Positions 1 through 64,000 of a stretch of 64,000 nucleotides of DNA are shown here, in pieces. The position numbers were made by a program, and so were the translations under genes. The notes beneath the pieces were generated by a model. The model did no database searches. It saw only the letters and a list, made by a program, of their open reading frames with translations, and was not told the DNA's origin. This stretch comes from an uncultured Owenweeksia sp. Its GTDB lineage: Bacteria; Bacteroidota; Bacteroidia; Flavobacteriales; Schleiferiaceae. The DNA is taken from positions 804-64,803 of the forward strand of contig CAZUCA010000009.1 in the NCBI GenBank assembly GCA_964619125.1, given 5' to 3'. How positions within the stretch are numbered: position 1 is the first letter of the stretch; the number at the start of each line of letters is the position of its first letter.

Positions 1-249
1 ACTGCGGCTGCTCACCCAGCCTTCCGGATCAATAGGAGACAGCTTTTGCGAAGGGTCGCTAAGCACACTACTTAACCGGGCGCGGAAGTCCTCCCGCTCC
101 TCGTCGCAGAGGTGGGAGATAATTTCGAGCAGGCACCATTTGCCGGGCTCGGGCCGCCACTGGTAAAGCCCTTCGGGCAGTTCTCGGAGCAGGCTCTCAA
201 AAACGGCAGCATTGCGGTTAAGCTCCTGCACAATGTGGGGGAATTTCAT
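1..249 (-). CDS. DinB family protein (DinB_2-like), 3' end runs off the window
   Basis: Not in the ORF track. Manual translation from ATG at 249: MKFPHIVQELNRNAAVFESLLRELPEGLYQWRPEPGKWCLLEIISHLCDEEREDFRARL..., with the DinB-type WRPxxGKWSxxEIxxHLxDxE pattern. Confidence 0.8.
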   Translation of the reverse strand, partial: MKFPHIVQELNRNAAVFESLLRELPEGLYQWRPEPGKWCLLEIISHLCDEEREDFRARLSSVLSDPSQKLSPIDPEGWVSSRS

Positions 250-302
250 TTTTTTTATGGAAGTTAGGAAATATCTCAGGTGAACAGCGGCGTATTCCGT
301 GG

Positions 303-1898
303 CTAGCTACCATATTTCTCCAGCATCAGATGCAGGTCTTCCAGGGTATTGGCCTCCTCCGTGGGTTTGTCGTGGCGCCAGCGTTTCATGCGTGGAAAGC
401 GCAGGGCCACCCCCGATTTATGCCGTGATGATTTCTGGATGCCTTCAAAGGCCAGTTCAAACACCAGCTCGGGTTTTACACTGCGCACGGGGCCAAAGCG
501 TTCCAGGGTATTGCGTTTCACAAAATTGTCGACCCGGCGGAACTCTTCGTCGGTAAGTCCCGAATAGGCCTTGGTAAATGGCACCAGTTCATCACCCTTC
601 CACACCGCGAAGGTATAGTCGGTGTAAAGGTTGGCACGGCGGCCATGGCCACGCATGGCGTAAATCATCACCGCATCCACCGTTAAGGGATCAACCTTCC
701 ACTTCCACCAGTCGCCCTTTTTGCGGCCTACCTGGTAATGCCCCTCTTTGTGCTTCAGCATAATACCCTCGCTGCTGTGCTCGCGCGATTTTTCCCGAAT
801 GGAGGCCAGTTCCTCCCAGCTGCTGTAATTGATTAATTTACTGAGTTGAAACAATGGATTGCCGGGGAGTTCCTGAAACAGCTTTTCCAAAATTTCCCGG
901 CGCCTGACCTGAGGATGGTGGCGTAGGTCCTCACCCTGCCACTCCAGCAGGTCGTAGGCCCGCATTACTACCGGTGCTTTTTCCAGTATTTTTTTAGTGA
1001 CATTCTTGCGGCCAATGCGGGTTTGAAGATCCTGGAAAGGTAGTACCCTGCCATCTTTAAAGGGGAGTATTTCTCCGTCCATTACCGTACCATCCGGCAG
1101 TAGCCCCGGGGCCAGTTCAAATTCAGGGAACTTGTCAGTGATCAGTTCCTCCCCGCGCGACCAAAGGAAATGTCGGCCGCCTCTTACTATCAGTTGTCCC
1201 CGGATACCGTCCCATTTGCGCTCGGCCAGCCACTCTGCCGGTGAACCGATATCAGTTGGGCCGTCGTCGAGTTGATAAGCGAGGTAAAAGGGGTAGGGCT
1301 TGCTGAGGTCATCGGCCTTTTTCTTTTCGAGAATTAGCGATTCAAAGCTTTCGGATCGGGGCTGCCAGTTTCCCATCAGGCGATGGGCCAGTTCAGCTTC
1401 TTCCTTGCCGGTATGTTTAGACAGCGCCCGTATCATCAGTTTTTGTGATACCCCCATGCGATAGCCGCCCATCATCATTTTGTTGAAGACAAAACGCTCC
1501 CACTCGTTGAGGCTATTCCAGGCCTGTGTTACTGATGCTTTGCGCTCTTCCAGACTTTGCTCCGCCATGGCCAGGATGTATTCCATCCAGTAGCTGAGGC
1601 TGTGATCAGACTCTTCCAGCGGCGGCGGTAAAACCCTGGCAATGGTTTCGGCCAGGTCACCTACAATGTGATAGCTTTCTTCGAAGAGCCATTCAGGCAG
1701 TTTACTTATTTCGGCCGTCCACTGCCGTAAATCGTTGCTGCGCACGCTGCGCTTAGGTCGTTTGCCACCAAGCAGGGCGATGCACCAGAGCTTATCGGGC
1801 TCATCAGCCACCTCAAAATAATCTACCAGCGCCTGCACTTTAGCGTTGGTTTTATTGGTTTGATCGAGGCGCAGAAAAAGCTCAGTAAAGTGCTTCAT
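303..1898 (-). CDS. ATP-dependent DNA ligase, ligase-associated DNA damage response family
   Basis: Adenylation motif ERKWDGIR, EGIMLK, WWKWK, OB-fold ALRFPR; N-terminal DNA-binding domain. Confidence 0.93.
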   Translation of the reverse strand: MKHFTELFLRLDQTNKTNAKVQALVDYFEVADEPDKLWCIALLGGKRPKRSVRSNDLRQWTAEISKLPEWLFEESYHIVGDLAETIARVLPPPLEESDHSLSYWMEYILAMAEQSLEERKASVTQAWNSLNEWERFVFNKMMMGGYRMGVSQKLMIRALSKHTGKEEAELAHRLMGNWQPRSESFESLILEKKKADDLSKPYPFYLAYQLDDGPTDIGSPAEWLAERKWDGIRGQLIVRGGRHFLWSRGEELITDKFPEFELAPGLLPDGTVMDGEILPFKDGRVLPFQDLQTRIGRKNVTKKILEKAPVVMRAYDLLEWQGEDLRHHPQVRRREILEKLFQELPGNPLFQLSKLINYSSWEELASIREKSREHSSEGIMLKHKEGHYQVGRKKGDWWKWKVDPLTVDAVMIYAMRGHGRRANLYTDYTFAVWKGDELVPFTKAYSGLTDEEFRRVDNFVKRNTLERFGPVRSVKPELVFELAFEGIQKSSRHKSGVALRFPRMKRWRHDKPTEEANTLEDLHLMLEKYGS

Positions 1899-1939
1899 GC
1901 TTTTACAAGCCCGGCGTCAGAAGATTTGTTTAAAAATGA

Positions 1940-1976
1940 AAAGGCCACAGCCCCTATGGCAGGTTTTGTGGCCTTT
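1940..1976 (-). terminator. Intrinsic terminator after nrdJ
   Basis: AAAGGCCACA/TGTGGCCTTT stem followed by a T-rich tail on the minus strand. Confidence 0.65.
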
Positions 1977-1998
1977 ATTCCGCACTAATAGTCTTAAG

Positions 1999-4566
1999 TT
2001 ATCCACATTTACTGGTGCCACAGCTCTTGCAGATCAGGCAGCCCTCTTCGTACACCACCGCATCCTCGCCGCACTCATTACAAATGCTGTCGAGGGCTTT
2101 GGTACCGTTGGCAATATAACTTTTAAGGGCACGAATCACCCCAGCCTTCCAGGTGTTGAGAGAGTCATCGCTGAGGTGGAGATTGTCAATCACATGAACC
2201 ACGTCGAGCAGTGGCATACCATGACGCAGTACGCCGCTGATCAATTTAGCGTAGTTCCAGAACTCAGGGTTAAAAGAGCGCGAAAGCCCTTCGATCGTGA
2301 TCCGGTAGTCGTCCTTGTCTTTGTACTGAAAGTCATAGCGGCTATTCCCGTCAGCGTCTTTGTTTTTGATCACGTAACCCTTCTTACACCAATAGGGGAG
2401 GTGGAAGGAGTCTTCGGCCCGTCCGGTGAAAATCTCGTAGGGCCGGTCGTTGAGCAAACCGATTACAGCAATCCAGCGCTCCTCGTTGTTGTTAAAGCGC
2501 ACTACATCGGCCTCCAGGGTTTGGGGACGGGCCGGGGCTTTGCGCTCGGCGATGAATTCCTGCTTTTGTTTCTTTTTATTCTTATCGTCAGATACCAGCA
2601 CCCCGCTGCGGCTGCCTTCGCGGTATACGGTGATACCCTTGCAGCCACTTTCCCATCCGGTGCGATAAATCTCGCCCACTTTCTGTTCATCAATGTCTTC
2701 GGGTACGTTTACGGTAACACTGATCGAGTGGTCAACCCACTGTTGCACTTTGCCCTGCAGGCGCACTTTGCTTACCCAATCCACATCGCGGGCAGTAGAG
2801 CCGGCGTAGGGCGATTTGTCTATAATGGCGTTGAGTTCATCCTCTTCCATCTTCTCCACTTCCTTGAGGTCATAGCCATTGAGCTCAAGCCAGTTGGCAA
2901 ACTGGTGGTGGAACACAAAAAATTCCTGCCAGTGGTCACCAAGGTCATCCACAAAATCGGAGCGGGTGTTTTTATCGTTGGGATTGATCTTTTTACGGCG
3001 CTTATATGACACCATAAATACCGGTTCAATTCCAGAGGTGGTTTGGGTCATCAGACTGGTGGTGCCGGTAGGGGCAATGGTAAGCAGGGCAATATTGCGA
3101 CGTCCGTGCTCCTTGATATCCTTTAAGAGCGCGGGGTCAGCTTCTGCGAGTCGCTGTAAAAAGGGGTTGTTCTTTTCGAGTTCCCAGTCAAAAATGTCAA
3201 AGCTGCCACGGTCTTTGGCCAGCTCCATGGAAGCGCGGTAAGTGGCCAATGCGAGAGTTTTGTGTACCTGCTCCGAAAAGTCAAGTGAATCTTCAGAGCC
3301 ATAGCGCATACCAAGGGCAGCGAGCATATCGCCTTCACCGGTAATGCCGATGCCGGTGCGACGTCCCTGCAGGCATTTTTCCCGGATTTTTTCCCAGAGG
3401 CGTTGTTCCGTGGCTTTTACTTCCTGGTTTTCAGGATCTGATTCGATTTTCGCCAGAATGGCTTCGATTTTCTCCAGTTCCAGGTCGATAATGTCATCGG
3501 CAATACGCTGGGCGATGCGGGCGTGTTCCTTGAACTTTACAAAGTTGAATGAGGCACTTTCGCTAAAGGGATTTTCCACATAGCTGAAGAGGTTGATGGC
3601 CAGTAAACGACAAGAGTCGTAGGGACACAATGGAATCTCCCCGCAAGGGTTGGTGGATACGGTGCTGAAGCCAAAGTCGCGGTAACTATCGGGTACGGAC
3701 TCGCGCGTGATGGTATCCCAGAAAAGGATACCGGGCTCAGCCGAAGCCCAGGCGTTGTGTACAATTTTATTCCACAGTGCACGGGCATCTATCTCCTTGG
3801 TATAAAGCGGCTCTTCGGCATCAATAGGAAAGCGCTGGGTATAGGTTTCGCCAGCCATGGCCGCCTTCATAAAGGCATCGGTGATTTTTACCGATACATT
3901 GGCGCCGGTTACCTTGGTGCCATCGAGCTTGGCGTCGATAAAAGCTTCCGAATCAGGGTGGTCAATCGAGATGCTCAGCATCAATGCCCCGCGACGGCCA
4001 TCCTGGGCCACCTCACGGGTAGAATTGCTGTAACGCTCCATAAAGGGTACCACCCCGGTTGAGGTGAGGGCCGAATTTTTAACCGGTGATCCCTTAGGAC
4101 GGATATGGGAAAGGTCATGTCCTACCCCACCCCGGCGTTTCATCAGCTGCACCTGCTCCTCGTCCGTTTTCATGATGGCCCCGTAAGAGTCGCTACTGTG
4201 ATGGTCATTGCCGATCACAAAACAGTTGGAAAGTGAAGCTACCTGAAACTGGTTGCCAATGCCGGTCATGGGGCCACCCTGCGGCACGATATATTTAAAG
4301 CCGTCGAGCACCGCAAAAATTTCCTCCTGACTCATTGGGTTGGCATAGCGTTGTTCTACCCGGGCAATCTCACTGGCCATGCGGTTATGCATATCAGCGG
4401 GAGTGCGTTCATAAATATTTCCGTGCGAATCCTTGAGGGCATATTTATTGAGCCATACCCCGGCGGCAAGCTCATCGCCTTTGAAATATTCAACAGCGGC
4501 CTTCATGGCTTCTTCGTAGGGGTAGGCAATGCGGTCAGTGAGATCGGCGGCAACTTCGGTTTTCAT
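1999..4566 (-). CDS. nrdJ: Class II adenosylcobalamin-dependent ribonucleoside-diphosphate reductase
   Basis: SLSNCFV, STNPCGEIPL, TIAPTGTTS motifs; C-terminal TSCPD-like region and Cys-rich tail (CNECG...GCLICKSCGTSKCG). Confidence 0.95.
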   Translation of the reverse strand: MKTEVAADLTDRIAYPYEEAMKAAVEYFKGDELAAGVWLNKYALKDSHGNIYERTPADMHNRMASEIARVEQRYANPMSQEEIFAVLDGFKYIVPQGGPMTGIGNQFQVASLSNCFVIGNDHHSSDSYGAIMKTDEEQVQLMKRRGGVGHDLSHIRPKGSPVKNSALTSTGVVPFMERYSNSTREVAQDGRRGALMLSISIDHPDSEAFIDAKLDGTKVTGANVSVKITDAFMKAAMAGETYTQRFPIDAEEPLYTKEIDARALWNKIVHNAWASAEPGILFWDTITRESVPDSYRDFGFSTVSTNPCGEIPLCPYDSCRLLAINLFSYVENPFSESASFNFVKFKEHARIAQRIADDIIDLELEKIEAILAKIESDPENQEVKATEQRLWEKIREKCLQGRRTGIGITGEGDMLAALGMRYGSEDSLDFSEQVHKTLALATYRASMELAKDRGSFDIFDWELEKNNPFLQRLAEADPALLKDIKEHGRRNIALLTIAPTGTTSLMTQTTSGIEPVFMVSYKRRKKINPNDKNTRSDFVDDLGDHWQEFFVFHHQFANWLELNGYDLKEVEKMEEDELNAIIDKSPYAGSTARDVDWVSKVRLQGKVQQWVDHSISVTVNVPEDIDEQKVGEIYRTGWESGCKGITVYREGSRSGVLVSDDKNKKKQKQEFIAERKAPARPQTLEADVVRFNNNEERWIAVIGLLNDRPYEIFTGRAEDSFHLPYWCKKGYVIKNKDADGNSRYDFQYKDKDDYRITIEGLSRSFNPEFWNYAKLISGVLRHGMPLLDVVHVIDNLHLSDDSLNTWKAGVIRALKSYIANGTKALDSICNECGEDAVVYEEGCLICKSCGTSKCG

Positions 4567-4819
4567 AGTAGCGTGAATTAGATGGTAGAGTAAATCCTAT
4601 TACAAAACGAGATTTGAAGATAGTCAACCAGATGCTGTTTTAAGAGAAACTAAAGCAGATGTAATTCACAGCTCTATGTTGGTAAGGGGGGTAAAATCTT
4701 AGTGGGCTTCGGATAGCGGTATGGAAAACTTTTTTTGTGGGAGCTGGTCTGCCATAGTTCATTTTTTGACCCTGTAACAGAACTGTCCCGGGCTAGGTCA
4801 ATATGGTAAGGCCGGGCAC

Positions 4820-4850
4820 AAAAAAAGGCCCACCGGTTAGGGAGGGCCTT
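4820..4850 (-). terminator. Intrinsic terminator after the 171-aa membrane protein gene
   Basis: AAGGCCC...GGGCCTT stem followed by T7 on the minus strand. Confidence 0.65.
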
Positions 4851-4870
4851 AAAGAGAGTATGGCTTAAAG

Positions 4871-5386
4871 CTAGTCTTCACATACAAAGAAGTCGTACTT
4901 GTCACGTGCCTTTTTAATGGCTTTATGAAGCTTCTTCACATTAGAGGAGCCGATAAAATACTGTTCGCCATCGCAGGTTTCAATACTGATACCATTGCGG
5001 CCGGAGAAAGTGAATTTCTTCTGCAGCATATAATTGTTGTAGGAAGTTTGCCAGCTGCTGAAGCGCGGAATCGACACCATGTGGATTGACTTGATTTCAC
5101 TCCAGTGGAGCACCCGCTTACGATGGTGAAAGGGCGCCATTTTGAATTCGATTCCCTTGGGGGTGATTGCGGTTTTGATGCTTAGCTTTAATACAAACCA
5201 TACAAAGGCCACCAATAACACCCCTACGGCTATACCCGAGATCAGGTCCACGGTGTGGAGGCTATAATTGGGGTTTAAATACTGTTTTACCACTGTTCCA
5301 ATGGCCATCAAACTGAGGCCGCCAAGGGCCAGTTTAAGGTTGAGTGATAGGAAGTTCTGCTTCTCTTTATAAATCTTTTTGGCCAT
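4871..5386 (-). CDS. Hypothetical membrane protein, two TM helices plus a PH-like C-terminal domain (DUF6141-like)
   Basis: Two hydrophobic segments, then ITPKGIEFKMAPF..WSEI..GRNGISI...IGS pattern recalled from Bacteroidota DUF6141-like proteins. Confidence 0.6.
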   Translation of the reverse strand: MAKKIYKEKQNFLSLNLKLALGGLSLMAIGTVVKQYLNPNYSLHTVDLISGIAVGVLLVAFVWFVLKLSIKTAITPKGIEFKMAPFHHRKRVLHWSEIKSIHMVSIPRFSSWQTSYNNYMLQKKFTFSGRNGISIETCDGEQYFIGSSNVKKLHKAIKKARDKYDFFVCED

Positions 5387-5402
5387 GACTTGAATGTTTA
5401 AA

Positions 5403-5429
5403 TTAACCTTTAGTTAACACAAAGTTAAC
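5403..5429. promoter_or_regulatory. Three TTAAC direct repeats at 11-bp period, candidate response-regulator site
   Basis: TTAAC at 5403, 5414 and 5425, just upstream of the ATG at 5386. Confidence 0.45.
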
Positions 5430-5556
5430 ATAAAAGCTGGGACTGACAAATAATGCGCCCAGGGTTCTGCCTTTAAATCTATCTGAATGCGAGTTAATTA
5501 GCTTGGGTTTAGTCAGAAAAGTGCTCGCTGATTCGCAAGGATGTTTTGATTGGGCC

Positions 5557-5584
5557 AAAAAAAAGGCCCCAAAACAGGGCCTTT
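5557..5584 (-). terminator. Intrinsic terminator after purF
   Basis: AAAGGCCC/GGGCCTTT stem followed by T8 on the minus strand. Confidence 0.7.
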
Positions 5585-5608
5585 AAACTTGCTTTAAACC
5601 TTGGCGCC

Positions 5609-7507
5609 TTAGTAGGCCCTTACATTTTTGCCCTCATAAAAATTGAGGAAAGCGCGGTTTACGACCCGCATACCACCAGGGGTGGGGAAGTTGCCGGTAA
5701 AATACCAATCGCCCAGGTTATTGGGGCAAGCCCGGTGCAGGTCTTCCACGGTTTGGTAAATTACCTTAACCTCGGCCTGAATATCTTCCGGGGTAAGCAG
5801 CTCGGCAATTTTATCCGATACTTCCTGGGGGGTGAAGGGGGCATATATTTCCTGCACGAAATTTTCAATCTCCGAGTCAGGCAGGTGCTGCTGGGCGGAG
5901 CATTTCTCGTAAACCTCGTCAATAATACTCTCGCGCCCGCTTTCCCTGAGCAAGGCAATGGCGGCACGGAAGGCTACAAAATCTCCGAGCTTGGCCATGT
6001 CGATACCGTAACAGTCGGGGTAGCGGATTTGCGGGGCGGAAGAAACCACCACGATGCGGGCAGGGCTGAGGCGGTCGAGCATTTTGAGGATGCTCTGGCG
6101 CAAGGTGGTGCCTCGTACAATGCTGTCGTCAATTACCACCAGGGTGTCGTCTTTCTTCACCGTTTCGTAGGTAACGTCGTAAACGTGTGATACCAGGTCG
6201 TCGCGGCTGCTGTCTTCGGTAATAAAGGTGCGCATCTTCACGTCTTTCCAGATCGATTTTTCGATGCGGGGGCGGTAGGAAAGCAGCTGATCGAGTTTTT
6301 CGGCGTCGAGCTTGCCCTCAAACTTGAGAATCTTATTGCGCTTTACCTCGTTGAGGTAGTCCTCCATACCCTTGATCATACCGTAAAAGGCAATCTCGGC
6401 GGTATTGGGGATAAATGAAAATACGGTGTTTTTAAGGTCACTATCCACCTCCTCGAGGATGGCGGGACAAACCTTGCGGCCCAGCTCAATACGCTCGCGG
6501 TAGATGTCGGCATCGTTGCCCCGCGAAAAGTAAATGCGCTCAAAGGAGCAGGCCTTGCGCTCCAGTGGCTTGCGGATTTCCTCCAGGCGGGCCTGGCCAT
6601 TCTTTTTAATAATAAAGGCATGGCCCGGGGTGATTTCTTTAATCTCGCTAAAGGGCACGTTAAAGGCGGTCTGAATCACCGGGCGCTCTGAGGCTACCAC
6701 CGCAATTTCATCGTCGTCGTAGTAATAAGCAGGACGAATACCACTGGGGTCACGCAACACAAAGGCGTCACCGTGGCCAAAAAGGCCGGCCATGGCATAG
6801 CCGCCGTCCCAGTTTTTGGCGCTCTTGCGAAGGATCTTGCGAATATTGATTTCCTCGGCAATTTTGGGGGAAATGTCTTTTTTGGGCAGTCCTTCCTTTT
6901 TGTACTTGCGGTAGAGCTTTTCGTTCTGCTCGTCGAGGAAGTGGCCAATTTTTTCGAGGATGGTAACGGTATCTGCCTTTTCCTTGGGGTGTTGGCCCAG
7001 GTCAACCAGCGCCGTAAAGAGCTCGTCAACGTTGGTCATATTAAAGTTACCGGCCAGAATGAGGTTGCGGGTTACCCAGTTGTTCTGGCGCAGGAAGGGG
7101 TGACATTGCTCCACCGAGTTGCCGCCGTAGGTACCGTAGCGCAGATGCCCGAGGTAAAGCTCACCTACGAAAGGCAAATTCTCCTTTAGCCAGGCCGGAT
7201 CCTGCAGGCGCTCACGCTCATTGCCAATGCCGTCGTTAATGCGTCCGTTCACCCGCTGAAAGAGGTCCTGGATAGGGGTTTTGTCATTAGAGCGATAACG
7301 GCTGATGTAACGGCTACCGGGAGGCATATCGAGTTTGATGTTGGCCAGTCCGGCCCCATCCTGCCCCCGGTTATGCTGCTTCTCCATCAGCAGGTACATC
7401 TTATTTACCCCGTAGAGGGCGGTGCCGTACTTTTCCAGATAGTACTCCAGTGGCTTTTTGAGCCTTACCAGTGCAATGCCGCACTCGTGTTTGATTGCAT
7501 CACTCAT
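5609..7507 (-). CDS. purF: Amidophosphoribosyltransferase, long Bacteroidota form
   Basis: Propeptide plus HECG N-terminal nucleophile, QHNRGQDGAG, GHLRYGT, PRPP-binding VIDDSIVRGTT. Confidence 0.95.
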   Translation of the reverse strand: MSDAIKHECGIALVRLKKPLEYYLEKYGTALYGVNKMYLLMEKQHNRGQDGAGLANIKLDMPPGSRYISRYRSNDKTPIQDLFQRVNGRINDGIGNERERLQDPAWLKENLPFVGELYLGHLRYGTYGGNSVEQCHPFLRQNNWVTRNLILAGNFNMTNVDELFTALVDLGQHPKEKADTVTILEKIGHFLDEQNEKLYRKYKKEGLPKKDISPKIAEEINIRKILRKSAKNWDGGYAMAGLFGHGDAFVLRDPSGIRPAYYYDDDEIAVVASERPVIQTAFNVPFSEIKEITPGHAFIIKKNGQARLEEIRKPLERKACSFERIYFSRGNDADIYRERIELGRKVCPAILEEVDSDLKNTVFSFIPNTAEIAFYGMIKGMEDYLNEVKRNKILKFEGKLDAEKLDQLLSYRPRIEKSIWKDVKMRTFITEDSSRDDLVSHVYDVTYETVKKDDTLVVIDDSIVRGTTLRQSILKMLDRLSPARIVVVSSAPQIRYPDCYGIDMAKLGDFVAFRAAIALLRESGRESIIDEVYEKCSAQQHLPDSEIENFVQEIYAPFTPQEVSDKIAELLTPEDIQAEVKVIYQTVEDLHRACPNNLGDWYFTGNFPTPGGMRVVNRAFLNFYEGKNVRAY

Positions 7508-7536
7508 AAACGCGATTCCCTTCTCTAATGAGCGCG

Positions 7537-7544
7537 CAAATTTA
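7537..7544 (-). promoter_or_regulatory. Bacteroidota -7 promoter element for purF
   Basis: TAAATTTG matches TAnnTTTG, about 30 nt upstream of the ATG. Confidence 0.55.
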
Positions 7545-7632
7545 CGCCTTTTCTGTAGAGGGATAATAGATCTTGCTTAACTGCTTATTTGCCTGGAAGG
7601 GCTGCTTGTCCCTTCAGTCAGCATCGGGTCTT

Positions 7633-8322
7633 TTACCAATGCAGGCCACACTCGGTTTTGTCGGAGTTACCCCAGCGACCGCTACGGTTTTTGCCGGGAC
7701 GGGTACAGTGGGTGCAGCCGATGGAGTCGTAGCCATGCCGTACCAAGGGGTGGTAAGGCAAATTATGTTGCGCCATATAGTGCCCTTGCTCTGCCGCGCT
7801 CATATCGAGCAGGGGGTGAAATTTTAGCAGGCCATCTTTCCGTTCAAAAAAGTTGAGCTGGGCCCGCTTGGGGTTTTGCCAGGCCATCAGCCCCGAAACC
7901 CATACACCGTAGCGGGATTTCACCTTGTTGAGGGGAGCCACCTTATTGATAGCGCAGCAAAGGTCGGGGTCGCTACGCCAGGTTTGCTCGCGCTGAGTGG
8001 TTTCCTGCTCTTTTTTAGAGGCCCGCAGAGATTCTACCTGCAAAGCGAAACGCCCGGTAAGTAAGCGCTTATAGCTTAGTGTTTCGGGAAAATGATTGCC
8101 GGTATCGATAAAATATATTTTCTGCCGGGGCTGGGCCTGTGCCACTTCGCGCAACAAAATGGCAGAGGTAGCGGCAAAGGAACTGGTCACCATAATATCC
8201 GTTGGGGCAAAGTCCTGGTATAAGGCGTGCAGGCGCTGGGAAATACTCAGGGAACGGTAGCGCTGGTTGAGTAAGTTCAGTTCCGTGGCGGTGAGAGCAG
8301 GGCCATCCAGGTAAGCATTCAT
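7633..8322 (-). CDS. cysH: (Phospho)adenylyl-sulfate reductase, Fe-S (APS reductase) type
   Basis: TSSF, FIDTG, LCC...GCTHC and C-terminal ECGLH motifs. Confidence 0.9.
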   Translation of the reverse strand: MNAYLDGPALTATELNLLNQRYRSLSISQRLHALYQDFAPTDIMVTSSFAATSAILLREVAQAQPRQKIYFIDTGNHFPETLSYKRLLTGRFALQVESLRASKKEQETTQREQTWRSDPDLCCAINKVAPLNKVKSRYGVWVSGLMAWQNPKRAQLNFFERKDGLLKFHPLLDMSAAEQGHYMAQHNLPYHPLVRHGYDSIGCTHCTRPGKNRSGRWGNSDKTECGLHW

Positions 8323-8346
8323 GCTGCTTCTAATCAGTTTAGGGAT

Positions 8347-9399
8347 TTAAACATTGCTGGTTGCTTCACGGGGGTTTTGGCTGCCGCCGGCCAGTTCAAA
8401 GCGGCTTTTGTCAATGTTCAACCACTCCAGGGTGGAGTTGCAGAAGATATCTTCCACCACCTTTTGGTCGAGATTCATTTCATTGATAAACTGGCCTATT
8501 TCCAGGTCGCCCAGGGGGAAGGGGTAATCACTGCCCAGGGTTACGCGTTTGCTGCCCTGCATATCGAGAATATACTGCAGCATCTTGGGATCATGCGTAA
8601 TGCAGTCAACCCAAAAATCACCGATGTAAGTGCGTGGATTGTGATTGTTGTGAATGGCCACCAGGTCAGGACGGCAGTTAAAGCCATGCTCGATGCGCCC
8701 GATGGTGGGTAAAAAGGAGCCCCCGGCATGTGAAAAGCACACCCGTAGCTGGGGGAGACGCTCAAACACCCCACCGAAAATCATGGAGCAGGCGGCACGT
8801 GAAGTCTCGGCTGGCATCCCTACCAGCCAGGGCAGCCAGTACTTGCGCATACTGTCCATGCCCATCATATTCCAGGGGTGCACCATGATGGCCATATCGA
8901 GCTCCTGGGCTGCTTCAAAAATGGGGAAGAACTCAGGTTCGCTGAGGTTTTTATCGTTAATGTTGCTACCGATCTGGATACCCAGCAGGCCGATTTCCTT
9001 ACAGCGCTGCAATTCCTTTATGGCCTCTTCGGTATCCTGCATGGGAACAGTACCCAGCCCCAGATAATGCTGAGGATAATCTTTGCAGAGCTGGGCGATG
9101 TGATCGTTCAGAAAACGGGACAACTCTGCGCAATCACGCGGCTTGGCCCAATATGAAAACATCACCGGTATAGTACAAACTACCTGTACCTGGGTCTCAA
9201 ATTTCTCATAGTCCTTAATACGCAGCTCCGGATCCCAGCAATTGGATTCAATCCGCCTGAAAAAACGATCGCCCTGCATCATGTTGGCAGTGTTGTCATT
9301 GTTGTGAATCAGGTGGATGAAATCGCCATAACCAAACTTCTCGGCAAAATTAGGCAGCCGTTCGGGCAGGATATGGGTATGCATGTCAATCTTCAGCAT
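8347..9399 (-). CDS. nbaD: 2-amino-3-carboxymuconate-6-semialdehyde decarboxylase (ACMSD), amidohydrolase family
   Basis: IDMHTH, VHPW, SHAGGSF, LGSDYPFPLG motifs. Start moved to the ATG at 9399 (MLKIDMHTH). Confidence 0.9.
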   Translation of the reverse strand: MLKIDMHTHILPERLPNFAEKFGYGDFIHLIHNNDNTANMMQGDRFFRRIESNCWDPELRIKDYEKFETQVQVVCTIPVMFSYWAKPRDCAELSRFLNDHIAQLCKDYPQHYLGLGTVPMQDTEEAIKELQRCKEIGLLGIQIGSNINDKNLSEPEFFPIFEAAQELDMAIMVHPWNMMGMDSMRKYWLPWLVGMPAETSRAACSMIFGGVFERLPQLRVCFSHAGGSFLPTIGRIEHGFNCRPDLVAIHNNHNPRTYIGDFWVDCITHDPKMLQYILDMQGSKRVTLGSDYPFPLGDLEIGQFINEMNLDQKVVEDIFCNSTLEWLNIDKSRFELAGGSQNPREATSNV

Positions 9400-9474
9400 G
9401 GGCGTAAAAAGGTCTTTTTGAAGTTTAAGATTCTTCAAAGATAATGGGATAATTTCAGAGGGGCGATAAAAGCA

Positions 9475-10299
9475 CTAGCTGCCTTCAGGGTCCTCTGCAA
9501 ATTCCACTATCTCCTCATATTGGTTGTAGCCGGCGGGAGGACCATCAAAGTCATTGAAATTGCGGGCCGCGGAAGCAATGCGCAGCATCAACATTTCACG
9601 GGCCTCCGCTATTATCGCCTTTACGGCGCTGTAATCGCTCGCTATCAGGTTGAATTCGTTGAGGGCATCATCCCACTCCTTGCCGGGGTGTTGCTGAGCA
9701 ATGGCCAGGCGAATGGCCTGCATTACCGGGCGCTGGTTCAGGTATTCATTCTGCATTTCCATGCTGGCCTGGTGCAGGGCACAAAACAGGCTCCAGCGAA
9801 AGGGGTATGAAATACTGTTGCAGTATTGATCGCATTCCTTACACCAACTGCGACCGCCTGCCATTAGTTGTTCGGCCCGGTCGAGGATGCGCAGATCCTC
9901 TACGGAGGGCCGGTTTTCGGCCCCAAAACGGGTGTAGCGGTCAGAGCCAGGCGGCTTCAGGGTAATGCTCAGCAGACTGTCGTCAACGCTGGTCAAATGG
10001 TAAACCCGGCCAGCCGGCGCTTCTTCACAGTTGAGCCTGAATGACATGGGCTTGGCTGCGGGCTGAAAGCGGAAAAGGTAGCCACTGCTATCCTGGCGCA
10101 GGCCATCTACAAAAACAGGTTTAAAGCCGAGGGGAGCATAGCTGAGGCTAAAAAGCTCACCGCTGTCCCAGCTGGCAAAAAAGCGCAGATCATAGTTTTG
10201 ATTGCCCTGGCTGAGACGGCCAAAAACTTCCTCGTCCTGGATTTGAGCGTGACCACCGAGGCTGAACAGGCTCAGCAATAGAATAGCTAATTGTTTCAT
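9475..10299 (-). CDS. Secreted hypothetical protein with a C-terminal DUF6197-like domain
   Basis: Signal peptide MKQLAILLLSLFSLGGHA; C-terminal ILDRAEQL..W...C...WSLFCAL..AS...LNEFN pattern. Confidence 0.6.
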   Translation of the reverse strand: MKQLAILLLSLFSLGGHAQIQDEEVFGRLSQGNQNYDLRFFASWDSGELFSLSYAPLGFKPVFVDGLRQDSSGYLFRFQPAAKPMSFRLNCEEAPAGRVYHLTSVDDSLLSITLKPPGSDRYTRFGAENRPSVEDLRILDRAEQLMAGGRSWCKECDQYCNSISYPFRWSLFCALHQASMEMQNEYLNQRPVMQAIRLAIAQQHPGKEWDDALNEFNLIASDYSAVKAIIAEAREMLMLRIASAARNFNDFDGPPAGYNQYEEIVEFAEDPEGS

Positions 10300-10413
10300 G
10301 TCGAAAGAGTTGAGAGGGACAAAGTTACGAGCCTCCCTAAATCACGCAATAGCAGAGCCGCCCCCAAAATGGTGGGGTGTAAGCCACTAAAAATAAGAGG
10401 GGAGCTAAGGCTT

Positions 10414-10944
10414 TTAGCCTACAAAGCGCTCATCAACTTCCATCACGTGGCCGCAATTATCGCAGGTACGCAGCTCTTCGCTGGCGTAAAATTCACGAAA
10501 GCGTGGTAAAAAGTCCTTCTCGATATTGTCGAGATGGAAGTAAGTGTCGTGAAGCTTGTGATTGCAATTGTCGCAAAACCACATCAGGCCATCCTGGTGC
10601 TCGGGTTTGCGCACGCGCTCCACCACCAGTCCTATGGAGCCTTCAGAGCGGGCAGGTGAGTGGGGAACTTTGGCCGGGTGAAGATACATGTCGCCCGGGC
10701 CAAGCTGCATTTCCTTCGCCTGTCCGTCTTCCTGGATTTTCACCGTGATATTCCCTTCCAGCTGATAAAACAGCTCCTCGGTTTCATTGTAGTGATAGTC
10801 TTTACGGGCATTGGGCCCCCCTACAATCATTACGATGTAATCATTGCCGGCAGGGTAAAGGTTTTTGTTACCTACCGGTGGCTTTAAGAGGTCACGGTTT
10901 TCTTCGATCCACTTATGAAGGTTGAAGGGTTTGCTAATAGACAT
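10414..10944 (-). CDS. nbaC: 3-hydroxyanthranilate 3,4-dioxygenase
   Basis: VGGPNARKDYHYNETEE, PHSP, and rubredoxin-like CDNC...CDNC pairs. Start moved to the ATG at 10944. Confidence 0.95.
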   Translation of the reverse strand: MSISKPFNLHKWIEENRDLLKPPVGNKNLYPAGNDYIVMIVGGPNARKDYHYNETEELFYQLEGNITVKIQEDGQAKEMQLGPGDMYLHPAKVPHSPARSEGSIGLVVERVRKPEHQDGLMWFCDNCNHKLHDTYFHLDNIEKDFLPRFREFYASEELRTCDNCGHVMEVDERFVG

Positions 10945-11078
10945 TTCTGAGGCTTTTGCACGAAGGTAGTAAAGCTTTGTCTTTTGAAATAGGCTTAAAC
11001 CAGCATAAAAATAAACATCGTTAAGGGCCAATGGGTTGCATTGCTTCCGCCGCAGTGTTTAATAATTATATTCATCAA

Positions 11079-12071
11079 ATGAAGTACAATAAGCTTGGTA
11101 AGTCAGGGCTAAAGGTCAGTGAGTTGAGTTTTGGCTCCTGGATCACTTTTGGCCAACAGATTGACGACAATACCTCCAAAGAGCTGTTACAAACTGCCTA
11201 TGAGGGGGGCATTAACTTCTTTGACAATGCTGAAGCCTATGCGGCTGGCAAAAGTGAGGAGGTGATGGGTAAGTTGCTGCAGGGTTTCGGCTGGCGCCGC
11301 GATTCCTACATCCTTAGTTCCAAGGCGTTTTTTGGCATTTGGGGCCTTAAAGAGAGCAAGCCTACCCAAACCGGTAATAATATGAAGCACCTCACAGAGG
11401 CCTGTCACCAGGCCCTGGAGCGCTTGCAGACCGATTACCTCGATTTGTTCTTCTGCCATCGTCCGGACAAGGAGACCCCAATCAGCGAAACGGTTTGGGC
11501 CATGCATAAGCTGATAATGCAGGGTAAGGTGCTTTATTGGGGAACCAGCGAGTGGAGTGCCCAGGAAATAATGGAAGCGCATATGGTGGCCAGGGAGCAT
11601 CATTTGATTGGTCCCACCATGGAGCAGCCACAGTACAATATGTTTGTGCGCGAAAAGGTGGAAAAGGAGTTCAGTCAGCTTTATAAAACGGTGGGCCTCG
11701 GCACTACCATCTGGTCACCCCTGGCCAGCGGTATTCTCACTGGTAAATATAACGATGGCATGCCCGAGGATACACGGTTGAATATGGACGAATTGAGTTG
11801 GCTCAAAGACCGCAGTCTGGTGGAGGAAAACCTGGCCAAGGTGCGGAAGCTTAGCGATCTGGCCAATGAACTCAATACCAGCATGCCCTTACTGGCCCTG
11901 GCCTGGTGCCTTAAGAATGATGATGTCAGTACGGTTATCCTTGGCGCCTCTAAAACCCATCAATTGGAGGAAAACCTTAAGGCACCAGCAATAAAGGATC
12001 AGCTTACGCCAGAAGTAATGGAGCGCATAGAGGAGATTCTCGGCAACAAACCGCAAATGCCGCCTTTCTAA
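11079..12071 (+). CDS. Aldo/keto reductase, Kv-beta-like subfamily
   Basis: LGKSGLKVSELSFGSW, FFDNAEAY, YWGTSEW, EQPQYN, WSPLASG. Start moved to the ATG at 11079. Confidence 0.92.
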   Translation: MKYNKLGKSGLKVSELSFGSWITFGQQIDDNTSKELLQTAYEGGINFFDNAEAYAAGKSEEVMGKLLQGFGWRRDSYILSSKAFFGIWGLKESKPTQTGNNMKHLTEACHQALERLQTDYLDLFFCHRPDKETPISETVWAMHKLIMQGKVLYWGTSEWSAQEIMEAHMVAREHHLIGPTMEQPQYNMFVREKVEKEFSQLYKTVGLGTTIWSPLASGILTGKYNDGMPEDTRLNMDELSWLKDRSLVEENLAKVRKLSDLANELNTSMPLLALAWCLKNDDVSTVILGASKTHQLEENLKAPAIKDQLTPEVMERIEEILGNKPQMPPF

Positions 12072-12077
12072 AGGGCA

Positions 12078-12944
12078 CTAGTTTTTCCAACTGCCCATTT
12101 TGCCATTGCGGAAATCCCGGTAGGCCTGGGCGATTTCCTCGCTGGAATTCATCACAAAGGGTCCCTGCGCCACTATCGGCTCATTAAATGGCTCACCATG
12201 GCCAAAAAGTATAATGCTGTCTTCTTCGGCGCTTAAGGTCAGGGTATCGCCGTCATTGTCAAATTCCACCAGCTGGTAACGCTCTGCGCTCTCACCATTA
12301 ACCGACAGCCTGCCGCTTACTACATAAAAGAAGATAGTACGTTCCGTGGGCACAATCAGCTCCAGCTTGCCTCCTTGGCTTAACTCAAGGCTGCTCATCA
12401 TGAGGCCGGTGATCGAATTATGAGGGCCCTGATGTTCGCCCCAACTACCACTGATGAGGTTCACCTTAACCTGTCCTTCGTCCAGTTCAAAGTGACTAAG
12501 GTCGTCATAGCTATAGCCCTGGTACTGCGGTGCGGTCATTTTGTGTTTGGCAGGCAAATTCATCCACAGCTGCAGCAGATCCTCGCGGCCTCCTTTTTCC
12601 ATAAACTCCTCCGAGGAAACTTCGCTGTGAATAAGCCCGCTGCCAGCCGTCATCCATTGCACGCCGCCCGCAGATATTTTGTCGCTGCCCCCGGAAGAGT
12701 CTTTATGCACCACATCGCCGTCAATTACAAAGGTGAGGGTTTCAAAGCCGCGGTGGGGGTGGGGTCCGAAGGGGAGGCCATCATTATGGGGCGGGAAGTC
12801 CTGCGGGCCGTGGTGGTTGAGAAAGAGAAAGGGATCGAGGTGATCAATGCTGGCGGTGGGCAATGCCCGGTAGGTAATTAGCTCACCCAGGTCGGCCCTT
12901 ACTGCCTGGTGAATTTTTTTAACAGGACGCATAGCTGTATTCAT
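12078..12944 (-). CDS. Pirin family protein
   Basis: DPFLFLNH, HPHRGFET, HSE, QLWMNLP, EPIVAQGPFVMN. Confidence 0.93.
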   Translation of the reverse strand: MNTAMRPVKKIHQAVRADLGELITYRALPTASIDHLDPFLFLNHHGPQDFPPHNDGLPFGPHPHRGFETLTFVIDGDVVHKDSSGGSDKISAGGVQWMTAGSGLIHSEVSSEEFMEKGGREDLLQLWMNLPAKHKMTAPQYQGYSYDDLSHFELDEGQVKVNLISGSWGEHQGPHNSITGLMMSSLELSQGGKLELIVPTERTIFFYVVSGRLSVNGESAERYQLVEFDNDGDTLTLSAEEDSIILFGHGEPFNEPIVAQGPFVMNSSEEIAQAYRDFRNGKMGSWKN

Positions 12945-12948
12945 AGCA

Positions 12949-12976
12949 CAAAGATATAAATTTCAATGTTTAAACA
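12949..12976 (-). promoter_or_regulatory. Pirin promoter -7 element with an adjacent palindromic operator candidate
   Basis: TATCTTTG at 12949-12956 (minus strand) and a perfect palindrome TGTTTAAACA at 12967-12976. Confidence 0.45.
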
Positions 12977-13062
12977 ACAAATATGGGAACTGAGGTTTTC
13001 CTCTCTCAACCTTAGGCCTTACTTTAGGTTTTCCATCAGTATGAAAAGAACAAGGCCCCCGG

Positions 13063-15507
13063 GTGAAGTCTGAAGCGGAATTTTCTAAAGCTAAGCAGTG
13101 GTTTAAGTCCATGCAGTGGCAACCGGCGGCCTTTCAATGGGAGGCCTGGCAGGCTTATGCAGCTGGCTGCTCGGGCATTGTAAATGCCCCTACGGGGAGC
13201 GGCAAAACCTATTCGCTAATGATTCCATTGCTACTGGCAGAAGCGGAGCCAAAAGCCAAGGCCACCGTCAAGGGCTTGCGGGTCCTGTGGATTACGCCTA
13301 TCCGGGCCCTGGCTAAGGAAATCCTGCAAGCGGCCGAGCGGGCCATTGCCGGGATGGAACTGGATTGGACGGTGGGCGTGCGCACCGGTGATACCACTAC
13401 CGCGCAGCGGGCTCAGCAAAAAAAGCAAATGCCCAACCTGCTTATTACCACTCCGGAGAGTCTGCACCTTTTGCTGGCAACTAAAGATTATCCCCGCACT
13501 TTTCGCCAGCTCCAATGTGTGGTGGTGGATGAGTGGCACGAGCTGATGGGTAGCAAACGGGCGGTGCAAATGGAGCTGGCCCTTAACCGCTTGCGGGGCT
13601 TGCTGCCCGGGTTGAGGACCTGGGGTATTTCCGCTACCATCGGCAATATGGAAGAAGCTCAGGAAGTATTATTGGGCCCCACTTTCCCCCCTGAAAAAGT
13701 AAAACTGATCCGGGCCGATATCAACAAGCAGATAGAGGTGGCGAGCATTTTGCCGGATAAGGTGGAAACCCTGCCCTGGGCGGGTCACCTGGGCATTAGA
13801 ATGCTGGAAAAGGTAATTCCGATTATCAAGCAGAGTGAGAGTTGTCTCATTTTTACCAATACCCGTTCTCAGGCCGAAATCTGGTATCGCCGTATTCTGG
13901 AAGTGGCTCCGGAACTGGCCGGTGCCATTGCCATGCATCATGGCAGCATCAGTCGCGATTTGCGCTTTTGGGTGGAAGACGCCTTATACACCGGACAACT
14001 TCAGGCCGTGGTCTGCACTTCCAGCCTGGACTTAGGGGTGGATTTCCGGCCGGTGGAAACTATCGTGCAGGTAGGATCTCCCAAGGGAGTAGCGCGCTTT
14101 ATGCAACGTGCAGGACGCAGTGGACACCAACCCGGAGCCACCAGTCGCATTTATTTTGTGCCTACCCATACCCTGGAGTTGGTAGAGGCAGCGGCCTTGC
14201 GCGAGGCCATTCAGCAAAATATTATTGAGGAACGGATTCCCTACCTGCGTTCTTTCGATGTGCTTCTGCAATACCTGGTTACCCTCGCCGTATCGGATGG
14301 ATTTTATCCGGCGGAGATACTTGCGGAAATCCGTAAGACTTTTAGTTACCAGTCAGTAAGTGATGAAGAGTGGCAATGGTGTCTTGATTTTATTAGCAGT
14401 GGCGGTAAATCCCTGCAGGGCTACGACGAGTTTCATAAGGTGGAGATTCAGGAGGATGGTTTGTATAAGGTAAGCAGCCGGCGCACCGCCCAGCGTCATC
14501 GCATGGGCATCGGCACCATTGTGAGTGATGCCCTGATGCGGGTGAAATTTCAGGGGGGCGCTTTCCTGGGCACCATTGAGGAGTACTTTATTTCCCGCTT
14601 AAAGCCCGGTGATGTGTTTTGGTTTGCCGGTCGCAACCTGGAGCTGATCAGGGTGAAAGGCATGGATGCCCAGGTGCGTAAGGCCAATACCACCAAAGGA
14701 GTGGTGCCCAGCTGGCAGGGGGGCAGGCTGCCTTTATCGGCACAAATGGGGCAGATGCTGCGGCTGAAATTGCAGGAGAGTTTTGAACCGGCGGTTAAGG
14801 ATCCGGAGTTAAAGTTAATTGAACCGCTTTGGCAAACCCAGCAGGATCGGTCCCGCATTCCCATGGCCCACCAGTTTCTGATTGAAAAAATAAAGAGTCG
14901 CGAAGGTTATCACGCTTTCTTTTACCCCTTTGAAGGCCGATTCGTACATGAGGGAATGGCGGCGCTGCTGGCTTACCGCATTTCTCTCTTCAAACCAATC
15001 AGCTTTTCGATAGCGATGAACGACTACGGCTTTGAGCTGCTGGCCAGTGAGGATATTCCCATTGAAGAGGCGGTAGATTCGGATGTTTTCACCACCCGCG
15101 ATCTGCGGGCAGATATCGCACAGAGTGTAAACTCGGTGGAAATGGCCCGGCGGCGCTTTCGCGATATCGCCACCATTGCCGGGCTGGTCTTCAGAGGCTA
15201 CCCCGGTCAGCCCATAAAAGACCGTCACCTGCAGAGTTCTACTCAGCTTATTTTTGAAGTCTTTCACGATTACGAACCAGACAACCTGCTGCTTCAGCAG
15301 GCTTATGAAGAGGCCTTGGAGTTCCAGCTGGAGGAAAGTCGCTTGCGCCTGGCCCTGGAGCGCATAAATCAGCAGGAAATTGTGATTACCTACCCCCAAA
15401 AACCCTCCCCCTTTTGCTTCCCTATTATGGTAGACCGGCTGCGGGAACGACTCACCTCTGAGAGTTTAGAAGACCGGGTGGCAAAAATGAAGCTGGAATT
15501 TGATTAG
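13063..15507 (+). CDS. Ligase-associated DNA damage response DEXH-box helicase (Lhr-core type)
   Basis: APTGSGKT, VVDEWHE, SATIGN, HHGS, CTSSLDLGVDF, QRAGRSGH; C-terminal FPIMVDRLRE. GTG start. Confidence 0.93.
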   Translation: MKSEAEFSKAKQWFKSMQWQPAAFQWEAWQAYAAGCSGIVNAPTGSGKTYSLMIPLLLAEAEPKAKATVKGLRVLWITPIRALAKEILQAAERAIAGMELDWTVGVRTGDTTTAQRAQQKKQMPNLLITTPESLHLLLATKDYPRTFRQLQCVVVDEWHELMGSKRAVQMELALNRLRGLLPGLRTWGISATIGNMEEAQEVLLGPTFPPEKVKLIRADINKQIEVASILPDKVETLPWAGHLGIRMLEKVIPIIKQSESCLIFTNTRSQAEIWYRRILEVAPELAGAIAMHHGSISRDLRFWVEDALYTGQLQAVVCTSSLDLGVDFRPVETIVQVGSPKGVARFMQRAGRSGHQPGATSRIYFVPTHTLELVEAAALREAIQQNIIEERIPYLRSFDVLLQYLVTLAVSDGFYPAEILAEIRKTFSYQSVSDEEWQWCLDFISSGGKSLQGYDEFHKVEIQEDGLYKVSSRRTAQRHRMGIGTIVSDALMRVKFQGGAFLGTIEEYFISRLKPGDVFWFAGRNLELIRVKGMDAQVRKANTTKGVVPSWQGGRLPLSAQMGQMLRLKLQESFEPAVKDPELKLIEPLWQTQQDRSRIPMAHQFLIEKIKSREGYHAFFYPFEGRFVHEGMAALLAYRISLFKPISFSIAMNDYGFELLASEDIPIEEAVDSDVFTTRDLRADIAQSVNSVEMARRRFRDIATIAGLVFRGYPGQPIKDRHLQSSTQLIFEVFHDYEPDNLLLQQAYEEALEFQLEESRLRLALERINQQEIVITYPQKPSPFCFPIMVDRLRERLTSESLEDRVAKMKLEFD

Positions 15508-15715
15508 GCAATTATTGAAGATTTTCTAAAGGCGATAACGCCCTAATTTTCTACTGTTTAACCAGCTATTTTAAGAACTATTCTACCCGTCTGGTGGGGC
15601 TTGCAGTAAGGCCTGAACGATCATTTTGTGAACAAAAAGCGGCTATTTTTTTTGTAAAAAAAGCGGAAGCCGAAAAGCTTTAATCAGAGTAGGCACAACT
15701 AACCATTACACAAAC

Positions 15716-16270
15716 ATGAAACGTATACTGCTAACCCTGGGCTGTGTTTTGGCCCTTGCAATCCCCCACTCCACCCTTGCTCAAAAAGCCAATATCGGCC
15801 TCAACCTGGCCGGAGCACTGCCCCTCGGAAATCTTGATAATATGAGCGATTTTGGCCCCGGAGGGGATCTTACCTTCGATTACTATTTCAACGATCGCTT
15901 TGACCTTGGTGTGGAACTTGGCTATCGTCGCTTTGGTTATTCTGAACCTTTTGATGAACTGGAAATGAGCATTATGCCCCTGCTACTTACCGCCGGCCTG
16001 CACACCGACATCAGCGATAATATTGACCTTTATGGTGAACTCGGGGGTGGTGCTTATATGATCAGCAGACCATTTTTTGATTCGGAGGGCGCTGAATCAT
16101 CTGTGGATGAGACCTTTGGTGGTGTGTCTCCACGCATCGGCATGGCCATGGATTTGTCGGATTTACTCTTCCTCGACGTAAGCCTGGCTTATAACCATGT
16201 CTTTATCGAAAGTGACGACTTAAATTGGCTGGGCCTGAAAGTGGGCTTGTTGTACACTATCTTCGAATAA
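15716..16270 (+). CDS. Outer-membrane beta-barrel protein (OmpA-TM/porin-like), paralog 1
   Basis: Signal peptide, alternating amphipathic strands, C-terminal aromatic strand GLLYTIFE. Confidence 0.75.
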   Translation: MKRILLTLGCVLALAIPHSTLAQKANIGLNLAGALPLGNLDNMSDFGPGGDLTFDYYFNDRFDLGVELGYRRFGYSEPFDELEMSIMPLLLTAGLHTDISDNIDLYGELGGGAYMISRPFFDSEGAESSVDETFGGVSPRIGMAMDLSDLLFLDVSLAYNHVFIESDDLNWLGLKVGLLYTIFE

Positions 16271-16294
16271 GTTGATTTTTAAGTTTAGAGTATT

Positions 16295-16327
16295 AAGGCG
16301 GTGTCTGTAGGCAGCGCCTTTTTTTTT
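16295..16327 (+). terminator. Intrinsic terminator after OMP paralog 1
   Basis: AAGGCG...CGCCTT stem followed by a long T run. Confidence 0.7.
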
Positions 16328-16627
16328 GCCTAAGAAGGCGGTTGGAACAGTCTTAGCCGGCTGTTGCTTTTCGGCCTTAAGCAAGGCAGGTCTAATGACA
16401 GGGCCCGCTAAGAGGAAGGTGTTTTAGGGCAATAATCGCATTTAGAAGTGATTCTAGTAGATAATATTGCGGTGTTAACGCCTGATAGATAGCACTAAGC
16501 CAGCCAATGTTAATTACTTATTGTACTTAACCCGTTTAGTATATTGTAGGGTTTGGGAAGAAATACAATTTTTGCCCCCCTAAAAAGTTATTTATTTAAG
16601 TTACTTTTATACGAAACCAACCAATTA

Positions 16628-17398
16628 TTGAAGCCTGATAAAATAACAGCCCTTAAAAATCTGTGGCTCACTGAATCGGAAGATTACACGAGTTTACAGT
16701 CACCTGGAATCCAATTACTCGATCAGATTGCCGAGCTTGTTAGCCCCGGTGAACACTACTTCATGGTAATAGATTTTACCAATTTGTCAGTGGAGTATGT
16801 TAGCCCCAGTATTGAAAATAAACTGGGGATAAAGCCGGCTGATGCAAGTCTTGAAGCAGTGTGGAAATGTATAGCGAGCGAGGAGGAAGAAAGCTTACAA
16901 AAAAAGGAGGAGTTGACCGCCCATTTTTTTAGTGAGGTGGTCAGTCCTGAAGATGTTGCCCACTACAAGGCCGTCTACCAGTTGCGTCTTGGTAACAGTG
17001 ACGGTAATTATGTGCGCTACCTGCATCAGTCCATACCCCTGGCCATCAGTGACGGCGGCGCCATCCAACGGGCTCTGATTATCCATGTTGACGTTCAGCA
17101 CCTCAATATACCATCCAGTGATTATGTGAACTTTGTAGGATCAGACGGGCGGCCTTCCTACTACCATATTGATCCGGATAAGCCTGAGTTTAAAAGTGCT
17201 CAGAATCATCCTTTCAGCGAGCGTGAGCTGGAAATTATTGCCATGATCGCCCGTGGTCATACCCGTGAGGAGATTGCCGATGAACTATCTATTTCTCCCA
17301 ATACGGTAGCCACCCACCGTAAAAATGCTTTGCGTAAAAGTGGGTGCCGTACCCTGAACCAGCTGGTGGCAACCTGGGTGCGCAAAGGTCTTATTTGA
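16628..17398 (+). CDS. PAS-domain LuxR-family transcriptional regulator 1
   Basis: PAS-like N-terminus (YVSPSIENKLG); C-terminal LuxR HTH FSERELEII...EIADELSISPNTVATHRKN. Start uncertain (TTG at 16628 versus 16553). Confidence 0.85.
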   Translation: MKPDKITALKNLWLTESEDYTSLQSPGIQLLDQIAELVSPGEHYFMVIDFTNLSVEYVSPSIENKLGIKPADASLEAVWKCIASEEEESLQKKEELTAHFFSEVVSPEDVAHYKAVYQLRLGNSDGNYVRYLHQSIPLAISDGGAIQRALIIHVDVQHLNIPSSDYVNFVGSDGRPSYYHIDPDKPEFKSAQNHPFSERELEIIAMIARGHTREEIADELSISPNTVATHRKNALRKSGCRTLNQLVATWVRKGLI

Positions 17399-17422
17399 AA
17401 AAACCAATTTCTCTCTCCAATC

Positions 17423-18223
17423 ATGAAACAAGGCCCAAAAAAGATTAATGGCGCCAAGGCCTATGAGCAAATGAAGAAATACTGGACTGAGGGGGCGGAA
17501 TCAAAAATTCCGGTTGAGATTCCCTGTATGAAGAGTCTCGAAACCATGGCCCGTTTTATCAGTCCTGAAGATTACTACTATTTTATTTTTGATTTAGCCG
17601 AATCCTGTGTGAAGTCGGTCAGTGGGCGGGTGGAAAATGTGCTTGGCTATGAACCGGCACAATTTGACATCACCACTTACCTGGATAGGATGGAACCCCG
17701 GGACCTGGAAAAAATGCACGCCAAGGAAGCCACCGGCCGCCTTTTTTTCACTGAATTTATTGCCCCGGAGTTGATGAACAAATACAAGATTGTGTACACC
17801 TTTCGCATACGCAGAAAAGATGGCAGGCTTATCAACATTCTTCATCAAAGTATGCCTATTCACAAAAACACGGTAGGGCGTTTTCGCTACACTTTAAATA
17901 TAGATATGGATATTTCCCACTGGAAGTTACCGGAGTGTAACCGGGTTTCCTTTATCAGTACCAATGGCCAGCGTTCCTATTACAATATCGATCCCTTTAA
18001 TCCTGATTTTGAAGCTGCCGGCGACAGCGCGGGAATATTTACCCGCCGTGAAATTGAGGTTCTGGAAGCCATTGCGGCCGGTGCCACCAACCCAATGATT
18101 GCAGAGCAGCTGTCGGTTTCGCGTAACACAGTTGACACCCATCGCAAAAACTTACTCCGCAAATCAGGCTACAGCAATATTACTCAGCTTATCGCCGATT
18201 GTGTAAGACAGGGAATTATCTAG
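17423..18223 (+). CDS. PAS-domain LuxR-family transcriptional regulator 2
   Basis: SVSGRVENVLGY PAS-like region; HTH FTRREIEVL...IAEQLSVSRNTVDTHRKNLLRK. Confidence 0.88.
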   Translation: MKQGPKKINGAKAYEQMKKYWTEGAESKIPVEIPCMKSLETMARFISPEDYYYFIFDLAESCVKSVSGRVENVLGYEPAQFDITTYLDRMEPRDLEKMHAKEATGRLFFTEFIAPELMNKYKIVYTFRIRRKDGRLINILHQSMPIHKNTVGRFRYTLNIDMDISHWKLPECNRVSFISTNGQRSYYNIDPFNPDFEAAGDSAGIFTRREIEVLEAIAAGATNPMIAEQLSVSRNTVDTHRKNLLRKSGYSNITQLIADCVRQGII

Positions 18224-18244
18224 TTTTGATTATCGAAAATCAGA

Positions 18245-18820
18245 ATGAAAAGACATACTCTACTTGCCTTCTTACTATGCCTTAGCAGCCTTGTGGGCTT
18301 GAGCCAGGATTTGAAAATGGGAATAAAACTGGGTGCCGCAACCGCTATGGGCGATCTGGCTGAATATACCGGCAGTAGCCTGATGGCTGGTGCTAACTTC
18401 GATTATCGTATCAAGCCTTATTTCACCATCGGTCTGGATTTTCATTATATGGGCTTTGCCCTCGATACTTCCCGCCTGGATTTTGCCAGTACTCTCCTTC
18501 CCTTTCAGCTCTACGGCCACCTGCGGCTGCCGCTGGCCGATAATTTTTATCCCTATGCCGGTTTAGGAGGCGGTATTCTGTTTGTGCGCTATGGTTTTTC
18601 CCATGCTATTTCGGTAAAGCAAAGCTATTTTAACATCAGTCCACGGCTCGGGCTACAGTACGAAGTAGATGAGGAGCTTACTCTCGACCTGGCCTTTTTA
18701 TATCAACAGACCTTTGATAAACTGGGGGAAAGTGGGGACGGACTGGAACTGGGACTGAGCGACTATCGTTACTGGGCTTTTTCGCTGGGGCTGAGTTATG
18801 CTATCAGCGGCAATAATTAA
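18245..18820 (+). CDS. Outer-membrane beta-barrel protein, paralog 2
   Basis: Signal peptide; aligns by eye with 15716-16270 (GLGGG, SPRLG, terminal GLSYAI). Confidence 0.75.
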   Translation: MKRHTLLAFLLCLSSLVGLSQDLKMGIKLGAATAMGDLAEYTGSSLMAGANFDYRIKPYFTIGLDFHYMGFALDTSRLDFASTLLPFQLYGHLRLPLADNFYPYAGLGGGILFVRYGFSHAISVKQSYFNISPRLGLQYEVDEELTLDLAFLYQQTFDKLGESGDGLELGLSDYRYWAFSLGLSYAISGNN

Positions 18821-18821
18821 C

Positions 18822-19505
18822 TTAGCGTTCGTACTCTTCCTTTAGCACCCCGATATCCCTGATGAGGCGATCTACATCCTCTTTTGAAGTGCCGTCGTAA
18901 TAGCCGCGAATACGTTTGTTGGGATCAACCAACACAAAGTTTTCAGTGTGGATAAAGTCGGTTTCATCGCCTTTACCGCCCTCATCCAGTACGGCGAAAT
19001 ATGACTGGCGGGCCAGCTTGTAGATTTCTTTTTTCGGACCGGTAAGAAGCTGCCATTTACCATCAATGGCGCCCTGCAATTCGGCATATTCATGCAGTAC
19101 CGGCACCGAGTCTGCTACCGGGGTTACGCTGTGTGACAGGAGCACAAAATCGCTGTCGTCTTTAAACTCCTCCTGCAGGCGGCGCTTCTGGCCAGCCATA
19201 TCCTTACAGATACCAGGGCAGCTGGTAAAGAAAAAGTCGGCCACAAATATTTTTCCAGCCAGATCCTCTTCGCGAATAGTGTCGCCATTTTGATTGATCA
19301 ACTCAAAAGGGAGGATATGGTGATCACGTCCCTGGCGCTGCATACTTTCATCTACCAGGCGCTTGTCGAGGTCGCTGGGATTGTAAATGGGAAGTGCCGG
19401 TTTTGGCTTGAGTATAAAATAGCTTATAACCAGGCCTCCTACAAAGATTATGGCCAGGCCACTAATTTTCAGCCAATCGCTTGCGGTGATTTTCATAGCA
19501 GACAA
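18822..19505 (-). CDS. SCO1/SenC family copper chaperone
   Basis: FFFTSCPGIC (CxxxC), HSVTP, FIHTENFVLVD. Confidence 0.93.
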   Translation of the reverse strand: MSAMKITASDWLKISGLAIIFVGGLVISYFILKPKPALPIYNPSDLDKRLVDESMQRQGRDHHILPFELINQNGDTIREEDLAGKIFVADFFFTSCPGICKDMAGQKRRLQEEFKDDSDFVLLSHSVTPVADSVPVLHEYAELQGAIDGKWQLLTGPKKEIYKLARQSYFAVLDEGGKGDETDFIHTENFVLVDPNKRIRGYYDGTSKEDVDRLIRDIGVLKEEYER

Positions 19506-19565
19506 AGTTCGGTAAGGGAAGTTTAATAGAAAAAAATAGCGGCCACATTAGCGCCCTCCATTTCA

Positions 19566-19573
19566 TAGTTTTG
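19566..19573 (+). promoter_or_regulatory. -7 promoter element for the 159-aa lipoprotein
   Basis: TAGTTTTG, 16 nt upstream of the ATG. Confidence 0.5.
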
Positions 19574-19589
19574 CAATAAAGAATCATTT

Positions 19590-20069
19590 ATGAAGAAAAT
19601 AGTAATGTTATTAGCCTTGGTTGGAATTACCATGGCTTGCAACAATCAACCAGCCACCGACACCATCGAGGAAAAAGAGGAGAGCAGTGCCCTGAAAGCG
19701 ATGAAGGAGGAGATTATGAGCATTCACGATACCGCAATGCTAAGAATGACTACCTCTAAACGCCTGATGGCCGAACTTAAGGAAGCCTGGCAGACTGAAG
19801 TTGACTCTATGCCCTATCAGCAGGCCTATCGCAACTTACGACAGGCCAATGACGATATGATGGAGTGGATGCGCAACTTTGAATTACCGGAGGGCGATGA
19901 TGTAAAGGACGAAGAGCTGGAGGCTTACCTGCAGGAGGAACGCCGTGCCATTCAGGCGGTGGATCAAAATCTGAAGAAGGCGATTGAAGATGGGCAGGAA
20001 CTGGTAAAAATGGAAAATGCTGAGGCTGAGGAAACAGCCACAGAAGGCCACGAGGGGCACCAGCACTAA
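19590..20069 (+). CDS. Helical Met/His-rich lipoprotein, hypothetical
   Basis: Lipobox ITMAC; IMSIHDTAM and DDMMEWM motifs; C-terminal GHEGHQH. Confidence 0.7.
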   Translation: MKKIVMLLALVGITMACNNQPATDTIEEKEESSALKAMKEEIMSIHDTAMLRMTTSKRLMAELKEAWQTEVDSMPYQQAYRNLRQANDDMMEWMRNFELPEGDDVKDEELEAYLQEERRAIQAVDQNLKKAIEDGQELVKMENAEAEETATEGHEGHQH

Positions 20070-20115
20070 AAACGCCAGCTAAGCAGCATTGCAGTGCCAA
20101 GGGCGGGGTTGATGC

Positions 20116-20655
20116 TCAGCCCTTGCGCTGTTTATAAATAGGAACGGTAGAACAAGCCTCCCCAAACATGATACTTTTAGCCAGCGGCCGCAGCTTGCCT
20201 ACCAAACTCACATAGGCCTGGGGTGGTATCGGCAGGCTTCCACATCCCTTTATGATTAATCTTTGGCCCTCGTATTGGCTGAGGTCGACCCTGGCAATGG
20301 CTTCGTCAATCAGCAGGCTTTCCAGTCTCTCCGGGCTGCCATACACCACCTTTTTAGCAAAGGGTTGTAGTTCCACCGCCAGCAGCATATAGGCCCACTG
20401 AGGAATGATGGCGTCTTCCGAGCAGTCCAGCGACACGAAACAATCCTGGTACTGGCTCCAGTCGTGCTGCTTTACACTGGCGCGAAAATCCTTTTCGCGC
20501 AGTATTACTCCTTCAAAGAGCCAGGGGGCAATGTCGAGGTGGCGCCGCTCACCCCGGGGGTAGTAATCTTCCAGCGACAGGGTAATAAGGCCGCTGTTGG
20601 CCACCTTATTGGGGATCAGCTCTTCGCCGTTATCGATAGGGGGAATATTACTCAT
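20116..20655 (-). CDS. DUF2480 family protein
   Basis: NKVANSGLITLSLEDYYP, DAIIPQWAYML, IKGCG, MFGEACSTVP; last gene of the suf operon. Confidence 0.85.
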   Translation of the reverse strand: MSNIPPIDNGEELIPNKVANSGLITLSLEDYYPRGERRHLDIAPWLFEGVILREKDFRASVKQHDWSQYQDCFVSLDCSEDAIIPQWAYMLLAVELQPFAKKVVYGSPERLESLLIDEAIARVDLSQYEGQRLIIKGCGSLPIPPQAYVSLVGKLRPLAKSIMFGEACSTVPIYKQRKG

Positions 20656-20694
20656 TGCGATTTCAGGTTTCAGTGCAAAATATAGGGTCGGGAT

Positions 20695-21015
20695 TTACAG
20701 GAAGCCCAGCTCGAGTTTTGCTTCTTCGCTCATCATCTCCTTGTCCCAGGGGGGATCAAAGGTGAGTTCTACATCTACATCCTTTACATCTTTTACGCTG
20801 AGCGCGCGCTCACGCACTTCCTCGGGCAGTGATTCCGCTACCGGGCAGTTGGGCGATGTAAGTGTCATCAGGATTTTCACGTCGAGATCGGTGCTTACCT
20901 GCACATCGTAAATCAATCCCAGCTCATAAATATTTACCGGGATTTCGGGGTCATATATACTGCGGAGAACATCTACCACCTGTTCCCCCAGGGCTTGTAA
21001 TTCTGCGTCTGTCAT
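20695..21015 (-). CDS. sufT: DUF59/SufT Fe-S assembly protein
   Basis: DPEIPVNIYELGLIYDV, MTLTSPNCP, FDPPW. Confidence 0.9.
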   Translation of the reverse strand: MTDAELQALGEQVVDVLRSIYDPEIPVNIYELGLIYDVQVSTDLDVKILMTLTSPNCPVAESLPEEVRERALSVKDVKDVDVELTFDPPWDKEMMSEEAKLELGFL

Positions 21016-21022
21016 TTCTTTA

Positions 21023-21043
21023 GTTCAAAGTTCAAGGTTCAAG
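21023..21043 (+). repeat. Heptamer array GTTCAAA-GTTCAAG-GTTCAAG
   Basis: Read directly; same unit as the arms flanking the four-helix-bundle gene. Confidence 0.75.
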
Positions 21044-21089
21044 CTTTGGCATACAACTTCCGCCAGGCCTGTTAACTTTATCATCCATA

Positions 21090-21506
21090 TTACCTGGCCT
21101 GCATGGCCAGGGCGTAGTATTTCATTTGTTTTACCATGCTGGCCAGGCCGTTGGCCCGGGTAGGGCTAAGGTGTTCTTTCAAACCTATCTGATCGATAAA
21201 GCTCATGTCAGCTGCAACGATGTCTTTAGGTTTCTGGCCGCTCAGTACTCTTATCATCAGGGCGATCAGACCCTTGGTAAGAATGGCATCACTATCAGCG
21301 GTATACAGTACTTTTTCACCGTCATTCTCGGCGTGCAGCCACACCTGGCTCTGGCAACCTTTAATCAGGTTTTCCTCCTTTTTGTACTGTTCGTCAATAA
21401 GGGGCAAATCCTTACCCAGCTCTATCAGGTATTCATACTTCTGCATCCAGTCGTCAAACATGCTAAACTCGTCTACGATGTCTTGCTGAATCTCTGCTAT
21501 CTTCAT
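21090..21506 (-). CDS. sufE: SufE sulfur acceptor
   Basis: IKGCQSQVWL, ADSDA, LSPTRANGL. Start at ATG 21506. Confidence 0.93.
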   Translation of the reverse strand: MKIAEIQQDIVDEFSMFDDWMQKYEYLIELGKDLPLIDEQYKKEENLIKGCQSQVWLHAENDGEKVLYTADSDAILTKGLIALMIRVLSGQKPKDIVAADMSFIDQIGLKEHLSPTRANGLASMVKQMKYYALAMQAR

Positions 21507-21568
21507 GCTATTCAATTCGAATATTGCTGGCGGTGGTTAAATTGCCTTGCTGAGCCCTGGCATCAGCA

Positions 21569-22810
21569 TTACCCCAGCATTTGTTCTACTTTTTTTAAGC
21601 CGTCAACCAGGCGGTCAATTTCTTCCCTGCTATTGTAAAAAGCAAAGCTGGCCCGCACGGTACCGGGTATGCCAAAGCGTTCCATAATAGGTTGGGTACA
21701 GTGGTGACCGGTGCGCACGGCTATACCCAGTTTATCCAAAATCATTCCGGCATCGTAGGGGTGAATATCGCCCAGCAAAAAGCTGATCACGCTGGCCTTA
21801 TCGGCGGCGGTACCCACGATGCGCATATTATCAAATTCCAGCAAGCGCTCAGTGCCATACTTCAGCAGCTCGTGCTCATAGGCGGCAATATTATCCAGAC
21901 CCAGCTGGTTGAGGTATTCGATAGCTGTACCCAGTACTATACCCCCGGCAATATTTGGGGTGCCGGCTTCAAATTTATGGGGCAGATCGGCGTAGGTAGT
22001 CTTTTCAAAAGTCACCGTTTTGATCATTTCACCACCACCCTGATAGGGAGGCAGCTCCTCCAGCAGTTTTTCCTTGCCATAGAGGATGCCCGTACCGGTA
22101 GGTCCAAAGGCCTTGTGTCCGCTGAACACATAAAAATCGGCATTGAGATCCTGTACATCCACTTTCATATGGGGAATGGCCTGGGCGCCATCAATAAGCA
22201 CTAGCGCTCCCACCGCATGGGCTTGGGCTACCATTTCCTTTACGGGGTTTATAGTTCCCAAGGCATTAGAAACGTGGTTAAAGGCCACCACTTTGGTTTT
22301 TTCATTCAGGAGCTTGCTATACTCCTCTTGTACCAGTTCGCCGGCGTCATTGATGGGAATTATGCGCAAGCTGGCGCCCGTCCTTTCGCAGAGCATCTGC
22401 CAGGGCACAATATTGCTGTGATGTTCCAGGGCTGAAATAATCACTTCATCACCGGCTTTTACCATTCCCTGGGCCAGGCCGGCGGTTACGGTGTTGATGC
22501 CATCGGTGGTGCCTTTGGTGAAGAGCACCTCATGGATATACTCCGCATTAATATGTTTCCGTACTATTTCACGGCTTTTTTCGTAGGCATCGGTGGCCTG
22601 CTGGCTGAGGGTGTGTACGCCGCGATGGATATTGCTGTTGTAGCTTCCGTAATACTTACTGAGGGCGTTAATAACCACCTGCGGCTTTTGGGCAGTGGCG
22701 GCATTATCAAAATACACCAGGGGTTGACCATTTAGCTGCTGATGAAGGATAGGGAAGTCCTTCCGAATAGCTTCAATATCCCATACTGCCTGCTTCACTT
22801 CCGTCATCAT
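21569..22810 (-). CDS. sufS: SufS cysteine desulfurase
   Basis: YFDNAAT, FSGHK (PLP lysine), RTGHHC, EAGTPNI. Start at ATG 22810 or 22807. Confidence 0.95.
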   Translation of the reverse strand: MMTEVKQAVWDIEAIRKDFPILHQQLNGQPLVYFDNAATAQKPQVVINALSKYYGSYNSNIHRGVHTLSQQATDAYEKSREIVRKHINAEYIHEVLFTKGTTDGINTVTAGLAQGMVKAGDEVIISALEHHSNIVPWQMLCERTGASLRIIPINDAGELVQEEYSKLLNEKTKVVAFNHVSNALGTINPVKEMVAQAHAVGALVLIDGAQAIPHMKVDVQDLNADFYVFSGHKAFGPTGTGILYGKEKLLEELPPYQGGGEMIKTVTFEKTTYADLPHKFEAGTPNIAGGIVLGTAIEYLNQLGLDNIAAYEHELLKYGTERLLEFDNMRIVGTAADKASVISFLLGDIHPYDAGMILDKLGIAVRTGHHCTQPIMERFGIPGTVRASFAFYNSREEIDRLVDGLKKVEQMLG

Positions 22811-22815
22811 TTCAC

Positions 22816-23514
22816 TTATTTTCCAATCAGTTTTTTGGTACCAAGCCATAGCTTGCGAAACAAGCCATTGGGGTTTTCGTACATGTGCATGGTGGTGTGG
22901 TGGCGCAGCATGCTGCGGGTGTTGTAAAACTCGCGGAAGTGCATGCCGTCGCGATCGTCATGCCCCACCTTTTGAAACATGGCCATATTGCGGTTAGCTA
23001 TACTCACCTGGCGATAATCTTTGCGGTTTTTGCGGATAAACTGCAACACCAGTTCAGTACTGCGCATCCAGGTGTCGTGAAAGAGCAGGTATCCTTCCTC
23101 CGCAACCAGAAAATCGGCGTAATAAAAGTCTACAAAAATGCCGTCAAACTTGTGATCACCATCGATAAAGATAAAGTCAAACTGTCTTTTATCCTTTACC
23201 ATCTGTGGCAGCACGTTATGCGAAAAGTCGCGGATAAGGGTAAGCTTGTTCCCGTATCCCAGCTTATCAATATTATGCACCCCCAGGTTGTCGTAATGTT
23301 CCTGAAAGGGATCAATAGCCACATGTGGCCCTCCGGTGGCAGCCATTATATGCGAGGCGGAACGACCGTAGGCAAAGCCTATTTCGAGAGTGCTTTTTAG
23401 GCCTTTTTCACGGATAAAGTCGAATATGGTTTTGGCCTCCTCAGGCTTTACCGGGGTGGTGCTGTTTTCACCCGGCACCTCCAGGGCATCATTGATCGCT
23501 TGCAAATCTTTCAT
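22816..23514 (-). CDS. Class I SAM-dependent methyltransferase (Methyltransf_24-like) inserted between sufD and sufS
   Basis: TLEIGFAYGRS motif I, FDFIFIDGDH, LLFHDT. Confidence 0.85.
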   Translation of the reverse strand: MKDLQAINDALEVPGENSTTPVKPEEAKTIFDFIREKGLKSTLEIGFAYGRSASHIMAATGGPHVAIDPFQEHYDNLGVHNIDKLGYGNKLTLIRDFSHNVLPQMVKDKRQFDFIFIDGDHKFDGIFVDFYYADFLVAEEGYLLFHDTWMRSTELVLQFIRKNRKDYRQVSIANRNMAMFQKVGHDDRDGMHFREFYNTRSMLRHHTTMHMYENPNGLFRKLWLGTKKLIGK

Positions 23515-23528
23515 GATAGGCGAACCTC

Positions 23529-24848
23529 CTAAAGTTCAAAATCCAGGTTTACATTCAGTTTCTGGGCAATCTGCCGGTTGAGCTTTTTGCGCAGCTCGGC
23601 GATTTTCACATTGCGCAGGCCGTCATTGGCAAAGGCATACAACAAAAGGGCCTGGGCTTCCTTTTTGGGAATGCCACGTGCCTGCATATAAAACATGGCA
23701 TCCTCTTCCAACTGACCTATGGTACAGCCGTGTGAGCATTGCACATCGTCGGCATAAATCTCCAGCTGCGGCTTGGTATCTACCGAAGCCTTGTCGGTGA
23801 GCAATACGTTGTTGTTTTGCTGAAAGGCATTGGTCTTCTGAGCGTGGGGGTGCACCATCACTTTGCCGTTGAACACACCGTGAGCATTGCCATCGAGAAT
23901 GGTTTTATAAAGCTCATTACTATAGCAGTTGGCCGGCTTGTGGTCGGCCAGGGTGTGGTGATCCACCGTTTGACCATCACCAATTATGGTGATGCCATCC
24001 ATAAAGGTTTCGGTATGCTCTTCCTTTAAAAAGAAGTTGAGGTTATTGCGGATGAACTTGTTGCCAAAGGAAAAGGTGCCTACCGATACATAGCTACCGC
24101 CAAATTGCTGCACCGAAGTGTTGTCAATCAGCGAAGCCTCATGGTTGTCATTCTGAATTTTGTAGTAATTCAGGCGGGCGTTGCGCTCGGCAAATACCTC
24201 GGTGGCGCTGTTGGTAAGTACCGGCATGGCACTGAGTGACTGATGGCGCTCCACCAGGGTTACCTCGGCATTTTCTTCCACTACCACCAGGTTGCGGGGC
24301 TGAAACATGGCTTCGTGCTCCTGTTCAGTGGTAAAGAAGATAATTTCCACCGGCTTTTCCACCACCTGATTTTTGCGAATGCGGATAAAAGCGCCCTCGC
24401 GTGCAAAGGCGGTATTGATAGCGGCCAGGGATTCATTTTGCGGCAAAGCCTTGTTGAAGTACTTTTCGGCCACGTCCGGAAAGCGGTTCAGCATGGCGCT
24501 GAAGGTGCAGATGTCAAATTTCTCGTGGGTGGTTTCGCTCAGCCAGGAGCTGAAGGCACCATCTACGAACACCAGCTTATAGGTGTCTACATCATTGAGA
24601 AAATAGCGCTTTACATCCTTGTAGTCGATGCCGTGCTCACCGTGGTGAAAAATGCGGTAATCGTGCTTGAGAATAGGCTTGAGATTGGTGTATTTCCACT
24701 CCTCGTCCCGCTTGCTGGGGAAGCCCATTTTTTCGAAGGTCTTAAAAGCTTCCTGCCGCACCCGGTGTACCGGCGTTTTGGCCTGGCCGTTAAGCTCGTT
24801 CTCAAAAACGATAAAGGATGATTCTAATTTATCTTTAAGTTGATCCAC
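23529..24848 (-). CDS. sufD: SufD Fe-S assembly protein
   Basis: EEWKYT, KPQLEIYADDVQCSHG, YMQARGI. GTG start. Confidence 0.95.
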   Translation of the reverse strand: MDQLKDKLESSFIVFENELNGQAKTPVHRVRQEAFKTFEKMGFPSKRDEEWKYTNLKPILKHDYRIFHHGEHGIDYKDVKRYFLNDVDTYKLVFVDGAFSSWLSETTHEKFDICTFSAMLNRFPDVAEKYFNKALPQNESLAAINTAFAREGAFIRIRKNQVVEKPVEIIFFTTEQEHEAMFQPRNLVVVEENAEVTLVERHQSLSAMPVLTNSATEVFAERNARLNYYKIQNDNHEASLIDNTSVQQFGGSYVSVGTFSFGNKFIRNNLNFFLKEEHTETFMDGITIIGDGQTVDHHTLADHKPANCYSNELYKTILDGNAHGVFNGKVMVHPHAQKTNAFQQNNNVLLTDKASVDTKPQLEIYADDVQCSHGCTIGQLEEDAMFYMQARGIPKKEAQALLLYAFANDGLRNVKIAELRKKLNRQIAQKLNVNLDFEL

Positions 24849-24871
24849 TTCAGCTTAAAATTTTAAGTGAT

Positions 24872-25627
24872 TTAAAGGGCGCTGGCGTCTTCCTTCAGCC
24901 AGTCGTAACCTTTTTCTTCCAGTTCCAGGGCCAGGCTCTTATCGCCTGACTTCACAATCCTGCCATTTTGCAGCACGTGCACATAATCAGGGGTAATATA
25001 GTTGAGCAGGCGCTGGTAGTGGGTAATAAGCAATACCGCATTGTTCTTGGTTTTGAGCTTATTCACCCCATTGGCTACAATGCGCAGGGCGTCGATGTCG
25101 AGACCGGAGTCGGTTTCGTCAAGAATGGCCAGTTTGGGTTCCAGCATCGCCATCTGGAAGATTTCGTTGCGCTTTTTCTCGCCTCCTGAAAATCCTTCAT
25201 TCAGCGAGCGGCTAAGAAAAGACTTGTCCATTTCCAACAGGCTCATCTTCTCGCGCATCTTCTTCAGCATCTCATTGGCCTTCATGGGCTCCATCCCTTG
25301 CGCCTTACGGGTTTCGTTAATGGCGGTTTTCAGGAAGTTGGTCACCGTAACCCCGGGAATCTCCACCGGGTACTGGAAGGAAAGGAAAATACCCTTATGA
25401 GCACGCTCATCCGGCTCGAGGTCGGACAGGTCCTCACCTTCAAAATCCATATGGCCCTGGGTGATGTCATAGTCTTCGCGCCCGGCAATTACAGATGACA
25501 GGGTACTCTTACCCGATCCATTGGGCCCCATTATAGCGTGCACTTCACCCGGCTTGATCTCCAGGTCAATTCCTTTCAAAATTTCGTTACCGTCGATCCC
25601 GGCATGCAGGTTTGAGATTTTTAACAT
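24872..25627 (-). CDS. sufC: SufC ABC ATPase
   Basis: [31 protein letters not shown]. Start at ATG 25627. Confidence 0.96.
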
Positions 25628-25632
25628 TCTTT

Positions 25633-26113
25633 GGTTCAATGTTTAATGTTCAATGTTTAAAGTGAACTATCATTGCTGTAATCGGCAGAAGGCTCCATAA
25701 ATTTCCATCCCTTCTGATCAGATTGACTCAGATAGTTCATCAGCGTGCTAATTCCCCTGCCTAGATTTTCGCAGGCGGTACGCTGGCTATTTAGTTCTTC
25801 TTCATTAATATATCCCCTGTCGTACATCCGGTACAACTGGGAGCGAAACTCTCCGGCCGAGGCCTTGGCGACCGAAAGAAATTGAATGAACTCCTTATTA
25901 CCGTTGCGCTCAAAGCCCTCAGCAATATTGTCCATGGCAGAGCCGCTTGATGCATCTGCCTGGTTCTTCAGCTTAAAGTCAAATTTCAGCTCGGTGGCTA
26001 GTACAACAGTTTGAAACCATCTGCAAATCTCCCTGGCCTGTTGCCAGATTCTGAGATCCTCAAATCGTTCTACTGATGCCATACCTTGAGCTTTGAACTT
26101 TAAACCTTGAACC
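25633..26113 (-). mobile_element. Putative IVS-like cassette: four-helix-bundle gene bounded by heptamer-built inverted repeats
   Basis: 25633-25662 GGTTCAATGTTTAATGTTCAATGTTTAAAG versus the reverse complement of 26084-26113 GGTTCAAGGTTTAAAGTTCAAAGCTCAAGG: 24/30 identical. No transposase or target duplication seen, so mobility is inferred. Confidence 0.5.
25657..26082 (-). CDS. Four-helix-bundle protein (23S rRNA intervening-sequence protein family)
   Basis: RFEDLRIWQ, Q...S..S..NIAEGFER, EFIQFLSVAKASAGEFRSQL. Start at ATG 26082. Confidence 0.92.
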   Translation of the reverse strand: MASVERFEDLRIWQQAREICRWFQTVVLATELKFDFKLKNQADASSGSAMDNIAEGFERNGNKEFIQFLSVAKASAGEFRSQLYRMYDRGYINEEELNSQRTACENLGRGISTLMNYLSQSDQKGWKFMEPSADYSNDSSL

Positions 26114-26120
26114 ACTTACT

Positions 26121-27563
26121 CTATCCTACCGATCCCTCTAAACTGATGGCCAATAGCTTTTGGGCTTCCACCGCAAATTCCATTGGCAGCTGGTTAAGAA
26201 CGTCCTTGCAGTATCCGTTTACGATCAGGGCAATGGCTTCCTCCTCGCCGATACCGCGTTGATTGCAGTAAAAAATCTGGTCTTCGCCAATTTTGCTGGT
26301 GGTGGCTTCGTGCTCCACCATGGCTGATTTGTTTTTGGTTTCGATGTAGGGAAAGGTGTGGGAGCCGCAGCTGCTGCCCATCAGCAGGGAGTCGCACTGC
26401 GAGAAGTTGCGCGCATTTTCGGCGCGGGGACCAATCCTTACCAGGCCACGGTAGCTACCGTTACTCTTACCGGCGCAGATACCCTTACTAATAATGGTAC
26501 TCTTGGTGTTCTTGCCCAGGTGAATCATTTTAGTACCGGTGTCGGCCTGCTGGTAATTGTTGGTTACAGCCACCGAATAAAACTCACCGATGGAGTTTTC
26601 ACCTTTCAGAATGCAGCTGGGGTATTTCCAGGTTACCGCGGAGCCGGTTTCCACCTGGGTCCAGCTGATCTTGGCATTGCGCTCGCAAATACCGCGCTTG
26701 GTTACGAAGTTGAAAACCCCGCCCTTGCCGTTTTTATCACCGGGATACCAGTTTTGTACGGTTGAATACTTGATTTCGGCATCGTCGAGGGCTACCAGCT
26801 CCACCACGGCAGCGTGCAGTTGATTTTCGTCGCGGGTAGGGGCGGTACAACCTTCCAGGTAGCTTACGTAGCTGCCCTCATCGGCCACCACCAGGGTGCG
26901 CTCAAACTGGCCGGTTCCGGCTTCGTTAATACGGAAATAGGTGCTGAGCTCCATCGGGCAGCGTACCCCTTTTGGGATGTAGCAAAAAGAACCATCGGTA
27001 AATACCGCCGAGTTGAGGGCCGCGTAGTAATTATCAGTTTTGGGAACCACTGTACCCAGGTACTTGCGCACCAGCTCCGGGTGTTCCTGAATGGCTTCTG
27101 AGATAGAGCAGAAAATAATGCCTTTCTCGGCCAGGGCCTTCTTAAAAGTGGTTTTCACTGAAACCGAGTCTACCACCACGTCCATAGCCACGCCGGTAAG
27201 TCGCTTTTGCTCTTCCACCGAAATTCCAAGTTTTTTGAAAGTGTCCAGCAGCTCGGGATCCACCTCATCGAGGCTGTCGAGCTGTTTCTTTTGCTTGGGA
27301 GCGGAGTAATAGGAGATGGCCTGCAGATCGGGCTCGGGGTAGGTGACATTAGGCCACTTGGGCTCGGTCATTTTCTGAAACTGTCGAAAGGCCTCCAGTC
27401 GCCATTCAGTGAGCCACTCCGGTTCATTCTTCTTGGCCGAGATAAAACGGATGGTCTCCTCATTTAGCCCGGGAGGGGCTTTGTCTGCTTCAATATTGGT
27501 GTAGAAGCCATATTTATATTCCGATCCGGTTACTTCTTCCAGTAACTGCTCTTCGCTCTTCAT
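26121..27563 (-). CDS. sufB: SufB Fe-S assembly protein
   Basis: [34 protein letters not shown]-like, HEATTSKI. Confidence 0.97.
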
Positions 27564-27580
27564 AAAGTCGTATTAGGGAA

Positions 27581-27910
27581 TTATACCGCAAAGCTCTCAC
27601 CACAGCCACAGGTGCGGGAAGCATTGGGGTTATTAAAACTAAATCCTTTGCCATTGAGGCCTCCCTGGTATTCGAGGGTGGTCCCTACCAGATACAGAAA
27701 GCTGCGCTTATCCACTAAAATGCGTACACCGCTATCCTCAAACATCTTATCGGTCTCCTTCATATTGGTATCCACGTCGAGATTGTACGACAAGCCGCTA
27801 CAGCCTCCGCTGGTCACGCCTACACGGATGTACGACTCAGCGAGCTGATGGCCTTCCTCTTGCAGCAGGGCCTCCAGTTTCTTTCGCGCTGATTCAGAAA
27901 CCTTTATCAT
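27581..27910 (-). CDS. sufA: HesB/IscA/SufA A-type Fe-S carrier
   Basis: GGCSGLSY and C-terminal TCGCGESF. Confidence 0.93.
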   Translation of the reverse strand: MIKVSESARKKLEALLQEEGHQLAESYIRVGVTSGGCSGLSYNLDVDTNMKETDKMFEDSGVRILVDKRSFLYLVGTTLEYQGGLNGKGFSFNNPNASRTCGCGESFAV

Positions 27911-27913
27911 CTT

Positions 27914-27945
27914 ATTTGGAATTAATTTAAATTAATGCAAAGGTA
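27914..27945 (-). promoter_or_regulatory. suf operon -7 element plus an overlapping Fur-like or palindromic operator
   Basis: TACCTTTG at 27938-27945; ATTTGGAAT-T-AATTTAAAT at 27914-27932; perfect palindrome ATTAATTTAAATTAAT at 27921-27936. Confidence 0.5.
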
Positions 27946-28101
27946 TGAAAGAAAGAGCATCCTGAAAATCCGGAGAAAAATATCCTGATATACCTATAGC
28001 AGCCCTTTATAAGTTCGCTGTCTTCCCCTTAAAAAACTACGGGTACAACGGCTCGGGGAATAGTTATATTTTTGGCTAGACCAACCCCATAACCTATAAT
28101 T

Positions 28102-31100
28102 TTGAAGGCGATTGGCGCTCAAATTTTTTTAGCTGTACTGCTGCTGGCCGGTTGGGGCCTCAGCGCCCAGCCCTGTAAGCCCCAGGTAAACTGGAGCGAT
28201 ACCATTGCCTTCTGCCAGGGTAATGCCCTTACTCTTTCGGCCTATAATCCCAATTGCAACTATCTCTGGAATACGGGCGCCTCCACCGCCAGCATCACCA
28301 TTACCACCTCCGGTACTTATTGGGTGTCGGTAACCAATAACTGTGGCAATACCCGTGATACCGTGTATGTGCACGTACAGCAGCCCCTCTTTCCCAACCT
28401 GGGGAATGACCGGGTGCTTTGCAGTGGCAGCAACCCTATTCTTAGCGTAGCCAGCCTGATTGAAACCAGCTACCTGTGGCAGGACGGGAGTACAAACAAT
28501 ACCTGCCCGGTGACTGCTTCAGGGCAATACCACGTTGCGGTTACTAATTCATGTGGCACTTTCAGGGATACAGTAAATATCAGCTACCTTCCCACACCGG
28601 CAGTTGATTTAGGCCCTGATGTTAATTACTGTAGTCCCTTCGCTAAAACACTAAGTGTAAACCCGGCCCTGGCGGGTAATGTAAGCTGGAGCAACGGTTC
28701 TAATGCCACTGCCATTACGGTAAGCAGCCCCGGCATCTATTGGGTTCAGGCCAGCAACAACTGCGGCAGCGATCGCGATACCGTGCAAATAAGCTACCAG
28801 CAAGGAAATCTTCTTGACATCGGTGATACAGCCTATAAGTGCATAAACGGTTTTGCCACCCTCCATAGTAATATTAGTGGGGGTAGTTATCAATGGAGCA
28901 CGGGTGCCAGTACCGCCAGTATTTCGGTAGGCCAAACCGGCACCTACTGGTTAAAATATACGGACTCATGCGGCGTCTATTACGATTCGGTAGAGGTGGT
29001 GGTGGCGCCTGCCGCTGTGGCCGACCTGGGCCCTGACCGCCAGATTTGTAACAACCGGGGCCTGATCTTACAGGCCGGCAATCCGGGCAGTTCCTACCAG
29101 TGGAGCAATGGCAGTAGCGGGCCATTTATCACCGTTAGCGACAGTGGCTTTGTGTGGCTGGGAGTAAATAATGGCTGTGGCTGGGACTATGATACTATTG
29201 AGATTAGTCTCAAGCCTTTTCCCGATCCCGATATTGACGACACGGTATACTACTGCCTGGGCCAGAGTGTGCAGGTGGATGCAGGTGACTGGGGCCCGCA
29301 GAGCAGCTACCTTTGGAGCAATGGTTCCACTTCGCGGCGCCGCAATTTCAGTAGCGATGGCAGTCATTGGGTGCGGGTGGCCAATGACTGTGACACAGTG
29401 GTCAAAAACTTTTATACCAAAGGAGTTGCCAATAACTACTCGCTGGATCTGGGTAATGACACGGTGGTTTGCGCTACCGAGTTGCAGTTAAAGGCCGGCC
29501 TTCCTGCCAATGTATTTGACTTCTTGTGGAGCAACGGTTCCGACAAAAACAACATTAAGGTCACCGCCTCGGGCAGCTATTGGCTGGAGGCCAGCGGGCC
29601 ATGCGGCACCCTTTACGACACTATTGAGATAATTATTCAAAGAGCGCCGGGCATTATTCCCAACCCTAATCTCAGTTTATGCCAGGGAGACAGCCTTATC
29701 ATTTCCGCTCCCTATGTTGACTTCACCCATTACCTCTGGAGTACCGGTGATACCACCCACGAAATCACGGTTAAACAAAGTGGGTTTTACTACCTCATGA
29801 GCTATAATACCTGCGACACCCTGTTTGATACGGTGCAGGTTACAATGGCCAACGCCATTAATGTGGACCTGGGCCCTGACACCAGTTTTTGTGAACCTTA
29901 TATCTATTACCTCGACATGAGCAATAAGGGGGCCGACTCCACCCGCTGGAGCACCGGTTCACGCAATGGCGGTCTGCCGGTATCGAAAAGTGGCACCTAT
30001 TGGGTTACTCTTTACAATGCTTGTGGTGCCTTTAGCGATACGGTTAACATCACCGTAAACCCCTTGCCCAAGCCCAAACTAAAAAGTAAGGTGATTTGCG
30101 CTGGCAGTAGTGTAACCCTTGATGCGGGCCAACCCAATGTGCAGTCGTACCAGTGGAACACCGGCGCCACCGGTGCCAGCATTGTGGCGAGCCAGGATGG
30201 TTGGTACGTAGTGTCGATGTCCAATGGCTGTGGCACCGTAAAAGACTCCTGCTATCTAAGGGTTGATCAACCTTTGCAGCCCATTAATTTGGGTAACGAC
30301 ACTATCTTTTGCCAGGGCACATTGTTGCTCGATCCGGGTTATGTGGCCCATGCCAATTACCGCTGGCAGAATGGTTCCACCAGCCAAAAGTTATTGGTGA
30401 CCAAAAGCGGAGGCTATAAGGTAACTGTAAGCAACGTCTGCAATACCGTGAGTGATAGCATTTATATCCTCATCACCGGGCCGCCTAAGCTGGTACTGGG
30501 TACTACCATTAAATTTTGTGGTGGCAGCACCCTTTATCTTAATGCCCAAAATCCCGGCAGCAGTTATTTGTGGAATACCGGTGATACCACTCAGAGCATC
30601 CCCATCAGCACCTCGGGCCGCTATTGGGTAACCATGGAAAATCCCTGCGGGCGACTTACCGACACGGTAGATGTGGAGGTTGACTTTCCCTTGCTCAATC
30701 TTGACCTGGGCCCTGACACCCTGATATGCCAGGGAATATTTCTCACCCTTGAAACCCAGTATAGCGGCGTGGATTATTTGTGGAATACCGGGGCTAAAAC
30801 TGAGAAAATCACGGTAGATACCACCGGCTTATATTGGGTGAGGGTGAAAAACACCTGTGGCGAATGGTACGATTCCATCTTTGTTAAGGTTCAGGGCATG
30901 CCGGTGTTTGACCTGGGAGGGACCGGCTATCTCTGTAATATCGATGGCAAACTCACCATTGAAGGTCCGCCGGGCATGAAAAGTTACCACTGGAGTACCG
31001 GGCAGCAGGGTCGAAAAATCACGGTGGAGGATCCGGGCGACTTCTGGCTGGTGGTGTCCAATGAGTGTTTTCAATTTGCCGACACCCTTACGGTAATAGG

Positions 31101-31809
31101 TGAAGACCCCATTGCCCTTGATCTGGGTGCCGACACCGTGGTGTGTAATGGTAAACCATTGCTGCTCAATCCTGGTAATTACTCTTACCCCATGCGCTGG
31201 CAGGATGGTAAAATTGCCCCGCAAAGGGAGGTGAGCCAAAGTGGTCTATACTGGGTGGCGGCGAGCAACTCCTGTGGCAGCGACTTCGATACCATTGAGG
31301 TGGTCTTTACTGACCCCATTCCTGAGGGAATTTTCGACACCCTGGCCTGCAAGGGCGAGGAGACCTATTTTGATTTCCACGGACCGGGCGTTTCGGTGCT
31401 TTGGTTTGATGGTAATACGGCGCCGGCACGGAGCTTTAAGGAGGAGGGAATTTACAGCCTCAGCATAAGCAATCCCTGTGGTGTTTTTAACCGTCAGATA
31501 TTTTTGACGCAGGGCAATTGTGAGTGCCCGGTGCATATCCCCAATGCTTTTACTCCTGATGGTGATGGCCTCAATGATAAGTTCCGCATCGGTTACGATT
31601 GCCGCTTCGCAAGCTATAGCATCCAGATTTTTGATCGCTGGGGCAAGCTGCTTTATGAAGGGAGCGATTACGACGATGGCTGGGACGGCATGATAGGAAA
31701 AAGGCCGGCGGCGGTGGGGGTGTATAATTACCGCGTGCAATATCAGTGGTTGGTAAAGGGGGTGCCTCGTGAAAATGAGCAAAGGGGAACGGTCACCCTG
31801 GTCCGTTAG
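28102..31809 (+). CDS. T9SS type B CTD (CHU_C, gliding motility-associated C-terminal domain) surface protein with tandem Cys-containing Ig-like repeats
   Basis: About 16 repeats of LGPD..C...Y.WS.G....I.V...G.YWV...N.CG; C-terminal IPNAFTPDGDGLNDKF...IFDRWG...WDG...GTVTLVR. TTG start. Confidence 0.9.
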   Translation: MKAIGAQIFLAVLLLAGWGLSAQPCKPQVNWSDTIAFCQGNALTLSAYNPNCNYLWNTGASTASITITTSGTYWVSVTNNCGNTRDTVYVHVQQPLFPNLGNDRVLCSGSNPILSVASLIETSYLWQDGSTNNTCPVTASGQYHVAVTNSCGTFRDTVNISYLPTPAVDLGPDVNYCSPFAKTLSVNPALAGNVSWSNGSNATAITVSSPGIYWVQASNNCGSDRDTVQISYQQGNLLDIGDTAYKCINGFATLHSNISGGSYQWSTGASTASISVGQTGTYWLKYTDSCGVYYDSVEVVVAPAAVADLGPDRQICNNRGLILQAGNPGSSYQWSNGSSGPFITVSDSGFVWLGVNNGCGWDYDTIEISLKPFPDPDIDDTVYYCLGQSVQVDAGDWGPQSSYLWSNGSTSRRRNFSSDGSHWVRVANDCDTVVKNFYTKGVANNYSLDLGNDTVVCATELQLKAGLPANVFDFLWSNGSDKNNIKVTASGSYWLEASGPCGTLYDTIEIIIQRAPGIIPNPNLSLCQGDSLIISAPYVDFTHYLWSTGDTTHEITVKQSGFYYLMSYNTCDTLFDTVQVTMANAINVDLGPDTSFCEPYIYYLDMSNKGADSTRWSTGSRNGGLPVSKSGTYWVTLYNACGAFSDTVNITVNPLPKPKLKSKVICAGSSVTLDAGQPNVQSYQWNTGATGASIVASQDGWYVVSMSNGCGTVKDSCYLRVDQPLQPINLGNDTIFCQGTLLLDPGYVAHANYRWQNGSTSQKLLVTKSGGYKVTVSNVCNTVSDSIYILITGPPKLVLGTTIKFCGGSTLYLNAQNPGSSYLWNTGDTTQSIPISTSGRYWVTMENPCGRLTDTVDVEVDFPLLNLDLGPDTLICQGIFLTLETQYSGVDYLWNTGAKTEKITVDTTGLYWVRVKNTCGEWYDSIFVKVQGMPVFDLGGTGYLCNIDGKLTIEGPPGMKSYHWSTGQQGRKITVEDPGDFWLVVSNECFQFADTLTVIGEDPIALDLGADTVVCNGKPLLLNPGNYSYPMRWQDGKIAPQREVSQSGLYWVAASNSCGSDFDTIEVVFTDPIPEGIFDTLACKGEETYFDFHGPGVSVLWFDGNTAPARSFKEEGIYSLSISNPCGVFNRQIFLTQGNCECPVHIPNAFTPDGDGLNDKFRIGYDCRFASYSIQIFDRWGKLLYEGSDYDDGWDGMIGKRPAAVGVYNYRVQYQWLVKGVPRENEQRGTVTLVR

Positions 31810-31856
31810 TAGCAGGCCTGCTTTAAAAGTGTCGCTGTAGGCGCTGGCAGGTTTTG

Positions 31857-31864
31857 TAATTTTG
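31857..31864 (+). promoter_or_regulatory. -7 promoter element for thiL
   Basis: TAATTTTG directly upstream of the ATG, implying a very short or absent leader. Confidence 0.5.
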
Positions 31865-31868
31865 CCAC

Positions 31869-32927
31869 ATGGCAGATCAAAAGCAGGAACAATTTACTTC
31901 CATCGATAAACTGGGTGAGTTTGGACTTATCCGGCATCTTACTGAAAACTTTCCCCTTCGCAATGCTTCATCCATAAAAGGTATTGGTGATGATTGTGCG
32001 GTGCTGGAGTACCTCGACAAGCACAGCGTGGTGACCTCTGATATGCTGGTGGAAGGGGTGCATTTTGACCTAACCTATATGCCGCCTCGTCACCTGGGTT
32101 ATAAGGCCGCTATCGTAAACCTGTCTGACGTGTACGCCATGAATGCAGTACCCAAACAGATCCTGGTCAATATCGCCGTCTCAAACCGCTTTGGACTTGA
32201 ATTTCTCGATGAGCTTTATGCCGGCATACGTACCGCTTGTGATATGTATGATGTGGACCTGGTGGGTGGTGATACCACTTCCTCCTACTCGGGCCTGATG
32301 ATCAGTATTACCGCCATTGGAGAAGCGGAAGAAAAGGAGATCGTTTACCGGAACGGAGCCAAGGCCACAGACCTTATTGTGGTATCGGGTGACCTTGGTG
32401 GTGCCTATATGGGCTTGCAATTGCTGGAGCGTGAAAAGGAGGTTTTTAAAGCCAACCCTGATATGCAGCCCCAGTTGCAGGGCAACGAGTATGTATTGGG
32501 TCGCCAGCTGAAGCCGGAAGCACGGCGCGATATTGTTGAATTACTGGCGGAGCTGGAAGTAAAGCCTACCGCTATGATCGACATTTCCGATGGCTTGAGT
32601 TCGGAAATTATCCATCTCTGCAAAGGCAGCAAAACCGGTGCCCGCTTGCTGGAAGAAAAAATTCCCATCGATCCGACCGTATATAAGCTTTGTGAGGAGT
32701 TCAACCTCACTACCACCACTGTGGCACTTAATGGAGGAGAGGATTATGAATTGCTCTTTACCATGGATGTGAAAGACCACGAAAAGATTAAGGCCAATCC
32801 TAACCTCAGTGTAATTGGCTATATGACCGAAGAACAGGAGGGCATGAACCTGCTTACCCGCGATGATAAGCTGATGCCCCTGACTGCCCAGGGCTGGGAT
32901 GCGCTGCTGGCCAAAGAGCAGGGTTAG
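31869..32927 (+). CDS. thiL: Thiamine-monophosphate kinase
   Basis: GEFGLI, GIGDDCA, NLSDVYAM, GGDT, IDISDGL, GGEDYELL. Confidence 0.95.
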   Translation: MADQKQEQFTSIDKLGEFGLIRHLTENFPLRNASSIKGIGDDCAVLEYLDKHSVVTSDMLVEGVHFDLTYMPPRHLGYKAAIVNLSDVYAMNAVPKQILVNIAVSNRFGLEFLDELYAGIRTACDMYDVDLVGGDTTSSYSGLMISITAIGEAEEKEIVYRNGAKATDLIVVSGDLGGAYMGLQLLEREKEVFKANPDMQPQLQGNEYVLGRQLKPEARRDIVELLAELEVKPTAMIDISDGLSSEIIHLCKGSKTGARLLEEKIPIDPTVYKLCEEFNLTTTTVALNGGEDYELLFTMDVKDHEKIKANPNLSVIGYMTEEQEGMNLLTRDDKLMPLTAQGWDALLAKEQG

Positions 32928-33023
32928 TTTTGGTAGCTGGGATTGCTAAGTGTTAAAGTTTCAGTCGCTTGTAATATTGAAGATCACTCTTGAGTTATTT
33001 GGTTTCTAACCAATTGCTAAAAG

Positions 33024-33920
33024 ATGATAACACGCATTTTTCTGCTGGCCCTGTTTTCCGGGTGTTTGACCTCTCTATGGGGTCAGGGCGAAAAGGGGAC
33101 ATTGACCCCCCTTAAGATTCAGGATTTTTACTTCCTGCCTTCGCTGCAATTTGCGAGCACCGGCCCCGCAGATTTAATGGCCTTTGATAAACTGGCCCCA
33201 GGCTCGGCAATCCTGTCGAGGAACTATTCGGATTATGTCAGCAGCGACTATAACCTCTATGCTAATTCCAATTTCCAGATTTCGATGGGGCTCGCTCTGC
33301 GCAATAGTGATAAGTCAGAGTATCGACAGAATATGCAGCTACAGATAGGAATGTCGCATACCTCGGCGCTGAACCTGAGCCAGGTCCGCTGGCGCGAAAT
33401 ACGCAAGCCCTATGACACCCTGCTTTCCCAGCAAACCGCAAATCGGCTCTACGTTGATTCGATTACTTCCCATTATGTCGATGCACAAAATGGCTCCGAT
33501 AAGCTGAGTTTACAGGCGGCCCTTGTTTTTCGCAGTAATCCTGCGCTACGCTGGAGTATTTTCGGAGGCCTGGGGGTAAGTGGCGGTTTGTCTTACAACA
33601 GCTTCACCCACATTCATTACACCATGATTAATCGCACTGCCCTGGTGGATGAGACAGGTAGTGAGTATTTCGGCTATTACCCCGATGACCCGGACTTCTA
33701 TCAGGAAGAAGAAATTTTTAGAAACAAGAGTAGCTTCAGCGGATCGGTTTACCTGCCTTTCGGAGTTGATTTTCGCATGGGGGAGAAAAGCGACTTACTG
33801 AAGCGGATGCATATTTATTCGGAGTTACGGCCGGGGATGGATTTTAGCAGGATTCCTGAGTATGGCTACAACACCCGAAGTTTCTTTCAATTCGGATTGG
33901 GGCTGTGCGTTTCAGCTTAA
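33024..33920 (+). CDS. Hypothetical secreted or outer-membrane beta-barrel protein
   Basis: Signal peptide; amphipathic strands; C-terminal FQFGLGL. Confidence 0.6.
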   Translation: MITRIFLLALFSGCLTSLWGQGEKGTLTPLKIQDFYFLPSLQFASTGPADLMAFDKLAPGSAILSRNYSDYVSSDYNLYANSNFQISMGLALRNSDKSEYRQNMQLQIGMSHTSALNLSQVRWREIRKPYDTLLSQQTANRLYVDSITSHYVDAQNGSDKLSLQAALVFRSNPALRWSIFGGLGVSGGLSYNSFTHIHYTMINRTALVDETGSEYFGYYPDDPDFYQEEEIFRNKSSFSGSVYLPFGVDFRMGEKSDLLKRMHIYSELRPGMDFSRIPEYGYNTRSFFQFGLGLCVSA

Positions 33921-34705
33921 ACTCCTGCTTCGCGAATAAACTTGCGAATTGCCGGCATAATAGTTTCAAAATCTTCCAGGTGGGCCATGTGACCGTTTTC
34001 GGTTACCAGGCCTTCTACCTGGCCCGCTTTAAATTGTTCCTCTAAGGTAGCAAAGCTGAAAACGGGATCATGCTGTGCGGCGATCAACAATACCTTATAA
34101 GGGGCGAAGTGCAGTAGTACTTCGCGATCGGGACGGATCTTCATACCCTCCAGGGCGGCAATAACCCCCTGTTTACTGGTCTTTAAAGCTTCCTGTTTTA
34201 CTTCATTTACCTGCTCGCGCATCAGGCGCCGGTTTTTAGGCCGGAAAAGGTGGGGAATGGCGTTGCGGATAAAGCTCTTGTGATTTTCCTTAACCAGGGC
34301 AATGGCGCGATCGCGGTCATTTTTCTTTTGCGGGGAATCAGCGCGGCTGCTGCTGTTCATCATGATAAGCCCCCTTACCATTTCGGGATGCTGTTCGGCG
34401 AAGGCCAGCGCTACATAGCCCCCCATGGAGTGACCCATCAGGAAGGCTTTTTTCAGCTTTAAATGATCAAAGAGGGCCTTTACAACCTCCGCCATTTCTT
34501 CCATAGTATGGATGTAGCCAAGGTTGCCACTATGGCCATGTCCTGGCAGGTCCAGGCAGATTTTGCGAAATGACTTAGGGATAGCGGTGGCAATACCATC
34601 CCACATCTGCTGGTTTTCGAGGAAGCCGTGCAGAAAAATAATGGCAGGCCCCTGGCCGTTATCGCTAAAGGCAAAATCTACCTCCTTATGTCGAAAGAAT
34701 TGCAT
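33917..34705 (-). CDS. Alpha/beta hydrolase
   Basis: FLHGF, DLPGHG, nucleophile GHSMGG, GHMAHLE. Confidence 0.9.
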   Translation of the reverse strand: MQFFRHKEVDFAFSDNGQGPAIIFLHGFLENQQMWDGIATAIPKSFRKICLDLPGHGHSGNLGYIHTMEEMAEVVKALFDHLKLKKAFLMGHSMGGYVALAFAEQHPEMVRGLIMMNSSSRADSPQKKNDRDRAIALVKENHKSFIRNAIPHLFRPKNRRLMREQVNEVKQEALKTSKQGVIAALEGMKIRPDREVLLHFAPYKVLLIAAQHDPVFSFATLEEQFKAGQVEGLVTENGHMAHLEDFETIMPAIRKFIREAGV

Positions 34706-34709
34706 GTTG

Positions 34710-34740
34710 AAAAGAGGGGAGCGCTTCAGCGCGCTCCCCT
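34710..34740 (-). terminator. Intrinsic terminator after the Xaa-Pro aminopeptidase gene
   Basis: AGGGGAGCGC/GCGCTCCCCT stem followed by CTTTT on the minus strand. Confidence 0.65.
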
Positions 34741-34752
34741 GCCTTAAAAAAT

Positions 34753-36042
34753 TTAGGCGTTCATCGCTTCTTCAATTTCCTCCACTTCCTTGGGAATGCG
34801 GGCGGTCATATTGATATTGTCTTTTTCGCCAATCACAATATCATCCTCAATGCGAATGCCGATGCCTTCCTCAGGAAGGTAAATGCCGGGCTCGCAGGTA
34901 AAGGCATTGCCCACTTCCATCTTTTCGGTCCACAAACCGGCATCGTGCACGTCGAGGCCAATATAGTGAGAGGTGCCGTGCATAAAGTACTTTTTGTAAG
35001 CAGGCCAATCGGGATCCTGGTTCTTCACATCGGTTTTGTCCAACAGCCCTAGCTGCAGCAGCTCATCAGTCATGAGGTTACCCACTTCCTTATGATACTC
35101 GTGCAGCTGGTTGCCGGGGCGCAGCATATCAAGCGAGGCTTTTTGTACCCGCAACACCGCGTTGTACACTTGCTTCTGGCGATCAGTAAAACGGCCGTTT
35201 ACCGGGAAGCAGCGGGTAACATCGGAGGCATAATTGGCATAAAAACAACCGCAGTCAAACAGTACCAGCTCGCCGTCCTTACACTCATCCTTATTTTCGA
35301 GGTAGTGCAATACGGTAGCGTTTACCCCGGAGGCGATAATGGGTTCGTACGAAAAGCCGGAGGCGCCGCTGCGCACGTATTCGTGTACAAATTCGGCTTC
35401 AAGCTCATATTCCATAATGCCCGGCTTCAAAACCTTTAAGATGCGGTTGAAGGCATTGGTGTTGATGGCGCTGGATTTTTGCAGCAGGTCGATCTCGACC
35501 TCAGATTTTACTGCCCGCAATTTGTGCATAATAGGCTGGGCGCGCTCGTATTCGTGCAGGGGGTATTTGGCCATGCACTCTTTGCGGAAGCGGTCATCGC
35601 GCGTTTCCACCTGGTGGCCCTTGCGCAGGTGCTCATTGGTGTTGAGGTACACGTGTTGGGCCTGGCTCATCACATCGGCAAAAACCTTGTCGAAATCTTT
35701 CAGCCAGTAGATGTTTTCCACGCCGGTAACGTCGGTGGCCTCCTCCTTACTGAGCTTGGCGCCTTCCCAGCGGGCAATTTCATCATTGGTTTCGGTAAGG
35801 AAGAGCATTTCACGATGCTTCTCCATATAGGCGTCAGGAAAAATAACCAGGATAGCTTCCTCCTGGTCTACCCCGCTGAGGTAGAAGAGGTCCTTGTTTT
35901 GCACAAATTTCATGGTGCCATCTGCGTTGGTAGGCATAATATCATTGGCGTTGAATACCGCCAGTGACCTTGGCTTCATCTCGCGGGCAAAGTTTTGACG
36001 ATTGCGGATAAAAAGCTTGCGGTCTATTTTTTCGTATCTCAT
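34753..36042 (-). CDS. pepP: Xaa-Pro aminopeptidase (M24B)
   Basis: LFDCGC, YASDVTR, HGTSHYIGLDVHD, TCEPGIY, GIRIEDD. Confidence 0.93.
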   Translation of the reverse strand: MRYEKIDRKLFIRNRQNFAREMKPRSLAVFNANDIMPTNADGTMKFVQNKDLFYLSGVDQEEAILVIFPDAYMEKHREMLFLTETNDEIARWEGAKLSKEEATDVTGVENIYWLKDFDKVFADVMSQAQHVYLNTNEHLRKGHQVETRDDRFRKECMAKYPLHEYERAQPIMHKLRAVKSEVEIDLLQKSSAINTNAFNRILKVLKPGIMEYELEAEFVHEYVRSGASGFSYEPIIASGVNATVLHYLENKDECKDGELVLFDCGCFYANYASDVTRCFPVNGRFTDRQKQVYNAVLRVQKASLDMLRPGNQLHEYHKEVGNLMTDELLQLGLLDKTDVKNQDPDWPAYKKYFMHGTSHYIGLDVHDAGLWTEKMEVGNAFTCEPGIYLPEEGIGIRIEDDIVIGEKDNINMTARIPKEVEEIEEAMNA

Positions 36043-36064
36043 CGGTCTCTGTATTATTGTCAGG

Positions 36065-36072
36065 CAAAATTA
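36065..36072 (-). promoter_or_regulatory. -7 promoter element for pepP
   Basis: TAATTTTG on the minus strand. Confidence 0.5.
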
Positions 36073-36109
36073 GAAAGTTAATGGGCCCCGCCAAGGATTA
36101 GGGTAGCCT

Positions 36110-36170
36110 TTCTATAATCGTTCTAAATAAAGCGAAAGCTTAAAGAATAAGGCTTCAGCCCTTACTTTTG
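36110..36170 (+). promoter_or_regulatory. sdhCAB promoter: Fur-like box plus -7 element
   Basis: TTCTATAAT-C-GTTCTAAAT at 36110-36128 and TACTTTTG at 36163-36170. Confidence 0.45.
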
Positions 36171-36197
36171 CAAAATTCAAAACTGAAAAAAGACGAT

Positions 36198-36893
36198 ATG
36201 GCAGATCAGTCAGGGATCTTAGGATCATCTATCGCCAAGAAATACTGGATGGCGCTTACCGGGTTCTTCCTCATCACCTTCCTGTTGGTGCATGTGGCCG
36301 GTAACCTACAGCTTCTCGACCTCTCGCAGGAGGGGCGTGATGCTTTCAACGAGTACACCGTGTTTATGACCACCTTCCCGGTGATTAAAGTGGTGTCTTA
36401 CGTGCTTTATTTTTCCATTCTCTTTCATGCCATTGAGGGGCTGTGGCTTACCGCCCAGAATCGCAAGGCTCGCCCCAAGCGCTACAAAAGCTATCGTGCC
36501 GGTGAAACCAGCATGTGGTCTTCACGCAATATGGGCTTGCTCGGTACCGTAATCCTGGCTTTTATTATTCTCCACATGGGCCAGTTCTGGTACCAGTACA
36601 AATGGGGTGATATCGCCATGACCACTATCGACGGTGAGCAGGTAAAGGATATGTCTACTGTAGTGATTGCCACCTTTACCGATGGGGAGGTGGGACTGCT
36701 GTTCACCATTCTCTATGTAATTGCGCAAATCGCCATTGCCTTCCACCTCTGGCATGGCTTTGAGAGTGTTTTCCAGTCACTGGGTATCAGCTCTAAAAAG
36801 GTAAAGGCCTGGCAGGTAATCGGTCGCGCTTTTTCGGTGATTGTACCCCTGCTATTCGCCATTATCCCGGTTTACATTTATCTAAATGCTTAA
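36198..36893 (+). CDS. sdhC: Succinate dehydrogenase/fumarate reductase cytochrome b subunit
   Basis: SSIAKKYWMALTG, heme-ligand His residues in FLLVH, ILFHA, FIILH, FHLWHGFES. Start moved to ATG 36198. Confidence 0.92.
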   Translation: MADQSGILGSSIAKKYWMALTGFFLITFLLVHVAGNLQLLDLSQEGRDAFNEYTVFMTTFPVIKVVSYVLYFSILFHAIEGLWLTAQNRKARPKRYKSYRAGETSMWSSRNMGLLGTVILAFIILHMGQFWYQYKWGDIAMTTIDGEQVKDMSTVVIATFTDGEVGLLFTILYVIAQIAIAFHLWHGFESVFQSLGISSKKVKAWQVIGRAFSVIVPLLFAIIPVYIYLNA

Positions 36894-36899
36894 GAAGTT

Positions 36900-38909
36900 A
36901 TGAGTAACAAATTTGACGCGAAAGTTCCTGAAGGTTCACTGGAAAACAAATGGCGCACTCACAAGAGCAACATTAGACTGGTAAACCCGGCCAACAAAAG
37001 AAATATTGACGTAATCGTAATTGGTACCGGTTTGGCGGGAAGCTCCGCTGCTGCTTCACTGGCCGAAATGGGTTACAATGTAAAGGCATTTTGTTTCCAG
37101 GATTCCCCCCGCCGCGCGCACTCTATTGCCGCCCAGGGAGGTATCAATGCCGCTAAGAACTACCAGAACGACGGTGACTCGGTTTACCGTCTTTTCTACG
37201 ATACTATTAAAGGGGGCGACTACCGCTCACGCGAGTCGAACGTTTACCGCCTTGCGGAGGTTTCCGCCAATATCATCGACCAGGCCGTGGCTCAGGGGGT
37301 GCCTTTTGCCCGCGACTACGGCGGTCAGCTTGACAACCGCTCTTTTGGCGGGGTGCAGGTAAGCCGTACCTTCTACGCCAAGGGGCAAACCGGTCAGCAA
37401 CTGCTGCTGGGAGCCTATTCGGCACTAAGTCGCCAGATCTCCAAAGGCAAAGTGAAGATGTACAACCGTCACGAGATGATGGATATCGTAACCATCGATG
37501 GTAAGGCGCGCGGCATCATTGCCCGTAACCTGGTAACCGGTGAAATTGAAAGACACGGTGCCCACGCGGTACTGCTGTGCTCGGGTGGTTATGGCAACGT
37601 ATTCTACCTTTCCACCAACGCCATGGGCTCTAATGGCTCGGCGGCCTGGAAGGCTCATAAGCGCGGAGCGGCCTTTGCCAATCCTTGCTACACACAGATT
37701 CACCCAACCTGTATCCCTGTGTCAGGTGACTACCAAAGCAAGCTTACCCTTATGAGTGAGTCACTGCGAAACGACGGCCGCATCTGGGTACCCAAGACTA
37801 AGGAAGATGCGGAGAAAATCCGCAAAGGTGAACTGAAGCCTACCGACCTGAGTGAGGAGCAAAGAGACTACTACCTCGAAAGAAGATACCCCAGCTTTGG
37901 TAACCTGGTGCCGCGTGACGTGGCTTCAAGGGCTGCCAAGGAACGCTGCGATGCCGGCTTTGGTGTGAACTCCACCGGCCAGGCGGTATACCTCGACTTT
38001 GCCTCAGCTATTACCCGTTACGGTAAAACCGAAGCCACGGTACAGGGTATTGATAATCCCAGCGAGGAAAAGATTGAAGAACTCGGTAAAGGAGTGGTGG
38101 CCGCCAAGTACGGTAACCTCTTTGAGATGTACGAAAAAATTACCGACGACAATCCCTACGAAACCCCTATGATGATCTACCCGGCGGTGCACTACACCAT
38201 GGGCGGCATCTGGGTAGACTATAACCTGATGACCACTGTACCCGGACTTTATGCCCTGGGTGAGGCTAACTTCTCTGATCACGGTGCCAACCGCCTCGGT
38301 GCTTCGGCCCTGATGCAGGGACTGGCCGACGGTTACTTTGTGATACCTTACACTGTAGGTGATTATCTGGCCGACGAGATCCGTACCGGTCCTATCGATA
38401 CTGATCATGCCGAATTTGCCAAGGTGGAGGCTGAAGTGAAAGATACCCTCAACCGCCTGATGAATTCAGAAGGCAAAAAGCATTCGGTGGACCACTACCA
38501 CAAGAAGCTTGGTAAGATCATGTGGGAGAAGTGCGGTATGAGCCGTAACGCCGAAGGGCTGAAAGAAGCCATACAGGAGATCCGCGCCCTGCGCGAGGAG
38601 TTCTGGCAAAACGTGAAGATCCCCGGTGGTATGAACGAAATGAACCCTGAGCTGGATAAGGCCGGTCGGGTGGCCGACTTTATGGAGCTGGGTGAGCTGA
38701 TGTGTAAAGACGCACTGGAGCGCGGTGAGTCAGCTGGTGGCCACTTCCGGGAGGAGTACCAGACTGAGGAAGGTGAGGCCCTGCGTCGCGATGAGGAGTT
38801 TGCCTACGTGGCTGCCTGGGAATACCAGGGCGACCCCGGCGAAGCTACCCTGCACAAGGAGGAACTGAAGTTCGAAAACGTTGAATTAAAAACCAGAAGT
38901 TATAAGTAA
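36900..38909 (+). CDS. sdhA: Succinate dehydrogenase/fumarate reductase flavoprotein subunit
   Basis: [35 protein letters not shown]. Confidence 0.96.
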
Positions 38910-38961
38910 TTCAGGGCTGAGGCCCGGGATGAAACTGGTATTAAGATAAACAACCCCAAGT

Positions 38962-39708
38962 ATGAAATTAACACTGAAGGTTTGGCGTCAGCCTAATGCA
39001 CAAGCAAAAGGAAATCTGGAAACTTACCAGCTTGACGACGTAAGCTCACATATGTCCTTCCTCGAGATGATGGACGTTCTCAATGAGCAATTGGTAGCTA
39101 AAGGTGAGGAGCCGGTAGCATTTGACCACGACTGCCGCGAAGGGATCTGCGGGAGCTGCGACATGATGATCAATGGCCGTGCTCACGGGCCTGAAAAGGC
39201 CACTACCGCCTGCCAGCTGCATATGCGCAAGTTTAAGGATGGCGATACTATTTACGTGGAACCCTGGAGAGCTCGTGCTTTCCCGGTGGTGAAGGATCTG
39301 GTGGTAGACCGCTCCGCTTTCGACCGCATTGTAGAAGCCGGCGGTTATATTTCAGTAAATACCTCGGGCAACACCCTTGATGCAAATGCTATTCCTGTAC
39401 CTAAGGACAATGCCGATAAATCATTTAATGCGGCCACCTGCATCAGCTGTGGTGCCTGCGTAGCGGCCTGTCCTAACGCTTCGGCCATGCTGTTTGTAGG
39501 TGCTCAGGTGTCAAAATATGCCCTGCTGCCTCAGGGCCGGGTAGAGGCCAAGGACCGCGTGCAGAATATGGTGAAGCAAATGGATATCGAAGGCTTTGGC
39601 AACTGTTCTAACGTGGGTGCCTGTGCGGAAGAATGTCCCAAGGAGATTTCCCTGGAAAATATTGCCCGCATGAACCGCGAGTACCTTTCTGCGAAAGTGT
39701 CGCGCTAA
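38962..39708 (+). CDS. sdhB: Succinate dehydrogenase/fumarate reductase Fe-S subunit
   Basis: [32 protein letters not shown]. Confidence 0.96.
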
Positions 39709-39735
39709 GCGAAAAACATAATTTAAATTTGGGGG

Positions 39736-39765
39736 AGCCCCGGTGCAGTGCATCGGGGCTTTTTT
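39736..39765 (+). terminator. Intrinsic terminator after sdhB
   Basis: AGCCCCGGTGC/GCATCGGGGCT stem followed by a T run. Confidence 0.75.
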
Positions 39766-39834
39766 ATGCCTGCACCCCCGCAACCGTTATGAGAGCGAAG
39801 GCTTAGCTTTTATCAGCGCATAAAATTGCCCATT

Positions 39835-39848
39835 ATGATCTTAATCAT
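39835..39848. promoter_or_regulatory. Crp/FNR-like palindrome ATGAT-N4-ATCAT
   Basis: ATGATCTTAATCAT, 55 nt upstream of the ATG at 39903. Confidence 0.5.
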
Positions 39849-39902
39849 GTGTTAGGACAATTGCATTGGTCACCTTGCGGGCTCTACGCACAACAGACTT
39901 AT

Positions 39903-41687
39903 ATGCACCAATTTTATATTCCGGTAATGGGATTGTCCTTTACGGTAGATAGTCCCCTCAAGGTGGCAGCTTTTGGAATAGCCTCAGCCGTATCCCTGGG
40001 TAGCGATGCGCTATTGGAGGACATGCGGGCTTATTATTCCAACAAATTTAAGCTCCAATACAACCCTATTTCCACCAAGGAGGAGGATTACCGTGCCCGC
40101 CGGATCACTGCTTACCTCAATATGCTTTCTGGGCTGGTAAAACAAAAGTTTGAGGAACTAAGGAGATCGTCGCTGCAAGCTGATAGCGACCTGACCAGGT
40201 ATCTCGATATGCTGCCCAAGGCCCATCCGCTGAAAGCCCTCTACTTCAGTCTTCGCAGCGCCGGGGAGAGTGAAAGACCGGCTATCGAACAAGGAATCAG
40301 AAATGCTATTGAGCCTGGCTCTGTTGACGTGAATATCATGACGAAGCTCAATAAGCCTGGCTTTGACAGCAAAGGGAATAAGCTGCCCGGTGAGTATGCC
40401 GATGCCCTGGCCGCCCTAAGGGGGTATGCCCGCAGTGAACTGACAAGTGCTATTATTTTTTCGGCCGGATTTAATGCCAGACTGTATTCCTACCTGGAGC
40501 AGTTTGATGATTTCTATCCCGATGCCAGGGGCTTTATCAGGAAAAAGGTGATCCTGAAAGTGAGCGATTACCGCTCGGCAATCATCCAGGGGAAGTTTTT
40601 GGCTAAGAAAGGGATCTGGGTGTCAGAGTTCAGGGTGGAATCAGGATTAAACTGTGGTGGACACGCCTTTGCTACTGATGGCATACTGATGGGACCTATC
40701 CTTCGTGAGTTTCAGAATAATCGCATGCGACTGCAGGAAGAACTTTTTGCCCTCTGTAAGCCGGTGTGGGATAAAAGGAATCCCGGCCAATCCTTTGAAC
40801 GGCCTGAGCTGCGCTTAACCGTGCAGGGGGGCATTGGCACCGGTGAGGAACATCGGTTTTTGATGGATCACTACGGGGTGGATGCCACCGGTTGGGGTAC
40901 GCCTTTCTTATTGGTACCCGAGGCAACCACGGTTGACAGCAGTACCTTAGAAAAGTTAATGGCCGCAACGGCGAAGGACTTGTACCTGAGCAAATCCTCT
41001 CCGCTTGGGGTGCCCTTCAATAACCTGCGCGGTTCAGATAGCGAGCGACAGCGTGAAGCACGGATGGTGAAAAACCGTCCCGGCAGTCCCTGTCTTAAAA
41101 AGTATCTGGTATCCAATACCGAGTTTACCACGGAGCCCATTTGTACGGCTTCACGACAGTATCAACATCTCAAGTTAAAGCAGCTACGCGAAGAGGCTTT
41201 ATCGGAAGATGAATTTCGGACGGCAGCGGATGAAGTGGTGCTAAAGTCGTGCCTGTGTGAAGATTTAGCGGCTACTGCCTATGTGGATTATGACATAAAG
41301 CCAAAGTTGAAACCCGCTTCTTCTATTTGTCCCGGGCCAAACCTGGCCTTTTTTTCAGGCCAGTACTCGCTGCGGGAAATGATCGCCAATATCTACGGGG
41401 AGGCCCCAGCCCTTACCCCCGCCACTCGACCGCATGTTTTTATTAATGAGCTGAAGTTGTATATCGATTACCTGCACGACCAGTGGTCTGAGTTTGGCCG
41501 GGAGATACAAGAAAAGAAAGAGGCCTATCTGCAATCCTTCAGGTTAAACCTGGAGAAAGGCATTCAATACTATCGGGAACTGGCTCCTACCATCAATTCA
41601 AGCTCTTTCAGCACTGATCTTGAAGGGCTGACCCGGCAATTGCAGGATGTGGGTGCTAAGCCTATCGAATTACTGACTGAAGTGTGA
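39903..41687 (+). CDS. Conserved Bacteroidota hypothetical protein, possibly an FMN-dependent TIM-barrel (nitronate monooxygenase/FabK-like)
   Basis: FYIPVMG, ESGLNCGGHAF, QGGIGT, GWGTPFL, CLCEDLA, CPGPNL. Start moved to ATG 39903. Confidence 0.65.
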   Translation: MHQFYIPVMGLSFTVDSPLKVAAFGIASAVSLGSDALLEDMRAYYSNKFKLQYNPISTKEEDYRARRITAYLNMLSGLVKQKFEELRRSSLQADSDLTRYLDMLPKAHPLKALYFSLRSAGESERPAIEQGIRNAIEPGSVDVNIMTKLNKPGFDSKGNKLPGEYADALAALRGYARSELTSAIIFSAGFNARLYSYLEQFDDFYPDARGFIRKKVILKVSDYRSAIIQGKFLAKKGIWVSEFRVESGLNCGGHAFATDGILMGPILREFQNNRMRLQEELFALCKPVWDKRNPGQSFERPELRLTVQGGIGTGEEHRFLMDHYGVDATGWGTPFLLVPEATTVDSSTLEKLMAATAKDLYLSKSSPLGVPFNNLRGSDSERQREARMVKNRPGSPCLKKYLVSNTEFTTEPICTASRQYQHLKLKQLREEALSEDEFRTAADEVVLKSCLCEDLAATAYVDYDIKPKLKPASSICPGPNLAFFSGQYSLREMIANIYGEAPALTPATRPHVFINELKLYIDYLHDQWSEFGREIQEKKEAYLQSFRLNLEKGIQYYRELAPTINSSSFSTDLEGLTRQLQDVGAKPIELLTEV

Positions 41688-41777
41688 CGATGTTGCCGGT
41701 TTTGAGCGCTTGTATTGACAGCGACTGTCAGGTTGCTGAGGTAGTTCCGAAATCCGTGAAACGAATGGATAGGGGGT

Positions 41778-41884
41778 AAAAAAAGAGCGCCCCGGAATGC
41801 TCCGGGGCGCTTGCTTTTCTTAACAAAGGTTGGTCTTTGTAGATTACTAACCCTATTTCCCTATAAATGAAGAACCCTGTTAAG
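41778..41884 (-). ncRNA. Candidate sRNA B (about 107 nt)
   Basis: TTTG (41917-41920), 19-nt spacer, TAATTTAG (41890-41897); ends in the 11-bp stem AGCGCCCCGGA/TCCGGGGCGCT plus T7. Confidence 0.5.
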
Positions 41885-41931
41885 TCCTTCTAAATTAGTT
41901 AAAAAAATTTAACGTCCAAATTACGGCCAAC

Positions 41932-42007
41932 AAAAAAGCGCCCCGATACCTCGGGGCGCTTTTACGAAAACTAAAACATAAAAATGAAAAAACTTGTACG
42001 CTCTTCC
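41932..42007 (-). ncRNA. Candidate sRNA A (about 75 nt)
   Basis: TTTG (42042-42045), 21-nt spacer, TATCTTTA (42013-42020); ends in the 13-bp stem AAAAGCGCCCCGA/TCGGGGCGCTTTT. Confidence 0.55.
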
Positions 42008-42150
42008 AGTCGTAAAGATAATACAAAAGAAAGAGCTTTGCCAAAAAGCGAGAACATGATAGTCTGGCTCTATCATCAGGGGTCTCATGATAGTTTAATA
42101 TGGAGGTCCCAAACTTGTTTGCTCAGACCTCCGGGCTTATCTTTGACCAT

Positions 42151-42248
42151 AGCATTGGGGCACTACCTAAGCCCCGTTGCATTTCGAAGTTTTAATTAGG
42201 TGTTATTTGGTTAGTAATCTTGAGAAGGCTCCGGTGGGAGCCTTTTCT
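42151..42248 (+). ncRNA. Candidate sRNA C (about 98 nt), or a terminated leader of the nitrilase gene
   Basis: TATCTTTG at 42138-42145; GGGGC/GCCCC hairpin; terminator AGAAGGCTCC/GGAGCCTTTT at 42223-42246. Confidence 0.5.
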
Positions 42249-42264
42249 GCTTAAAGTATTGCTT

Positions 42265-43044
42265 ATGGCCGATTTCCGACTTACCCTGGTTCAGCCCAAC
42301 CTGGTTTGGGAGAATCCTGATGCCAATTTTAAAAAGATTTCCGCCCTGCTGGCTGATAAGCCAAAGACGGATCTGATTCTCCTGCCTGAGATGTTTCCCA
42401 CTGGCTTCAGTATGAACCCCGCCCAGAATTTTGAAGAGGACCATGGTCCGGCGCTGCGATATATGCAGGAGCTGGCTGCAGAGCACAATGCTGCGGTCAG
42501 TGGCAGTGTGATTGTGAAAGAAGGTGAAAACTATTACAACCGCCTGTATTTTGTTTGGCCGGAAGGGCGGTATAGGCACTATGACAAAAGGCATCTCTTT
42601 AGCTATGCGGGTGAGGAAAAGGTATACAATGCCGGCGAGCAGCATTTGCTGGTGGAGCACCGGGGCTGGAAGCTCATGCCCCTGATTTGTTATGACCTGC
42701 GCTTTCCGGTTTGGTGCCGAAATACCGCTGCAGTAGACCTGCAGTTTTATGTGGCCAATTGGCCCGAGCGACGGGCCACGGCCTGGAAATCCCTGCTGAA
42801 GGCCCGCGCCATCGAAAATATGTGCGTGGTGGCGGGGCTCAACCGCGTCGGTGCCGATGCCAATGAGGTAGAGCACTCGGGCGACTCAATGGTTTTTGAT
42901 GAATTGGGTGAGCCACTCTTAGAACTTAGCCCCTCTGTGGAAGAGTGTGCCACGGTGGTACTGGATCAGGAAAAGCTGCGCAAAAGCCGCGAGCGTTTTC
43001 GCTTTCTCGATGACCGTGATCACTTCACTTTTTTACGGCCCTGA
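42265..43044 (+). CDS. Nitrilase-family amidohydrolase (YafV/omega-amidase-like)
   Basis: LPEMF (Glu), YDKRHLF (Lys), LICYDLRFP (Cys), VANWP. Start moved to ATG 42265. Confidence 0.92.
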   Translation: MADFRLTLVQPNLVWENPDANFKKISALLADKPKTDLILLPEMFPTGFSMNPAQNFEEDHGPALRYMQELAAEHNAAVSGSVIVKEGENYYNRLYFVWPEGRYRHYDKRHLFSYAGEEKVYNAGEQHLLVEHRGWKLMPLICYDLRFPVWCRNTAAVDLQFYVANWPERRATAWKSLLKARAIENMCVVAGLNRVGADANEVEHSGDSMVFDELGEPLLELSPSVEECATVVLDQEKLRKSRERFRFLDDRDHFTFLRP

Positions 43045-44735
43045 CCCGTTTCCTGTGGCTTGAGGTTTTTTTCCTTAGCGTCCTCCTTACTGTCTTTAGG
43101 TTCCGGCCTTTTCAGGGGAGCATCGAGCTTGGCAATCCATTCCAATTCCAGGTCCCAGTTCGCGCGAACCTCAATAGTCTCCTGATAGCTGAAGATCCGT
43201 TCAGGCTGACGGCGCTCCATGAAATTTCCAGGTGACCATTCGCCATCGCCATTTCGGTCAACAATAAGTTCGGCAGTATAAGCTCCCGGTTGCTGGCTTT
43301 TCATCTGCACCTTAACGCTGTCCCTGAATTCACGCCGTATTATCTCACGTCCTTTGTTTCCCCTGATCACCAGCACCAGTGCGTGCGGTGAGGCGGCCTT
43401 TACCTTAAAATCCACATTGCCCAGATCCTCACGGCTCAGGGTTTTTACCTCCATGGCTATGGTGTCCTCCAGTTTGGCAAAGGGAGACGATACCGCTGAA
43501 GGCGGAATCATCAGCCGGTATTTTTTGGCCGGCTGAGAGGGCCGTAGTTTCAGTATAAGGGGTCCGGCGGTGGTATCTTCCTCCAGACTTACGGATAGGG
43601 TGTCTTTACTGCTGTAAACGGCAATGGCATCTGCGGCCAGTGAATCGAGAGGGAAATTGCTTTTGAGTACAATGGGGTCGAAAATGCGAATTTCATGGCG
43701 CATCGCTTTCAGCTTCAATTCCGGAGTGTTCATTTCGCGCAGGTTTACCACCACGGTATCACTACCGAGGCTGGCTTCGCTGTAAATTAAGCGCAGGCTG
43801 TCGGTAAGGAAGGGTTGGAACCAGAAGTTGATAGTATCCCTCTTATTGTTGAAGTTACTGAAGTACCGGCTTAAGCGTTGCGGGGCGAGGGGGTTCAGGC
43901 TGAACTCCTCTACCGGCCTGCTGAACGTTAACTGAATGTGACCGGGATTCAGCATCCTGGCCCCTTTAAAGCGTCGGCTGGGCAGTGGCTCCGACGCCTG
44001 TAGCAGGAGCTCCTCCATTTCCGGTTTGGTTTTGATGATTTCGGAGTGAAAAGCAATTTTTTCATTGCCATTGCTGAGCTTGAAATTACCGCGGGCATCT
44101 TTAAAGGCTATCAGCAGAAATTCACCATACTTCATGTAGTTGATATCAAAATGCCCCTCTTCATCGGTATATGCGTAATAGGTCGGTAGCTTTTTAAAGG
44201 GCAGGGAGTCGTTGCTGAGGGTGTCGGCAGTTTCATAAAGAGCCACCAGCAGCTTTTCCTCCGGTTGGCTGTTTAAGGCATTGATGACATGCCCCGCAAT
44301 CTGGAGGCTGTCGATAAAATCGCCGGTACTGAAAATGTACTTAAAGTCAGTATTCTCATTGTTTTCCCTGATATCGGTAATGGAGCTGCCAAAGGAAATG
44401 GTGTAGGTAGTTTGTTTGCGCAGGCTGTCTTTCCAGCTGATGATAATCTCCCGGCCACGGGCATTAATGGTCGGCGGTTCCTCGAGGGGTGGGCTGAAGT
44501 TGATTTGCTTGTTTCCCCCTTTCAGGTTTATGTATTCATCAAAGAGCAGTCTTACCCGGTTGCCGCTGAAGTTGGTGGTGAGATTAGCGGGATAGGATGT
44601 GTCCAGCACCGGCGCGATGGTATCGCGTGGCCCCCCTCCGGGGGAGGAGCGGGTGGCGCATGAGCTGAGGAGGAGTTCAGCTGTCAGCAGGTATCCGAAA
44701 AGCAAAAGAAAGACAGCAAGTAATGATTGGCGCAT
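43020..44735 (-). CDS. Ig-like (Big_5) domain lipoprotein
   Basis: Lipobox LLSSC; ATRSSPGGGPRD motif; FDEYI; STGDFIDSL; C-terminal VRANWD. Confidence 0.8.
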   Translation of the reverse strand: MRQSLLAVFLLLFGYLLTAELLLSSCATRSSPGGGPRDTIAPVLDTSYPANLTTNFSGNRVRLLFDEYINLKGGNKQINFSPPLEEPPTINARGREIIISWKDSLRKQTTYTISFGSSITDIRENNENTDFKYIFSTGDFIDSLQIAGHVINALNSQPEEKLLVALYETADTLSNDSLPFKKLPTYYAYTDEEGHFDINYMKYGEFLLIAFKDARGNFKLSNGNEKIAFHSEIIKTKPEMEELLLQASEPLPSRRFKGARMLNPGHIQLTFSRPVEEFSLNPLAPQRLSRYFSNFNNKRDTINFWFQPFLTDSLRLIYSEASLGSDTVVVNLREMNTPELKLKAMRHEIRIFDPIVLKSNFPLDSLAADAIAVYSSKDTLSVSLEEDTTAGPLILKLRPSQPAKKYRLMIPPSAVSSPFAKLEDTIAMEVKTLSREDLGNVDFKVKAASPHALVLVIRGNKGREIIRREFRDSVKVQMKSQQPGAYTAELIVDRNGDGEWSPGNFMERRQPERIFSYQETIEVRANWDLELEWIAKLDAPLKRPEPKDSKEDAKEKNLKPQETGQGRKKVK

Positions 44736-44834
44736 TGGCAAAAAGGCAGTTTAAAGGTGTAAGCTCAGGAAAATATGTGCCAAAAATAGGCTGAACTTTC
44801 AGGATATACCTTATCGGGTGGAGATATCTGCAAG

Positions 44835-45533
44835 TCAACGGGCAATAGCCAGGGTAAGGAGGGAAACGCGGCAGCCGGGAACCTGCAAAAGCTTATCGGC
44901 GGAAGCTTCCACAGTGGAGCCGGTGGTGATAACGTCATCAATAAGCAGCAGATGGCGCTGTCTCAGCTCGTCCGGCCGGTTTAGCCTGAAGATGCTCTCT
45001 ACATTGCGCCAGCGGGCAAAGCGCGATTTACGGGTTTGGCTTTGGCTGTGTGTTTGCCGCAGCAGGTGCTCGCCTGATAGGGGAATGCCGCTCACTTCAC
45101 TCACGCCCCGGGCGATTACTTCACTTTGGTTATAGCCCCGGCTTTTTAACTTTTTGGGGTGTAAGGGAATAGGAATTAAGAGATCGATGTTATCGAAAAA
45201 ACCGCAAGGGAGAACTTCGAGGCTAAGCAGTGTGGCCAGCCGCAGGCCTATTTCAGGTCGGTTGCGGTATTTAAAGCTATGCATAATGCGCTGTACCTGA
45301 CCCCCTTTTTCAAAGTTGAGAAAGGCCATGGCCTTTTCTAATTTACAGCGACCATAAAAGAGTTGCAGTACCGGATTGTCAGCTACCCGCTGGTAGCCGG
45401 TGCGGGGAAGCTCAGCCAGGCAGGGGGTGCAGAGGAGGTTTTCGTTTTTTACCAGCGGTTGCTGACAGCCTGCACAGGCTTCGGGATAAAACACATCCAC
45501 CAAATCGTGTAAAAAACTACTTTTGAAAATCAC
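44835..45533 (-). CDS. comF: ComF family phosphoribosyltransferase-fold protein
   Basis: CAGC...C..C zinc ribbon, IPLHPKK, RGYNQS, LIDDVITTGST. Confidence 0.92.
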   Translation of the reverse strand: MIFKSSFLHDLVDVFYPEACAGCQQPLVKNENLLCTPCLAELPRTGYQRVADNPVLQLFYGRCKLEKAMAFLNFEKGGQVQRIMHSFKYRNRPEIGLRLATLLSLEVLPCGFFDNIDLLIPIPLHPKKLKSRGYNQSEVIARGVSEVSGIPLSGEHLLRQTHSQSQTRKSRFARWRNVESIFRLNRPDELRQRHLLLIDDVITTGSTVEASADKLLQVPGCRVSLLTLAIAR

Positions 45534-45566
45534 GGTTAAGCTTTATTTAAAAATACGGCATTTTCA

Positions 45567-45851
45567 ATGGCAACCCCAACCAAAAAGACGGTCAAGGCCC
45601 TCGCTACTCTCATTGTCATCTGTTTTATCGGGCTGGTAGTCACCAGTTTTATGTTAGTTAAGAACCATAGCAAGCTGCGGGAGCTGCGCTCACAGAAAAA
45701 GGTGCTGATTGAGCAATTAGCCGAAGAAGTATTGGCAAGGCAAAGGCTGCAGAAGCACCTCGACAGTTTAGTGCAGCAAAAAAAAGTGGCAACTTCTACT
45801 GTTGAAGATAGCAGCACCCTGGTGGAGCTTATCCCGAAAGGGGAGCGTTAG
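45567..45851 (+). CDS. Small membrane-anchored coiled-coil hypothetical protein
   Basis: Single hydrophobic helix, then a heptad-like segment; fills the gap between comF and the large OMP gene. Confidence 0.55.
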   Translation: MATPTKKTVKALATLIVICFIGLVVTSFMLVKNHSKLRELRSQKKVLIEQLAEEVLARQRLQKHLDSLVQQKKVATSTVEDSSTLVELIPKGER

Positions 45852-48800
45852 AAAAAGGCCTTTACCTCCAGGTTGCCATTGTGGATAGGCCGTACTCCCG
45901 GGCTTACCCTGCCGCTGTAGTTCAAGCTCAATAAAATATTCTTGCGGATACTACGCTGCAATATCAGCCCCCAGGTGCCATTGTCACCCGGGCGCAGCTC
46001 ACGCAGCATCTCAAATCCGGCCGGGCTGTTGCGCTCACCTTCAAAATCATTTTTAATGTAGTTGAGGTTGAGCTGAGCCGATATTTTTTCGGCATTGTTG
46101 TATTTCAGCTCCAGGCCGGCTTTTTGGCTGAATAACTGGTTGCTGATCTCTCCACTGCTCAATTGCTGATCCCAAGCATAGCTTGCGCTTAAAATAAAGC
46201 TTAGGCTGGTTTGGTAGCTAAGGGAATAGCGGTTGCTAAGCTGGTCGATGCTAAAATTGCGGCTTTCAAAGTTGCCGGAAATATTGCGTTTGTCCTGCCA
46301 GGAGGCCTCGGCCTGGGCCAGCAGTGGCTCTGCTATCTGGTAGCGCCCGCTCAGCTCATGCTCTTCCACTTGTCTCTGTTCAACCCCAAAACTGAGGAGG
46401 TTGCGATTGTCGGTTTTGCGATAGGTGTAATGCCCGCCAAAGTGGGTACTGCTGCGGTTGAAAAAGAGGCTGCTTCTGAAGTTGTTATTGAGGGCTACAA
46501 TTAATGAATCGTCGGCCACCTCTTTAAAGGGGTTTATGGTGTTGGCATACCCCTGCAGCAGGGTTTTGCGATCGAGCTGATAATTTAGGAGTAGTGAAAA
46601 ACGGCGGCTTACCGCCTTCCAGTTGTCCTGGCTTGCCCAGCTGTTGGGAGCGTTAATGCTAAGGGTTTCACTGAATTTCTGAATGCTGGTTCTGACATAT
46701 TCATTGGTGGGGGCAAAAATGCGAATGTAGCGCGCCAGGTCAGGGGTAGGGGCCACCTCAAATTCACTGAGCTCTTTGATGCCGTTGCCATTGTAATCGG
46801 TGTGGGTGTAAGTGCCGGTGCCGGGCGGAACCTCTACATAGCTAAAGCTGCGACGGGCCTCGGTGCCGCTGCCGGTTTCGTAAAAGCTGCTGCTGGTGAT
46901 AGCGTTTTTGAAGAAGCGCTGCAGGTAATTGAGTCGTAGCGTAGTGGTCTTCTCCAGCGGCTGTTCCTCAGCTTGCAATCTTTTTAATTGCCGCAGATTG
47001 ACAGCAGCTTGCAGCTGGCTGTTAAAGCTGGTCTTCAGCGATGTTCGCAATCGATAAGCTCTGGCGCGGGCAAACTGCTGCATCTCACCCAGGCGGGCAG
47101 TATCGTCATAGCGTTCCATATAGCTGATCTCGCTAAAATTGCCGGCACTGTCGCCCACTCCGCTAAAGACCTCGTATTCTATAAAATTGTAGCTGCGGGC
47201 CAGGAGTGTGTCTCCCGCTGCCGCCCGTTGCTGATTCCATTCCCCCTGGCTTCGCAAGCCAGTCCACCATTTTTCAGTGAGCATCAGCCGGTATTCACCC
47301 TGCTCGCGCGCAAAGCGACTCCGGCTGGCACTGTCGGAAGCATTTAGCAGGCTCAGGCCCAGCCGCAGCAGCTGCTTGTTATTTTTCAGTTTAAAGTTAA
47401 GGGCGTTTTTAAAACCACTGAAGTCATTAGCCTGCAGCCAGTCCGTGGTAGTGCCCAGCTGCCAGTTGTGTTGGCTAAAACCAAGGTTTACGCCAGCCAG
47501 CTGCAAACCTTCATTGTAATTCAAGGGCAGGTTCCAGTCACGGGCAAATTCCACCCGCCTTATCCTTTCGATGGTAGTGAAATTGTTTTGGTTGAATTCA
47601 TAATTGACCCCGGCCGATAAGAGGCCCTGCGCGAGGCTGTCGCTAAAAGCATAGGACAGGCTACCGGCCCCCCCCTCATCATCTGCTTCGTCAAGATCAG
47701 AAAAGAGATTAAGGTCGTTTTTGCTGGCCGCCAACTCCAGCCTGAGCTGGTGCTTTTCGCCGATACTGGCCTGGCTTTGCAAGGACAAAATCTGCAAGCG
47801 GTTAGGGGCTACCAGCTGGCGCACGGGGCTGTAATTTCCCTGCGGAACCCCGTTTATCGGCGCTATCCAGCGAAATACCCGGCCGTTGGCATCGTTGCGG
47901 TCGAGCCGGTAATTGCCCCTGTTGTTGCCTACCGGGGCAAAGGAAGCCTGGTAGAGCTGCCGGCTGGAGTCTACCGAATAAACCAATACTGAATCATAAC
48001 CGAGACTATCCCTTAACTCATAAAGCACCCGGTCATCAGCGAAGGCGCTCGGGGAGATGGTACTTACCACTGCCTGATTCAGCCGGTCTCCGGCCGCGGA
48101 CAACACCTGTTTGTCGTCATTGCTAAGATCCTGAAGCAGCGGTTGATTTTTACTGTCCTGCTCGCTGTAATATTGTACACTGGTATTAATGTTATCGCTA
48201 ACGAGGCCGCCACTGCCAAAAAATACCGAGCGCAGATAATTCTGTTCGGTGTATTGAAATTCCACCACCACCCTCCTTTCACGTGTCATGGGTTGCAGGG
48301 CGGTAAAAGTGATTTCACCGGCATTGTAATCAATGGTATAATCGTACTGCTGGCCCCGTTTCATGAGGATGCCGTCTACATAAACCCGTTCTGAGCCTGA
48401 GATAATAATGATGTACTGTTCATTGTTATTACCTCTCAGTTTGTAGGGCCCCTGATTGCCCTCCCCGGCCATAAAGCGGTTGCGGGCAAAGCGACCCCGG
48501 GCGATACCCCCCTGGAGTTGCAGGGGCATAAGGTTGTCACCGGCGGGAAAATTGGTGAAAATTCCCGCTCCACTGATGCGTTTATCGAATTGCAGAAAGC
48601 GGTGGCCGGCATTGCTCATGCTGTAATCACCGGCGCGCAGCAGGCCAAAGTCGGGATTTTCGAGCTCCATGTACACGCGATCAAATTCACGCAGTTGCTG
48701 GGTGTAACCATCGCTCTGGACCGGAATATTGTTGTCGGTAATACTGGCACGCAGGGTGGTAGAGGGGGAGATATTGCCACTGAGCTGCAGGTTGAGGTCA

Positions 48801-49279
48801 CTGTTGAGCACGGCATCCTGGTTGTTGCCTACACTGATGCCACGGCTGATGCTGCCGGCGGAGGTGAGGCCGCGAAAGGGCTTAAACTCATTGTTGTCTG
48901 CCGCCTGATAATTGGGGGCGCTAAAGGCCTGCTCGTCGGGGAGGAGCAGGCTGGTATCTTTGTGCTGAAAGCGCTGGTGTAAGGGGAATTCCAACACCCG
49001 GTAGCTGAGAATAAGGGTGTCAGAGTGACGCTCACTGAGTTCCAGCCAGCTTACCGGACGGCGGTGAAAAATGTAGCCCGGGTAAACCGTGTCGCCGGCA
49101 AGGTTACGGAAGCTTAGCGAGGGTGGATATACGGCCAGGCTATCGGCAAAGATGGAATCATGCCGGGGCAGTACCAGGCGCTCGCGCCGGAGCTCCCATA
49201 GCAAACTATCGCTTTGACTAAAGCTGCTGAACGGCAGGGCAATACCCAGGATGAACAAGAATATGCCCCTCAATCCCAC
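45848..49279 (-). CDS. Large conserved outer-membrane beta-barrel protein of unknown function
   Basis: Signal peptide; GSISRGISVGNNQD, SGSERVYVDG...DYTIDYNAGEITF; long run of amphipathic strands; terminal EVKAFF. GTG start. Confidence 0.8.
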   Translation of the reverse strand: MGLRGIFLFILGIALPFSSFSQSDSLLWELRRERLVLPRHDSIFADSLAVYPPSLSFRNLAGDTVYPGYIFHRRPVSWLELSERHSDTLILSYRVLEFPLHQRFQHKDTSLLLPDEQAFSAPNYQAADNNEFKPFRGLTSAGSISRGISVGNNQDAVLNSDLNLQLSGNISPSTTLRASITDNNIPVQSDGYTQQLREFDRVYMELENPDFGLLRAGDYSMSNAGHRFLQFDKRISGAGIFTNFPAGDNLMPLQLQGGIARGRFARNRFMAGEGNQGPYKLRGNNNEQYIIIISGSERVYVDGILMKRGQQYDYTIDYNAGEITFTALQPMTRERRVVVEFQYTEQNYLRSVFFGSGGLVSDNINTSVQYYSEQDSKNQPLLQDLSNDDKQVLSAAGDRLNQAVVSTISPSAFADDRVLYELRDSLGYDSVLVYSVDSSRQLYQASFAPVGNNRGNYRLDRNDANGRVFRWIAPINGVPQGNYSPVRQLVAPNRLQILSLQSQASIGEKHQLRLELAASKNDLNLFSDLDEADDEGGAGSLSYAFSDSLAQGLLSAGVNYEFNQNNFTTIERIRRVEFARDWNLPLNYNEGLQLAGVNLGFSQHNWQLGTTTDWLQANDFSGFKNALNFKLKNNKQLLRLGLSLLNASDSASRSRFAREQGEYRLMLTEKWWTGLRSQGEWNQQRAAAGDTLLARSYNFIEYEVFSGVGDSAGNFSEISYMERYDDTARLGEMQQFARARAYRLRTSLKTSFNSQLQAAVNLRQLKRLQAEEQPLEKTTTLRLNYLQRFFKNAITSSSFYETGSGTEARRSFSYVEVPPGTGTYTHTDYNGNGIKELSEFEVAPTPDLARYIRIFAPTNEYVRTSIQKFSETLSINAPNSWASQDNWKAVSRRFSLLLNYQLDRKTLLQGYANTINPFKEVADDSLIVALNNNFRSSLFFNRSSTHFGGHYTYRKTDNRNLLSFGVEQRQVEEHELSGRYQIAEPLLAQAEASWQDKRNISGNFESRNFSIDQLSNRYSLSYQTSLSFILSASYAWDQQLSSGEISNQLFSQKAGLELKYNNAEKISAQLNLNYIKNDFEGERNSPAGFEMLRELRPGDNGTWGLILQRSIRKNILLSLNYSGRVSPGVRPIHNGNLEVKAFF

Positions 49280-49409
49280 AATACTTTTTCAAAATTCACT
49301 GCTAATTTCAACATTTGTGCTGGCTTAGAAACGCCAAAAATGCCGGTTTACACATAATTGAGCGCCAAGATCACGGGCTTTTTCGGCCGGAACTAACAGA
49401 TTTATAAGT

Positions 49410-50174
49410 ATGAAGATAATATCCTATAACGTAAACGGGATTCGGGCCGCTACCCGCAAGGGTTTGTTTGATTGGCTTAAAGCGGCAGACCCGGATGTGC
49501 TCCTTCTCCAGGAAACCAAGGCCATGCCTGAGCAGGTGGATCACGAGTTGATTGAGCAGGCCGGCTATAAGGCCTATTTCAACAGCGCCGAACGCAAAGG
49601 CTACAGCGGTGTGGCCATCTTTAGCAAGGTGGAGCCTGACCAGGTAGTGGTGGGCAGTGGCATTGACTATGCCGATGTGGAAGGCCGGGTGCTGCGGGCT
49701 GATTTCGGTGACATTTCGGTAATGAGCATTTATGTGCCCAAAGGTGAGGTAGGCAGTCCCCGCCTTGATTTTAAGATGGACTTTCTCAGCGAATTCCGTC
49801 AGAAAATGGCGGCGCTTCTGCTGGAACGCCCCAAGCTGGTTATCGGCGGGGATTTCAACATTTGTCACAAGCCGATCGATATCCACGACCCGGTAAAACT
49901 GAGCAAGGTGAGTGGTTTTCTGCCCATGGAGCGGGAGTGGGTAAGCGAATTTCTCGACACCGGCTTTATTGACTCTTTTCGCTATTTCAACCAGGAACCC
50001 GGCAATTATAGCTGGTGGAGCTATCGCGCCAATGCCCGCGCCCGCAACAAAGGCTGGCGGCTCGATTACAACATGGTTTCAGAGGCCCTTGAACAGCAGC
50101 TAAGCCGTGCCGCTATCCTGCCTGAGGCCCATCATTCTGACCACTGTCCGGTATTGGTGGAGCTCACAACCTAA
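49410..50174 (+). CDS. xth: Exodeoxyribonuclease III
   Basis: SYNVNGIRA, LQETK, GYSGVA, GDFNICH, YSWWSYR, GWRLDY, SDHCP. Confidence 0.96.
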   Translation: MKIISYNVNGIRAATRKGLFDWLKAADPDVLLLQETKAMPEQVDHELIEQAGYKAYFNSAERKGYSGVAIFSKVEPDQVVVGSGIDYADVEGRVLRADFGDISVMSIYVPKGEVGSPRLDFKMDFLSEFRQKMAALLLERPKLVIGGDFNICHKPIDIHDPVKLSKVSGFLPMEREWVSEFLDTGFIDSFRYFNQEPGNYSWWSYRANARARNKGWRLDYNMVSEALEQQLSRAAILPEAHHSDHCPVLVELTT

Positions 50175-50271
50175 GTTAAATCAACAGTAGGGACTGGATA
50201 ATTTTTTTGACAGCACTGCGCAGCTGCGGTGTTGCCGCCTACCTTAGTCTCTACATTTATTATGTTTTAAA

Positions 50272-51255
50272 ATGAAGAAACTCATAATGGGAATGCTGGC
50301 TGTGGCCACGCTTTCCTCCTGCGTAAGCAGTAAAATACACCAGGAACTGCAAGCTAAATACCGCGAGCTGGACGAGCAAAATGTGGCTCTTCGTAAGGAG
50401 AATGACGAGCTGAAATCAGATCTTGGTCAGGCTCAGGATCGCCTCAACCGCCTCGAAAAGGATTTGGCCCGCGCTGCTGAGGATACCACCACCATGGGGC
50501 GCAAGTATCGCTCGCTGCAAAACAAATACCGCGAACTCAATAAAAACTATGAGTTCCTGCTGGAGAATAACAATGCCTTGATGGCCAGTAACCAGGCTGA
50601 AAATCAAAAGCTTATTAAGAAGCTCAATACCCTGCAGCTTGAGTTGCAGGCCAAAGAGGATTCGCTGGCTTCAGAGCAGGATAAACTCGATTATCTCAGC
50701 ACTGAATTACAGAAGCGCGAAGCACGGGTTTATGAACTTGAGTCGCTTATCGCCCAGCAGGAAAGCAAGGTGAATGAAGTGCGTAAAAAGCTGAAGGATG
50801 CCCTCTTTAATTTCGAGGGCAAAGGCCTGAGTGTAGAGCAGCGCAACGGAAAGGTATATGTGTCACTCGAAAACAGCCTGCTGTTTCCCAGTGGCAGCTG
50901 GAATGTGCAGTCACGTGGCAAGGAAGCCCTTGATGAACTGGCCAAAGTGCTTGCATCTAATAAAGATCTCAATGTACTGGTAGAAGGCCATACCGATAGC
51001 GATGCCTTTAACGGCAGCACCGCCATTAAGGACAACTGGGACCTCAGTGTGATGCGTGCCACCTCTATCGTCAAAATTCTTACTGACAACCCCGGGGTTG
51101 ACCCCCAGCGTATCACGGCGGCCGGGCGCAGCGAATACCTGCCCATTGCCAGCAACGAAACCAGGGAAGGCAAGGCCAAAAACCGCCGCACCGAAATTAT
51201 TATCACCCCCAACCTCGACGAACTGATGCAGGTACTGGGTGAGGCAAACCCTTAA
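50272..51255 (+). CDS. OmpA/MotB-family lipoprotein with a long coiled coil
   Basis: Lipobox LSSC; about 150-aa coiled coil; LLFPSGS, VEGHTD, NWDLSVMRA, NRRTEII. Confidence 0.9.
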   Translation: MKKLIMGMLAVATLSSCVSSKIHQELQAKYRELDEQNVALRKENDELKSDLGQAQDRLNRLEKDLARAAEDTTTMGRKYRSLQNKYRELNKNYEFLLENNNALMASNQAENQKLIKKLNTLQLELQAKEDSLASEQDKLDYLSTELQKREARVYELESLIAQQESKVNEVRKKLKDALFNFEGKGLSVEQRNGKVYVSLENSLLFPSGSWNVQSRGKEALDELAKVLASNKDLNVLVEGHTDSDAFNGSTAIKDNWDLSVMRATSIVKILTDNPGVDPQRITAAGRSEYLPIASNETREGKAKNRRTEIIITPNLDELMQVLGEANP

Positions 51256-51279
51256 TTAAAGGCAGAAGCCCGAAAATAA

Positions 51280-51305
51280 AAAACCCCGGTCCAGGCCGGG
51301 GTTTT
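51280..51305. terminator. Bidirectional terminator between convergent genes
   Basis: AAAACCCCGG/CCGGGGTTTT stem with A and T runs on both sides. Confidence 0.75.
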
Positions 51306-51339
51306 CCTTTTATCAGGTGTTAATTGAACAGAGTAGAAT

Positions 51340-52488
51340 TTATTGTACAGCAGCGATAGTGTACACAGATCCGTTCATATTTTGGGCGGCATCACTGGCG
51401 AGCACAAAGCTGTTGCCATCGGCATCGGTCAGTACAGCCTGCCCTTCAGCGTTAGTGTTGATATTGTAGGCTACTCCGGCTTCTGAGGTGATGTTTCCAC
51501 CGTTAGCCATTGACATCAGGTCGGCATTGCCGGCAAAGATGAAGTGATTGGCAATCTCAGATTTGTCGTCAGCTTCCAGCTCGGCCATGATGTCGGTCAT
51601 GGTAGCGCTGCTAATGCTGAGCAAGTCATTCATGGTTACCACAGCCAGGGCTTCTACGGTGGTGCTTACCTGCAAGGCAGCGAGCAGGGCGGCTTCCTCC
51701 GAGTCACTCAGGAGGTTTTCGAGGTCATCGATATCCAGAGCGTTCTTCAGATATACGTTCAGGGCAGCTTCCATAGAGGCATTGTTAGCCAGCAATACCG
51801 TGGTTTGCTCAGCTTCACTGGCCAGGCGATCGGCGATTGAAGCCTCGGCCTCGTTCACGATGCTTACAAAAAGCTCACTGTTAGCTTCTGACTCAGTATC
51901 TTCCACCTGGTCCAGGTTAGTCTGGGCGCTAAGAGTTCCGTTAATTTCAATAACGGCGCCATTGCTCGCTTCAATTACCTCACCTACAGTGCTGGCACCG
52001 TTTTCATCGGCGCCATTAAGGCGAAGACTGCTGCTGCCCTCTTTTTCGACCAGGATGGTAAGTTTGGCATCGCTTTCTCCGGCTGCATAAGTTTCAGCAT
52101 TGCCGTTGCTGAAGCTGTCATAGTTAAAACGACCGTTAAGGGCGTGGTACATCACCATGTCAGCAAAGGCCTCTTCACCCATTTTGGCCTCCAGTTCACT
52201 CATGGAGCTTACGTTGGATTCCTGAAAAAGCGCATTAAAAGCAGCGTTGTTGGCAGCAAATAAGGTGATGTTGGCATCGGTATTACTGAAGAATTCAGAT
52301 TGCTCCGACTCAACCACCGCCTCATTCATCATGCTAAAGCGCGCTTCGGCCTCAAGAGTTTGTTTTACGGTTGATTTGTTGTTGTTCGGGTTTTGCTTGT
52401 TGTCGTCCCCTTCTTTTTGACAAGCGGTAGAAACAATAGCTCCACTCATCACCAGCATTGGTAGGATTTTTCTCACGTTAATTTTCAT
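51340..52488 (-). CDS. Fasciclin (FAS1) domain lipoprotein, highly acidic
   Basis: Lipobox STAC; ITLFAANNAAF, MVMYH, ASNGAVIEIN; second degenerate FAS1 domain (TTVLLANNAS...MNGSVYTI). Confidence 0.82.
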   Translation of the reverse strand: MKINVRKILPMLVMSGAIVSTACQKEGDDNKQNPNNNKSTVKQTLEAEARFSMMNEAVVESEQSEFFSNTDANITLFAANNAAFNALFQESNVSSMSELEAKMGEEAFADMVMYHALNGRFNYDSFSNGNAETYAAGESDAKLTILVEKEGSSSLRLNGADENGASTVGEVIEASNGAVIEINGTLSAQTNLDQVEDTESEANSELFVSIVNEAEASIADRLASEAEQTTVLLANNASMEAALNVYLKNALDIDDLENLLSDSEEAALLAALQVSTTVEALAVVTMNDLLSISSATMTDIMAELEADDKSEIANHFIFAGNADLMSMANGGNITSEAGVAYNINTNAEGQAVLTDADGNSFVLASDAAQNMNGSVYTIAAVQ

Positions 52489-52528
52489 AGTTGTGATTTT
52501 AGGTTAGCATTATTGTGTTATCAGGGCT

Positions 52529-52554
52529 AACGAAACAAACCGGCCAAAGCGTTG
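52529..52554 (-). promoter_or_regulatory. Candidate ECF-sigma promoter for the fasciclin gene
   Basis: CAAC-N18-CGTT on the minus strand, about 40 nt upstream of the ATG; no TAnnTTTG element nearby. Confidence 0.3.
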
Positions 52555-52764
52555 GGTTTTTATTGAGAAAAATCGAAAGTGCGTGCGGGAGGCTTAGCCT
52601 AACTTGCAGAGTGTCAGAAAAATGAGGTGTAGGAAAAATCCGGTAAAAAAATTAGGACCTGAAGCAGCGAGCAGGTAATAAATGCAAAATTCACTTCGTT
52701 TTGGCACGGGGTGGTTTCCCAAAATGGAAAGATGGAGGCACTAAAGAAGTGATGGGCAGGGACA

Positions 52765-54138
52765 TCAGCCAAAGAGGTGCTGGAAAACTTCCTCAATCTT
52801 ACCGCATTGCACCACCTTAATAGCGTAATCCTGTTTGCCGAGTTTGCTGTGAGAGGAGATGAAAATCTCCTCAAAGCCCAGCTTCTGAGCTTCATTAATG
52901 CGCTGATCGATACGGCTCACCGGGCGTATTTCGCCACTGAGACCTACCTCGGCAGCAAAGCATTGCCTAGGCGCCAAGGCTATGTCCTCATTGCTCGACA
53001 GGATGGCAGCCACCACCGCCAGGTCAATGGCAGGGTCGTCTACCCGGATACCGCCGGTAATATTCAAAAACACATCTTTACTGGCCAGGCGAAAGCCACA
53101 GCGCTTTTCGAGCACCGCCAGCAACATATTGAGGCGGCGCACGTCGTAGCCGGTGGTACTGCGCTGGGGAGTGCCATAAACAGCGGTACTGGCCAGTGCC
53201 TGTATTTCGATGAGCATGGGGCGGATGCCCTCCAGGGTGGCGGCCACCGCATTGCCACTCAGATCCTCATCTTTGCGCGACAGCAAAATTTCGCTGGGGT
53301 TACTTACCTCGCGCAGGCCTTCCCCTACCATTTCGTAGATACCCAACTCGGCGGTGGAGCCAAAGCGGTTTTTGGAGGCCCGCAGCAAACGGTATACATG
53401 GTGCCGGTCACCTTCAAACTGAAGGACGGTGTCTACCATATGCTCCAGAATCTTAGGTCCGGCGATATGGCCTTCTTTGGTAATATGGCCGATCAGGAAG
53501 ATGGGGGTGTCGGTTTCCTTGGCAAACTGAATCAACTCGGCTGCGCACTGTCTGATCTGAGACACGCTGCCAGGGGCGGAGTCGATCAGCTGTGAAGACA
53601 GGGTTTGAATACTGTCAATTATCACCATAGCCGGTTCTGACAGTTCTATTTGCTTAAAGATTTCCTGGGTATTGGTGGCGGTAAGCAGATAACACTCTTT
53701 GTTTTTTATACCAATGCGCTGTGCCCGTAGCTGCACTTGCTGCTCACTCTCCTCCCCACTAACATAAAGGCATTTGAGCTTTTGTTGCAGGGCCATTTGC
53801 AGCATGAGGGTACTTTTGCCAATGCCAGGCTCACCACCGATAAGGGTAACCGAACCCGATACCAGTCCGCCCCCAAGTACGCGATCGAGCTCCTGGTCGT
53901 GCGTGCTCATGCGCTGTGTGGCTTCCACCCTGATGTCGCTAACCGCCCGCACTTTTGAAGGGGTTACACTGTGCGTACTGCCACTGCTGCGCCAGTTTAC
54001 AGAAGAGGAGGCACTTTGATCCACCACTTCCTCCACAATGGTATTCCACTCGCCACAGCGGTTGCATTGCCCCATCCATTTGCTGTGCTGGGCGCCGCAG
54101 TTCTGGCAATAAAAGGTGGATTTAGCCTTTTTGGCCAT
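52765..54138 (-). CDS. radA: DNA repair protein RadA/Sms
   Basis: CQNCG...GQCNRC, GEPGIGKST, IIDSIQT, KNRFG, Lon-like C-terminus. Confidence 0.97.
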   Translation of the reverse strand: MAKKAKSTFYCQNCGAQHSKWMGQCNRCGEWNTIVEEVVDQSASSSVNWRSSGSTHSVTPSKVRAVSDIRVEATQRMSTHDQELDRVLGGGLVSGSVTLIGGEPGIGKSTLMLQMALQQKLKCLYVSGEESEQQVQLRAQRIGIKNKECYLLTATNTQEIFKQIELSEPAMVIIDSIQTLSSQLIDSAPGSVSQIRQCAAELIQFAKETDTPIFLIGHITKEGHIAGPKILEHMVDTVLQFEGDRHHVYRLLRASKNRFGSTAELGIYEMVGEGLREVSNPSEILLSRKDEDLSGNAVAATLEGIRPMLIEIQALASTAVYGTPQRSTTGYDVRRLNMLLAVLEKRCGFRLASKDVFLNITGGIRVDDPAIDLAVVAAILSSNEDIALAPRQCFAAEVGLSGEIRPVSRIDQRINEAQKLGFEEIFISSHSKLGKQDYAIKVVQCGKIEEVFQHLFG

Positions 54139-54141
54139 GGC

Positions 54142-54462
54142 TTATACCTTTAGATCAAGCTCAGGCTGCAGGGAGGCGAGAAAATCCTCGCTGTTATCCT
54201 GGTAAAAGTGGATGGCATCGATCAGTTCGGAATGGCACCAAAGCAGGCTGTGCTCACGTGCACTTTCAGGCAGCAGGGCAATAAGGCGTTCGCATTGCTC
54301 GCGGGCGGCGCTGAGCTTTTTGAGATTGCTAAGGCTGGGGGTGCTGTCAGTGATGGTTGCCGCCCCCACATTATTGCCGGCCAGGCGCCAAACATTGGCG
54401 AGCCTCAGCAGGTCATCGGCGGGTTGAACTTTACTCTCCAGTAGTTCCAGGAATGTCTTCAT
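54142..54462 (-). CDS. Small hypothetical protein (about 106 aa)
   Basis: ATG at 54462 (MKTFLELLESK); overlaps the upstream gene by 32 nt and ends 3 nt before the radA start. Confidence 0.6.
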   Translation of the reverse strand: MKTFLELLESKVQPADDLLRLANVWRLAGNNVGAATITDSTPSLSNLKKLSAAREQCERLIALLPESAREHSLLWCHSELIDAIHFYQDNSEDFLASLQPELDLKV

Positions 54463-55456
54463 AAACTTTCTTTTTTGTGCGGTGGCGGTAGAGGGCTGCA
54501 AAGCCCAGCAAGCCGGCTACCACGGTCATTACCATCTGTCCGGTGTGTACCAGGGTGGCAAAACTAACACCGTCATCCGAGGCCACACCCAGTATCCCCA
54601 GCCCCACCATTACCAGGTAGTGATAGGCGCCAATACCGCCGGGAGTGGGAACCACCATACCCATGCCGGCAACAATCATCACAAATAAACCATCGGTGGC
54701 AGTGAGCTGCTCGGTAGCGGGCAGGGCAAAAATGCAGACATACACCATCAGGTAATACATCAGCCAGATAAACAAGGTGTGCAGTATAAAGAGTCCTTTG
54801 GAGCGCAGGCTCAGAATGGAGCGCAGACCCTCTTTGATGCCGTACCAGAAGTTGCGCACTTTGTGGTAACCGGGCAGGTTCACAAAGCGGTGGCGCAAAA
54901 AGTAGGCGGCAATAAAGAGCCCCAGGCCGCAGGCGGCAATTATAAGTTTAATGGCGGTGGAAATACCTTCGTCGGCTTTTTGGTTGGAGGCCATGGTAGT
55001 GCTGAGAAATTCCATCAACTCCTCAAACTTTAGTATAAAGGTAAGCCCTACCAGCAGCAGCAACATCAGGAAGTCAATAACGCGCTCGAGGATAACGGTG
55101 CCAAAGAGGCGGTCAACCGGGATTTGGTCACTTTTGCTGAGGGCGGTACAGCGGGCCAGCTCACCGGCGCGGGGTACCAGGATGTTTGAGAGGTAGCCAA
55201 TACTCACTGAATGAATGGCATTCCAGGTATGGGGTTTTTTACCCAGGGGTTCTAAAAGCAATACCGCCCGCATGCCACGGCTGATAAAGGCCAGGTAACC
55301 CATAATAATGGACAGCAGCACATAGCCGTACTTGGCGCCTTTAAAGTCAGCGATCAGTTTTTCAAATTCGGTATTGCGGAATGCGAGGTAAAAGAGCACC
55401 GCACCGATGCTGATAAACAGCAGGTATTTAATTACACTCTGGACTCCGGAGTTCAA
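54431..55456 (-). CDS. Lysylphosphatidylglycerol synthase TM-domain (UPF0104, flippase-like) protein
   Basis: Polytopic; PRAGELARC, FGTVILERVID, PTPGGIGAYH. Probable TTG start at 55456. Confidence 0.88.
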   Translation of the reverse strand: MNSGVQSVIKYLLFISIGAVLFYLAFRNTEFEKLIADFKGAKYGYVLLSIIMGYLAFISRGMRAVLLLEPLGKKPHTWNAIHSVSIGYLSNILVPRAGELARCTALSKSDQIPVDRLFGTVILERVIDFLMLLLLVGLTFILKFEELMEFLSTTMASNQKADEGISTAIKLIIAACGLGLFIAAYFLRHRFVNLPGYHKVRNFWYGIKEGLRSILSLRSKGLFILHTLFIWLMYYLMVYVCIFALPATEQLTATDGLFVMIVAGMGMVVPTPGGIGAYHYLVMVGLGILGVASDDGVSFATLVHTGQMVMTVVAGLLGFAALYRHRTKKKVYEDIPGTTGE

Positions 55457-55460
55457 GATC

Positions 55461-55811
55461 TTAATGTAAGCGATTTGTATTTTCTTCGGGGAAAATGACG
55501 GTGGGCCTGAACTTTTTTGCCTGTTCAACCTCCAAAAGCGCGTAGGAGATAATAATAATGATATCGCCAGGCTGCACCCTTCGGGCTGCCGGACCATTCA
55601 TGGTAATCTCACCACTTCCCCTTTCCCCTTTGATCACATAGGTTTCCAGTCTTTCACCATTGTTGATATTGACAATGGATACCTTCTCACCTTCAATAAT
55701 GCTGGCGGCGTCCATTAAATCTTCATCAACGGTAATGCTACCGATATAATTGAGGTCAGCACCGGTGATTTTTACCCTGTGAATCTTTGATTTCAGTACC
55801 TCTATTTGCAT
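55461..55811 (-). CDS. panD: Aspartate 1-decarboxylase
   Basis: [15 protein letters not shown] (G-S cleavage site), GERLETY, NGPAAR. Confidence 0.97.
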
Positions 55812-55816
55812 GGCCG

Positions 55817-55824
55817 CAAAAGTA
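55817..55824 (-). promoter_or_regulatory. Possible internal -7 element between panC and panD
   Basis: TACTTTTG in the 15-nt gap, about 5 nt before the panD ATG. Confidence 0.35.
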
Positions 55825-55826
55825 CT

Positions 55827-56669
55827 TTAAAATAATTGGATGTTATCGATAAGTCTAACTCCCCCAATGTGTCCCGCCACAAAGATGCGCGCATGCTTTG
55901 CGTCCGTCCACTCATTGATGAGCCTGAGATTGTCGCTGTCAACCACCGCTACGTACTCGGGCTTTACCGGTGATTTTTCCAGGCGGTCGCTCACATGGGT
56001 TTGAATGGCGGCAGGTGAGAGTTGGTCGTAATTGTTTTTGGCCCAGCTCAGGGCTTCGTAAATGGCCAGGGCATCCCTTTGTTCTTCTTCACTGAGACGT
56101 TGATTGCGGCTGCTAAGGGCCAGTCCGCCCGGGCTGCGTTCAACGGGATGTGATACAATTTCGATGTTAAAATTGCACTGGCGGGCCAGGTGACGGATAA
56201 TGAGCAGTTGCTGATAATCTTTTTCACCAAAATAAGCCCGCTCTGGTTCTACTATTTCAAAGAAGCGGGCTACCACGGTGGCTACGCCGTCAAAGTGGCC
56301 GGGGCGGTGATTGCCCTCCATACCTTCGTCAAATCCCCCGAGGTCATAGTGCTGGCTGCTTACTTCCTCAGGATAGAGGTCGTCCACCTCGGGCAGGTAG
56401 GCAATGTCCACCCCTGCCTCTTCCAGCATTTTAAGGTCGGCATCAGGGGTGCGGGGATATTTTTCCAGGTCATCGGCGTTGTTGAACTGGGTGGGGTTTA
56501 CAAAAATACTGACCACCACCAGGTCGTTTTCGCGTAATGCGTGGCGCACCAATGAGATATGGCCGCGATGTAATGAGCCCATCGTAGGCACAAAACCCAG
56601 CGATTTACCGGCCGCCCGCAGCTCCTGTAAATGGGGGCGAAGCTCGGAAGAATACTTAAATACCTGCAT
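55827..56669 (-). CDS. panC: Pantoate--beta-alanine ligase
   Basis: FVPTMGSLHRGH, SIFVNPTQF, HRPGHFDGV, GEKDYQQ, ALSSRN, RLIDN. Confidence 0.97.
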   Translation of the reverse strand: MQVFKYSSELRPHLQELRAAGKSLGFVPTMGSLHRGHISLVRHALRENDLVVVSIFVNPTQFNNADDLEKYPRTPDADLKMLEEAGVDIAYLPEVDDLYPEEVSSQHYDLGGFDEGMEGNHRPGHFDGVATVVARFFEIVEPERAYFGEKDYQQLLIIRHLARQCNFNIEIVSHPVERSPGGLALSSRNQRLSEEEQRDALAIYEALSWAKNNYDQLSPAAIQTHVSDRLEKSPVKPEYVAVVDSDNLRLINEWTDAKHARIFVAGHIGGVRLIDNIQLF

Positions 56670-56690
56670 GAGATATTAAAAATTGGAGCG

Positions 56691-56739
56691 CAAAGCTATT
56701 ATTATTGGTTGAAAAATAGCGTAAAAAGTGGTAATTTCG
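56691..56739. promoter_or_regulatory. Divergent -7 elements for panC and the glycogen-synthase-like gene
   Basis: TAGCTTTG (minus strand, 56691-56698) and TAATTTCG (plus strand, 56732-56739). Confidence 0.5.
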
Positions 56740-56768
56740 CGGTTTGATTATCAAAGAACGAAAGCCTA

Positions 56769-57584
56769 ATGGACAGTAAGAGAATACTCTATGTAAGTCA
56801 GGAAATCCACCCCTATCTTCCCGAAAACGAAATCTCGAAGCCCTCTCTTCAGCTCCCTCGCAAGATGAACGAAAAAGGTCATCAGGTAAGGGTTTTTATG
56901 CCGAGATACGGGTTGATCAATGAGCGCCGTCACCAGTTGCACGAAGTGATTCGCCTCAGTGGTATCAATATCATCGTCAATGATATGGACCAGCCGCTCA
57001 TCATCAAGGTGGCTTCTGTGCCACAGGCCCGTATGCAGGTATACTTTATTGACAATGAGGAATACTTCAAGCGCAAAGCTACCTTCTTTGACGAAGATGG
57101 TAATTTTTTCAGTGATAACGATCAGCGCGCCATATTTTTCTGTCGCGGGGTGATTGAAACGGTTAAGAAACTGGGATGGTCACCGGATATTATTCACTGT
57201 CACGGATGGATGGCGAGCTTTTTGCCGCTCTACCTGAAGAAGTTCCATTACGACGATCCTTTGTTTGCTGACAGCAAACTGGTACTCTCGGTTTACGAGC
57301 CCGGCGATACCATGATGCCTGATACGCTCACCGAAAACCTTAAGTTTGACGGCATTAATGGTGAGGATATTAAAAAATATGAAGATGTGGATTTGGCGGC
57401 CACTTATGCGGCCGGTGCTGGCTATTGCGATGCCGCTGTAATCGGTAGCGACAATGTTCCTGCTGATTTGCAAGAAAAAGTAAAAAGCAACGTTGATAAT
57501 TTCCTCGACTTCAAAGGCGATGATTATGTGGAAGCGGTACACGAGCTCTACAAAAGCCTTTTCGTAGAGGAAGAAGTAGCTTAA
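56769..57584 (+). CDS. Glycogen/starch synthase N-terminal-domain-only protein (GT5-like)
   Basis: RVFMPRYG, IIHCHGWM, FCRGV; 271 aa, about half a GT-B enzyme. Confidence 0.85.
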   Translation: MDSKRILYVSQEIHPYLPENEISKPSLQLPRKMNEKGHQVRVFMPRYGLINERRHQLHEVIRLSGINIIVNDMDQPLIIKVASVPQARMQVYFIDNEEYFKRKATFFDEDGNFFSDNDQRAIFFCRGVIETVKKLGWSPDIIHCHGWMASFLPLYLKKFHYDDPLFADSKLVLSVYEPGDTMMPDTLTENLKFDGINGEDIKKYEDVDLAATYAAGAGYCDAAVIGSDNVPADLQEKVKSNVDNFLDFKGDDYVEAVHELYKSLFVEEEVA

Positions 57585-57592
57585 AAATCTTT

Positions 57593-58954
57593 ATGAGAAT
57601 ACTTAATGTACTTAATTGGAAGCGAGCCATTGTTTTAATGGCTCCTTTCATTTTTATGGCTTGCGAAAAGCCCAACGAAGGCCTGGGCTTCGAACAGGTT
57701 ATCGGCGGTTCCGCCGAGGTGGGTAAGCTCGAGTTTCCGGTGCGCACCTATACGGTTCCGGTGGATAGCCAGGTGGTGGCGCTGAGCTACAATGATCAGT
57801 TTGCCCTCCAGGTGCGCTACAGTGGTATCAGGATGGTAGGCTCTTATATCGATCCCTATTTCGGTAAGGCCGAGTCGGCGATTGTTGGTGAAATTGTGCC
57901 TGAGGACCTGGATGTAAACTTTGGCGAAAACCCCAAGGTGGACTCGGTACGCCTGTACTTCCGCTACCGGGGTGCCTATGGCGATACCAGCAAGCCTATG
58001 AGCATTGCCGTACATCAATTGGCCGAGCAGCTCAGCCGCGATACCATTTTTTACAGCAGCTTCCGCCCCGCCCTTGGTGACAAGATTGGTGGTAAGGAGA
58101 ATTTTATCCCCAGGCCCAATAGCCTGGTGACCATAAACGGACTGCTCACCAATCCTACCCTAAGCATTCCCATTGACACTACATTTATTAAGAATACCCT
58201 GGTGGATAAAGGTGACGGCACTTTTGATGCCTTTAGCAGCACCATTAAATTCCTGGAGTACTTCAAAGGGCTTTACGTGAGTGCCACTAGTGAAGATGGC
58301 TCCATCCTCTACCTCGATCCTGCCAACAGTAACTCCAGGATGGTGATCTACTACCAAAATGAGGAGCAGGACAGCCTGGTTTATTCCTATACTTTCAACC
58401 AGGAACGTACCGAGGTGCCGATGGTGTTTTCGGTATTTGGGCATGACTACAGCGGCGCTGCTTTTGACGCGGCCAATCCCGATAGTATAAATGGTGAAGA
58501 ACGAATTTACATCCAGGCGATGGGTGGACCGGCCGGTATCCTCGAAATTCCCGGTCTCGATACTCTCGCCAACTCTGGTATGCTGGTTAATGAGGCCTAT
58601 TTGAAAATTCACCGGAGCACCGGTGTGGCCAGCGGTCTGCCCATGCCGTCGAGGCTGGAGGTGCGCGAATACGTAAATGGCCTGCCCAGTGCTTACATCC
58701 CCGATTTTCAGCCCAACTCCAATGGAACGATATTTGGCGATGGCGCCTATGTCTCCGAGGAGCTGCGGCAGGGAAATTATCGTTTTGAACTGACCCGCTA
58801 TGTGTTTGACGTGCTAAATGGTGCCGAGCCAAAAAGCCTGGCGGTTATCCCCGTGATACGTACCACCACTGCACGGCGAGTAATTCTGGAGGGTGGCTTA
58901 AGTGACAGCCATCCGGTAACATTAACCTTATATTATACCAAATCTGAAGACTAG
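57593..58954 (+). CDS. DUF4270 family lipoprotein
   Basis: Lipobox FMAC; G...DPYFG, VDSVRL, YFKGLY, YIQAMGG, terminal LTLYYT; sits between the glgA-like gene and glmS. Confidence 0.8.
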   Translation: MRILNVLNWKRAIVLMAPFIFMACEKPNEGLGFEQVIGGSAEVGKLEFPVRTYTVPVDSQVVALSYNDQFALQVRYSGIRMVGSYIDPYFGKAESAIVGEIVPEDLDVNFGENPKVDSVRLYFRYRGAYGDTSKPMSIAVHQLAEQLSRDTIFYSSFRPALGDKIGGKENFIPRPNSLVTINGLLTNPTLSIPIDTTFIKNTLVDKGDGTFDAFSSTIKFLEYFKGLYVSATSEDGSILYLDPANSNSRMVIYYQNEEQDSLVYSYTFNQERTEVPMVFSVFGHDYSGAAFDAANPDSINGEERIYIQAMGGPAGILEIPGLDTLANSGMLVNEAYLKIHRSTGVASGLPMPSRLEVREYVNGLPSAYIPDFQPNSNGTIFGDGAYVSEELRQGNYRFELTRYVFDVLNGAEPKSLAVIPVIRTTTARRVILEGGLSDSHPVTLTLYYTKSED

Positions 58955-58957
58955 ACT

Positions 58958-60802
58958 ATGTGTGGAATTGTTGGTTATATCGGTGAGCGCAATGCCGTGC
59001 CCATCATCCTAAATGGACTGAAACGCCTGGAATACCGTGGCTACGATAGCGCCGGTATAGTGGTAAACGATAAAAACGAACTCCAGCTGGTTAAGTGCAA
59101 GGGCAAGGTAGCAGATCTTGAAGACCGCATTAACGGTTCCCTGGCCGCCGCCGGACTGGGTATCGGGCACACGCGCTGGGCTACTCACGGGGTGCCTAAT
59201 GACGTAAATGCCCACCCGCATTACAGTAATTCGGGAAACCTGGTGATTATTCACAACGGTATTATCGAAAACTACTCCGCTATTAAGGAAGCGCTTAAAA
59301 AACGCGGCTATAGCTTCACCAGTGACACTGATACCGAAGTGTTGGTTAACCTCTTTGAGGACGTTCAGAAGGAAGAAAAGTGCTCACTTTTTGAAGCCAT
59401 CCGCATTGCCCTTAACCAGGTGGTGGGTGCCTATGCCATTGCGGTGCTCGACAAGCGTGATACCGACAGTGTGGTAGTGGCCAAAAAAGGTAGTCCCTTG
59501 GTAGTGGGTATCGGTGATGACGAAACTTTTATTGCCAGCGATGCTACCCCTTTTATCGAGTACACTAAAAAGGTGATTTACCTCGAGGACGATGAAATGG
59601 CGCTGATTGAGCGCAACGGCAATATCGATGTGCGCAGCATTACCCACAACGAAAGTGTGGATCCTTATATCCATCAGTTGCAGATGGATCTGGAAGCCAT
59701 CGAAAAAGGGGGCTATGAGCATTTTATGCTCAAGGAAATTTTTGAGCAGCCCAAGTCCATTCGCGACACCCTGCGCGGTCGTCTATTGGCCGAGGAAGGA
59801 GTGATCCGTATGGCCGGTATTGAAGAATACCGCGAAAAATTTATCAATGCCAATAGAATCATCATTATTGGCTGTGGTACCTCATGGCACGCCGGTTTGG
59901 TGGCCGAGTACCTTTTTGAGGACCTCGCCCGCATTCCGGTGGAGGTGGAATACGCTTCGGAATTCCGCTACCGCAATCCGGTAATCAGTGAGAAGGACGT
60001 GGTAATAGCCATTTCACAGTCAGGTGAAACCGCTGACACCCTGGCGGCGATAAAGCTGGCCAAGGAGAAGGGCGCTACCATTTTTGGTATTTGTAATGTG
60101 GTGGGGTCATCCATTGCCCGCGAAACCCACGCCGGTGCTTATACTCATGCCGGACCTGAAATAGGGGTGGCCTCTACCAAGGCTTTTACTGCCCAGGTAG
60201 CGGTATTGTCACTTATTGCCATTTACCTGGCTAAGGAAAAGGCACTGATAGGACAAACCCGCTTCCGTCAGTTGCTAACCGAGCTCGATGCTATCCCCGG
60301 CAAGATTGAGCACATGCTTGAGACCGACGCGCAGACCAAATATATTTCATCCCTGTACAAGGATGCCAGTAACTTCCTTTACCTGGGGAGAGGCTATAAC
60401 TTTCCGGTAGCGCTGGAAGGGGCTCTTAAGCTTAAGGAGATCAGCTATATCCACGCTGAAGGTTATCCTGCGGCCGAAATGAAGCACGGACCGATTGCCC
60501 TGATCGACGAGAATATGCCGATAGTGGTGATTGCTCCTAAAAATGGACAATACGAAAAGATCGTAAGTAACATCCAGGAGGTGAAAGCCCGCAATGGTAA
60601 GGTGATCGCAGTGGTAAACCACGGTGATACCGAAATCGCGGCAATGGCCGATCACGTGATTGAATCAGAAGATACCCTGGAAGTGTTTAATCCGCTGGTC
60701 ACCACTATCCCGCTGCAGCTGCTGAGCTACCATATTGCGGTACTGCGTGGCTGTAATGTGGATCAGCCCCGTAACCTGGCCAAGTCGGTTACGGTAGAAT
60801 AG
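58958..60802 (+). CDS. glmS: Glutamine--fructose-6-phosphate transaminase
   Basis: MCGIVG, YRGYDSAG, GHTRWATHG, SQSGET, VASTKA, NVDQPRNLAKSVTVE. Confidence 0.98.
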   Translation: MCGIVGYIGERNAVPIILNGLKRLEYRGYDSAGIVVNDKNELQLVKCKGKVADLEDRINGSLAAAGLGIGHTRWATHGVPNDVNAHPHYSNSGNLVIIHNGIIENYSAIKEALKKRGYSFTSDTDTEVLVNLFEDVQKEEKCSLFEAIRIALNQVVGAYAIAVLDKRDTDSVVVAKKGSPLVVGIGDDETFIASDATPFIEYTKKVIYLEDDEMALIERNGNIDVRSITHNESVDPYIHQLQMDLEAIEKGGYEHFMLKEIFEQPKSIRDTLRGRLLAEEGVIRMAGIEEYREKFINANRIIIIGCGTSWHAGLVAEYLFEDLARIPVEVEYASEFRYRNPVISEKDVVIAISQSGETADTLAAIKLAKEKGATIFGICNVVGSSIARETHAGAYTHAGPEIGVASTKAFTAQVAVLSLIAIYLAKEKALIGQTRFRQLLTELDAIPGKIEHMLETDAQTKYISSLYKDASNFLYLGRGYNFPVALEGALKLKEISYIHAEGYPAAEMKHGPIALIDENMPIVVIAPKNGQYEKIVSNIQEVKARNGKVIAVVNHGDTEIAAMADHVIESEDTLEVFNPLVTTIPLQLLSYHIAVLRGCNVDQPRNLAKSVTVE

Positions 60803-60825
60803 TAAGATTATTGAAAGCAATATAG

Positions 60826-60857
60826 AATCCTTCCCAATCGGGAGGGATTTTTTTTTT
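60826..60857 (+). terminator. Intrinsic terminator after glmS
   Basis: AATCCTTCCC/GGGAGGGATT stem followed by a long T run. Confidence 0.75.
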
Positions 60858-60893
60858 GTCATTAAGGGGGGAATGCAAGCCAGGTTGGATTGG

Positions 60894-61460
60894 CTACTTT
60901 TTGTTGTGCTGGTTCATGGCGATATCAGCACCGGCGAGGGCATAGGTTTTAATTGCCTCGGCGGCTTCCTCTATGCGCTGTTGCAGATCCTTTTCCTGTT
61001 CGGCTGACCATTCACCCAAAACGTAGTCAATCTGGCCACCACGGGGGTAGTCATTGCCGATGCCAAAGCGCAGACGGGCATAATCCTGCCGGCCCAGCAC
61101 CTGCTGGATACTCTTAAGGCCGTTGTGGCCGCCATCGCTGCCCTTTTTCTTAAGGCGGATAGCACCAAAGGGAAGGGCCACTTCATCGACCAGGACCAGT
61201 AAATTCTGTAAGGGTATTTTTTCCTGCTGCAGCCAGTAGTTGATCGCCTTGCCACTGAGATTCATATAGGTGGAGGGCTTGAGCAGGATCAGCTCTTTGT
61301 TTTTGAGCTTGAGATGGGCTATGTCGCCATAGCGCTGGCTACTAAAAGAAATACTGGACGCCCCGGCCAGGGCATCCAGTATCTTAAAACCAATATTATG
61401 GCGGGTATTAGCGTACTCCTCACCGATATTTCCCAATCCGGCTATGAGGTACTTCTTCAC
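60894..61460 (-). CDS. pth: Peptidyl-tRNA hydrolase
   Basis: [34 protein letters not shown]. Confidence 0.97.
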
Positions 61461-61471
61461 CCTAATATGAT

Positions 61472-62122
61472 TTAGGCTTCGGCAGCAGCCTCTTTAGACT
61501 CTTCGCCGCCTTCAGCTGAAGCTTCAGCACCTTCTTCGCCTTCTTCACCCTCTTCTTCATCCTCTTCATCAAGGACGGCGTTACGGGCAGTTTGAATAAG
61601 GCAGATGGTACGGGTGTCTTCGTGGTCGATCACATAACCGTCGGTTTTGATATCCTGAACGCGGATAGTCTGACCGATACGCAGGTTTTCGATGTTGATT
61701 TCGATGTGACCGGGAAGGTTTTCTTCAGTAGCCTTAACTCTGAGCTTGCGCAGGTTAACCTTAAGGCGACCACCGTTACGCACACCACGGGCGTTACCCA
61801 TCAGGATAACAGGCACCTGGATGGTGATGGTTTTGCCGGGTACCAGCTCAAGGAAGTCAACGTGCTCCACCTCGTCAGTTACGGGGTGATACTGCACGTC
61901 GCGGATTACCGCGTTATAGGTTTTGCCGTCAACGGCAATTTCCACCTTGTATACCTCCGGGGTGAACAACAGGGTTTTGAAACTCACTTCGTCAGTAGAG
62001 AAGTGGATAGTTTCTTCGCCTCCGTAAATCACGCAAGGTACCTTGTTCTCCCTGCGGAGCTGCTTAGCGCCTTTAGAGCCCAGTTCCGTTCTGGCAGCAC
62101 CTTCGATGGCTATGGTTTTCAT
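61472..62122 (-). CDS. rplY: 50S ribosomal protein L25/general stress protein Ctc
   Basis: [24 protein letters not shown]; acidic tail. Confidence 0.96.
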
Positions 62123-62137
62123 CTTTACTTGTTTTTA

Positions 62138-63070
62138 TTACTCTAAAAAGTGTGAACTTATGGATTCGTGATGATGAACTTTCTGCATTACATTGGCAAA
62201 AAGCTCAGCCACCGAAATCACTTTTACTTTATCCGGTAAGGAGTCATGGGGGATGGTGTCAGTAATCACCAGCTCCTTGAGCTTGGATTTCTGTACGCGC
62301 TCCATGGCTTTGCCAGAGAGCACCCCATGGGTACAGTAAGCGGTTACGCTTAGCGCTCCTTTCTCCATTAACATATCGGCCGCCTTGGTAAGGGTGCCGG
62401 CCGTGTCTATCATATCATCAATCAATACCACATTGCGACCTTCCACATTACCGATTACGGTCATCTTGTCGATCACATTGGCTTTTTTGCGCTGCTTGTA
62501 GCAAATCACCACTTCGCTTTCGAGCCACTTGGCGTAGTTGTTGGCTCTTTTAGAACCTCCCATATCCGGTGAAGCAATGGTCAGGTTGTCCAGACCAAGA
62601 TTCTTGATGTGGGGTACAAAGAGCGAGGAGGCAAACACGTGATCAACCGGTACCTCAAAGAAGCCCTGAATCTGATCGGCGTGCAGGTCCATCGTCATAA
62701 TACGGGTAGCACCGGCAGCAGTAAGGAGGTTAGCCACCATCTTGGCGCCTATCGGTACCCGGGGCTTGTCCTTGCGATCCTGGCGGGCCCAGCCGAAATA
62801 AGGCATAATCACCGTAATGTGCTTGGCCGAGGCACGCTTGGCAGCATCAATCATCAGCAGCAATTCCATCAGGTTTTCGGTAGGGGGCTGGGTGCTGCCC
62901 ACCAAAAACACGCGACCGCCGCGCACAGTCTCTTCAAAGGAAGGCTGAAACTCACCGTCACTGAAGGCGGTAATCTCAATATTGCCCAACGGCTGGCCAT
63001 AGGCTTCCGCCATGCGCTCCGCTAATTTCCTCGAACTGCGTACAGCAAAAATCTTTGCTTGTGGTACCAC
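62138..63070 (-). CDS. prs: Ribose-phosphate pyrophosphokinase
   Basis: FSDGE, PYFGWARQDRK, MDLHADQIQGFF, SPDMGG, IDDMIDTAGT. GTG start. Confidence 0.97.
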   Translation of the reverse strand: MVPQAKIFAVRSSRKLAERMAEAYGQPLGNIEITAFSDGEFQPSFEETVRGGRVFLVGSTQPPTENLMELLLMIDAAKRASAKHITVIMPYFGWARQDRKDKPRVPIGAKMVANLLTAAGATRIMTMDLHADQIQGFFEVPVDHVFASSLFVPHIKNLGLDNLTIASPDMGGSKRANNYAKWLESEVVICYKQRKKANVIDKMTVIGNVEGRNVVLIDDMIDTAGTLTKAADMLMEKGALSVTAYCTHGVLSGKAMERVQKSKLKELVITDTIPHDSLPDKVKVISVAELFANVMQKVHHHESISSHFLE

Positions 63071-63121
63071 TTCCTTAATACTTTGGTATTGATTAGTTTA
63101 AATGCCCTCAAAAAAGGGCTG

Positions 63122-63224
63122 CAAATGTAAATAATTATTCGGGAAGAAATAAAAATTATCCACAAGGCTTTTTGAAAAAGCTGTACACTTATTTTGATTT
63201 GTTCGCTGGCAATGACTAATTTTG
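63122..63224. promoter_or_regulatory. Divergent -7 elements for prs and tRNA-Leu
   Basis: TACATTTG (minus strand, 63122-63129); TAATTTTG (plus strand, 63217-63224) with TTTG 20 nt upstream. Confidence 0.55.
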
Positions 63225-63254
63225 CCGCCCGCAAACGCGAATTGAAGGAGCAAA

Positions 63255-63345
63255 GTTAAAGGTTTGAAGCGTTGCCGCCTATAAGGGGGCTAACTTTAAA
63301 ACCTTGAACCCTGTCTGCCGACAGGCAGGCTTACAACTTTCAACC
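63255..63345 (+). repeat. Heptamer-type arrays in the tRNA leader
   Basis: GTTAAAGGTTTGAAG (63255-63269) can pair with CTTTAAAACCTTGAAC (63294-63309); TTACAACTTTCAACC follows. Confidence 0.6.
63310..63329 (+). repeat. REP-like 20-bp palindrome CCTGTCTGCCGACAGGCAGG
   Basis: 8-bp stem with one G-U and a CCGA loop; resembles a dispersed Bacteroidota palindrome family I recall; single copy in this window. Confidence 0.65.
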
Positions 63346-63350
63346 ACCGC

Positions 63351-63432
63351 GCCCAGGTGGCGGAATTGGTAGACGCGTTGGTCTCAAACACCAATATCTT
63401 CGGATGTACCGGTTCGACTCCGGTCCTGGGCA
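63351..63432 (+). tRNA. trnL: tRNA-Leu (CAA)
   Basis: Acceptor GCCCAGG/CCTGGGC, D-loop GGAATTGGTAGAC, anticodon stem TTGGT/ACCAA with loop CTCAAAC, long variable arm, TTCGACT T-loop; discriminator A; CCA not encoded. Confidence 0.97.
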
Positions 63433-63435
63433 CTG

Positions 63436-63467
63436 AAAAACGCCCCGACTTTCGTCGGGGCGTTTTT
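63436..63467 (+). terminator. Terminator after tRNA-Leu
   Basis: AAAAACGCCCCGAC/GTCGGGGCGTTTTT perfect 14-bp stem. Confidence 0.8.
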
Positions 63468-63474
63468 GTTTTAA

Positions 63475-63511
63475 GGCTCTAAGGTTTTAAGGTTTTAAAG
63501 TTTCAAGGTTG
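63475..63511 (+). repeat. 8-mer tandem array GGCTCTAA-GGTTTTAA-GGTTTTAA-AGTTTCAA-GGTTG
   Basis: Read directly; 63491-63502 is the exact reverse complement of 63292-63303. Confidence 0.6.
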
Positions 63512-63601
63512 TACGGGGGCCTCTCAATCCCAATTTTGGCTGTTGGCTCGGGTTAATATCTGATAGGATCTCACTAGGTTTTTCAAAGAGTTGATTGGTA
63601 T

Positions 63602-63760
63602 GTTCATTTTGGCTTGACCCAAAACGAACCAAAAAGTCAAGAAGCTTTCAAGGAAATTTCCGGCTAATGCCGGAAACGCTGGAATTTATCGCTTCATGCG
63701 TTGCCCTCCCTTGCTCGGGCCGCAATGTCACTCAATTCTGCGCTATTTCTGTGAAAGCTT
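63602..63760 (-). ncRNA. Structured element with a terminal H-type pseudoknot (ncRNA or non-autonomous repeat)
   Basis: AAGCTTTCA/TGAAAGCTT closing stem, internal TTTCCGGC/GCCGGAAA hairpin, CTTGAC/GTCAAG stem crossed by GTTCGTTTTGG/CCAAAATGAAC. Confidence 0.55.
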
Positions 63761-63767
63761 CGGCCTA

Positions 63768-64000
63768 TTACTCAGATTCCTCAGCGGTAAGCCTCCCCGC
63801 CGTATTGGGTGTGCTCAGCAGCTCCTTAAACACGGCCCACCTTCTGTCCGGATTATCGGCAGTACCACCTTTGCTTTCCACATAATGCGCAACCAGGTCC
63901 TTACCCAGGTTGTAGTTGATCACGTAGCTACGATACTGCTCCATAAAGCGGGTGCGTTGCAGGGCACGGTCGGGGGCCATCAGGGCGTATTTCTCCAGCC
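63768..64000 (-). CDS. C-terminal part of a conserved hypothetical protein, 5' end outside the window
   Basis: Frame open to the window edge: ...WLEKYALMAPDRALQRTRFMEQYRSYVINYNLGKDLVAHYVES...; tandem TAA-TAG stops. Confidence 0.7.
   Translation of the reverse strand, partial: LEKYALMAPDRALQRTRFMEQYRSYVINYNLGKDLVAHYVESKGGTADNPDRRWAVFKELLSTPNTAGRLTAEESE

Follow-up and report, generated by a model that had tools for sequence, protein, structure and literature searches.

A PF05635 gene between inverted heptamer arrays in the sufB-sufC gap of an uncultured Owenweeksia sp. and its probable kinship with rRNA intervening sequences

Introduction

Why should the suf operon of an uncultured Owenweeksia sp. 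carry, between sufB and sufC, a small gene enclosed by an inverted repeat? The locus lies in a window of 64,000 nucleotides (the whole stretch of contig CAZUCA010000009.1 that was analysed), and an earlier note had likened the insert to the intervening sequences (IVS) of 23S rRNA. ORF-containing 23S rRNA intervening sequences, e.g., that of Leptospira, were reportedly described by Ralph and McClelland in 1993, and where rRNA intervening sequences come from and how they move has been a standing question since 1990-93. The enclosed gene belongs to the PF05635/TIGR02436 family, for which, to our knowledge, no function has been established outside DGR Avd. A full-text search of the literature revealed no account of PF05635 cassettes that lie in operons between flanking repeats, and none of hairpins made of heptamer arrays.

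Results

Architecture of the sufB-sufC insert

The layout proposed in the earlier note, with two arms and an ORF forming a 481-bp insert between sufB and sufC (25633-26113), was exact to the base. The host genes and the insert are all read from the minus strand. The upstream gene, sufB (26121..27563; Pfam SUFBD in relatives), ends with the stop codon TAG at 26123-26121, and its product is 91-92% identical to SufB of the syntenic loci L081 and L082. The 5' arm in mRNA sense (26083..26114) begins 6 nt past this stop, consists of approximately 4.4 heptamers RGTTYAA, has the 30-nt core GGTTCAAGGTTTAAAGTTCAAAGCTCAAGG (26113-26084) and stops 1-2 nt short of the cassette ATG at 26082. The gene itself (25657..26082, stop codon included) encodes a four-helix-bundle protein of 141 aa and terminates with TAA at 25659-25657. 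The 3' arm (25632..25663), which is the reverse complement of the 5' arm at 26/32 positions, starts 2-3 nt from the cassette stop and leaves a gap of 4 nt to the sufC ATG. Its 30-nt core CTTTAAACATTGAACATTAAACATTGAACC (25662-25633) is followed by CAAAGA and by the ATG at 25627, where the start of the downstream host gene, sufC (24872..25627), was set. Around the cassette lie, in addition, the other genes of the suf operon, a methyltransferase-like ORF and DUF2480.

The arms are inverted GTTYAAR heptamers, 30-32 nt in length. The previously reported complementarity of 24/30 was reproduced, with mismatches at positions 8, 15, 22, 24, 26 and 29, four of the six being spaced by 7 nt. With a repeat finder, each arm could be extended to 32 nt (81% complementarity); Tandem Repeats Finder assigned a period of 7 to both of them. 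No other inverted repeat in the window of 64 kb is as good, the remaining 15 all being 71-78% complementary. The calculated energy of the arm-arm RNA duplex was -22.7 kcal/mol versus a mean of -7.9 and a best value of -18.1 kcal/mol for 30 shuffles, and the heptamer-array motif was present at 5 sites in the window versus 0.02 expected. As stated before, neither a transposase nor a target duplication accompanies the insert, the flanks AGTAAG and CAAAGA not matching as a duplication. No rRNA was detected by Rfam in 20000-29000, and the cassette is not located within 23S rRNA. The arms were also unmatched by the Rfam 15 covariance models, which were run on the window region (in E-value mode) and on 8 related loci. 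The sole Rfam match in the related loci was an unrelated Flavo-1 RNA at locus L042. No terminator was called inside the window cassette, which contains no T-run.

The cassette protein

In profile searches, the window ORF scored 91.1 bits against PF05635 (cut-off 33.8) and 85.9 bits against TIGR02436 (cut-off 24). PF05635 was the only Pfam match of the protein, which hence has no HUH/Y1 transposase domain; the PADLOC and PHROGs libraries gave no match to it. The AlphaFold2 monomer (pLDDT 88.9) comprised four long helices, and Foldseek aligned it with 2GSC (TM 0.87-0.91) and 2RLD (TM 0.73-0.84), the crystals of which contain five chains each. The suggested fold kinship with DGR Avd was confirmed by a Foldseek match to 4DWL (target-normalised TM 0.86, probability 1.0). 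A Xanthomonas protein of the family has been cited as a homopentamer (PMC4990558). Residues S48, N52 and E55, located in ...GSAMDNIAEGF..., were invariant across 32 relatives, so that the conserved S-x3-N-x2-E motif is present, and the invariant residues can be summarised as S-x3-NIAEG and E-x-R-S-Q; the family motif is GxxRxxxSxxxNxxE (Lin 2006; Zhang 2013), as quoted in PMC3936711. The dN/dS of the cassette ORF, 0.06-0.11, indicated purifying selection, and in the lineage of the window the ORF is still intact over saturated dS. The window protein is acidic (pI 4.96), whereas Avd is a basic, nucleic-acid-binding protein.

The cassette class in relatives

The proposal under study had been staked on the existence of inverted tandem-repeat flanks around other family members, and such flanks were found for most of those in Bacteroidota. 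Outside Bacteroidota, where the 76 relatives examined represent at least 12 phyla, 56 of them were likewise flanked by inverted period-7 arrays. The median complementarity score between the arms of the same cassette was 13 (77 loci), compared to 9 for arms crossed between loci and 7 for shuffled arms. The arm duplexes of 72 cassettes resident in suf operons had a median energy of -26.4 kcal/mol, compared to -10 for shuffles, and 66 of the 72 outdid all 30 of their shuffles. Period 7 accounted for 38/44 and 53/60 array calls, and the controls (approximately 140 regions) gave 0-2 calls. The 5' heptamer and the reverse complement of the 3' heptamer were separated by a distance of 1.44 within a locus versus 3.34 between loci; the two arms of a cassette covary. 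Arm mismatches clustered in one heptamer phase, with 0 of 1000 simulations as extreme, both in the Bacteroidota set and in the set from other phyla.

The heptamer word varied by lineage and its seventh position was free, while period 7 was kept across phyla. Arm heptamers differed even among cassettes of a single genome. The Bacteroidota consensus GTTY[AC]An was significant, and a single heptamer consensus across phyla was not (3.4 bits versus 2.9, maximum 3.36, for shuffled heptamers). Protein identity and heptamer similarity were only weakly correlated (rho -0.21).

The placement of the suf-resident cassettes was uniform (72 cassettes): the upstream stop and the 5' arm were separated by a median of 2 nt, the 3' arm and the downstream ATG by a median of 6 nt. 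The inserted segment is bounded on the outside by its arms. Co-orientation with the operon was observed for 52/52 suf-resident cassettes, and at non-suf loci the neighbours were co-directional in 26/26 cases upstream and 26/28 downstream. None of the 20 diverse family loci tested was located in rRNA, which makes rRNA location look like the exception. Cassette pseudogenes occurred among the relatives, and a scan of viral contigs for phage carriage yielded essentially nothing. The window insert almost certainly belongs to this cassette class.

Relocation and retention

The closest relatives of the cassette sit at four different suf junctions and also at murD-ftsW, thrB-thrC, lpd-E1, miaB and others; in Zunongwangia profunda the arrangement is sufA-4HB-sufB. 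Proteins at least 70% identical were found at different junctions and operons, unoccupied junctions were as short as 1-26 nt, and one operon contained three cassettes. Flavobacterium turcicum has three suf cassettes. The comparison of presence and absence that had been called for revealed differences between junctions and operons among the relatives. Fixed presence at one site, named beforehand as an argument against such an element, was seen in the window's own lineage, where the gene is fixed at sufB-sufC, and not across the wider family, where the site varies. Cassettes have been relocated between junctions and operons over evolutionary time, and the unit in the window very probably is, or was, mobile. 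An empty-site or excision allele of the related locus L101 was not found in four lake DNA metagenomes. The joints of approximately 440 nt that did turn up, with sides of only 22-25 nt, were other gene-less hairpins with the same arms and not deletions at L101. The long vertical retention and the purifying selection are as compatible with a function useful to the host as with a selfish one.

Gene-less hairpins and solo arrays

The idea that the element spreads through its repeat arms is consistent with the occurrence of gene-less hairpins built of the same heptamer as the cassettes. One of them lies in the window on the plus strand at 63255..63311 (AAAGTTAAAGGTTTGAAG, a 22-nt loop and AACTTTAAAACCTTGAACC; -24.6 kcal/mol), 40 nt upstream of tRNA-Leu, and belongs to the same heptamer family. 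A solo array of related 7/8-mers, GTTTTAAG...GTTTCAAGGTT, follows on the same strand at 63468..63510, directly past the tRNA-Leu terminator hairpin. In the suf operon, a solo 3'-type array (CTTGAAC CTTGAAC TTTGAAC; 21022..21042, minus or mRNA strand) is positioned 6 nt before the ATG of FeS_assembly_P. This array has no partner arm, and syntenic relatives possess a degenerate gene-less hairpin at its place.

In an unbiased scan, hairpins were commoner than cassettes (27 versus 5 cassette-sized pairs). Of the gene-less hairpins, 25/27 were located between co-directional genes and none between convergent genes. The distance between the heptamer of a hairpin and that of the local cassette was 1.0 within a locus versus 2.97 between loci. 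The arm sequences were multi-copy in a lake population, and solo AAC-type arrays directly preceded start codons. The cassette is probably the gene-bearing form of a heptamer-array hairpin family that is dispersed in intercistronic gaps of many phyla.

Transcription and RNA folding

At L101, a metatranscriptome contig of 2294 nt runs through sufC, arm, ORF, arm and sufD; in this relative the cassette is co-transcribed with its host genes. The RNA contigs are unbroken across both arms, which means that uncut molecules exist; being assembled, such contigs cannot reveal RNA ends. The search for RNA runs containing the window returned none; only one sediment DNA metagenome contained 19% of the window's words. 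Judging from this relative, the window cassette is presumably transcribed with the suf operon. The stem that had been predicted to loop out the ORF was recovered in part: the arms pair in the MFE fold of the window and not in its centroid fold. When the transition-type arm mismatches were counted on the sense strand, 136 G·U and 191 C·A were obtained (Bacteroidota, 86 versus 120; other phyla, 50 versus 71). G·U pairs are not in excess on the sense strand and the balance, if anything, favours the antisense strand, so the wobble test lends no support to RNA-level selection.

Discussion

The sufB-sufC feature is probably an IVS-type cassette, that is, a PF05635 gene bounded by terminal inverted heptamer arrays. 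The kinship with ORF-bearing 23S rRNA IVS, on which the initial proposal rested, is supported by the IVS of Coxiella, which combines an S23p ORF with a terminal stem of 28 bp and with heptameric tandem repeats varying in number between strains, and which is excised by RNase III through mid-stem cuts (PMC4990558, Warrier et al. 2016). Both elements have a PF05635 ('S23p') protein encoded in the loop, belong to one size class (428-444 nt in Coxiella versus 481 nt in the window), end in stem-forming inverted repeats of about 28-32 bp, carry tandem heptamers of variable copy number in the 5' terminal region and are oriented in sense inside a highly transcribed host transcript. They differ in the host, which is the sufB-sufC operon for the window cassette and helix 25 or 45 of 23S rRNA for the IVS. 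Excision by RNase III is proven for the IVS and putative for the window cassette. In addition, the ORF of Coxiella is in decay and probably not translated, in contrast to the purifying selection acting on the ORF of the window and its relatives.

By analogy with the Coxiella and Leptospira IVS, the arms would pair in the transcript to give an imperfect stem of approximately 26-32 bp, interrupted about once in 7 bp by a 1x1 mismatch. Such a stem would loop out the ORF and bring the sufB stop and the sufC start to about 10 nt apart, and the looping-out may be what makes the insertion tolerable. It would also be a likely substrate for RNase III. The cassette protein may act on the heptamer arrays, as RNA or DNA, and thereby maintain or spread the element. 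We regard RNA pairing of the arms with a functional consequence as evenly balanced, and cutting of the window arms by RNase III as somewhat doubtful. Against the IVS-type reading, a plain RNA stem does not account for the heptamers, as it would require neither tandem heptamers nor a polarity that is fixed, the 5' arm being poor in C. The acidity of the window protein counts against the Avd-like nucleic-acid role that this reading would give it.

According to a rather unlikely alternative, the arrays would function in DNA as 7-bp iterons, read on double- or single-stranded DNA by a pentamer of the four-helix bundle, and RNA pairing would be incidental. The protein would bind the ends of its own cassette and the hairpins elsewhere, and would maintain, copy or mobilise them, in the manner of RAYT, or autoregulate. 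The constancy of period 7 across phyla with a lineage-specific word and a free seventh position fits such recognition, as do the covariation of the arms, the missing (if anything, opposite) G·U excess, the single heptamer common to the cassette and hairpins of a genome and the purifying selection on the ORF. The gene is nearly always array-flanked and most arrays are gene-less, resembling autonomous and non-autonomous elements. Heptad iterons of 7 bp, both direct and inverted, are bound by the omega repressor of pSM19035. On the other hand, we know of no catalytic motif in the four-helix fold, PADLOC and PHROGs did not match the protein, its identity tracks heptamer similarity only weakly and it is acidic in the window. 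Moreover, nearly all hairpins are found in transcribed intercistronic gaps, which points to an RNA-level constraint, and the arms of the rRNA IVS relatives are demonstrably an RNA stem (PMC4990558).

The mobile elements to which the cassette may be compared share only some of its features. Like MITEs and other non-autonomous elements, it is short and bounded by inverted repeats, its gene-less copies outnumber the gene-bearing ones and its presence varies between genomes. Unlike MITEs, it is associated with no transposase or target-site duplication, and its ends are tandem heptamers that differ in sequence even within one genome. In the REP/REPIN-RAYT systems, reportedly described by Nunvar in 2010, Bertels and Rainey in 2011 and Ton-Hoang in 2012, one gene is likewise placed between inverted copies of a short repeat (palindromic in REP). 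There too, the repeat is lineage-specific, matches the flanks of the local gene and is dispersed as gene-less copies, which in the window correspond to the hairpin at 63255-63311 and the solo array at 21022-21042, and the gene is inherited vertically under purifying selection. However, RAYT is an HUH/Y1 (IS200/IS605-like) transposase and the cassette protein a four-helix bundle of approximately 130 aa, whose activity on the repeats is only putative. The cassette repeats are tandem heptamer arrays, and the hairpins of the cassette type are situated between co-directional genes rather than at convergent gene ends.

A host-adapted device is improbable. The stem would hide the A/C-rich leader of the downstream gene, with the four-helix gene as a passenger in the loop, and the ribosome ending the upstream gene, the stop of which lies 0-7 nt before the stem, would melt the outer half of the stem, free the hidden leader and so couple translation of sufC to that of sufB. 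The constant geometry of the 72 cassettes, the similar placement of gene-less hairpins between co-directional and never convergent genes, and the solo AAC-type arrays right before start codons (e.g., 21022-21042) are in line with this. As reportedly found by Baez et al. (2019), translation in Bacteroidota starts on leaders that are A-rich and unstructured, and Shine-Dalgarno pairing is not involved. However, insertion into junctions of 1-30 nt would give the same geometry trivially, the arrays are present in Shine-Dalgarno-using phyla too, and the heptamer period, the lineage-specific words and the tie to one protein family are left unexplained. Chance low-complexity repeats that happen to adjoin an unremarkable small gene, or a conventional terminator or attenuator hairpin, can be set aside with near certainty: the arms are AT-rich and the centroid fold drops the long-range stem, but the arms rank first among the inverted repeats of the window, their motif is found far more often than expected and recurs in hundreds of loci with covarying arms, and a terminator or attenuator was further rejected on the lack of a T-run and of a terminator call and on the transcripts of a relative that read through.

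The IVS-type reading can be extended by the comparison with Avd (4DWL; DGR RNP 8UB7/8UB8), which works on a structured RNA and shares the fold of the cassette protein, homologues of which crystallise as five chains. The sequence identity between the two is about 9%, their charge differs as described above, and no reverse transcriptase gene is found among the suf neighbours of the cassette; a DGR was rejected on the latter ground. Tentatively, and with a low probability, PF05635 proteins may be the trans-acting factor of a pan-bacterial, mobile or maintained heptamer-hairpin system copied with the help of an Avd-like pentamer. The pentamer would read its cognate array with a 6-nt word and one spacer nucleotide per subunit. 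It would help the element to be copied, perhaps via the stem-loop RNA released by RNase III, much as Avd serves DGR retrohoming, and the hairpins would colonise operon gaps and occasionally rRNA, where they are called IVS. If this were true, 23S IVS, 'cas-associated' IVP genes and the suf cassettes of Bacteroidota would be one phenomenon.

Across phyla, inverted arrays of heptamers characterise the PF05635/TIGR02436 family, the usual home of the cassettes is the intercistronic gaps of essential operons rather than rRNA, and the same arrays make up a larger population of gene-less intercistronic hairpins. A 'hypothetical protein' thereby becomes a testable system with regard to heptamer binding, RNase III cutting and translation coupling or insulation. 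PF05635 genes were described in cas operons, e.g., between cmr3 and cmr2, and were read as a CRISPR-Cas association (Zhang, Doak and Ye 2013; PMC3936711). They resemble the suf cassettes in being wedged between co-directional operon genes; unlike for the latter, flanking repeats are not mentioned in the relevant passage of that account. The resemblance suggests the same intra-operon lodging rather than a functional association with CRISPR-Cas. In practical terms, the presence of a PF05635 gene in an operon, be it cas, suf or another, should not be taken as a sign of functional partnership. The PF05635/TIGR02436 family is very large, a single search having matched over 8000 clusters.

The cassette between sufB and sufC

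The cassette lies in a suf operon on the minus strand of the window, in which sufA (27910-27581) and sufB (27563-26121) are followed by a 141-aa four-helix-bundle (4HB) ORF (26082-25657; PF05635, 91 bits; TIGR02436, 86 bits), sufC (25627-24872), sufD, an O-methyltransferase-like ORF, sufS, sufE, a FeS_assembly_P gene and DUF2480. Read on the mRNA strand, AGTAAG lies between the sufB stop codon and the 5' arm GGTTCAAGGTTTAAAGTTCAAAGCTCAAGG, and this arm reaches to just before the cassette ATG. The 3' arm CTTTAAACATTGAACATTAAACATTGAACC begins past the ORF stop and is separated from the sufC ATG by CAAAGA. The base-by-base comparison of the arms gave complementarity at 24 of 30 positions and mismatches at 8, 15, 22, 24, 26 and 29, in exact agreement with the earlier note, which had placed four of the six at 8, 15, 22 and 29. 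A repeat finder returned the pair as 32 nt at 81%, and TRF assigned period 7 to both arms. They formed the strongest inverted repeat in the 64 kb (the remaining 15 pairs were 71-78% complementary), with a duplex energy of -22.7 kcal/mol versus a shuffle average of -7.9 kcal/mol. The arms were paired in the MFE fold of the cassette and unpaired in the centroid fold, and no terminator-like site was found on its coding strand. The cassette is thus real and not an artefact. The O-methyltransferase-like ORF (Methyltransf_24/Methyltransf_3; 22816-23514, minus strand) runs 34 nt past the sufS start; in L081 and L082, the closest syntenic relatives of the window, this position is free of it, and sufS is instead followed by a different methyltransferase.

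Heptamer arms across the 4HB family

Two samples of relatives were analysed: the 80 closest in species-representative genomes (50-60% identical, all Bacteroidota), and a diverse-phyla set for which the Xanthomonas protein in PDB entry 2GSC served as the query (Proteobacteria, Acidobacteriota, Planctomycetota, Gemmatimonadota, Firmicutes, CPR, Verrucomicrobiota and others). The inverted arrays that the earlier note proposed to look for at other family members were present at nearly all 80 Bacteroidota loci, built of words such as GTTTAAA, GTTTCAR, GTTTCGG, TTTGAAAA, an 11-mer and others, and in the second sample the flanking inverted repeats exceeded 20 shuffles at 56 of 76 loci. There the arms were again tandem heptamers, with lineage-specific words (AGTGGAC, TAGTGGT, GGCGGCG, AATGAGT, TCAGTAG). 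The median pairing score was 13 for arms of the same locus, 9 across loci and 7 for shuffled arms. For the 72 cassettes in suf operons, duplex energies had a median of -26.4 kcal/mol versus -10 kcal/mol for shuffles, and the own duplex beat all 30 shuffles in 66. Period 7 accounted for 38/44 array calls in Bacteroidota and 53/60 in other phyla, and controls placed 500 nt away gave 0/138 and 2/142 calls, respectively. The arms covaried: comparison of the 5' heptamer with the reverse-complemented 3' heptamer gave 1.44 differing positions for arms of one locus and 3.34 for arms of different loci. Arm mismatches were concentrated in one heptamer phase in both samples (140 versus 117.6±4.1; 94 versus 77.2±3.4), values matched by none of 1000 simulations; the periodic 1x1 loops noted earlier for the window are therefore a family trait. 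The Bacteroidota arms share the word GTTY[AC]An (5.9 versus 3.6 bits), and no significant common heptamer word was found across phyla. Very long pure arrays of 10-18 units were also observed (L251 6263-6335, L199 4260-4383, L202 4209-4337, L179 1584-1714; words GTTCAAT, AGCTAGA, CAGTGGT and GTGACAC), which suggests expansion by slippage.

Insertion sites and relocation

Among the 80 closest relatives, 52 reside inside suf operons, all co-oriented with the operon, at four junctions (sufA|sufB, sufB|sufC, sufC|sufD and after sufS); Flavobacterium turcicum has cassettes at three suf junctions, and additional ones are taken by PF05635 genes that are more divergent and have 8-mer arms. The non-suf hosts included murD|ftsW, lpd|E1 dehydrogenase, miaB, thrB|thrC, an ABC permease|ATPase pair and MFP|AcrB, with co-directional neighbours in 26/26 cases upstream and 26/28 downstream. 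The corresponding figures for the diverse-phyla set were 64/76 and 59/77, and none of the 20 loci tested in that set had an rRNA location. In the 72 suf-resident cassettes, the median gap is 2 nt between the upstream stop codon and the 5' arm and 6 nt between the 3' arm and the downstream ATG, and the 3' arm starts at the cassette stop. The arms are the outer limits of the inserted DNA. In Flavobacteriaceae, sufB|sufC also gathers inserts devoid of heptamer arms (L078, L030, L043, L057; L063, L037, L075; L010, L048 etc.), namely a DUF2683-YoeB toxin-antitoxin pair, small lipoprotein-like ORFs and an FMN reductase; suf junctions seem to accommodate additional genes readily. In the F. johnsoniae-clade cassettes (L083-L092), a spacer of ~50 nt separates the 5' arm from the ATG. 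At ~35-50 nt ahead of the 4HB start, this spacer carries TAnnTTTG (e.g., TACATTTG, TATATTTG), which is similar to the Bacteroidota -7 promoter box and may be the cassette's own promoter.

The earlier note had set fixed presence of the gene at this site against its own reading. L081 and L082 do keep the cassette at the same sufB|sufC site, while across the family occupancy varies by junction, and empty junctions in other genomes measure 1-26 nt. The 4HB protein of the window is 59-62% identical to those of L081/L082, versus 91-92% for SufB, 85-86% for SufC and 76-78% for SufD; together with the shared site, these identities indicate that the cassette of this lineage is old, fast-evolving and intact. 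The 4HB start codons are apparently GTG in L081 (6001) and TTG in L082 (6016) versus ATG in the window. Among closely related Flavobacterium orthologues dN/dS was 0.06-0.11, and the protein is thus under selection; cassette pseudogenes were found at L056/L086, L065 and L071. Even proteins sharing 70% identity or more are spread over sufC|sufD, sufB|sufC, a PRiA4|NA37 junction and a site downstream of miaB, and the nearest relative occupies the same junction in only 57 of 79 cases. Judging from these comparisons, cassettes have changed location.

Gene-less hairpins and solo arrays

At several suf junctions both arms enclose a loop of just 8-100 nt. The sufC|sufD junction of L042/L074, for instance, holds a gene-less arm pair where F. 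turcicum and F. zhoui have a gene. Downstream of sufD, L042 also carries a Flavo-1 RNA (RF01705, 74 bits; 5649-5726, minus strand), which has no relation to the heptamer arms. In 1.19 Mb around 4HB genes, a 4HB ORF adjoined 167 of 252 period-7 arrays, and the other 85 were often inverted pairs. In the diverse-phyla set, arrays away from a 4HB ORF lay at a distance of 1.0 from the local cassette heptamer versus 2.97 from the cassettes of other loci. An unbiased genome-collection scan with the pattern (GTTYMAN)x3GTT returned 151 arrays in 120 loci, only six of them next to a PF05635-like ORF. It yielded 27 short-loop hairpins, five cassette-sized pairs and 62 arrays lacking a partner at the threshold used. 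Co-directional genes flanked 25 of the 27 hairpins, at distances of 12-29 nt on either side, and no hairpin lay between convergent genes. Solo AAC-type arrays were situated a median of 33 nt ahead of the next start, and solo GTT-type arrays 39 nt past the previous stop. In lake metagenomes, the arms of L101 (a cassette of a Lake Mendota Flavobacterium MAG, sufC|4HB|sufD) had a word depth several-fold that of the flanks, with continuations into six or more other sequences; on some contigs the same arms enclosed loops of 6-33 nt.

The heptamer elements of the window genome likewise extend beyond the suf operon, as tRNA-Leu(CAA) (63351-63433) is preceded, at a distance of 40 nt, by a hairpin of the same heptamer family that encloses no gene (63255-63311; -24.6 kcal/mol), and a solo 7/8-mer array (63468-63510) directly follows the tRNA-Leu terminator hairpin. 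A solo 3'-type array (21022-21042) is located between sufE and the FeS_assembly_P gene, 6 nt before the ATG of the latter. L081/L082 have a degenerate gene-less hairpin at the matching site, so the array is probably what remains of a former hairpin or cassette.

Transcription and the level at which the arms act

The window itself was present in no RNA run searched. L101 was present in 24 lake metatranscriptomes, and a single 2294-nt RNA contig ran from sufC through the whole cassette (both arms and the ORF) into the start of sufD; both junctions were covered at similar depth in other RNA runs. The L101 cassette is hence co-transcribed with its host genes and uncut molecules exist, as seen in assembled contigs, which are blind to RNA ends.

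Selection on a sense-RNA stem should favour G·U among transition-type mismatches. The counts were 86 G·U versus 120 C·A in Bacteroidota and 50 versus 71 in other phyla, with no sense-strand G·U excess in either sample. Two facts speak against a purely DNA-level role of the arms: the hairpins are restricted to transcribed intercistronic gaps, and the rRNA relatives demonstrably work as RNA stems. A plain stem does not account for the period and polarity of the arms. The period is strictly 7 with the seventh position free, and the polarity is fixed (C-poor 5' arm, G-poor 3' arm) on either strand, which points to a reader of 6-nt words at 7-nt spacing, be it a protein or a copying mechanism. RNA processing of the cassette, like its mode of spread, is something we infer. 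Across ~190 loci, transition-type mismatches favoured antisense-strand wobble (191 versus 136), most of them with a 5'-arm A facing a 3'-arm C.

Relation to known systems

The predicted 4HB fold matches 2GSC, 2RLD and Avd. A diversity-generating retroelement (DGR) was rejected, since no reverse transcriptase was found among the neighbouring genes of the window cassette. The closest functional analogy is REP/REPIN with RAYT, in which inverted copies of a dispersed hairpin repeat flank a gene; this build is common to both, whereas the 4HB protein is no HUH transposase.

The structural reading and the analogy to 23S rRNA intervening sequences (IVS) made in the earlier note hold and generalise, as the arms recur across phyla and the Coxiella burnetii IVS has the same build as the window element. 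This IVS of 428 nt lies in helix 45 of 23S rRNA, has an S23p ORF and a terminal stem of 28 bp, carries three tandem heptamers (GACAGAT; copy number differs among strains) before the ATG and is cut by RNase III in mid-stem (PMC4990558, where the mobile-element hypothesis of Ralph & McClelland is also quoted). Its ORF is decaying, in contrast to the selected 4HB protein. Being located at sufB|sufC and not in rRNA, the window element is a variant of the IVS, outside the strict IVS family. The elements described here are cassettes of the IVS type that lie outside rRNA and are accompanied by a population of gene-less hairpins. No description of operon-borne cassettes or heptamer hairpins was found in the full-text literature searched, which covers few subscription journals, so that an earlier description may exist. 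Zhang et al. 2013 (PMC3936711) reported 18 PF05635 genes inside cas operons, which looks like the same lodging behaviour as that of the suf cassettes.

Follow-up and report, generated by a model that had tools for sequence, protein, structure and literature searches.

The closest described system, in logic, to the RNAs reported here is that of the small RNA (sRNA) GibS and the FopS family from Bacteroides thetaiotaomicron. These Bacteroides sRNAs have housekeeping-type promoters, a conserved seed and an intrinsic terminator, and they act by repression at start codons (PMC11697453). Bacteroides sRNA families are also known ligands of the RRM protein RbpB, and the structure of FopS has, according to its paper, been deposited in Rfam (PMC11697453).

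Three short RNAs, A, B and C, are predicted in a 64,000-nucleotide stretch of DNA from an uncultured Owenweeksia sp. The whole of this stretch is called the window, and coordinates refer to it unless another locus is named. Like GibS and FopS, the three are Bacteroidota RNAs with promoters of the housekeeping-sigma type, in which a conserved seed region is followed by an intrinsic terminator, and related RNAs have part of the seed in common. GibS and FopS target mRNAs around their start codons, and the same mode of action is inferred for A, B and C. There are differences as well. FopS has 14 paralogues, whereas A, B and C have one copy each. The motif that B shares with C would lie within a closed loop, in contrast to the free 5' end in GibS and FopS. 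Finally, A, B and C are restricted to marine and environmental Flavobacteriales, unlike the Bacteroides RNAs. The original prediction had pointed to paralogous sRNA families of Bacteroides that are bound by RRM proteins. A, B and C do not belong to the FopS/GibS family: covariance models (Rfam 15) and sequence comparison gave no match, and the three RNAs are single copies rather than scattered paralogues.

Leader-derived sRNAs can also arise through premature termination, as in the case of the riboswitch-derived SreA and SreB of Listeria. C resembles these in being a putative promoter-proximal leader with a terminator just before an open reading frame (ORF), so that a short RNA and an mRNA would come from one promoter. 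It differs in having no recognised ligand-binding domain, and its activity in trans is only putative.

The three units are located in a gap of 577 bp (41688-42264) between an ORF of 612 amino acids (aa) and a gene for a carbon-nitrogen (CN) hydrolase; the original prediction had put its length at 530 bp. The G+C content falls to about 0.38-0.44 in the gap, compared to about 0.5 in the flanks. The promoter-terminator units themselves were found where they had been predicted, with hairpins T1, T2 and T3 and the corresponding TTG and -7 elements. The flanking genes and predicted features are as follows.

39849-41687, plus strand: 612-aa ORF between sdhB and the sRNA cluster; no Pfam domain.
41778-41885, minus strand: predicted sRNA B, about 108 nt, composed of closing helix P1, an enclosed core and terminator T1.
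41812-41785, minus strand: terminator T1 of B, with its U-run at 41784-41778.
41884-41875 with 41829-41819, minus strand: predicted closing helix P1 of B, in which CUUAACAGGG pairs with CCUUUGUUAAG.
41852-41841, minus strand: shared motif of B, GGUUAGUAAUCU, within the conserved core of 45 nt that P1 encloses.
41890-41919, minus strand: predicted promoter of B; TTG at 41919-41917, 19-nt spacer, -7 box TAATTTAG at 41897-41890.
41929-42007, minus strand: predicted sRNA A, about 75-79 nt, composed of a 5' hairpin, a U-rich core and terminator T2.
41963-41934, minus strand: terminator T2 of A, with its U-run reaching to about 41929.
41990-41964, minus strand: unchanging U-rich core of A, UUUUCAUUUUUAUGUUUUAGUUUUCGU, 27 nt.
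42007-41986, minus strand: predicted 5' hairpin of A, in which GAAGAGC pairs with GUUUUUUC.
42013-42044, minus strand: predicted promoter of A; TTG at 42044-42042, 21-nt spacer, -7 box TATCTTTA at 42020-42013; a promoter program also flags the site as sigma-70-like.
42115-42145, plus strand: predicted promoter of C and, apparently, of the CN-hydrolase gene; TTG at 42115-42117, 20-nt spacer, -7 box TATCTTTG at 42138-42145.
42150-42250, plus strand: predicted RNA C, about 100 nt, composed of a 5' hairpin, a conserved core and terminator T3.
42152-42180, plus strand: predicted 5' hairpin of C, with ACCUAA in the loop.
42196-42220, plus strand: end of the conserved core of C, UUAGGUGUUAUUUGGUUAGUAAUCU, with the shared 12-mer at 42209-42220.
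42222-42247, plus strand: terminator T3 of C, a GC-rich hairpin and T-run.
42265-43044, plus strand: CN-hydrolase gene (Pfam PF00795, E = 1.4e-32).

A and B form a tandem pair on the minus strand and are followed by no other gene in that orientation, and C is divergent from A. Genes for the flavoprotein and iron-sulfur subunits of succinate dehydrogenase lie farther upstream of the gap. Members of the clade usually have sdhB first, followed by B and A in the opposite orientation, with C and the CN-hydrolase gene last. L061, which resembles the window most closely in its B unit and sdh region, lacks the 612-aa gene. Because the B terminator there follows sdhB by about 60-70 nt, the 612-aa gene looks like an insertion specific to the lineage of the window.

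The spacer between the divergent promoters of A and C contains palindromic repeats at 42056-42093 (CATGATAG...CTATCATC...CATGATAG), and GGAGGTC...GACCTCC at 42104-42132 overlaps the -33 region of C. The palindromes of 42056-42132 were not seen in the relatives L059 and L068, and they may be an operator or a product of chance. A 19-nt inverted repeat (79% complementary) relates 41735-41753, just past the B terminator, to 42154-42172 in the 5' hairpin of C; it was seen in the window only.

Conservation can be followed well beyond the window. The original prediction had proposed a sequence search across Flavobacteriales. An exact 20-mer of B occurs in 35 contigs of a collection of species-representative genomes. 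The carriers are mostly labelled Schleiferiaceae, Cryomorphaceae, Owenweeksia or Croceimicrobium; several are labelled only Flavobacteriales, Bacteroidia or Bacteroidetes, and one bin is labelled Roseivirga. An exact 22-mer of A occurs in 31 contigs, and all but one of these coincide with B loci, A preceding B in a tandem arrangement. For C, BLAST together with fuzzy matching gave 10 of these genomes, and a metagenome scan gave 3 further contigs; C is divergent from A in every case. In the window and the examined loci, nhmmer profiles found no extra copies of any of the three. Four sequences labelled as complete chromosomes (OZ257133.1, NZ_OZ245832.1, OZ243107.1 and OZ245876.1) have a single match each to the A core and to the B core, and the matches in OY970262.1 and CP051243.1 are single too. 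The B core was not found in a viral collection.

One further candidate in the window was rejected. A C-like sequence, GAGTTATTTGGTTTCTAACC, at 32992-33011 (plus strand) has 4 mismatches and belongs to the unrelated leader of a gene that starts at 33024. It is probably a chance match, about 0.05 of which are expected in the window.

The cores of the three RNAs are constant among genomes whose flanking CN-hydrolase proteins have diverged. The nearest CN-hydrolase proteins, in metagenome-assembled genomes (MAGs) of Flavobacteriales, are only 46-57% identical. In the three closest loci (L001-L003), where the CN hydrolases are 55-57% identical, the DNA matching window positions 41819-42011 is about 75% identical over 206 nt. 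The 27-nt core of A is identical in 31 of 31 copies, and 22 consecutive positions of C, TTAGGTGTTATTTGGTTAGTAA, are unchanging in 12 aligned copies. The cores of A and B are each unchanged in loci that were picked with the pattern of the other unit, so their invariance is not an artefact of selection.

Promoter elements, which the original prediction had described as Bacteroidota-like, are kept together with the cores. All three RNAs would be read from the Bacteroidota promoter type, TTG followed after 19-21 nt by TAnnTTTG. A -7 box of the form TAnnTTTG or TAnnTTTA stands 23-28 nt upstream of the A core in all 31 copies. For B, 30 of 36 copies have TAnnTT[TA][GA] and the other 6 the close variant TAnnTTGG, with a spacer of 19 nt to the TTG in 20 copies. 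All 13 copies of C have the box at a fixed distance from the core, 9 of them with a 20-nt spacer.

The terminators show the opposite behaviour in their letters, since stems vary while cores do not. In every copy of A, B and C, a GC-rich hairpin is followed by a T-run on the inferred strand, which bears out the claim of strong intrinsic terminators. Among the copies there are 30 distinct stems for A, 25 for B and 12 for C. Varied stems with kept pairing are the pattern that would be expected of terminators kept for their shape.

The predicted folds are more stable than those of shuffled controls for A (-32.1 kcal/mol, z = -5.8), B (-39.2 kcal/mol, z = -5.0) and C (-38.7 kcal/mol, z = -4.3). Each RNA would consist of a stem at the 5' end, then the conserved core, then the terminator. 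Evidence for the individual helices is provided by changes on both sides of a pair. In a 35-sequence alignment of B, 4 of the 8 pairs of P1 have changed on both sides with pairing kept, a number that 0 of 500 shuffles reach, and 97.5% of the pair positions in the tested structure are standard base pairs. The T3 hairpin of C has 9 pairs with compensatory changes. The 5' hairpin of A is rebuilt with other bases in its two most divergent copies (L056 and L057); downstream of this hairpin come about 22 unpaired nucleotides that do not vary.

The three RNAs are related through short modules. The exact 12-mer GGTTAGTAATCT of the original prediction was confirmed: it has exactly two copies in the 64 kb, at 41841-41852 (minus strand) and 42209-42220 (plus strand). 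On the transcribed strands, B and C thus have the motif GGUUAGUAAUC in common, and the bases just upstream are loosely alike (UAUAGG and UAUUAGG). The link extends to the clade through GGTTAGTAAT(C), which is unchanged in 36 of 36 copies of B, and GGTTAGTAA, which is unchanged in 12 of 12 aligned copies of C. By our own estimate, a 12-mer common to the transcribed strands of two conserved cores, each about 45-50 nt long, would arise by chance with a probability of about 1e-4. A and B, in turn, share a U-rich box around CAU, UUC/UUUCAUUUxUA, which a repeat finder gave as ACAAGUUUUUUCAUUUUUA in A and ACAGGGUUCUUCAUUUAUA in B; its CAU is the complement of a start codon. The near-identical A and B stems that had first been taken to join these two units are real within the window, where GCGCCCCG is found in both arms of T1 and of T2. 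They fail as a link between A and B: the two stems are unrelated in other species, and the likeness, on this comparison of sequences, is a lineage-specific coincidence.

Known RNA families do not account for the locus. A cmscan of the whole window against Rfam 15, the second comparison that had been proposed at the outset, found no family at the gathering threshold anywhere in the gap. When the limit was relaxed to E = 10 for 41500-42500, only terminator-driven matches below the threshold appeared (rimP, rteR and BSnc120). RteR (RF04181) is the best-scoring Bacteroides sRNA model on A, and A was rejected as a member: the model scores 32.1 bits where 72 are needed for gathering, with an alignment carried by the terminator hairpin alone. 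The literature yielded no description of these RNAs, nor of any sRNAs in this clade. The trio is a set of previously undescribed, clade-restricted small RNAs, that is, new families of a familiar kind of regulator. Elsewhere in the window there are a DUF805b RNA motif (RF02914) at 15660-15695 on the plus strand, with 49.9 bits against a gathering score of 35.6, and a tRNA-Leu (CAA) gene at 63351-63433 on the plus strand.

Expression can be judged from environmental RNA. The window's own organism was found in one sediment DNA run and in no RNA run. Conserved parts from its relatives are present in many metatranscriptomes, under marine, seawater, sediment, soil, mangrove, biofloc, coral and salt-marsh labels. 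Contigs of 241-249 nt in three of these (X8, X13 and X19) reach from the A promoter region to the B terminator. Others, of 195, 153 and 292 nt (X30, X34 and X31), end within the A 5' hairpin and fail to reach the predicted start by 16-18 nt. In X19, a contig of 103 nt corresponds to C from the 5' hairpin to the terminator. The A+B contigs of 195-249 nt and the C contig of 103 nt are thus short, centre on the units and have their bounds near the predicted ends. Some RNA contigs include the A -7 box or the A-B spacer, which suggests read-through or an extra start upstream. All these contigs are assembled and unstranded, they stem from relatives, and DNA may be present in libraries of this kind; they support expression and leaky termination at T2 and T3, and are not proof of transcript ends.

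Taken as genes, A, B and C each have their own promoter, an intrinsic terminator and no coding potential, as is general for stand-alone trans-acting bacterial sRNAs. We are highly confident that they are real, separately promoted non-coding RNA genes. We read A and B as putative stand-alone trans-acting sRNAs. The sRNA interpretation of the original prediction is supported by conserved cores, promoters, varied but paired terminators and the RNA contigs of relatives, with an amendment: C appears to be a 5' leader of the CN-hydrolase mRNA as well, and not only a free-standing sRNA.

The case for a leader comes from the position of C. It adjoins the CN-hydrolase gene, directly upstream, in 13 of 13 loci. 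The distance from T3 to the ATG is 15-30 nt across these loci (15-18 nt in the window), and they usually have no separate -7 box in between. Most C loci leave neither room nor motif for another promoter there, so the CN-hydrolase mRNA would have to start at the C promoter and read through T3. We read C, from its sequence context, as a probable terminator-containing 5' leader of this mRNA that would also give rise to a short RNA with the motif of B. Termination at T3 would release the short RNA, while read-through would give the CN-hydrolase mRNA. In this way, C would tie the expression of the CN hydrolase to the supply of a B-like regulator.

The whole explanation, in which three sRNAs have their own promoters and terminators, C is also the CN-hydrolase leader, and pairing in trans occurs at start regions, is probably correct. 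Its mechanistic part, antisense pairing at translation start regions by A, B and the terminated form of C, is the model we favour, and we hold it tentatively. By analogy with GibS and FopS, the cores would pair in trans with A-rich translation start regions of mRNAs and lower their translation. The complement of the unpaired core of A resembles an idealised A-rich Bacteroidota leader followed by AUGAAAAAA. At one locus (L063 3375-3754, minus strand; Owenweeksia sp. IP29b_bin.152), the A core is complementary over 27 of 27 nt to ACGAAAACTAAAACATAAAAATGAAAA, which makes up the complete leader and start of the gene for a small secreted protein of 119 aa. Orthologue and protein database searches with the 119-aa protein returned only the protein itself; since the gene has no homologues, this pairing lead is not generalisable. 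Scored as duplexes with 55 start regions of the window, A, B and C stayed at noise level. When 3821 ORF starts in all DNA examined were scanned in register, only the L063 gene stood out from noise. sdhC was rejected as a target of A, as its start region has no conserved complementarity to A.

Among the alternatives to this antisense model, the one that survives best places C mainly in cis. C would then be a leader of the CN-hydrolase gene, such as a riboswitch or a protein- or RNA-dependent attenuator, with the short RNA as a by-product, and B could be an orphan that is related to this sensor core. Besides the close and constant linkage to the gene described above, a 410-nt contig in X10 starts within C and runs more than 250 nt into the CN-hydrolase gene. 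C also contains UUAGGU twice and ACCUAA once, which makes two mutually exclusive pairings possible, and ACCUAA is kept in the C of the window although the 5' hairpin there is rebuilt. The bases of UUAGGU and ACCUAA are invariant across copies, however, and covariation is therefore uninformative about these candidate switch helices. Other observations also count against a mainly cis role: no Rfam riboswitch or leader family matches C; many relatives lack C and have a -7 box right before the CN-hydrolase ATG instead; and B has the same motif without a downstream gene. A further point against it is a Cryomorphaceae MAG (L034 1626-1917, minus strand) that has C twice in tandem ahead of its CN-hydrolase gene; both copies have a -7 box and a terminator of their own. 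On balance, a mainly cis-acting C is possible and somewhat unlikely.

Alternately, A, B and C may bind or titrate a protein, for instance an RNA-binding protein of the RRM or KH type, rather than pair with mRNAs. The unchanging stretches of A (27 nt) and B (about 47 nt) are unusually long. Stretches of 27-47 nt exceed the length of an ordinary seed and could point instead to protein binding or to a folded core. Short motifs are also repeated, with AUAGGG twice in B and UUAGGUGUUA twice in C, and binding of Bacteroides sRNA families to the RRM protein RbpB offers a precedent (PMC11697453). Yet the repeated motifs could equally be pairing elements, and both modes could hold together. There is no known protein partner, and a motif search found no RRM-type RNP1 motif encoded in the window. 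We regard protein binding in place of pairing as unlikely.

More unlikely still is a stronger form of the sensor idea, in which C and, by descent, B would represent an undescribed class of sensor RNA. Its core, UAGG...GGUUAGUAAUC, would bind a metabolite or protein linked to an omega-amidase-type CN hydrolase and so set the balance between termination and read-through at T3 in C, with B as a stand-alone copy acting in trans.

It is very improbable that the hairpins do no more than terminate the flanking genes, with ordinary spacer in the remainder of the gap. In the window, T1 and to a lesser degree T2 have enough symmetry to work on both strands; T1 has a usable plus-strand T-tract 98 nt past the stop of the 612-aa gene, and the B terminator of L061 comes right after sdhB. 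In relatives, by contrast, the T-run past the B hairpin is good on the sRNA strand only: in L001, the opposite strand reads TTTAAAATACC, which is T-poor, and this settles in which direction transcription runs. No gene ends upstream of T2 or T3. Moreover, the cores upstream of the hairpins are constant across the clade while the stems vary, and the promoters are kept at a fixed distance. The comparative data already contradict this reading, which the original prediction had named as what would overturn it.

A small-protein or type I toxin-antitoxin role is hardly credible: the strand opposite A does resemble a gene start (AAAAATGAAAAAACTT, MKKL...) and a 71-aa ORF is open there in the window, but this antisense ORF is rejected as a gene since it ranges from 5 to 71 aa among species, does not keep its frame and is unconserved, the 71-aa and 55-aa ORFs of the window have no Pfam match, and the conserved cores of B and C contain no AUG on their transcribed strands. 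As originally predicted, no credible protein is encoded on the transcribed strands; ORFs overlap the units, but no predicted transcript encloses an ORF of the same strand.

Post-transcriptional control in Bacteroidota beyond the gut Bacteroides is little known, and for the mostly uncultured Schleiferiaceae/Owenweeksia group nothing was found in the literature. The locus described here offers three well-defined, highly conserved RNAs with modular common motifs and a fixed place between the succinate dehydrogenase and CN-hydrolase genes. Interest in the trio would rise if C were a regulated sensor, or if the long unchanging cores reflected something besides pairing with mRNAs. The three RNAs are candidates for new Rfam families and, for organisms without Shine-Dalgarno-led initiation, a practical way into the study of sRNA regulation.

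What the first reader, a model, noticed from the sequence alone, without database searches (positions are those of the whole stretch)
41841..42220. The candidate sRNAs read as antisense copies of generic Bacteroidota translation-initiation regions
A contains TTTTTTCATTTTTATGTTTTAGTTTT, the complement of AAAACTAAAACATAAAAATGAAAAAA. B contains TTCTTCATTTATAGGGAAATAGGGTTAGT, the complement of ACTAACCCTATTTCCCTATAAATGAAGAA. C is complementary to ACTAACCAAATAACACCTAATTAAAAC. These mimic A-rich, SD-less leaders followed by ATG-AAA/AAG. In this window the OMP1 leader has ACTAACC (15698-15704) 11 nt before ATGAA, and the fasciclin leader has GCTAACC. The RNAs may therefore silence sets of envelope-protein mRNAs by masking start codons.
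Basis: inference. Interest (0 to 1): 0.65.

Follow-up and report, generated by a model that had tools for sequence, protein, structure and literature searches.

The report
Three conserved small RNA genes
The gap between two enzyme genes holds three short non-coding RNA genes that are almost letter-perfect across a whole family of marine Owenweeksia-like bacteria; two carry a stretch that could cover the start codon of messenger RNAs, as known Bacteroides small RNAs do, but their targets are unknown.

Summary
The quoted sequences are at the stated places. The interval 41688-42264 holds three small-RNA genes: B (minus, ~41886-41778), A (minus, ~42007-41932) and C (plus, ~42151-42253). Each has a Bacteroidota -7 promoter box (TAnnTTTG-like) and a hairpin plus U-run terminator on its own strand.

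In 8 distinct related loci, including Owenweeksia hongkongensis, the flanking genes are only 55-71% identical in DNA. The A core is 32/32 identical, the B core 98-100%, and the C core 95% in three of the five relatives that carry it. The terminator stems differ in sequence but keep pairing. The plus-strand mini-ORFs change frame by 1-nt indels, and the 71-aa ORF has no homologue.

The "antisense copy of a start region" reading holds for A, whose complement is the best start-region look-alike in the window. It holds moderately for B and not for C, which has no anti-start codon. The ACTAACC/GCTAACC links to the OMP and fasciclin leaders are at chance frequency. Seed pairing with the 55 start regions in the window is no better than for shuffled seeds. 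Only start-registered pairing is marginal (P 0.02-0.07), best for an OmpA-family lipoprotein and an OMP barrel.

No Rfam family matches. These are new sRNA families with the same proposed working as GibS/FopS. Targets and expression are untested.

The parts
41778..41886 (-). sRNA B, about 108 nt (ends predicted, +/-3 nt). It has a closing stem CUUAACAGGGUU/AACCUUUGUUAAG around an invariant ~45-nt region that contains UUCUUCAUUU and GGUUAGUAAUCU, followed by terminator T1.
   Evidence: 41815-41907 is 100% identical in contigs of unrelated metagenomes that carry a different terminator. The 49-nt core is 98-100% identical in 8 loci. Folding gives z = -4.35, and the same fold is predicted in all homologues.
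41890..41920 (-). B promoter: -7 box TAATTTAG (41897->41890), a 19-nt spacer, and -33 TTTG (41920->41917).
   Evidence: Read from the sequence. A box of the form TAnnTT(T/A)(A/G) sits at the same position in all 9 loci. Consensus from PMC7366714. It is weaker than the A and C boxes.
41786..41811 (.). Hairpin T1, the terminator of B (minus-strand tail CUUUUUUU). In this window it also terminates the 612-aa gene (plus-strand tail GCTTTTCTT).
   Evidence: The terminator scan finds it on both strands. In the relatives the stem sequence differs but pairing is kept: 7 of 9 pairs show changes on both sides. In L157 the U-run is on the minus strand only; in L183 there are runs on both strands.
41932..42007 (-). 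sRNA A, about 76 nt. It has a weak 5' hairpin (GAAGAGC.../...UUUUUUC), a single-stranded U-rich region AUUUUUAUGUUUUAGUUUUCGU, and terminator T2. The invariant core is AAGUUUUUUCAUUUUUAUGUUUUAGUUUUCGU.
   Evidence: The core is 32/32 identical in 8 relatives. Folding gives z = -6.42. The consensus fold shows compensated terminator pairs.
42013..42045 (-). A promoter: -7 box TATCTTTA (42020->42013), a 21-nt spacer, and -33 TTTG (42045->42042).
   Evidence: All 8 relatives have a perfect TAnnTTTG at the aligned position (TATATTTG, TATCTTTG or TACTTTTG).
41934..41963 (-). Hairpin T2, the terminator of A (GCGCCCCGA/UCGGGGCGC followed by UUUUUUGUU on the minus strand).
   Evidence: Inverted repeat I3, 13 nt, 100% complementary. 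The stems differ between loci, each perfectly paired and followed by 6 or more U on the minus strand. There is no T-run on the plus strand in the relatives (CAACG, TAACG, TCTACG).
42151..42253 (+). RNA C, about 102 nt. It has a variable 5' hairpin (42154-42178), a conserved stretch CGAAGUUUnnAUUAGGUGUUAUUUGGUUAGUAAUCUUGA, and terminator T3 whose tail ends 12 nt before the amidohydrolase ATG at 42265.
   Evidence: C is present in L157, L183, L201, L204, L205, L211 and L212. It is absent in L202/L203, L207/L208 and L209/L210. Folding gives z = -3.87.
42138..42145 (+). C -7 box TATCTTTG.
   Evidence: Read from the sequence. TATATTTG, TATATTTA or TACCTTTG lies 60-95 nt upstream of the conserved box in L204, L211, L157, L212 and L183.
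42222..42253 (+). Hairpin T3 plus the tail UUUUCUGCUU, the terminator of C.
   Evidence: Inverted repeat I11. The stems differ between loci (GGCUCC.., GGGUCUUAC.., GGCUCCC..), each followed by a U-rich tail. It was not picked up by the simple scan because the tail is interrupted.
41841..41852 (-). Box GGUUAGUAAUCU in B. It is one arm of the 12-bp inverted repeat.
   Evidence: I4. Invariant in all B homologues.
42209..42220 (+). The same box GGUUAGUAAUCU in C, the other arm of the inverted repeat. The repeat is a by-product of B and C being partial paralogues in opposite orientation.
   Evidence: There are no other exact copies in the window.
41862..41880 (-). Anti-start module of B (ACAGGGUUCUUCAUUUAUA). 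It is homologous to that of A at 41979-41997 (ACAAGUUUUUUCAUUUUUA).
   Evidence: Direct repeat D1, 79% identical. Both copies are invariant across loci.
42021..42137 (.). Variable spacer between the divergent A and C genes. It holds their promoter regions and is not conserved. It also holds most of the spurious 71-aa ORF 41984-42199.
   Evidence: In the relatives the spacer is about 190-200 nt of unalignable sequence (201 and 193 letters lie between the two sides of the joint). tblastn of the ORF finds no homologue.

Best explanation
The interval 41688-42264 carries three independently transcribed, terminator-ended small RNAs, conserved across Owenweeksia-like Flavobacteriales. A and B lie in tandem on the minus strand. 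C is divergent from A on the plus strand. They are partial paralogues: A and B share a 5' module (U/C)UUCAUUU(U/A)UA, and B and C share a 3' box GGUUAGUAAUCU.

The most likely working is trans-acting base-pairing through long, largely unstructured seeds, as in Bacteroides GibS/FopS. The shared A/B module would lie across the AUG and the first Lys/Asn codons of SD-less mRNAs, typically MKK/MKN-type signal-peptide genes, and block initiation. The B/C box would recognise a different site that is not a start codon.

Shown here: gene structure, strand and selection. Inferred: pairing with start regions, the repression, and the target class.
For: Conservation against background. The A core is 32/32 identical and the B core 98-100% in 8 loci, while the amidohydrolase is 55-65% and sdhB 66-71% identical in DNA. 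A stretch of 93 nt of B is identical in tidal-flat and marine runs that carry a different terminator.

Strand. The terminator stems differ in sequence but keep pairing; 7 of 9 pairs are compensated in A and in B (stems listed). The U-runs follow on the minus strand for T1 and T2 and on the plus strand for T3. Canonical TAnnTTTG boxes stand at fixed positions on the same strands (consensus from PMC7366714).

Non-coding. The mini-ORFs shift frame through 1-nt indels (column 25, column 21). The 71-aa ORF has no homologue.

Start-region likeness. (A 10.9, B 4.5 on the start-region matrix).

Start-registered pairing. Means are above shuffled-flank controls at P = 0.02-0.07. The best hits are the OmpA-family lipoprotein gene 50272-51255 (10 Watson-Crick pairs with B, AAAUGAAGAA) and the OMP barrel gene 18245-18820.

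Precedent. GibS uses a 30-50-nt single-stranded seed across start codons. FopS sRNAs of 65-70 nt block susC translation (PMC7366714, PMC11697453).
Against: - No expression data. Only assembled contigs of metatranscriptomes were available, and those contigs run past the predicted ends.
- Duplex energies against the 55 start regions are not better than for shuffled or reversed seeds (fraction of shuffles at least as good 0.47 for A, 0.07 for B, 0.35 for C).
- The registered-pairing signal is marginal, post hoc, and confounded by the MKK bias of signal peptides.
- In the predicted folds the CAU of A sits at the edge of its 5' hairpin, and that of B sits in a weakly paired internal region.
- Full-length invariance (about 50 nt in B) is more than a short seed needs and could reflect a protein or another RNA partner.
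- B's internal helices are invariant, so there is no covariation for or against them.
Confidence: 0.5

Rival explanations
1. C is not, or not only, a trans-acting sRNA. It is the 5' leader of the YafV-like amidohydrolase gene, and T3 acts as an attenuator. The conserved box next to T3 would bind a factor that sets read-through, and B, which carries the same box, could compete for that factor.
For: The T3 tail ends 12 nt before the ATG at 42265 (20-30 nt from stem to ATG in the other loci). No TAnnTTTG box fits between T3 and the ATG in any C-bearing locus. Loci without C have TAAATTTG directly before the ATG (L202 and L209). The box lies 1-6 nt from the T3 stem. The downstream gene is a PRK10438 amidohydrolase.
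Against: C is missing from three relatives that have the same gene. No conserved alternative (antiterminator) pairing was found by inspection. The conserved part is predicted to be single-stranded, and the only structured part varies without a common shape. No Rfam riboswitch or leader matches.
Confidence: 0.3
2. The RNAs work by binding a protein or a conserved RNA such as the ribosome or an RRM-type RNA-binding protein, not by masking start codons. The start-region look is then a side effect of U-richness.
For: Invariance extends over 32-50 nt, not just a short seed. B has three (A/U)AGGG repeats. C contains AGGUGUU. The in-window pairing test is null. RbpB binds FopS/GibS in Bacteroides (PMC11697453).
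Against: GibS-type extended seeds are also long and conserved (PMC7366714). The CAU-centred module shared by A and B is hard to explain by composition alone. No partner could be tested here.
Confidence: 0.15
3. The plus strand is the functional one. ATG 41867 and ATG 41984 start real mini-ORFs (small proteins, leader peptides or type I toxins), and the minus-strand RNAs are absent or are merely their antisense partners.
For: Both ATGs have excellent start-region scores. MKNP and MKKL are conserved because the DNA is conserved.
Against: 1-nt indels change the frame after codon 4-5 (MKKLIKALHF.. against MKKLYKLF..; MKNPVKSF* against MKNPR*). ORF lengths are 5-71 aa with no similarity. In most relatives sdhB has its own plus-strand terminator upstream of T1, and no plus-strand -7 box precedes the ATGs. 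The peptides are not hydrophobic in the way toxins are.
Confidence: 0.04
4. The 12-bp inverted repeat marks a DNA element: an invertible promoter segment or a miniature transposon spanning 41841-42220.
For: A perfect 12-bp inverted repeat sits exactly at the ends of the finding. Invertible promoters are common in Bacteroidota (general knowledge).
Against: About 1.5 such repeats within 400 bp are expected per 64 kb by my own estimate. Conservation runs beyond the arms, since B extends to 41815. The orientation is the same in all 9 loci. No strand-switch joints were seen in contigs of 8 runs. Three relatives lack the C arm altogether. There is no target-site duplication. Synteny is fixed, there is no second copy in the window, and no match in viral contigs.
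Confidence: 0.02

Closest known systems
FopS family and GibS of Bacteroides thetaiotaomicron (Rfam RF04319; PMC11697453, PMC7366714)
   Same: Same phylum. Intergenic RNAs of 65-110 nt driven by TAnnTTTG promoters. [quoted passage not shown] Partial paralogues that share seed modules (GibS R1 is shared with FopS). The demonstrated action is pairing around the start codon of SD-less mRNAs for outer-membrane proteins, which blocks initiation.
   Different: No sequence or covariance-model similarity: the FopS model scores 16.6 bits against a gathering score of 56, and only on the terminator. Here there are three linked genes at one syntenic locus rather than 14 dispersed copies. The lineage is different (Owenweeksia-like Flavobacteriales). 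Targets, RbpB dependence and inducing signal are unknown. B is predicted to be enclosed by a long-range stem.
Enterobacterial and Vibrio OMP-repressing sRNAs (MicA, RybB, MicC, MicF, VrrA)
   Different: Those depend on Hfq, pair at or near Shine-Dalgarno sites, and several are sigma-E controlled. Here there are no SD sites and the promoters are of the housekeeping type. Rfam MicC and VrrA scores are far below threshold (18.9 against 90; 19.7 against 50).
RteR sRNA of Bacteroides (RF04181)
   Same: The best Bacteroidota hit in Rfam for A: a 5' hairpin, a U-rich stretch and a terminator.
   Different: 32.1 bits against a gathering score of 72, and the match comes from generic features. RteR belongs to a conjugative transposon, and nothing of that kind is here.
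Rfp18 of Flavobacterium psychrophilum (PMC9723704)
   Same: A conserved trans sRNA in Flavobacteriales with predicted targets encoding secreted or envelope proteins.
   Different: Rfp18 is conserved within the genus Flavobacterium, has a multi-stem-loop structure, and its loss lowers target mRNA levels. I could not make a sequence comparison because its sequence was not at hand.

Membership tests
FopS (Rfam RF04319) | Score of the covariance model at or above the gathering score (56 bits) | tested here: not met
   16.6 bits, E = 8.7, at 41775-41824 (-), covering only terminator T1. Nothing reaches the gathering score in the whole window.
FopS (Rfam RF04319) | A single-stranded 5' seed followed directly by a terminator hairpin, 65-70 nt, with a sigma-ABfr promoter | tested here: met
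   A fits by prediction: about 76 nt, a TATCTTTA box, a U-rich single strand and T2. B and C are longer and carry an extra stem.
FopS (Rfam RF04319) | Binds start regions of susC-like mRNAs and is counteracted by RbpB | not testable with these tools
   Needs the whole genome and experiments. The in-window test is inconclusive.
Trans-acting base-pairing sRNA (general class) | Own promoter and own intrinsic terminator in an intergenic region | tested here: met
   Conserved -7 boxes and covarying terminators with strand-specific U-runs.
Trans-acting base-pairing sRNA (general class) | An unstructured region under stronger selection than its surroundings | tested here: met
   Cores are 95-100% identical against 55-71% for the neighbouring genes, and the spacers cannot be aligned.
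Trans-acting base-pairing sRNA (general class) | The transcript is detected with the predicted ends and strand | tested here: inconclusive
   The B core is present in many metatranscriptome assemblies. Only contigs without strand information are available, and they overrun the predicted ends.
Trans-acting base-pairing sRNA (general class) | Complementarity to targets beyond chance | tested here: inconclusive
   Null for free duplex energy. Marginal for start-registered pairing. Only 55 genes were available.
RteR (RF04181) and rimP leader (RF01770) | Gathering score (72 and 47 bits) | tested here: not met
   32.1 and 32.5 bits.
Invertible promoter (inverton) | Both orientations of the segment between the inverted repeats occur | tested here: not met
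   One orientation in 9 loci. No strand-changing joints in 8 runs.
Riboswitch or attenuator leader (for C) | Sits between the promoter and the regulated gene, with a terminator just before the start codon | tested here: met
   The T3 tail ends 12 nt before the ATG at 42265, and there is no intervening -7 box.
Riboswitch or attenuator leader (for C) | A conserved structured sensor domain with covariation and an alternative antiterminator fold | tested here: not met
   The conserved part is predicted to be single-stranded. The 5' hairpin differs in sequence and size between loci. No alternative fold was found. C is absent from three orthologous loci.
Type I toxin-antitoxin | A conserved small hydrophobic ORF overlapped by an antisense RNA | tested here: not met
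   The ORFs are not conserved in frame, length or sequence.

The most novel reading that the evidence does not exclude
The A/B module is a class-wide 'anti-Kozak' regulator. By being the antisense of the consensus SD-less start region plus Met-Lys-Lys/Asn codons, it would damp initiation on a large share of signal-peptide mRNAs at once, acting as a global brake on envelope load. The 32-nt invariance would then be held by the sum of very many weak targets rather than by one partner. B and C would add a second, shared specificity through GGUUAGUAAUCU, and C would couple that circuit to read-through into the amidohydrolase gene.
Probability: 0.15. Interest if true: 0.75.

Novelty: new member of a known kind. 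Interest (0 to 1): 0.45.

Why it matters
Riboregulation in Bacteroidota is known almost only from gut Bacteroides. These would be the first described sRNA families of the marine Owenweeksia lineage. They are unusually well defined by comparison alone: promoter, seed and terminator can each be delimited, and the cores are invariant at roughly family-level divergence. A cultivable carrier exists (O. hongkongensis). If the A/B module does mask start codons of MKK-type mRNAs, it would show that start-codon masking by long AU-rich seeds is general in SD-less bacteria. The modular paralogy (A/B share the 5' module, B/C the 3' box) would offer a clean system to study how seeds are shuffled.

Tried and rejected
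- Rfam at gathering score on the whole window and at E <= 10 on 41600-42400. Only terminator-driven sub-threshold hits came back.
- Genome-contig scan with the 612-aa neighbour. It gave 80 loci with at most 62% identity and none with the sRNAs; that gene is not part of the conserved context.
- Metagenome-contig scan with ATWKGGTTAGTAATCT. Nearly all were chance 16-mers; only L157 and L183 were homologues.
- Exact look-up of the window's amidohydrolase found nothing on record.
- Public runs. There are no raw-read RNA runs, only contigs, so strand and transcript ends could not be read.
- More distant amidohydrolase loci (Haloflavibacter, L213; L214) have lost the sdhB synteny and have no sRNAs.
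- Profile nhmmer searches found no further copy in the window or in about 200 other loci.
- Viral contigs gave no match.
- Considered and dropped: inverton, miniature transposon, type I toxin-antitoxin, coding mini-ORFs, and the ACTAACC motif as a shared target signal.
- An antiterminator for T3 was looked for by eye and not found.

Full report
**Observation**

- A complement at 41967-41993, with its ATG at 41984.
- B complement at 41846-41874, with its ATG at 41867.
- C at 42189-42215 on the plus strand.

They lie in the 577-bp interval between a 612-aa ORF (39849-41687, no Pfam or NCBIfam hit) and a YafV-like C-N hydrolase gene (42265-43044). The interval has three GC-rich hairpins. T1 (41786-41811) has U-runs on both strands. 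T2 (41934-41963) has its U-run on the minus strand. T3 (42222-42247) has its tail on the plus strand. The ends of the finding coincide with a perfect 12-bp inverted repeat, AGATTACTAACC / GGTTAGTAATCT.

**Are they genes?**

Rfam finds nothing at gathering score. At E <= 10 only generic terminator-driven hits appear: rimP 32.5 against 47, rteR 32.1 against 72, FopS 16.6 against 56.

Laying public contigs on the region gave the first strong signal. Positions 41815-41907 are 100% identical in a tidal-flat metagenome and a marine metatranscriptome, and there the stretch abuts a different hairpin.

I then collected the orthologous interval, sdhB - [RNAs] - amidohydrolase, from 8 distinct relatives:
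- L157 and L183, from a DNA-pattern scan that otherwise returned only chance hits.
- L202/L203, L204 (Owenweeksia hongkongensis), L207/L208, L209/L210, L211 and L212, found through amidohydrolase homologues.

Against the window, the amidohydrolase is 55-65% and sdhB 66-71% identical in DNA. The 32-nt A core is identical in all eight and the 49-nt B core is 98-100% identical. The C core is 95% identical in L157, L204 and L211, and lower in L183 (82%) and L212 (69%). The spacer between A and C cannot be aligned.

**Strand**

The terminator stems differ in sequence from locus to locus but always pair. Compensatory changes occur in 7 of 9 pairs for both A and B, even on a sequence-only alignment (stems).

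In the relatives the U-run after T2 is on the minus strand only. On the plus strand T2 is followed by CAACG, TAACG or TCTACG. In most relatives sdhB has its own separate plus-strand terminator upstream of T1.

On the same strands there are Bacteroidota -7 boxes (TAnnTTTG; PMC7366714):
- A: a perfect box in all 8 relatives, TATCTTTA in the window (42020->42013), with TTTG 21 nt upstream.
- C: TATCTTTG at 42138-42145, and TATATTTG or TATATTTA in the relatives.
- B: a weaker TAATTTAG at 41897->41890, with TTTG 19 nt upstream.

So A (~42007-41932) and B (~41886-41778) are minus-strand RNAs and C (~42151-42253) is a plus-strand RNA. The transcript ends are predictions.

**Coding rivals**

The plus-strand mini-ORFs keep only MKKL and MKNP. 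After that, 1-nt indels shift the frame (MKKLIKALHF... against MKKLYKLF...; MKNPVKSF* against MKNPR*). The ORF lengths run from 5 to 71 aa. The window's 71-aa ORF has no translated homologue in the relatives.

**Anatomy**

- A: a weak 5' hairpin, a U-rich single strand and the terminator (z = -6.4).
- B: a closing stem CUUAACAGGGUU/AACCUUUGUUAAG around an invariant ~45 nt, then the terminator (z = -4.4). Its inner pairs never vary, so they are neither supported nor contradicted.
- C: a 5' hairpin that differs in every lineage, a conserved single strand and the terminator (z = -3.9).
- A and B share ACA(A/G)G(U/G)UU(U/C)UUCAUUU(U/A)UA (repeat D1).
- B and C share GGUUAGUAAUCU. The inverted repeat is therefore a by-product of partial paralogy in opposite orientation.
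- C is absent from three relatives. A and B are always present together.
- More distant amidohydrolase loci without sdhB synteny lack all three.
- There is no further copy in the window or in about 200 other loci, and none in viral contigs.

**The start-region claim**

I built a position-weight matrix from 55 approximate gene starts in the window. These starts show 33-44% A at most positions from -17 to -3 and 40-53% A at +4 to +9, against a 25% background. On this matrix the A complement scores 10.9, the best of 1877 non-gene ATGs and above every gene. The B complement scores 4.5, the 99.1 percentile. C has no anti-start codon.

The 7-mers ACTAACC and GCTAACC, which tie the RNAs to the OMP (15716) and fasciclin (52488) leaders, occur at chance frequency: 5 against 5.6 expected and 6 against 8.5 expected. 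C pairing with the OMP1 leader gives -19.0 kcal/mol, which is inside the shuffled range.

Free duplex energies of the three seeds against the 55 start regions are no better than for shuffled or reversed seeds.

When the CAU is forced onto the AUG, contiguous pairing is marginally above shuffled-flank controls:
- A with G-U pairs allowed: mean P = 0.02, maximum P = 0.06.
- B with Watson-Crick pairs only: maximum P = 0.045.

The best hits are an OmpA-family lipoprotein gene (50272-51255; 10 Watson-Crick pairs with B), an OMP beta-barrel gene (18245-18820) and a lipoprotein gene (19590). It is post hoc, and it is confounded because signal-peptide genes start with MKK/MKR.

**Mechanism and comparison**

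The best-supported reading is a set of trans-acting base-pairing sRNAs with extended AU-rich seeds, as shown for GibS (a 30-50-nt seed across start codons) and FopS (65-70 nt, sigma-ABfr promoter, single-stranded seed plus terminator, blocks susC translation, countered by RbpB) (PMC7366714, PMC11697453). By covariance model these RNAs are not members of those families. They are new families of the same kind.

For C there is a serious alternative. Its terminator tail ends 12 nt before the amidohydrolase start codon, with no promoter in between, so C may be a leader or attenuator, or a leader-derived sRNA.

A role in binding a protein or the ribosome cannot be excluded, because the invariance covers far more than a minimal seed.

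**Verdict**

That they act by masking start codons of envelope-protein mRNAs is plausible but unproven (about 0.4-0.5 for A and B, lower for C).

Noticed in passing
window 15660-15695 (+): An Rfam DUF805b motif (RF02914, 49.9 bits against a gathering score of 35.6) lies directly upstream of the OMP beta-barrel gene 15716-16270. The 'OMP1 leader' therefore already carries a described cis-regulatory RNA motif, and the ACTAACC 7-mer follows it by 3 nt.
   Followed up: partly
window 39849-41687 (+): A 612-aa ORF with no Pfam or NCBIfam hit has ~50% identical homologues across Flavobacteriales, Marinilabiliales and Ignavibacteriota. It sits between sdhB and sRNA B only in this window, not in the relatives, so it is a conserved protein family of unknown function inserted at this locus.
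   Followed up: partly
L204 757-1137; L207 278-632: Small PF05635 (23S rRNA-intervening-sequence / four-helix-bundle) genes are inserted between sdhA and sdhB in two relatives. In L207 the gene is split in two.
   Followed up: no
L201, L205, L206 (contig ends 125, 73 and 48 nt upstream of the amidohydrolase ATG): Three independent assemblies break inside or just before sRNA C. In run X2 the B and C core unitigs have 3-4 times the depth of their flanks. The likely cause is that several co-occurring strains share the invariant cores, not that one genome has several copies. In run X38, which may be a single genome, only one contig matched.
   Followed up: partly
window 42138-42264; L202, L207, L209 upstream of the amidohydrolase gene: Presence/absence polymorphism of C. 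Genomes without C have a TAAATTTG box only a few nt before the amidohydrolase ATG (a near-leaderless arrangement). Genomes with C have no such box.
   Followed up: partly
window 41965-41973 (-): The invariant part of sRNA A contains AUG-UUU-UAG, a start-Phe-stop mini-frame, in a U-rich context. It is probably meaningless, but it is strictly conserved.
   Followed up: no

Follow-up and report, generated by a model that had tools for sequence, protein, structure and literature searches.

Among described systems, the REP/BIME, ERIC, BOX and Correia-type repeats of Proteobacteria and Firmicutes come closest in behaviour to the family reported here. These repeats are short, non-coding and multi-copy, they lie nearly always between genes and often just 3′ of them, and they can fold when co-transcribed. 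The element that we analysed, in a 64,000-nucleotide stretch of DNA from an uncultured Owenweeksia sp. (the window), belongs to a family that shares this behaviour: it is modular as BOX is, and its modules are sometimes found in inverted pairs as in BIMEs, a trait restricted to the Balneolaceae and Dysgonomonas gadei families and not seen in the window. REPs, for their part, are known to stabilise upstream mRNA against 3′ exonucleases. Unlike all these repeats, with which it has no sequence relation, the family shows neither a GTAG box nor a RAYT gene in the 8-kb flanks, the window subfamily has no terminal inverted repeats, and the family core stays conserved from one order to another in Bacteroidota and Balneolales. 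Where REP/BIME-type repeats are simple palindromes, this element has a multi-helix junction, a covarying pseudoknot and conserved unpaired blocks. A REP palindrome was rejected as its identity: the GTAG-type tetranucleotide is missing, and what stands before the palindrome is a T-run with a CTTGAN arm.

A second parallel is with triple-helix and pseudoknot structures that protect 3′ ends, such as ENE/MALAT1-type triplexes, telomerase-type U.A-U pseudoknots and exonuclease-resistant RNAs. As in these, a U-rich strand is placed parallel to the A-tract of a helix within a pseudoknot, on the 3′ side of the transcript and with invariant U-A pairs. In contrast to them, the triplex is here a proposed one, the structure does not capture a poly(A) or A-rich tail, the hosts are bacteria, and homology to any of the known protectors is absent.

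The window copy belongs to an undescribed, many-copy family of structured elements spread across Bacteroidota and Balneolales, and within it to a subfamily that we call type W (Table 1). Its exact ends, 63762 and 63602, are shared with four other loci (L005, L060, L148 and L151) and 13 further copies, all with unrelated flanks; in L005, homology runs from CGAAG to ATGAAC with nothing beyond either limit. Because homology to the other copies spans exactly this interval, the start given by a first-pass annotation made from the letters alone (63602–63765) is trimmed by 3 nt, while its other end stands. This leaves about 3–5 nt between the upstream stop codons and the element. The 76-aa C-terminal fragment of the upstream ORF has no Pfam match. 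All structural features read in that annotation, namely the stops, the outer stem, the 8-bp hairpin, the CTTGAC arm and the 11-bp hairpin with its G-U pair, are present in the sequence.

Table 1. Features of the type W copy and its surroundings in the window (strands are written 5′ to 3′ on the strand given).
Feature	Position	Strand	Pairing, basis or remark
Type W element, whole, 161 nt, CGAAGC to ATGAAC	63602..63762	minus	homology boundaries and fold
Tandem stops TAA-TAG of the upstream co-directional ORF	63765..63770	minus	ORF cut by the window end
P1 outer stem, 5′ strand, GAAGCTTTC	63753..63761	minus	partner 63641-63649; inverted-repeat search and alignment
P1 outer stem, 3′ strand, GAAAGCTTC	63641..63649	minus	inverted-repeat search and type W alignment
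P1b, 5′ strand, GAAAT	63745..63749	minus	partner ATTTC, 63653-63657; nearly invariant, 96.7% paired
Inner arm P2-P3: stem closing a hairpin (GCCC/GGGC in the window), conserved GCATGAAGCGA segment	63677..63743	minus	helices 3-6
P4 hairpin, TTTCCGGC-ATTA-GCCGGAAA, 8 bp	63657..63676	minus	63657-63664 with 63669-63676
Pseudoknot 5′ arm, CTTGAC	63636..63641	minus	complement of loop 63613-63618; covaries with the loop across classes
T-rich linker, TTTTTG	63630..63635	minus	T-run nearly invariant
11-bp hairpin, GTTCGTTTTGG-GTCAAG-CCAAAATGAAC	63602..63629	minus	63619-63629 with 63602-63612
Perfect 14-bp inverted repeat, A-run on one side and T-run on the other; context, outside the element	63436..63467	not assigned	

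Taken as a whole, the outer stem pairs 63641–63657 with 63745–63761 (17 nt, 88% complementary), and P1b falls within the conserved blocks CAGAAATAG and AAATTTCCTTGAAA. The C at 63641 is at once the final base of P1 and the first base of the pseudoknot arm, which allows P1 to stack with the knot helix and the hairpin. The hairpin loop GTCAAG (63613–63618) is the other arm of the pseudoknot and complements CTTGAC at every position. Since all six of its bases are paired, with none left over on either side, this is a loop-to-strand interaction and not a classical H-type knot; the pseudoknot first described as H-type is present, under a loose name. Position 5 of the 11-bp stem is a G-U pair whose plus-strand equivalent would be A-C. 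The minus strand folds with −64.4 kcal/mol (z = −5.6 versus shuffles, with none of 200 shuffles as good) and the plus strand with −56.9 kcal/mol (z = −3.8).

On the 3′ side, the element is followed by an 8-nt tandem repeat, the 14-bp inverted repeat, a convergent tRNA-Leu(CAA), and then prs, rplY and pth. The inverted repeat is likely a bidirectional intrinsic terminator that would serve both the transcription unit of the element and tRNA-Leu; a simple terminator scan did not list it, so we infer this label. As the terminator-like repeat lies about 135 nt further downstream, the element itself would not be the transcript end there. No second copy was found inside the window. Conserved synteny was rejected, since genomes related to the window organism (Owenweeksia/Cryomorphaceae, with L25 about 70% identical) keep prs and tRNA-Leu and lack the element. 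A 96-aa ORF on the plus strand was also discarded, as it overlaps the upstream gene and is not conserved.

The crossed stem is real. Its two arms change in step: the loop ATCAAG goes with the arm CTTGAT in 38 copies, GTCAAG with CTTGAC and GCCAAG with CTTGG, type W adds the arm/loop pairing CTTGAA/TTCAAG, and diverged copies add GTGAA/TTCAT, GTGAG/CTCAT, CGAT/ATCG, CGAC/GTCG, ATGTC/GACAT and TGGC/GCCA, so that arm–loop covariation extends over at least nine sequence classes. A covariance-model search with the 3′ module, i.e., the pseudoknot arm, linker and hairpin, returned 201 matches in 97 loci. Across 105 distinct matches, the 11-bp hairpin is 97.9% paired with six covarying pairs; the knot helix is 78% paired in this set, which includes a class without the knot, and shows changes on both sides in five of its six pairs. 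None of 500 shuffles reached the observed module covariation, and sliding the partner columns lowered overall module pairing from 92.2% to 33–52%. Within type W, the closing pair of the knot is AU in nine copies, UA in five and CG in two. The class without the knot is that of Dysgonomonas (loop GCAATG), the largest with 53 copies, which has lost the pseudoknot arm. A chance fold is thus ruled out by the shuffle z-scores and the covariation, and the crossing 6-bp and 11-bp stems proposed from the letters are well founded.

The four U-A pairs that adjoin the loop are invariant, as is the T-run of the linker. The linker runs parallel to the A-rich strand of the hairpin, the polarity required for U.A-U triples, and its length rises with that of the stem A-tract (r = 0.51, a phylogenetically confounded correlation). 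From this invariance and the one confounded correlation, we infer that the linker could possibly form a U.A-U triplex with the hairpin.

The upstream domain is subject to the same kind of constraint. A search with the junction pattern located type W in five metagenome loci and 28 genome loci, in genomes that include Flagellimonas, Croceivirga, Croceitalea, Aureisphaera, Euzebyella, Saonia, Owenweeksia and Schleiferiaceae; a single Flavobacteriaceae MAG carries seven copies. The structure alignment comprises 18 intact type W copies with a mean column identity of 81%. From these, RNAalifold predicted 49 pairs, 20 of them with compensatory changes. Once the knot is included, the model has 54 pairs in nine helices, 96.8% of the sequence-by-pair cells are standard pairs, and both sides change in 21 pairs, a result matched by none of 500 shuffles; slid-partner controls were just 42–54% paired. 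One P1 pair (6–128 of the alignment) occurs as AU in 11 copies, CG in two, GC in two and UA in one. Helices 3, 4 and 6 of the inner arm have both-side changes in 12 of 14 pairs, helix 5 is nearly invariant, and P4 (helix 7) has compensatory changes in five of seven pairs. Three unpaired blocks are conserved as well: CAGAAAUAG, GCAUGnAGCGA and AAAUUUCCUUGAAA. The locus is accordingly not the single-copy sequence devoid of homologues and covariation that it might have been; it has many copies, 18 intact homologues and a covarying crossed stem.

Which strand folds can be read from the pairs that only one strand tolerates. In the hairpin, G-U pairs outnumber A-C mismatches 83 to 6, and in type W, after removal of the fixed G-U column, they do so 19 to 6. 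In 83 of 112 loci, the upstream domains, taken without the module, reach greater stability when folded from the module strand (Wilcoxon p = 2.6e-9). The G-U excess and the folding asymmetry indicate that the minus (module) strand is the one that folds, in agreement with the strand first proposed. Together, these data point to a folded single strand, with RNA as the simplest reading and single-stranded DNA as another. The module is present in contigs from RNA libraries, which can contain DNA and carry no strand or end information.

A known RNA family was rejected on a comparison with Rfam, whose contents include IS605-orfB-type and HEARO families. Release 15 gave only tRNA-Leu and DUF805b as matches in the window, nothing relevant at E ≤ 10 over 63200–64000, no match at the module in 31 loci and none in the Owenweeksia and D. 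gadei elements at E ≤ 1, i.e., neither at gathering nor at permissive thresholds. In the literature, the 16-mer core occurred in no paper's full text, and keyword searches gave no description of the family.

The 3′ module reaches beyond type W. A 29-mer, composed of the hairpin and the G just before it (63630), recurs without change at 18 loci in species-representative genomes, among them Gracilimonas, Rhodohalobacter, Balneola, Owenweeksia, Profundicola, Dysgonomonas and Balneicella. If the loop is left free, identical hairpin arms occur in more than 119 loci of species-representative genomes, a lower bound. Hosts fall in Flavobacteriales, Bacteroidales and Balneolales, with several copies in some genomes; D. 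gadei alone has dozens of module copies among the matches listed. The dispersal of similar motifs in intergenic DNA of Bacteroidota, stated at the outset, is thus borne out. Module flanks vary from locus to locus, and whole units recur within one genome, such as a 505-nt unit present three times in one Owenweeksia MAG. In D. gadei, the module lies inside a composite element of about 555 bp, which has terminal inverted repeats of its own, an inverted module copy near its left end and inverted module pairs at its ends; arrays in Balneolaceae contain convergent module pairs. Differing flanks combined with whole-unit repeats indicate that the module is the shared part of several repeat families.

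Nearly all copies (132 of 134) are intergenic. Between tandem genes, 18 are sense and 6 antisense; with the Dysgonomonas class set aside, 35 copies have a co-directional upstream gene and 18 an opposite one. Type W has a co-directional upstream gene in 19 of 27 loci, often starting 11–77 nt past the stop codon, and ten of its loci lie between convergent genes; it is retained behind gltD, at an orthologous locus, in three genomes. The genes upstream are unrelated housekeeping genes. About one third of the copies have no co-directional gene upstream, and a Parabacteroides distasonis copy is antisense to its neighbouring genes. No sequence is conserved 5′ of the type W unit, and hence no promoter of its own is seen.

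We tentatively favour, with a probability of roughly 0.4, a co-transcribed 3′-UTR stabiliser or 3′-end RNA element whose knot, perhaps together with a U.A-U triplex, would block 3′ exonucleases or set a stable 3′ end. Under this hypothesis, the element would be a cis-acting non-coding RNA module in the 3′ untranslated region of the upstream gene, and read-through would yield a compact fold of about 160 nt. P1 would enclose two arms and be followed at once by the 3′ hairpin, whose whole 6-nt loop would pair back to the strand leaving P1; P1, the knot helix and the hairpin could then stack on each other, and the U-rich linker, placed in the major groove, could contact the four invariant U-A pairs through U.A-U triples. 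A 3′ end locked in this way may stall 3′-to-5′ exoribonucleases or define a processing end, either stabilising the upstream mRNA or leaving a stable 3′-UTR-derived RNA. The hairpin-plus-knot module would be common to several otherwise unrelated families that multiply within genomes by a non-autonomous route. Of three functions first suggested for the locus (mobile element, 3′ stabiliser or exonuclease block, guide-scaffold-like RNA), the second is the best fit to the position data, as a candidate and not a demonstrated function. Against this account stand the copies that follow no co-directional gene, the antisense P. distasonis copy, the loss of the knot arm in the largest class and, in the window, the terminator-like repeat beyond the element. 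The fold, the knot, the folded strand, the copy number and the positions are observed; transcription, the triplex, the nuclease block and the mode of spread are proposals that go beyond them.

Alternatively, the selected feature may be the DNA. The hairpin, perhaps folded in single-stranded DNA, could be the recognition or crossover site of a recombinase or transposase encoded in trans, and the repeats would then be non-autonomous mobile DNA with incidental RNA. Candidate enzymes would be of the REP/RAYT-like or IS200/IS605-like Y1 type, or tyrosine recombinases acting on an 11-6-11 core. Several observations agree with this: the 11-6-11 inverted-repeat layout fits recombinase core sites, the 29-mer does not vary between orders, which is often true of protein-binding sites, the family is multi-copy in varied contexts, inverted or convergent module pairs occur in the D. 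gadei element and the Balneolaceae arrays, and the bias in orientation relative to genes is only moderate. Insertions and module swaps moreover cluster at the junction between T-run and hairpin. At this hot spot, five loci (L155, L159, L163, L166 and L168) have inserted G+C-rich palindromes and two (L156 and L172) a 29-nt unit, ATCCTGAGCG; the module is replaced by a different 3′ hairpin in L176 and L178 and wholly absent from L150 and L162. Such rearrangements show modular exchange at the DNA level and keep this alternative alive.

Against a DNA site stand the covarying multi-helix upstream domain and the conserved unpaired blocks, neither of which known DNA sites need, and the loop–arm covariation and G-U excess, which favour a folded single strand. 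The expected enzyme is not apparent either. All-against-all clustering of 1353 ORFs from 125 loci of 8 kb gave no enriched family, the sole cluster being a spurious ORF inside the D. gadei repeat; tyrosine recombinases occurred at four loci and an IS110 transposase at two loci of one MAG. Some copies do lie in repeat-rich regions near toxin–antitoxin genes or an integrase, but an integrase was near L012 and L017 only and most copies are solitary. The ORFs of the window look like housekeeping genes, and the ten scanned against Pfam have no transposase and no nuclease among them, as the first-pass annotation had stated for the window; the other loci likewise have no transposase, nuclease or recombinase that is consistently linked. 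Type W lacks terminal inverted repeats, since CGAAG at one end and ATGAAC at the other are not inverted copies; it also lacks a target-site duplication and a flanking target common to its copies. The first two of these absences led us to reject a MITE for this subfamily. The idea of a non-autonomous mobile element thus agrees with the copy number and the varied contexts and, for the window subfamily, lacks the terminal repeats, the duplication and an identifiable mobilising enzyme.

Specific recombination sites fare no better. The 11-6-11 geometry is that of Xer/dif and other tyrosine-recombinase core sites, and attC sites work as folded single strands. A dif/Xer site is a single 28-bp 11-6-11 site per replicon with conserved Xer-binding arms. 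By contrast, the present family has up to dozens of copies per genome, covarying arms with G-U pairs and a spacer that pairs with an upstream arm, and it was rejected as dif/Xer in spite of the fitting geometry. An integron attC was rejected too: the hairpin foot is GTTCGTT, with no GTTRRRY core, and integrases are not consistently adjacent. On the whole, we regard a DNA-level role as rather unlikely and keep the 3′-UTR element as the preferred reading.

A trans-acting RNA is another alternative: a protein-bound scaffold, guide-RNA-like with the variable 3′ flank as guide, or a processed small RNA that pairs with its targets through its loops. The family resembles TnpB omega/reRNA and dCas12f single-guide RNAs in having a structured scaffold of about 120–170 nt with a pseudoknot, which ends exactly at the highly conserved hairpin and is followed by unrelated sequence. 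The unpaired blocks CAGAAAUAG and GCAUGnAGCGA look like interaction surfaces, and a specific protein partner is suggested by how strictly the stem sequence is conserved. Flavobacteria do have scaffold-plus-3′-guide RNAs for dCas12f, and abundant orphan "hth-associated" ncRNAs (PMC13472631). However, no TnpB, Cas12f or IscB-type gene lies near any copy in about 150 loci, no rpoE-dcas12f context was seen, and only three odd copies touch an HTH-like ORF. The copies stand behind unrelated housekeeping genes, Rfam has no match even at permissive thresholds, a conserved promoter before the unit is absent, and the 3′ flank of the window copy has no meaningful match elsewhere in the window. The topology differs as well: the TnpB reRNA knot links guide-flanking bases with an upstream loop (PMC10711439), whereas in this family the partner of the last hairpin's loop is a strand lying 5′ of that hairpin. 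For lack of adjacent tnpB or tnpA, together with this topology and the unrelated upstream genes, an IS200/IS605 end or TnpB omega RNA was rejected. With no effector gene linked, the guide-scaffold suggestion has gained no positive evidence, and a trans-acting role seems improbable to us.

The 3′-UTR reading leaves one observation in excess. The near-identity of the 29-mer across orders seems to go beyond what a nuclease roadblock would require and suggests a sequence-specific partner. One could imagine the module as a single 3′ handle carried by distinct RNA bodies and recognised by one trans-encoded partner, a reverse transcriptase or an RNA-guided enzyme elsewhere in the genome, which would make the family a new mobile or protein-guided RNA of the Bacteroidota and Balneolales. 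The bodies in question would be type W, the Owenweeksia 505-nt unit, the Balneolaceae units and the Dysgonomonas element. Such a handle would account for a stem that hardly varies, a 3′ boundary that is sharp, module swapping where linker and hairpin meet, and spread into unrelated loci that leaves no terminal repeats or duplications; we nevertheless consider it a distinctly doubtful idea.

Finally, the element might regulate the downstream gene, as a switch, riboswitch-like or translational, with the AUG in CCAAAAUGAAC hidden by the hairpin, or as an unconventional terminator. The 3′ arm does hold an A-rich stretch and then AUG, and aptamers of the SAM-II and preQ1-II type are typically small pseudoknots with major-groove contacts. 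Yet ORFs from this AUG have a median of 11 codons, on which ground we also rejected a coding function; downstream genes are convergent as often as co-directional, no riboswitch family matches, and dispersed copies beside unrelated genes are unlike a riboswitch. As for termination, some copies occupy almost the entire spacer between convergent genes and leave no room for another terminator, but a U-tract after the hairpin is absent on both strands. An intrinsic terminator in particular was rejected: the stem is A/U-rich, AUACC or AAGAAA comes after it, and the T-run is on its 5′ side. Regulation of the downstream gene is therefore highly improbable in our judgement.

To our knowledge, Bacteroidota are without Hfq and ProQ, and post-transcriptional control is poorly understood in them. 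If the fold acts as RNA, it would be among the more widespread structured non-coding motifs of this phylum absent from Rfam, with hundreds of copies in Flavobacteriales, Bacteroidales and Balneolales, in gut genera such as Parabacteroides, Dysgonomonas and Prevotella and in abundant marine flavobacteria. A portable 3′-end element with a pseudoknot, and perhaps a triplex, would offer a testable handle on mRNA stability in Bacteroidota and a compact part for engineering transcript stability there. The sharing of one 3′ module by unrelated bodies, with a rearrangement hot spot at its foot, also raises the question of how these repeats move with no visible enzyme. Phage records gave no module match and viral contigs gave one, and three P. 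distasonis records labelled as plasmids bear unannotated copies.

The linker of the type W element, a 161-nt structured repeat ending in a pseudoknotted hairpin, has itself received insertions. At five loci (listed in the table), it is interrupted by a G+C-rich palindrome, e.g., CCTGCCCGGCCGGGCAGG. Because palindromes have been inserted there again and again, these cases suggest a second small repeat that targets the type W linker site.

The 3′ module of type W (knot arm, T-run linker and 11-bp hairpin) also occurs inside larger repeats. In Dysgonomonas gadei, a G+C-rich element of about 555 bp, bounded by terminal inverted repeats (AATGCSAATCAGTAGTT), is present in dozens of copies among the matches listed, although the genome is A+T-rich. 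It carries an inverted module copy near its left end and a module without the knot near its right end, and termite-gut metatranscriptome contigs cover the entire element. In the 505-nt repeat of Owenweeksia, about 375 nt including the module separate the arms of a long-range inverted repeat of 10 nt, GTTACCTGCA/TGCAGGTAAC; the 505-nt unit had no match in Rfam (E ≤ 1). At one locus (L017), the unit begins about 20 nt past a tyrosine-integrase gene.

Balneolaceae module arrays sit in repeat “junkyards”, together with toxin–antitoxin-type genes (Unstab_antitox, ParE, DUF433 and DUF5615), a tyrosine integrase in which integron-integrase-like motifs were recognised by eye, and repeats of the GTCATTGCGAGCGAAG type. 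One Balneolaceae MAG has an IS110-family transposase convergent to a module copy, with a group II intron D1–D4 match nearby.

In Profundicola, a 99-aa ORF surrounded by RHS-toxin cassettes runs through the hairpin complement, where its translation reads ...FGLTQNEP.... Judged by eye, it looks like a 5′-truncated XRE-type HTH protein; a comparison with Pfam gave no match. At another locus, a remnant of this ORF has been inserted between T-run and hairpin. Parabacteroides distasonis has an unannotated module variant with the stem GGTTACTTTTGG/CCAAAAGTGAC, located between a “smalltalk protein” gene and an HU gene and antisense to both; after it, loop and 3′ arm are duplicated in tandem (28 nt).

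Among the matches listed, a single hairpin match falls outside Bacteroidota and Balneolales, on a 2.7-kb contig of Methylobacterium crusticola (L066). Both hairpin arms are present, the loop is palindromic (GTATAC), and T-run and knot arm are absent; this match may be a product of contamination or chance.

Locations of module-bearing repeats, associated genes and other window features
Feature	Location	Strand
Palindrome insertions	L155, L159, L163, L166, L168; junction after CTTGAN-TTT	
D. gadei ~555-bp element	L084 1530-2130; ~40 other Dysgonomonas loci among matches listed	
Owenweeksia 505-nt repeat	L007 1193-1710; also L015, L017	
Balneolaceae module arrays	L013 1000-5900; L012 1741-2697; L079 1250-4050	
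IS110-family transposase	L080 4904-6112; L006 2-877 and 6799-6979 (including the group II intron match)	
Profundicola 99-aa ORF	L002 6098-6409	opposite module
ORF remnant	L098 7747-7850	
P. distasonis variant	NZ_OY725754.1, L147 2340-2570	
DUF805b RNA motif	window 15660-15695	+
Tandem GTTTTAAG array	window 63468-63515	+
14-nt match to GTTTTAAG unit	window 63292-63305	

Elsewhere in the window, the DUF805b RNA motif of Rfam is matched over its full length, with a score of 49.9 bits (gathering score, 35.6). An 8-nt unit, present in four to five tandem copies, directly adjoins the terminator-like repeat after tRNA-Leu, and a 14-nt match to this unit lies on the opposite side of the tRNA gene from the array.
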